From Fidelibacterota bacterium (GTDB lineage Bacteria > Fidelibacterota > Marinisomatia > Marinisomatales > UBA2128), in assembly GCA_046861645.1 (NCBI GenBank), contig JBHHUM010000058.1, positions 1 to 13,757 on the forward strand: a stretch of DNA of 13,757 nt, given 5' to 3'. The position numbers were made by a program, and so were the translations under genes. Under the pieces are notes generated by a model, which worked only from the letters and a program-made list of their open reading frames with translations, did not search any database and was not told the DNA's origin. Each line of letters begins with the position of its first letter. The stretch's first letter is position 1. Below are positions 1-13,757 of this stretch, in pieces.

Positions 1-161
1 GGCTCCGCTTATTTCACAAACAGTCTTTGAGTTGCACTTAGTAGTTGAATTCAAGAATTCATTTTAGTAAACAGATTAATATTACTATGTTACCCAAGAA
101 ATATATAGCAAGGCGCACTTAATTAATAAATAATTGCTGGAATTAATAAACTGCATAAGGA

Positions 162-644
162 TTGATTCCCGAAATGAAAAACCCACCTTTTGATGAAAAA
201 ACTGCACATAGATGGTTTGCTGTTAAACTGAATAACCTAACTTGGGATTTACTTGAAACTGAAGATCGAACAGATGAGCAAACAGAAGAAATGGTCTCAG
301 CTGCTCATGCGGCTCTATACCACTGGTATCAAATTGGAACAGCAGCAAACCATGCTCGAGGAGAGTGTCTGTTGACATATGTTCATGCTGAAATTGGAGA
401 GGGAACTGCTGCTCTCCAACACGCCCAAAAATGCTTAAAACTGACAGAATCAAACCCAGATTTAATGTCTGATTGGGATTTTGCTTTTGCCAATGATTGT
501 CTGTCTGTAGCAAATGCTTTGGAAGGCAACAAAGAAGAAGCCTCACGACTAAAAATGAAGGCTGAGGAACTGGGCAATAAGATAACCGATCCTGAGGATA
601 AGAAAATATTTAAACAGTGGTTCCACCGCAAATTTAGTTCATGA
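162..644 (+). CDS. Conserved hypothetical all-helical (TPR-like) protein
   Basis: 160-aa ORF with amphipathic helical segments (FAVKLNNLTWDLLE, AAHAALYHW, ARGECLLTYVHA, ALQHAQKCL) resembling a widespread uncharacterised family. TAAGGA at 156-161 suggests the true start may be ATG 174. Confidence 0.7.
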   Translation: MIPEMKNPPFDEKTAHRWFAVKLNNLTWDLLETEDRTDEQTEEMVSAAHAALYHWYQIGTAANHARGECLLTYVHAEIGEGTAALQHAQKCLKLTESNPDLMSDWDFAFANDCLSVANALEGNKEEASRLKMKAEELGNKITDPEDKKIFKQWFHRKFSS

Positions 645-680
645 AAAAAACTATCCTTCAAGTATTCAAATACATGATGA

Positions 681-1120
681 ATGGAGCAGCACGTGATAAG
701 ACACATCTCAAGCATCGCAGAAATCATAGATAATATGGAAAAAACCGTCCGTTTTTATCGCGACATCTTAAAGCTAAAAGTAGAATATGAGCCGGATTCT
801 TCTTACGCAATTGTAAACATCCCCGGAATACTACACTTCGGAATCTGGTCCCGGGCTGAAGCAGCAAAAATATCTATGGTGATGAAAACCAAGCCTACCG
901 AATTCCGCAGGGATTAACGATAGGTTTCGAAGTTGATGATATAAGAAATTCTAACAAGAAGATCCAATCATCAGGTTGGAAAATGGAACATGAAGTCCAT
1001 GAGGAACCTTGGGGACAGCTTACCACCATATTCTTTTCACCCGAGGGAACCCTGATTGAAATAACCAATACGCCTGGTGCCAGAGTAATTGTTGAAAATG
1101 TGAAGGCAATAAATGAGTAA
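681..1120 (+). pseudogene. VOC/glyoxalase/bleomycin-resistance family gene with a single frameshift (or sequencing indel)
   Basis: The N-half (IRHISSIAEIIDNMEKTVRFYRDILKL) is in the 681 frame. The C-half is in the -1 frame from about 872: IYGDENQAYRIPQGLTIGFEVDDI...HEEPWGQLTTIFFSPEGTLIEITN...E*, TAA 1118-1120. One extra A in the A5 run at 866-870 restores a 146-aa protein. Probable start is GTG 693 (GGAG at 683-686). Confidence 0.85.
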
Positions 1121-1508
1121 TTACTATTAAAAATTACACTTAATATTATATTTCAGATCGGGCGAAAAGCCGTACATTTTTTAGTACTTTACTAGACAAA
1201 GAGCCAACACTGGATTTACCTGGAATGACTGAATTCCCATTAGCAAAAGAAAACTAACTTTGATTGATGACTGAAAAAGGCCTTACTAATAGTTAGAGAC
1301 AAATTATTAATCCAGCTTTTGTAAATGGTTCACTTCGAGTTAAACTTTACTTACTGGTAGACAATGTCATTAAATTTCATAACTGTTCCTTTGCTTCAGG
1401 AGGTGAAGAGGTCAGTCCTTAATTAAAAAGTGATTGGGTTTATTACGTAGCCTATAGTCTTGACCTGATGGACATGCCTTAATCTTTATCGAGGAGATAT
1501 CTCAATAA
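1113..1508 (+). pseudogene. Decayed second VOC/glyoxalase-family gene
   Basis: Manual translation gives KLHLILY/(I)SDRAKSRTFFSTLLDKEPTLDLPGMTEFPLAKEN*L*LMTEKG...*...LRVKLYLLVDNV...SGGEEVSP*LKSDWVYYVAYSLD/(P)DGHALIFIEEISQ*. Stops at 1128, 1255, 1261, 1294 and 1420; frameshifts near 1150 and 1465. It retains VOC-type motifs (ILYxSD, PGMTEF, LYLxVD, DW...AYxxDPDGH). ATG 1113 overlaps the end of the upstream gene. Confidence 0.8.
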
Positions 1509-1530
1509 AAAGGCAACCTCACGGTTGCCT
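1505..1530 (-). terminator. Rho-independent terminator of the minus-strand operon
   Basis: Perfect 8-bp stem AGGCAACC/GGTTGCCT (1511-1518/1523-1530). On the minus strand it has a GTGA (GNRA) loop followed by TTTTATT, 26 nt past the stop of 1557..2006. Confidence 0.85.
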
Positions 1531-1556
1531 GAATGAGAACAGCCTCCAGAACAAAG

Positions 1557-2006
1557 CTATTTTTTCTTTTTCCCAAAGAGACCTTTCCGTTTCTTTGGTT
1601 CTTCATCTTTCTCCTGTTGATTACCTGATGATGGAGCTTGAGCCTTAGCAGCTTTTTCCTCGAGCCGTTTCTCCCATTCGCTCATCTCCTTTTCAGCTGA
1701 TGAAGGTTCTTCTACTCCTCCTTCATCAGGAATCTGGGGAGAGGGTTCTTCTCCGGCGGCTTCAGCTTCAATAAGCTTTTTTAACTTTTCCTCTCTTTCT
1801 TCAGAGCGGCTCTTCAGCATTTCCAACATCTCTGTCACTTCATCATGAAAGAGAGAAACGGTCTTTTCCATCCGACCAATTAATTCTTCCATTAAGGCTT
1901 CACCATACCCAGGACCCAAACCTTCTACCATTTCATCCATCTTTTCCAGGATAAATTGTTTATGGGCATCTATATTCTGATTTTCACGGGTTTCTTCGTC
2001 AGCCAT
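1557..2006 (-). CDS. Hypothetical protein (helical N-terminus, acidic linker, basic KKRKGLFGKKKK tail)
   Basis: 149-aa ORF with AGGAG Shine-Dalgarno 7 nt before the ATG, followed by a terminator. Confidence 0.8.
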   Translation of the reverse strand: MADEETRENQNIDAHKQFILEKMDEMVEGLGPGYGEALMEELIGRMEKTVSLFHDEVTEMLEMLKSRSEEREEKLKKLIEAEAAGEEPSPQIPDEGGVEEPSSAEKEMSEWEKRLEEKAAKAQAPSSGNQQEKDEEPKKRKGLFGKKKK

Positions 2007-2056
2007 AGTCTTTCTCCTGATTTACCTGATAAAGTTGAGTGCAATTAGATTCCGAA

Positions 2057-2878
2057 TCATTTACTGCTCCATAATTCCTCTCGAACAGCTTTATTTGTAT
2101 CATAGGAATTTTCCAGACCTTCTACCTCACCCGGAGCAAAGAAGATATGCTCTTTGGGTGAAGTCAACATAGCCACAAAATCGTAAACTGGCATACCAGC
2201 GACAAGTCCCAGGATTACACCGGAAAAGCGACGACTCCAAGTCTCATCAATTGTTGGTGAACTTAATATATTCCTAAACTCACCCATTCCTAAACCAAAG
2301 GTTCCCATGGCACTGAAGGTAATAACTTTAAGCCTGGTGTTACCTTCCTCTTCAACGGGTCGATAAGTTATTTCCTCTATATCAGTAATGGGAATTGTTT
2401 TTTCACCAATCACTTTTTTTAATCGAAGAGCTTTATCCTCAAACTTAACATAGCGACCAATAACAGGAATACCCTCATATCGTTTTACAGTACAGAAAGA
2501 ATTGGGGGGAATAGATCTCAGAATATCCTCTATACGTAAATAAGAAAGTTCATAATGATATTGTGCTCGCATCTGATCAGTAATTTCTGGATGATTCTGT
2601 GCTTTTTCCTTTAAAAGATAGAATTCATGGAAGGAATATTTCCGTCTGATTTTTTTCTGTCGGTTGCGCTCCCGGTATACTACACTGACCGAATAATGAT
2701 TAACGTCATGTTGGAAGAACTGAGCGCTTTCGAATCCCTCAATCTCTGGGAAAATACCCAGAATAGCATTCTCTTCAGCATCGAGTGTAGTTCCTACGTT
2801 TTCACTTAATGTAATTACTTCTGGTGGCTGAGCTGATATTAATATGAAACCCGCAACTATATTAAGAAAGATTTTCAG
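2057..2878 (-). CDS. Exported/membrane hypothetical protein of 273 aa, probable CTG start
   Basis: The frame of ORF 2057..2572 stays open 102 codons upstream to CTG at 2878, with no ATG/GTG/TTG before the upstream TGA at 2902-2900. GGAGG lies 6 nt before the CTG. The extended N-terminus MKIFLNIVAGFILISAQPPE looks like a signal peptide. Two Gly-rich hydrophobic segments lie near the C-terminus. Confidence 0.75.
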   Translation of the reverse strand: MKIFLNIVAGFILISAQPPEVITLSENVGTTLDAEENAILGIFPEIEGFESAQFFQHDVNHYSVSVVYRERNRQKKIRRKYSFHEFYLLKEKAQNHPEITDQMRAQYHYELSYLRIEDILRSIPPNSFCTVKRYEGIPVIGRYVKFEDKALRLKKVIGEKTIPITDIEEITYRPVEEEGNTRLKVITFSAMGTFGLGMGEFRNILSSPTIDETWSRRFSGVILGLVAGMPVYDFVAMLTSPKEHIFFAPGEVEGLENSYDTNKAVREELWSSK

Positions 2879-2879
2879 T

Positions 2880-3110
2880 TTACTCCTCCTCGAAAAGTTT
2901 CATTACTTCACCTGCTTCAGCATGGCGTCCTAGTTCTTTTTTAGAAAAAATTAATACGCCATCCTTCTTAACTTCAAAGACACCTCCTCCAGATGGTATC
3001 AGTGTAAGTTCACTAATATCAGAACCATACCTTTCCAATAGCTCATTCGCCAGACTGGCGGCTCTTGGAAGGTAGTTTCAAACGTTACAGTATTCTATTG
3101 ATACTTTCAT
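2880..3110 (-). CDS. SelW/SelT/SelH (Rdx family) selenoprotein, 76 aa, Sec at codon 11
   Basis: Translation MKVSIEYCNVUNYLPRAASLANELLERYGSDISELTLIPSGGGVFEVKKDGVLIFSKKELGRHAEAGEVMKLFEEE*. It has Rdx hallmarks IEYCxxU, GGxFEV and IFSKKxxGR. The in-frame TGA at 3080-3078 occupies the second redox position. Absent from the ORF track. Confidence 0.93.
3023..3077 (-). promoter_or_regulatory. Bacterial SECIS-like stem-loop immediately 3' of the Sec UGA
   Basis: mRNA UGA-AACUACCUUCCAAGAGC-CGCCA-GUC-UGGCG-AAUGA-GCUAUUGGAAAGGUAUGGUU. Lower stem UACC/GGUA, UUCCAA/UUGGAA, AGC/GCU; apical stem CGCCA/UGGCG with a GU-containing loop 22 nt after the UGA. Confidence 0.8.
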
Positions 3111-3120
3111 CTGCTGTCTA

Positions 3121-3252
3121 CTAAGTAACCAGAAACCGGTAAATCCATATGATCCCAAAAATAGCAAAAAGACCTGCCATCACCAGAAGAAAAACCGTAG
3201 CCCTTTCAAAGCCACGACGACCAGTATCGAATTTGAGGATATCTTTTGCCAT
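3121..3252 (-). CDS. Small single-pass membrane protein (43 aa)
   Basis: MAKDILKFDTGRRGFERATVFLLVMAGLFAIFGIIWIYRFLVT*. The ATG overlaps the upstream stop (TGATG at 3254-3250). It has one ~20-aa hydrophobic helix and ends 10 nt before the selenoprotein ATG. Confidence 0.75.
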   Translation of the reverse strand: MAKDILKFDTGRRGFERATVFLLVMAGLFAIFGIIWIYRFLVT

Positions 3253-5468
3253 CAGAAACTAAATTGGGTTTCTATATTCATGATGTTGATAACCTCGCCT
3301 TCTACATCCTCAGAAATCACACCATCCCCATCAAGATCAGCATGTAAACGACGGAAATCCCATACCAGACTTACTCCTGGACTAAGTTCATAACCCACCC
3401 GGTAACCCAGGATTGTATTCGGAGAAGGATTACCAAAATCGAAGGGGTTGCGGTCATTATTGCGTTGATAATAGGCAAACGCCTGACTTATCTTGGGAAT
3501 ATTATCGGTATTCAGTACCAGTGCTGCCATGAAACTACGCAAGGTATCACCGGCATCACTTCTCATATCAGTATACGATGCTGAACCACTTACCAAGTTA
3601 AATAAACTTAAACCGGCCGACCCATAAAATCCCTGGCGTTGTCCTTCACTTAAGTCTAAACGTTGTTCTTTAGTGGTAACCATAAGATTTCCTTCAATAT
3701 CAGATGAAACCGCAACACGATCTAAATCATAAGCCTGATCCCAAAATCCAGGGGCATAATAATCAGTATCCATACGATAGGCAAAACTGACATTGATGAA
3801 TTTCATAATAGTCGCATTAGCACCGAATGGTACGATGCCCATACCATTAAGATCAGCAAATCTTAGGATATTGGCTTCAGCGTAAAGGTGTATATTGAAC
3901 ATTTTTGAACTGAATACTGGATAACCAACATCAACTGCTAAACCTAATGCTCTCCTGGCATCCACATCATCAATATCGAAAGGATCTGGTTTAAGCTCAG
4001 CACCATCAGGATCATTATTCTCAATGTTTGGATCTTGACTATTATCTGTGTAGCCATCACCATCCTGATCAGGATCGATTTCGTCAGCAATACCGTCTCC
4101 ATCGGTATCAGTATCATAAGACTTAGATTCCGGAAAATCGTCTAACAGGTCTGGTACACCATCCTCATCAAAGTCCTTAAGTCCAGAATACTGGTTGACA
4201 TCCATAACCATGTTTGCACCTAAGGAAAGCTTTTTCCAGGGATTGAAAGTAAATCGTCCACCAACCAGACCACCACCCCGTCCAAAATCCTTAAAGTTGG
4301 CAATGAACAGTTCCGTACCGAATTTCCCGAACTTCATTCCACCATTAAGACCTATGCGACGAACCTGAGGAAATTCCATCATATTGGAATAACCGTTGAT
4401 AAGTCCTCCATAGCCCAAAGTAACATTTTCAAGGGAGCCATAACGGACAAAGAATTTGTCTTCCCGTTCACCCCATTTCACATAGAGTATCTTATCAAAG
4501 AAATCAGTAGGTTCATCCCACTCATCTTTACGTACTTTCCCCTGAGGATCGAGGTAAACTACAACATCTAGTCCTACACCCAGCTTTCCAAAAGATATCT
4601 CAGGTCGTAAAGCAAACTGGTTATAAATGACACCATCTATGGTGACTGAACCAAGTCCCATACCCAGGTTAAACGGACCTTCCTCCTCTGGGGCAGGAGC
4701 TTCTTCTTCCTCGACTTCTGGTACTTCTTCAGGAATCTCTTCAGGAATTTCTTCTTCAGGAATTTCTTCTTCAGGAACTTCTTCCTCGATCACTTCTTCT
4801 TCTATCTGTTCCTCTACTTCTTCCTCAGGGGCTTCTTCCTCAACCTCTTCCTGCGGTTCCTCTTCCTCGATCTGTTCTTCTCCTGCTTCAGGATCCTCTG
4901 GAACTTCTTCCGGGCTGGTGGGAGAGGTCACCAATTGTCCCGTTGCAGTGGAAAGAGTCATTTGTCCAGGTCCAAGAGTTTGGAACTGCCCACTGATAGT
5001 ATTGAATACTTCTACTTGCCCCTCCAGTCCATAGAACTTATCAAACCCCATCTGGTTAGAAACAGTCCAAAACTGGGTCCCTTTTACCGATGCAACCGAA
5101 ACAGGAGTTTCAATTCTGAAATCTTTTGTCTTTTCTTTCTTTACATCGGAAAGTACCTTTCCAAATTCTATATTAATAGTTCGAGTATTAGCGGTCTCCA
5201 TGAATTGAAATTGAGAGGATTCTCTTATTTTAAGAACACTTTTGTCATCAAGAAAAACAACTACACAAAACCCCTGTCCACCGACCTTTACCACATCGCC
5301 GTCAAAGACAGATTGTCCTGCCCTAAGAACCGAGAAGTCAGTATCAACTTGGTGCTTTATTTGCACCTGTCCTTTAGCTTTAGCGACCTTAGCCACTTCT
5401 TCTGCCGCAACAGCTTGGTTAATCATGAAAGGAAGGAAAATGATGGCTACAAATAATTTTAGTCTCAT
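3252..5468 (-). CDS. FecR-domain protein fused via a Glu/Pro-rich linker to a predicted outer-membrane beta-barrel with Ca-binding DxDxDG inserts
   Basis: Signal peptide (MRLKLFVAIIFLPFMINQAVA); FecR-like motifs (GDVVKVG, FLDDKSVLKI, FRIETPVSVASVKGTQF, EGQVEV); an acidic linker; alternating hydrophobic beta-strands; TSP3-like DFDEDGVPD/DTDGDGIAD/DQDGDG; C-terminal ETQFSF ending in Phe as in OM proteins. Confidence 0.8.
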   Translation of the reverse strand: MRLKLFVAIIFLPFMINQAVAAEEVAKVAKAKGQVQIKHQVDTDFSVLRAGQSVFDGDVVKVGGQGFCVVVFLDDKSVLKIRESSQFQFMETANTRTINIEFGKVLSDVKKEKTKDFRIETPVSVASVKGTQFWTVSNQMGFDKFYGLEGQVEVFNTISGQFQTLGPGQMTLSTATGQLVTSPTSPEEVPEDPEAGEEQIEEEEPQEEVEEEAPEEEVEEQIEEEVIEEEVPEEEIPEEEIPEEIPEEVPEVEEEEAPAPEEEGPFNLGMGLGSVTIDGVIYNQFALRPEISFGKLGVGLDVVVYLDPQGKVRKDEWDEPTDFFDKILYVKWGEREDKFFVRYGSLENVTLGYGGLINGYSNMMEFPQVRRIGLNGGMKFGKFGTELFIANFKDFGRGGGLVGGRFTFNPWKKLSLGANMVMDVNQYSGLKDFDEDGVPDLLDDFPESKSYDTDTDGDGIADEIDPDQDGDGYTDNSQDPNIENNDPDGAELKPDPFDIDDVDARRALGLAVDVGYPVFSSKMFNIHLYAEANILRFADLNGMGIVPFGANATIMKFINVSFAYRMDTDYYAPGFWDQAYDLDRVAVSSDIEGNLMVTTKEQRLDLSEGQRQGFYGSAGLSLFNLVSGSASYTDMRSDAGDTLRSFMAALVLNTDNIPKISQAFAYYQRNNDRNPFDFGNPSPNTILGYRVGYELSPGVSLVWDFRRLHADLDGDGVISEDVEGEVINIMNIETQFSF
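4680..4910 (-). repeat. Low-complexity coding repeats (EEIP/EEVP/EEEA units) in the acidic linker
   Basis: Imperfect 12-15-nt units such as ttcttcaggaat recur at about 4725-4780 and encode VPEEEIPEEEIPEEIPEEVP. Confidence 0.8.
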
Positions 5469-5677
5469 GGAATTACCCTCTTTTTTATGATATTTTCAAT
5501 CTCCGTCTATAGATTGGAGCGCTTTGGTTTAGAATTTCCTCGTGATTTCTCATCTGCTCTACCAGAAGATGTATTGTCAAAAGTATCGCCAATGGAATTA
5601 TAAATCAACCTTACTTTACTATTAGTCACATTTTCTTTTATTCCGAATTACTATCCATTCTAAAGGTATTCAAGTTA

Positions 5678-5714
5678 CAAATCGATTTGAATCGACTTCT
5701 ATCTTGAATAAATT
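5678..5714 (+). promoter_or_regulatory. 12-bp palindrome overlapping a possible sigma70 -35 element upstream of the alpha-oxoamine synthase
   Basis: CAAATCGATTTG (5678-5689) is a perfect palindrome. Possible promoter TTGAAT (5687-5692), 16 nt, TAAATT (5709-5714). Confidence 0.3.
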
Positions 5715-5749
5715 CGCCTTTCAATCAACAATAAACCGTTACGTACTCA

Positions 5750-7042
5750 ATGAATTTGGATCAAAAAGAAAAGCTAAAGGAATTTTACGACTATACTCTT
5801 GATATGTTTTTAAAGAGTGTCGGTAAGGATCACGCAGAAATTACACAGTTTAACCGCTGGAGAAGAGCTGTGGTGGATGCCGATATGTACACCTTCGAAG
5901 TTCCTCATTTACATGCTCAACGGCCCACGGTGGAAATACAGAGAACAAGCGGTGAAACGTTAGATCTGATCTGTTTTGCCAGTTACAACTACTTGGGTTA
6001 TTCCTATCATCCAGAAGTAATCCAGGCAGCCAAGGATGCTCTCGATGTATATGGTCTGGGAGCTACCGGCTCCCCAGTATTAAACGGAACCTTTGACATT
6101 CACAAAGTACTGGAGAAAAAATTAACCGATTTCTTTCAGCGAGATGGATTGGGATGTTCTCTTTTCTCTTCGGGGTACGGAGCTAATATAGGTGTTGTGT
6201 CTGCTTATTGTCACAAGGGTGATTATGTAGTACTAGATCGCTCCTCGCACGCTTCATTGATTGATGGGGCTATCCTTTCCCAAGCCAATATCCTACTCTT
6301 CAAGCATAATAATGCTGAAAGTCTTGAAAAAGTCCTTAATAAAATTGACTATGAAAACAGCCGAATCCTGGTCTGTGTAGAGGGAGTTTACAGTACTGAT
6401 GGCAATTACGGAAACTTATCAGAGATTGTTCCTGTTGCAAAAAAATATGGCGCCAAGATTTTAGTGGATGAAGCTCACTCACTGTTGGTAGCAGGACCCG
6501 GGGGTCGAGGAGTGGCCGAAGAGTTGGGTGTGATTGCTGATGTGGATATGATCATCGGTACCTTCAGTAAATCGTTTGGAGGTGTAGGAGGATGCATGAT
6601 CGGTGATCAAGAAATAGTAAATTACTTGAATTATTATGCTCGTAGCAGAATGTTCTCCTGTGCCATAGATCCAGGTGTAACTGGAGGACTGATCAAAGCA
6701 TTAGAACTTGCAGTAGGACCTGATGGAGACTTAAAGAGAGAAAGGATTAAAGAAAATGCCAAACATCTGCGTTCTCTTTTAAGAGGAAAAGTAGATATCG
6801 GTACCGCTCACAGCTGGATTATTCCGGTTATTTATGGTGATGAAAAACTAACTATCCCTTTAAGTGATTATCTTCAACGCCACGGCCTGGATGTCTCTCT
6901 AATGATGTTCCCTGCTGTGCCAAAAAACCATTCCCGTATTAGAGCATTTGTAACTTCAGAACATTCCACTGAACAAATTGAAAAAGGTGCTGAGATACTC
7001 TTAAACGCAGCTAAAGAATTTAATTTTCTCCTTGAAAATTAA
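5750..7042 (+). CDS. PLP-dependent alpha-oxoamine synthase (serine palmitoyltransferase / BioF / Kbl family)
   Basis: 430 aa with family motifs FASYNYLG, GATGSPVLNGT, FSSGYGAN, SHASLIDG, FKHNN, EGVYSTDG, VDEAHS, the PLP-lysine motif GTFSKSFGGVGG, and FPAVP...RIR. Confidence 0.92.
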   Translation: MNLDQKEKLKEFYDYTLDMFLKSVGKDHAEITQFNRWRRAVVDADMYTFEVPHLHAQRPTVEIQRTSGETLDLICFASYNYLGYSYHPEVIQAAKDALDVYGLGATGSPVLNGTFDIHKVLEKKLTDFFQRDGLGCSLFSSGYGANIGVVSAYCHKGDYVVLDRSSHASLIDGAILSQANILLFKHNNAESLEKVLNKIDYENSRILVCVEGVYSTDGNYGNLSEIVPVAKKYGAKILVDEAHSLLVAGPGGRGVAEELGVIADVDMIIGTFSKSFGGVGGCMIGDQEIVNYLNYYARSRMFSCAIDPGVTGGLIKALELAVGPDGDLKRERIKENAKHLRSLLRGKVDIGTAHSWIIPVIYGDEKLTIPLSDYLQRHGLDVSLMMFPAVPKNHSRIRAFVTSEHSTEQIEKGAEILLNAAKEFNFLLEN

Positions 7043-7058
7043 GAGTATCCAATAGATA

Positions 7059-7751
7059 ATGACATCAAAGCAGGATGAATTATTGGTCTGGAATTTTGAC
7101 TTTGCCCTCACAACTTTTTTTGAAGTCGATTCCTTTTATTTAGAATCCCTGATTCCTCCCCAGTTAAACCTGCAGGAAGCCGCTCCTGGTATCGGGTTAA
7201 TTAATTTAACAGCTTTCAATTTCGTGGAAGGACAGTTGGGTGTTTTACCAGAATTTCAAGAGTTAATACTTAGCGCTATTGTAGCTCCGGATCTTCATAG
7301 AGGAGTTCCCAGTGCTGCCATGTTCGTCCTTTCTCTAACCAGTACTTGTCAGGAACATCTTGATCATAGCCTGGAATATTACAAACTTCCTATCACAGAT
7401 AAATTAACTGTTGCTAAGATTGACAAGGAAAACTTCAAAATTGATTTCGAGGATCGAGATGGTAAAATAGCTCAGATTAACAACTGTGCTTCCATTGGTG
7501 ATTGGGATTCATCTCAACGTTATTTTCAAGCTTTCACTCAAGACGGAGGTGACATCTATATATCAGATGTATTCATAGAAGCTCCACTCTTTGAGCATCA
7601 GGAGACTGGCAATATAGGTAAAATGTTTAATCACCCCTTCTTTCGGAATATCGAGGTAGATGATCCGGATGTTACAAACTTCCTGCAGATAATAAATCAA
7701 CCAGGTTCGTTGGGAAAGCAGACCTACTACAAACCGACGAAGTTTGAGTAA
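7059..7751 (+). CDS. Acetoacetate-decarboxylase-like (ADC/DUF2071-type) fold protein
   Basis: The N-terminal pattern FEVD...LESLIPPQL...GLINLTAFNF...PEFQELILSAIV and later YKLP resemble ADC-like superfamily members. It starts 16 nt after the synthase stop. Confidence 0.55.
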   Translation: MTSKQDELLVWNFDFALTTFFEVDSFYLESLIPPQLNLQEAAPGIGLINLTAFNFVEGQLGVLPEFQELILSAIVAPDLHRGVPSAAMFVLSLTSTCQEHLDHSLEYYKLPITDKLTVAKIDKENFKIDFEDRDGKIAQINNCASIGDWDSSQRYFQAFTQDGGDIYISDVFIEAPLFEHQETGNIGKMFNHPFFRNIEVDDPDVTNFLQIINQPGSLGKQTYYKPTKFE

Positions 7752-7787
7752 GAAAATTATTTTATAAAATATATTAAGAGAGAACTA

Positions 7788-8504
7788 ATGAATTACAAAT
7801 TACTAATAACACTAATCTTGGTAATACTGGTATTATCCCCTTCTTCAAATATTTTTACCAGTCCACGGGTCAATGGAATATATCAGAATCAAAGTGAGGC
7901 CACTCATAATCATCCCCAACAAACAGGTCAGCATAGGTTCATCGATGCTGAAAAATGGGCAAAAAGGTTTGAAAACCCTGAAAGGGATAAATGGCAGAAA
8001 CCTGATGAAGTCATTCGTTCACTAAAACTCAAAGGTGATGAAACTGTTGTTGATATTGGATCGGCAACGGGATATTTTCCAGTTCGTTTTGCAAAAATAG
8101 TTACTGAGGGGCAGGTTTACGGAGTTGACATCGAAGAATCCATGGTGGATTATCTTAATCATAGAGCTAAACAAGAAGGTATCCTCAATCTGAAGAGTAT
8201 ATTAGGAAATCCTGATAATCCTTTGATTCCTGAAAATGCAGATGTCATTTTCATTTGTGATACTTACCATCATATTGAAAAAAGAATAGACTATTTTTCT
8301 CGTTTGAAAGGCAGTTTCAAACCTGATGGTCGATTAGTGATCGTAGATTTTATCAAAGGAGATCTACCTGTCGGACCTCCAGATCATATGAAATTATCAG
8401 AACAAGTTGTTATTTCGGAACTATCAGAAGCCGGTTACAAACTTTCACAAAAAGTGGAATTGCTTCCCTATCAGTACTTTTTAATATTCCAAATTAACAA
8501 TTAA
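7788..8504 (+). CDS. Class I SAM-dependent methyltransferase with an N-terminal signal/anchor
   Basis: FENPERDKWQKPDEV, motif I VVDIGSATGYF, VYGVDI, DVIFICDTYHH, KPDGRLVIVDF; hydrophobic N-terminus LLITLILVILVL. Confidence 0.9.
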   Translation: MNYKLLITLILVILVLSPSSNIFTSPRVNGIYQNQSEATHNHPQQTGQHRFIDAEKWAKRFENPERDKWQKPDEVIRSLKLKGDETVVDIGSATGYFPVRFAKIVTEGQVYGVDIEESMVDYLNHRAKQEGILNLKSILGNPDNPLIPENADVIFICDTYHHIEKRIDYFSRLKGSFKPDGRLVIVDFIKGDLPVGPPDHMKLSEQVVISELSEAGYKLSQKVELLPYQYFLIFQINN

Positions 8505-8848
8505 TAAATAGTGGTTTACAATATTATACATATTGTTAGCTATTCAACCACTAACTAAAAAAACCTAAAGCTAAGGTGTCTCCCATAGCACCTTCGGAAA
8601 CTTCCTTTACCCTTATCCTTCCTCTTTTAGCTGGTGAAATTACCTTCCTCCCGTTTAAGGTAATTCTCTTACCTTGGTGCTGAATGGCGGGAGCGATACG
8701 TATCGGAACAAATTAACCTGTAGGGTAAATGTGCTTTGGTTACTTGCGCTTTACCTCAAATATGAATTCATAATATCTCCCCGGGTGCCCTGGGATGACC
8801 AATATAGTGCCCGTCATGAACTAAGCTTTACAAATCATAAGTGTAGTG

Positions 8849-8936
8849 CGGAGAGAGGGGGATTCGAACCCCCGTTACGGGGTTACCGTAAACACGCTTT
8901 CCAAGCGTGCGCCTTCAGCCGCTCGGCCATCTCTCC
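8849..8936 (-). tRNA. tRNA-Ser (anticodon GGA), 3' CCA not encoded
   Basis: GGAGAGATGGCCGAGCGGCTGAAGGCG-CACGC-TTGGAAA-GCGTG-TTTACGGTAACCCCGTAAC-GGGGGTTCGAATCCCCC-TCTCTCCG. It shows a 7-bp acceptor stem, long variable arm, canonical T-loop and discriminator G, followed by CAC rather than CCA. Confidence 0.97.
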
Positions 8937-9000
8937 ACATTTATTAACTGTAAAATAGTTTAGATCTAGTCTATGGTTGTATTGGAGCAAACCAGATAAA

Positions 9001-9495
9001 TCACGCTTCAGCAGTCTTTCCTTTCTCAGGTTCTGCTGACACTTCCTCTGCTGATTTATCCATCTGATTTTCTGTTTCATCTATAGCTGTGGAATCCTGG
9101 GAATCTTCCTTTGATTCGTCTGAAGAGGTAGTATCTGGATCTTCTGGTGTTTCTTCAATGGACTCTTCAACACTACTTTCTTCGGTGGACATAGCCGCTA
9201 CATTTGCATCTGCCGTAGCTTCCTCCTCGACAGATGGTTCTTCAGAAGCCTCTTCCATAACATTATCATGAGTTGGTTCTTCAACAACCAGTTCCATTGC
9301 TTGAGCTTCATCTTCTATCTGTTGGAGATAACTAGTAATAGTCATTCCCTCTGGAATCTTCAACATTGTTTCCTGGAAGCGGTATTGTCCTGTTTTTTCA
9401 GATTTGACCGATTTCACATATTTAACCATGGAATAATTCGGACCTTTCTGTTGTCCTTTTTTGGCTTTCTCAGCAAAAGATTGTTTCTTGGCCAT
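9001..9495 (-). CDS. DUF4295 (ribosomal protein bL38)-like N-terminal domain with a long acidic disordered tail
   Basis: MAKKQSFAEKAKK...MVKYVKSVKSEKTGQYRFQE resembles the DUF4295 pattern MAKK...KxIKxVKSxKTGAYxFxE. AGGAGG lies 4 nt before the ATG. The C-terminal ~100 aa are E/S/D-rich. Confidence 0.65.
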   Translation of the reverse strand: MAKKQSFAEKAKKGQQKGPNYSMVKYVKSVKSEKTGQYRFQETMLKIPEGMTITSYLQQIEDEAQAMELVVEEPTHDNVMEEASEEPSVEEEATADANVAAMSTEESSVEESIEETPEDPDTTSSDESKEDSQDSTAIDETENQMDKSAEEVSAEPEKGKTAEA

Positions 9496-9610
9496 ATTTC
9501 CTCCTGATTAATATAATTCTACTATCCAAAAGCGGTGGCAAATTTAACCTCTTTATTTAATGAGACCATGAATTAATCAAGCCGTATTGAAAACTGAAAA
9601 TTTCTTCAGT

Positions 9611-12600
9611 TTAAGGAGTAGTCATGGGATTGAATTCAAACTCCATCAGATCACCATCTGACCAGGACTTTGGTTTGGTCTGAGATGTTACCACTCTCAT
9701 GCGCTCATTTCCCAAGAATTCAAAGAGCGCAAACCGTTTAACGCCATCATCGAATAAGATCGTCATTTCAAACGGCTTCGTAGAGAAGTTAACATCATAC
9801 CTACCCGGCTGCTCGTTGCTGATTTGAGTACCCATCATTACACCTTGTACAAAACCACTGTCCTCGGAAAAACGCCAGACTGCGGTTAATAAAGCCCCCT
9901 TGTACAACCACTCCCCAACCAAATCCCTGATAACATCCAGTCCCTGTACTGTGGCACTACGAGCACTGTTTCCAGCCAGATCCCTGCCCTCAATTGAAAC
10001 TGAATAAATAGTACCCACTTGAATTAATTCTGTACCAGGGATAACAACATTATCATGATCTCCAGACTGAAGTTCGTCTATCTGAATGGTAAGACGATGG
10101 GGAGAATTCGAATCAGTTACTCCAGCTTCTCGAGACCAAACAACCTCGGCTTGAGACAAATCTTCACTGAAACGAAAACTTATTCCTCTCTCCTTGATGA
10201 TAGAATGCGGCTCAGGGGCAGTAATACCAATTGTCGGAGGTGTAACATCATAAGTTATCTCATTGTTGACAACTTGTTCTCCTAAATTACCAGCCTTATC
10301 CACTCCCTTAAAAGTAAGGTTGTAGATATCTCCATTTGTGAGATTAGGTGCATTTAATAACTCAACAAATTCGTGATTTCCAGCAGATAACTCTCCAGAG
10401 GTTAGATCAACAATTATCTCAGAACCTGTAGAGCTCTCCCAAGTCAAGGATGCTGAAGACAGGTTTTCACTCAAGTAGTACGAGATGAGCGTGTTATTCA
10501 CAAAAGAGGTTGCCTCAGGTGAAATTAAAGTTAATTCTGGAGGATCGATGTCATAAGTGATGTCCTTTAGCTGCACAGTTTCACTTTCGTTACCTGCTAA
10601 ATCAACAGCCTTAAGTTTAAGTCGATAGATTGCTCCGCTCTTAAGGGGAACTTGATCCCATAGTTTTACTTCTTCGTGTCGACCAACTGTAAGAAACTCA
10701 CTGGATAGATCGATAATATAGGGAGATCTAGGATCTGCTTCCCCCCCAGTCTGTTCCCAGATAATTTCCATGAAATCTAAAGGTTCACTTGTGGTAAAGC
10801 TAATAATTGCATTATTAATGAAACTAAACGGCGTAGGAAAAATCTGAGTCAGGGACGGTTTCGACAGATCATAAGTCAAATTTGTAACTGCTTGGGATTG
10901 AGATTGATTTGAAGCTTCATCCTCGCCTGTTATTATCAGCGAATAGATGGAGCCATCTATAAGATTTGCCTGATTTTCAAGAGCAATATTACGATGCTCA
11001 CCTTCAGTTTTACCCTGCTCAGAAAGATTAATCTTATGGGGAGAATTCGGATCAAAGGTACCTCCTTCCCTTTCTAAAATAATACGACCCTTGGCCAATG
11101 GTTCTGACAAAAAGTAATTGATCACAAATGAATTAACAAATTCTCCTCCAGAGGGTCTGGAAACCGCAATAACAGGCGGGATGGTATCGTAACTGATATC
11201 ACTAATTACATCAGATAGGGCGCTATTTCGTCCCAAGTCAGTTCCATTCAATGAAAGTTGATATTTCGCTCCCTGAACTAAATCAGGAGATGGAACCGGG
11301 TTGAAATCTAAATGTTCACCAGCAGATAGTAGTCCATTGGTAAGAGTATATTGATAAGGTGCTTTAGGATCAGCTACTCCTCCAGCTTGTTCAATCATGA
11401 GTGTAGCCGAGGACAATTGTTCACTGAGTGAATAAGAAATTTTTAGTTCATTGATGGAACTTCCCAAAGAGGGAGATAGTATTGTCAACACTGGTGATGT
11501 ATTATCAAAAGTAATGTTCTCAGCGATAGTGCCTGAAGCTCTATTTCCAGCTAAATCCATACCCTCGAAAGAGAGGGAATAAGTTACCCCACTTTGTAGA
11601 TTGGGTAGCACAGCAGTAGAAATATTTTCATGTATGCCCTCCTGAAGGAGGTTGTCTTCCAGTGTAAAGGTAAAACTCGTCTGGAAACCAGCCGGGATAG
11701 CATCTGGTGTCCACACTATTGATCCAGAAATCAACTCTTCAGAAAGTGAAAAGGAAACAGTATCATTATTGATTATGGTCATGGGAGCAGGTCTACTGGC
11801 GACAATGGCTGGAGGTGTGATATCGTAGGATACATTTTCGATGATAACTGGTTCTGCCAGATTTCTGGCCCTATCCCGACCAGTGAACTTAATAGTATAT
11901 TCTTCACCATTAATAAGTTGAGGTGTAGCAGCTAACACGATTGCCAGATGGTCACCTGCTTTTCTTTCCTGTTGAGCAAGTAATGCTTCATGCGGTTCTG
12001 CAGGATCTTCGGTACCTCCTACCCTTACCCAGTTCACTTTGCCGATGAGTAAATCCTCAGAGAGATAATAGTCAAAAGTCCACTCATTGAGCCGGGTACC
12101 TGCACTGGGATAATGGATCACAATGACGGGGGGTTGACTATCAAATCCTATCACAGGAATCAACAGGTCTTCAGCTTTGTTGTTTGCAGCATCACTCCCA
12201 GTGACAGTTAAATCATAAATAGCACCTTCTACCAGGGATGGAGTATTCTGCAATATCACATTGTCGTGCTGGCCCCTTTTCAATTCTGATCTCTCGAGTA
12301 GTACAACATGTGGAGCCAGGGGATCATTGGTTCCTGACTTTTGTTCCCAGCGAAAGATCCCTTTTATCAGATCCTCGGATAAATTATAACTTACTCTGGG
12401 AGTACTTAATATGGTACCGGCTATGGGCACTGCCACCGAAATCTGTGGAGCGATATTATCAAACAATACCTGCTCTACAACGGCTTTTTCACCTTCGTTA
12501 CCAGCTTGATCAATTCCCATCAATTGGAGACGGTACTGAGCACCACTGATCAAAATACCTTCCCTTCCTATTCGAGAATGCTCACCCCAGGTTAATTCCT

Positions 12601-13757
12601 CACCTCTGAGGGTCTGCTTATGAGGAGATGTTGGGTCAGGTTCACCTGATATCCAAATCCAGCTGATTTGAGCTGATTTAAGCGATTCTGATAGTTTATA
12701 AGAGATAAGTGGAGAATTAGTGGCTGAAATGTTTGTCGGAGACGTGATATCTATCTGGGGCGGGGTTACATCATAGGATACACCAGAGATAATTGTTGGA
12801 GCGGCAATATTACCGGCGGCATCTTCGGCACGGAATTCCAAAGTATAAACGGAACCATCCTGTAGATCTGCTTCCTCGATAAAAGTCGTCTTCAGGTGAT
12901 CCCCTGAAATCAACTCTTCACCAATTAAGTTGATCAGATGAGGAGAATTATTATCTTCAACACCATCAGTTCGAGACCAGGAAATTGATCCTTTCAGTAA
13001 ATTCTCACTCAAGCGATAAGATATATAATTACTATTACGGAAAGTATTTGCCTGGGGATCACTTATTTCAATCCGGGGGGGTATGTTATCAAAAGTTAAT
13101 CCGGTAATAACTACCGTATCCGTTGGGTTACCCGCTAAATCGGAACCGAAGATGGTAAGATCATAGACTGTATCATTTATCAGTCGCGGTGCTCGGGCCA
13201 GGGTAACATCCTCGTGAGATCCAGCAGCCAACTCATCCTGAATTAAGGGTACCTCAATAATCTGAGGCTCACCTTCTTCTATTAATTGCTTCCAGATCAC
13301 TTTTCCACTCTGCAAAGGTTCCGATAAAGAGTAACTCATTATTGAGGAATTAATAGGATTATTTGCAACAGGCTTCTTTATTGACAGTTCTGGAGAAGTC
13401 ACATCATACTGTAGTGCTTCCACTCTTATTGTGTCTGCGGCATTTTTTGCTCGATCAAATCCGGAAAAGATGAGTCGATATGTAGTACCATCATGGAGTG
13501 TCGGCGCTCCTCGTAATTGTATATCCCGGTGTACCCCAGCAGAGAGTTCCAGATCACTCAATTCTACCTGATAAGGTGCAGATTCGTCAGCATTTCCTCC
13601 TGTATATTGCCATTCAAAAGTAGCACTCTGTAAGTCTTCAGATAGTCTGTACGAAACACGAGTATGATTAACTACTGCATCATTAGAAGGTGCAATAATA
13701 GATATCTCAGGAGGTGTACTATCGTAATAAAGATCAGTGATATTTACTGGGATGCCA
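9611..13757 (-). CDS. Very large protein with at least 12 tandem ~105-aa bacterial Ig-like repeats and a C-terminal beta domain (5'-partial)
   Basis: The frame stays open from 13561 to the window edge (GIPVNITDLYYDSTPPEISIIAP...VSYRLSEDLQSATFEW...), so the track's TTG is not the start. Repeat consensus: [YF]DxxPPxIxIxxP...N...ISYxLSExL..GxIxW...G..DPxxPH...L...EL..GxH...PxLxxGxxYxLxxxGxDxAGN. Confidence 0.85.
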   Translation of the reverse strand, partial: GIPVNITDLYYDSTPPEISIIAPSNDAVVNHTRVSYRLSEDLQSATFEWQYTGGNADESAPYQVELSDLELSAGVHRDIQLRGAPTLHDGTTYRLIFSGFDRAKNAADTIRVEALQYDVTSPELSIKKPVANNPINSSIMSYSLSEPLQSGKVIWKQLIEEGEPQIIEVPLIQDELAAGSHEDVTLARAPRLINDTVYDLTIFGSDLAGNPTDTVVITGLTFDNIPPRIEISDPQANTFRNSNYISYRLSENLLKGSISWSRTDGVEDNNSPHLINLIGEELISGDHLKTTFIEEADLQDGSVYTLEFRAEDAAGNIAAPTIISGVSYDVTPPQIDITSPTNISATNSPLISYKLSESLKSAQISWIWISGEPDPTSPHKQTLRGEELTWGEHSRIGREGILISGAQYRLQLMGIDQAGNEGEKAVVEQVLFDNIAPQISVAVPIAGTILSTPRVSYNLSEDLIKGIFRWEQKSGTNDPLAPHVVLLERSELKRGQHDNVILQNTPSLVEGAIYDLTVTGSDAANNKAEDLLIPVIGFDSQPPVIVIHYPSAGTRLNEWTFDYYLSEDLLIGKVNWVRVGGTEDPAEPHEALLAQQERKAGDHLAIVLAATPQLINGEEYTIKFTGRDRARNLAEPVIIENVSYDITPPAIVASRPAPMTIINNDTVSFSLSEELISGSIVWTPDAIPAGFQTSFTFTLEDNLLQEGIHENISTAVLPNLQSGVTYSLSFEGMDLAGNRASGTIAENITFDNTSPVLTILSPSLGSSINELKISYSLSEQLSSATLMIEQAGGVADPKAPYQYTLTNGLLSAGEHLDFNPVPSPDLVQGAKYQLSLNGTDLGRNSALSDVISDISYDTIPPVIAVSRPSGGEFVNSFVINYFLSEPLAKGRIILEREGGTFDPNSPHKINLSEQGKTEGEHRNIALENQANLIDGSIYSLIITGEDEASNQSQSQAVTNLTYDLSKPSLTQIFPTPFSFINNAIISFTTSEPLDFMEIIWEQTGGEADPRSPYIIDLSSEFLTVGRHEEVKLWDQVPLKSGAIYRLKLKAVDLAGNESETVQLKDITYDIDPPELTLISPEATSFVNNTLISYYLSENLSSASLTWESSTGSEIIVDLTSGELSAGNHEFVELLNAPNLTNGDIYNLTFKGVDKAGNLGEQVVNNEITYDVTPPTIGITAPEPHSIIKERGISFRFSEDLSQAEVVWSREAGVTDSNSPHRLTIQIDELQSGDHDNVVIPGTELIQVGTIYSVSIEGRDLAGNSARSATVQGLDVIRDLVGEWLYKGALLTAVWRFSEDSGFVQGVMMGTQISNEQPGRYDVNFSTKPFEMTILFDDGVKRFALFEFLGNERMRVVTSQTKPKSWSDGDLMEFEFNPMTTP

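Follow-up and report, generated by a model that had tools for sequence, protein, structure and literature searches.

A putative envelope operon of Fidelibacterota with a FecR-type barrel protein, a membrane micropeptide and a selenoprotein W

Five closely packed genes on a contig of a Fidelibacterota (SAR406/Marinimicrobia) genome raise the question of whether their products work together across the cell envelope or only share a transcript. The window analysed was a stretch of 13,757 nt, and the genes (g1 to g5), their spacings and the terminator were all found where an earlier note had placed them, on the minus strand. The features are collected in Table 1. Frames that overlapped or nearly abutted were the rule across the loci compared, and all five products were kept at the protein level across dozens of genomes, a conservation that exceeds chance. 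Translation is chained along the operon: g2 begins over the stop of g1, and g4 as a rule begins inside the 3' end of the SelW gene (g3). Judged from its sequence, the locus is a genuine operon of this genome.

Table 1. Positions of the features in the window.
Feature	Position	Strand	Description or basis
Five-gene operon g1-g2-g3-g4-g5	1505..5468 region	-	ORFs and translations
g1	3252..5468	-	738-aa ORF; predicted outer-membrane protein with signal peptide, FecR/CCSSD-like beta-sandwich, linker and C-terminal beta-barrel
g1 FecR-type domain, residues 24-183	4920..5399	-	Foldseek and Pfam FecR
g1 acidic linker, residues 184-266	4671..4919	-	83 residues, of which 44 are Glu and 13 Pro; predicted disordered
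g1 beta-barrel, residues 267-738	3255..4670	-	predicted strand pattern and Foldseek
Asp-rich, thrombospondin-type-3-like insert in g1 barrel, residues ~424-506	3951-4199	-	PDB profile match
g2	3121..3252	-	43 aa; one transmembrane helix, residues 19-37 (hydropathy)
g3 (SelW/Rdx)	2880..3110	-	76 aa; Sec at codon 11, in-frame TGA 3078-3080, motif CNVU
SECIS-like stem-loop directly 3' of UGA	3022..3079, apical hairpin 3048-3060	-	folding and covariation
Shine-Dalgarno-like GAGGAGGAG	2883..2891	-	inside SelW 3' end; GGAGG core six bases 5' of the g4 CTG
g4	2057..2878	-	273 aa, apparent CTG start; signal peptide at about residues 1-16
g5	1557..2006	-	149 aa, acidic, pI 4.75
Intrinsic-terminator-like hairpin AGGCAACC-GTGA-GGTTGCCT, then TTTTATT	1501..1530, hairpin 1511-1530	-	sequence

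The architecture of g1 was evaluated by profile searches and structure comparison. The first 21 residues were signal-peptide-like, the FecR-type fold began at residue 24, and the protein ended in ETQFSF. Pfam FecR matched residues 70-141 (E 4.8e-11) and was present in 36/36 g1 orthologs. The Foldseek alignment of the head with 4m0n had an E value of 3.2e-6 and an rmsd of 2.3 over 131 columns, and that with the PupR CCSSD (6ovk) had an E value of 1.5e-5 and an rmsd of 1.8 over 129 columns. In its predicted fold the head corresponds to the domain that anti-sigma factors use in the periplasm for cell-surface signalling. In the AlphaFold2 model (pLDDT 69.6), the linker fell below a pLDDT of 50 at residues 196-263, and the barrel comprised ~470 residues with ~20 predicted strands. 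The barrel was matched to MOMP, Wzi, AlgE, LamB and LptD (E 6e-6 to 1e-4), with low TM-scores, and residues 429-490 in its insert matched the OmpA-family entry 5wtl (E 0.0016).

The locus resembled FecR/PupR cell-surface signalling in two respects: the head carried Pfam FecR and superposed on two periplasmic domains, those of BDI_1681 and PupR, and outer-membrane and cytoplasmic components were encoded together. It differed in that the FecR domain was fused to an outer-membrane barrel, whereas in those systems it belongs to an inner-membrane anti-sigma protein, and in that g4 and g5 matched no known family. No N-terminal cytoplasmic anti-sigma domain with a single transmembrane helix lay ahead of the FecR domain in g1. 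Among 12 scanned ORFs of the window, Pfam searches detected neither an ECF sigma factor nor a TonB-dependent transducer, an anti-sigma N-domain or a histidine kinase; the 44 neighbours in 8 related loci likewise contained no ECF sigma factor or TonB-dependent transducer. The absence of these families from the window counts against the envelope-spanning reading given below. The same head domain occurs in CHASE2-adjacent FecR proteins and in LipL45, Lsa33 and Lsa19 of Leptospira, which differ from g1 in having no barrel; the Leptospira models matched far below their cut-offs. A stand-alone FecR protein of 227 aa was also encoded in this genome, two genes away from one for a CHASE2 adenylate/guanylate cyclase.

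Between g1 and g4 lay the micropeptide g2 and the selenoprotein g3, separated by 10 nt. The ATG of g2 and the TGA of g1 shared one base (TGATG), and this 1-nt overlap recurred in 34 of the 47 loci in which g2 was found (43 distinct peptides). The peptide ranged from 41 to 58 aa in the window's class and had a conserved N-terminal motif, here KxxLKFDxGxxGFEKA. The matches of g3 exceeded the cut-offs of Pfam Rdx (77.5 bits vs 22.6), NCBIfam SelTWH_Campy (100.9 bits vs 88) and TIGR02174 (59 vs 34.2). The CNVU motif occupied residues 8-11, with C-x-x-stop in that position throughout the 50 loci compared, and the UGA was kept in every ortholog examined (the window and 19 loci; 5/5 loci of family f21; 50/50 loci). 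The SECIS-like region of the window folded at -21.5 kcal/mol (z -2.6). Its apical helix was paired in 98% of cells across orthologs, pair 51:63 covaried (CG 8, GC 4, GU 3, UA 2, AU 1, UG 1), and its loop had an invariant G; the hairpin matched no Rfam family at threshold. The genome encoded selA, selB and selD, all with profile matches above cut-off, and a tRNA-Sec was located by ARAGORN on C148. Because the UGA was conserved, the SECIS-like hairpin covaried and selA, selB, selD and tRNA-Sec were present, g3 is a genuine selenoprotein. Bacterial SelW/Rdx selenoproteins such as Campylobacter jejuni SelW (PMC11955535) share with g3 a length of ~76-80 aa, a CxxU close to the N-terminus, a UGA decoded by tRNA-Sec and a tendency to escape annotation. 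The g3 product exceeded the threshold of the NCBIfam equivalog that derives from the Campylobacter protein; it differed in being placed in an envelope operon, after a conserved membrane peptide, with the start of the next gene in its 3' end.

The g4 CTG at 2876-2878 followed the g3 stop after 1 nt. The g4 frame was open from 2899 and contained no ATG, GTG or TTG ahead of the signal-peptide-like segment. The spacing between the Shine-Dalgarno-like sequence and the CTG was the same in two congeners (L022 and L023). In 72/73 loci the g4 frame was +1 to that of SelW, and 69 of those 72 had a canonical start within the SelW 3' end, usually 11-35 nt inside it. In the window and one congener this usual start was lost via a change that was synonymous in SelW, and in this genus the CTG behind the well-spaced Shine-Dalgarno-like sequence is the only candidate start, at which initiation may occur. 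According to the earlier note, standard ORF calling misses or truncates three of the five genes, which is only partly right. It was borne out for g4, which the public collection held for this contig only as a 171-aa truncated form starting at an internal ATG; it did not apply to the 43-aa g2 peptide, which was on public record as called. A 52-aa SelW remnant, as produced by mechanical ORF calling, was absent from the public collection.

The structure model of g4 (pLDDT 83.3) contained a small alpha/beta domain, a helical segment, an Sm/SH3-like barrel (residues 112-175; VIA-align Z 8-9.8 for the Sm-like part), a Gly-rich helical hairpin (residues 181-239) and a C-terminal tail. Only the helix at residues 220-238 cleared the Kyte-Doolittle transmembrane threshold, and the hairpin tip was not conserved between classes. 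The membrane topology of g4 is ambiguous from hydropathy, which counts against an envelope-spanning reading. SlyB/Pcp-type Gly-zipper outer-membrane lipoproteins provide a structural comparison for the Gly-rich hairpin, which g4 shares with them; the domain order of g4 is reversed, and the window's g4 had neither a lipobox cysteine nor any cysteine where cleavage is predicted. No Pfam Gly-zipper match to g4 was obtained at E 0.01, and its nearest named neighbours in the atlas were Gly-zipper clusters at 0.86-0.87, which gives no more than a lead. The g4 N-domain also had two distant relatives with weak Gly-zipper matches.

After a gap of 50 nt, g5 encoded a protein without a signal peptide or cysteine, with the conserved blocks GxGYG...EEL..RLEKTV..FHEEV and MSEWEKRLE and a polybasic tail, KKRKGLFGKKKK. 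The coordinates of g4 and g5 overlapped in several loci of other classes. The terminator-like hairpin lay 27 nt past the g5 stop and had 8 pairs, 5 of them G-C, with a loop of 4 and a U run, that is, the G+C-rich hairpin and U run just past the last stop that are expected of an intrinsic terminator.

The distribution of the genes distinguished a core from an accessory pair. In 20 loci at the order level, g4 was found in 20/20, SelW in 19/20 and g5 in 19/20, the one missing g5 being due to a contig end. In 20 further loci, which were reached through g4 and belong to a second family of the class or to other classes, g1 was directly upstream in 20/20 and g5 was present in 15/20; SelW was found in 5/5 loci of the second family (f21) and in 0/15 of those in other classes. 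A total of 554 g1 relatives were found. Among the 78 listed as species-representative loci, the titles were Marinimicrobia, Neomarinimicrobiota, Fidelibacterota or untyped ('uncultured bacterium', 'FCB group bacterium', 'bacterium'). The 62 of these 78 with at least 1700 nt downstream of g1 were used for counts: 32 had all five genes, 18 lacked g2, 11 lacked g2 and g3, and 1 had none, so that g4 and g5 followed g1 in 61/62. In these loci g2 was never seen without g3. The gene order proposed earlier was thus retained well beyond close relatives, in an order with 16 families and in a second family of the class, with the core in other classes; a restriction to very close relatives is contradicted because synteny spanned order, class and phylum. 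The phylum-wide core is g1, g4 and g5, with g2 and g3 as an accessory pair inserted between g1 and g4 and confined to the window's class. SelW is dispensable for the core, which occurred without it in other classes that retained selA. In one genome (G023) SelW lay away from the operon, beside a Sec-peroxiredoxin. Hence, the suggestion of an undescribed trans-envelope module can be kept as far as a real operon with conserved order is concerned, and not as a fixed five-gene unit.

Further context came from the surroundings of the core. In 8/15 loci of other classes, g1 was immediately preceded, on its own strand, by genes for an exported protein (X, of no known family, like g4 and g5), a CheY-like receiver and a PBP/PAS protein, a context that favours a signalling reading. 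These genes were absent from the window's own order, which counts against a signalling reading. Housekeeping genes were often beside the core, dnaX-ybaB-recR in 5/8 loci examined. Barrel-only paralogues of ~520-560 aa were present in most relatives, one of them among housekeeping genes in the order recA-recX-barrel-alaS.

The reading tentatively favoured for g1, g4 and g5 is an envelope-spanning module that relays a signal or tethers and mechanically couples the two membranes. The FecR-type head would bind proteins in the periplasm, as in cell-surface signalling, but be tethered to the outer membrane in place of the inner one. Spanning the periplasm, it would meet the membrane-anchored g4, and g4 would connect to g5, membrane-peripheral in the cytoplasm; the output would be a signal relay or mechanical coupling of the two membranes. 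SelW and g2 would be a lineage-specific, membrane-proximal redox accessory that is non-essential. A more specific version, in which g2 anchors SelW to the inner membrane on its cytoplasmic side, next to g4 and g5, and SelW acts as a redox switch on the FecR-barrel relay, is improbable; no conserved cysteine that could serve as a SelW target was found in g1, g4 or g5, which counts against a redox role in the module. It is unlikely that the operon consists of neighbours without a common function, with g1 an ordinary outer-membrane protein, the small genes riding the transcript of a compact genome and SelW a general cytoplasmic redox protein. The separate SelW locus in G023, the other-class cores without SelW and the occurrence of g2 in only 32/62 loci are consistent with it. 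However, the adjacency of g1 and g4 (20/20) and of g4 and g5 (61/62) held across classes with differing surroundings, overlapping frames were maintained over the depth of a class, and g2 did not occur without g3. This explanation can fit SelW and g2 but hardly the core.

Two other explanations concern g1 itself. It might be a structural tether comparable to OmpM/SlpA-type proteins, its head holding the outer membrane to g4 or the wall as architecture and without a signal, which is doubtful. OmpM/SlpA-type tethers have an N-terminal periplasmic SLH head, a long coiled-coil spacer and a C-terminal porin-like barrel, and the order of head, 83-residue Glu/Pro spacer and large barrel in g1 is similar. 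The barrel-only paralogues are as expected if a general porin gained a head domain, and the housekeeping neighbours also fit a tether. On the other hand, the head of g1 is FecR-type and not SLH, its acidic spacer is predicted to be disordered and not a coiled coil, no SLH, OmpA_C or other wall-binding domain was detected by Pfam in the window ORFs or the 36 g1 orthologs, and the CheY and PAS genes that share the operon in other classes indicate signalling. Alternatively, the barrel may export the FecR domain to the cell surface in an autotransporter-like manner as an adhesin or receptor, which is very unlikely. Some FecR-domain proteins of Leptospira are reported to play such a surface role. 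The layout of g1 fits, with a signal peptide followed by a passenger-sized domain, a linker and a C-terminal barrel, and the NCBIfam models of Lsa33, Lsa19 and LipL45 matched the head weakly (E 7e-6 to 2e-4). Against this, no autotransporter family was matched by the barrel (Pfam, 36 orthologs), the barrel has many more than 12 strands, and the closest structures to the head are periplasmic signalling domains. A classical autotransporter (type Va) was ruled against by the missing family match and by ~20 strands vs 12.

No description of a FecR/outer-membrane-barrel fusion, or of the operon as such, was found in literature searches, and we know of no earlier study of a FecR-type head on an outer-membrane barrel. 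The core proteins are unnamed, and the public copies are titled 'hypothetical protein'. The locus shows three routes by which the annotation of such genomes loses genes: UGA recoding, starts that fall within the gene before, and the apparent CTG start. To our knowledge, no function has been assigned to bacterial SelW. A functional tie between SelW and the module would provide a lead on that function. If SelW were indeed a redox switch, this would be its first functional context in bacteria, and the logic of cell-surface signalling would be turned inside out, with the FecR head on the outer membrane. Fidelibacterota (SAR406), of which a single species has been cultured, are widely regarded as abundant in the dark ocean (PMC11652737). 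The operon is among the most conserved envelope gene clusters of this phylum.

The operon consists of conserved, translationally chained genes on the minus strand of the window, one of which codes for selenocysteine. In order, they encode a FecR-barrel protein (g1), a membrane micropeptide (g2), a SelW/Rdx selenoprotein (g3, SelW), a signal-peptide protein (g4) and an acidic protein (g5). The window was re-read, and the coordinates that the earlier note had assigned to all five genes were borne out. The g4 frame contains a signal-peptide-like segment, KIFLNIVAGFILISA, with no ATG, GTG or TTG ahead of it. A further terminator-like hairpin (3194-3218, minus strand; 11 pairs, only 4 of them G-C) lies within the g2 coding sequence and is probably due to chance.

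Features of the operon in the window and of the genes found ahead of g1 in the other classes of Fidelibacterota
Feature	Position	Strand	Description
g1	3252..5468	-	738 residues
g2	3121..3252	-	43 residues; its ATG and the g1 TGA have one base in common
g3 (SelW)	2880..3110	-	starts ten bases past g2; reads MKVSIEYCNVU..., with TGA 3078-3080 taken as selenocysteine
g4	CTG at 2876-2878	-	one base past the g3 stop; frame open from 2899
g5	1557..2006	-	149 residues, acidic, pI 4.75, no cysteine; fifty bases past the g4 stop
Terminator-like hairpin	1511-1530	-	8 pairs, then a T run; 3' of g5
X	upstream of g1, other classes	same as g1	exported, 380-428 residues, no family
CheY-like receiver	upstream of g1, other classes	same as g1	stand-alone
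PAS protein	upstream of g1, other classes	same as g1	cytoplasmic; periplasmic-binding-protein-like and PAS domains

The conservation of the gene order was evaluated at increasing distances from the window. A g1 match was present in 38 of 41 related genomes, with 16 families of the order represented. At the 20 order-level loci, g4 followed g1 in every case, with SelW in between at 19; g5 was present downstream in 19, and the contig of the remaining locus stops inside g4. g2 was detected at ten of these loci with the window's peptide as the query, and one locus (L032) was unscored for g2 because the stretch between g1 and SelW where it would sit reads N. Across the phylum, the g4 profile had a match in 95 of the 201 genomes sampled. 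For 20 distant g4 loci, g1 was immediately upstream in all and g5 downstream in 15, while SelW occurred in 5/5 loci of a second family of the window's class and in 0/15 loci of the other classes. When the g1 alignment was used for a pattern search in one genome per species, 554 relatives were found; the titles of the 78 listed either named Candidatus Marinimicrobia, Neomarinimicrobiota or Fidelibacterota or were untyped ('uncultured bacterium', 'FCB group bacterium' or 'bacterium', for example). The atlas clusters nearest to g4 and g5 were also mostly from Fidelibacterota.

Layouts were counted for the 62 of the 78 listed g1 loci that had at least 1700 bases downstream, a set sharing some genomes with the 20 order-level loci. 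The layout was g1-g2-g3-g4-g5 in 32, g1-g3-g4-g5 in 18 and g1-g4-g5 in 11, with nothing downstream in one; g2 without g3 was not seen among these 62 species-representative loci. In genome G023, the operon lacks SelW and a TGA-bearing SelW gene lies elsewhere, right after a peroxiredoxin-like gene, which indicates that SelW is separable from the core. No SelW was found in four genomes of the other classes, three of which have selA. The absence of SelW and g2 in the other classes, the location of SelW in G023 and the layout counts therefore define the core as g1-g4-g5. The sequences further indicate that g2 and SelW are an accessory pair, which joined the operon in one class, between g1 and g4. 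The proposal that the five-gene order is conserved beyond close relatives thus stood for g1-g4-g5, whose order held across order, class and phylum, but not for a fixed set of five, because g2, or g2 together with SelW, is missing from many of the 62 loci. An apparent g4-g5 fusion at locus L041 was rejected as an artefact, since a stop codon sits inside the tblastn match; longer, fused versions of the two genes were sought and not found, which is weak evidence.

The junctions between the genes were compared across loci. g2 was collected from 47 loci as 43 distinct peptides with the consensus KTVYRYDxGxxGFxKAAxxLxxLAxxLAxFGxxWI, and at 34 of these loci its start had a one-base overlap with the g1 stop. 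g4 was in the +1 frame relative to SelW at 72 of 73 loci. When starts were sought from the upstream in-frame stop to 13 nt past the SelW stop, an ATG, GTG or TTG was available to g4 in 69 of these 72. At most loci, the canonical start nearest to the SelW stop preceded the end of this stop by 11 to 35 bases, and the commonest was a TTG at -14 (26 loci), made by the C-terminal Ile/Leu-Glu codons of SelW. A canonical start was missing from the window, its congener L023 and L036. The SelW codons read TTC GAG in the window and L023, whereas the third congener, L022, has TTT GAA; the change is synonymous for SelW and converts the g4-frame TTG to TCG. In all three genus members, CTG-AAR lies one base past the SelW stop and is preceded, six bases 5' of the CTG, by GGAGG, GAGGGAG or AAGGAG. 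Putative initiation at the CTG is the best reading of the g4 sequence. At L038, which lacks SelW, g4's own ATG overlaps the g1 stop; therefore, g4 is an independent signal-peptide protein, and its interpretation as a frameshift extension of SelW was ruled out. On these sequence patterns, the translational chaining of the operon can be counted as shown. The earlier note had also held that three of the genes are missed or truncated by standard ORF calling. This was the case for g4, whose only version from this contig in the public collection has 171 residues, and for SelW, whose 52-residue remnant is absent from that collection; it was not so for the 43-residue g2, which is present.

g3 matched Pfam Rdx with 77.5 bits (cut-off 22.6) and the NCBIfam SelT/SelW/SelH equivalog with 100.9 (cut-off 88). 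The in-frame stop at SelW codon 11 was TGA in the window and in 19/19 order-level orthologs, and among the matches listed it was kept in 50/50 species-representative loci; translations placed a stop at the same position in 5/5 loci of the second family. A stem-loop starts just 3' of the UGA, and its fold in the window had -21.5 kcal/mol and a z of -2.6, with 1 of 200 shuffles equally good. Over 20 sequences, the SECIS-like apical helix was paired in 98% of cells and the lower helix in only 62%, scores that favour the window's structure because the stem-loop was derived from it. One pair varied on both sides (CG 8, GC 4, GU 3, UA 2, AU 1, UG 1). No Rfam family matched the stem-loop at threshold. 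The window's genome encodes adjacent selA and selB, selD (with one TGA of its own) and tRNA-Sec. By the sequence evidence, SelW is evidently a genuine selenoprotein gene, and its selenocysteine coding can be counted as shown. It is an added member of an already known family; Campylobacter SelW is treated in PMC11955535. No conserved cysteine was present in g1, g4 or g5, hence there is no obvious SelW substrate. In G023 (contig C3, L178 3257-3992, plus strand), the peroxiredoxin-like gene itself requires TGA as Sec (FTPGUTKQ), and the SelW gene 10 bases past it makes two selenoprotein genes in tandem.

The g1 protein had a Pfam FecR match (E 4.8e-11). Its AlphaFold2 model, built from 24 sequences with a mean pLDDT of 69.6, comprised a signal peptide, a beta-sandwich (24-183), a disordered stretch (196-263) and about twenty strands ending in ...ETQFSF. 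Of the 83 residues of the linker (184-266), 44 are Glu and 13 are Pro. Foldseek matched the head to anti-sigma periplasmic domains (4m0n, rmsd 2.3 over 131 columns; PupR 6ovk, rmsd 1.8 over 129 columns) and the remainder, at low TM-score, to the large outer-membrane barrels MOMP, Wzi, AlgE, LamB and LptD. An Asp-rich insert (about 424-506) resembles thrombospondin-type-3 calcium-binding repeats, and the sole g1 match in the PDB profile search was the thrombospondin-type-3-like stretch of an OmpA-family entry (E 0.0016). The head has the FecR domain of FecR-type anti-sigma factors; however, g1 lacks an anti-sigma domain, and genes for a sigma factor or a transducer are absent from its surroundings. 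Related genomes also encode barrel-only paralogues (about 520-560 residues) and head-only proteins (about 230-250 residues). In the window's genome (contig C58, L095 2-7299, minus strand), a stand-alone FecR-domain protein of 227 aa is encoded alongside a CHASE2 adenylate/guanylate cyclase and two unknown proteins of 396 and 914 aa, all in one row.

With Pfam, g2 and g4 had no match and g5 produced only sub-threshold noise, and neither a family nor a solved relative of g4 or g5 was found in the Pfam, NCBIfam, atlas and PDB profile searches, the last without any g4 match. The g4 model (pLDDT 83.3) showed a signal helix and a small alpha/beta domain, then helices and, at 112-175, an Sm/SH3-like barrel, which is a common fold (VIA-align Z 8-9.8). 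Foldseek returned nothing for this model at E 0.001 or better, and VIA-align only common Sm/SH3-like barrels and helical hairpins. Residues 181-239 were modelled as a hairpin of two long Gly-rich helices, of which only the second passed the transmembrane hydropathy threshold; the tail past the hairpin is strongly basic in the other classes. Therefore, g4 may have either of two topologies: the hairpin may be transmembrane, or the protein may span the membrane once and end in a cytoplasmic tail. Among 1.84 billion representatives, the g4 profile had 1411 matches at E 0.001 or better, many of them to the N-terminal domain only, inside proteins of 300-585 aa. Three of the 32 scanned had any family match at E 0.001 or better (P0070 and P0080, weak Gly-zipper, both under cut-off; P0154, LSM/RimP-type Sm-like domains), and none suggests a function for g4. 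In g5, two helical blocks are conserved, and the tail, KKKGLFGRKKK, resembles short membrane-targeting sequences. A PDB profile match of g5 to Crl (E 0.0017) was treated as chance.

Outside the core, three additional same-strand genes lay ahead of g1 at 8 of the 15 loci of the other classes, with spacings from a 1-nt overlap up to 100 bases at L084, L085 and L093. They were scanned with Pfam at these three loci and recognised by tblastn at the rest. X, the receiver and the PAS gene were not adjacent to the operon in the window's order. dnaX-ybaB-recR lay downstream at 5 of the 8 loci examined. On contig C143 of the window's genome (L179 1065-4810, minus strand), the genes after a 441-aa X homologue encode a Redoxin/TlpA-like protein and a DUF6029 protein of 637 aa, an arrangement that pairs X with a thioredoxin-fold protein for a second time; hhalign detected no relation between the DUF6029 barrel and that of g1 (probability 0.4%). 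Elsewhere in the window, adjoining plus-strand frames at 681..917 and about 860..1117 (681-1120) resemble one protein split by a frameshift, presumably glyoxalase/VOC-type as named from the sequence without a profile match, and represent either a pseudogene or an assembly error. On the minus strand are a tRNA-Ser(GGA) (8848-8936), a nearby 164-aa ORF (9001-9495) and a very large protein of at least 1381 aa with bacterial Ig-like domains such as Big_3_3 and Big_13 (9611-13756), which runs past the window end. DUF4295 (about 47 positions) matched only residues 16-45 of the ORF; the true gene may therefore be considerably shorter.

The module as a whole matched no described system, and the literature search found no description of the operon. 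That the genes are mere neighbours without common function can hold for SelW and g2 and hardly for the core. A structural role, with the module as an envelope tether and not a signalling relay, is in play, as the barrel-only paralogues and the housekeeping neighbours of the core would suit it. However, signalling is favoured because receiver and PAS genes accompany the core in other classes. Autotransporter-like display of the g1 head is a less likely reading. Prediction of a complex of g1 (22-738) and g4 (20-273) from separate alignments gave no verdict either way, with a score of 0.00 in a run without controls. For the trans-envelope arrangement, we infer contacts along g1-g4-g5: the FecR-type head would hang below the outer-membrane barrel on its long acidic tether and contact the membrane-anchored g4, which would connect on to a cytoplasmic, membrane-peripheral g5. 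The three proteins may thereby form a relay or tether spanning the envelope, and the operon is rated as a putative trans-envelope module built around a FecR-type domain.
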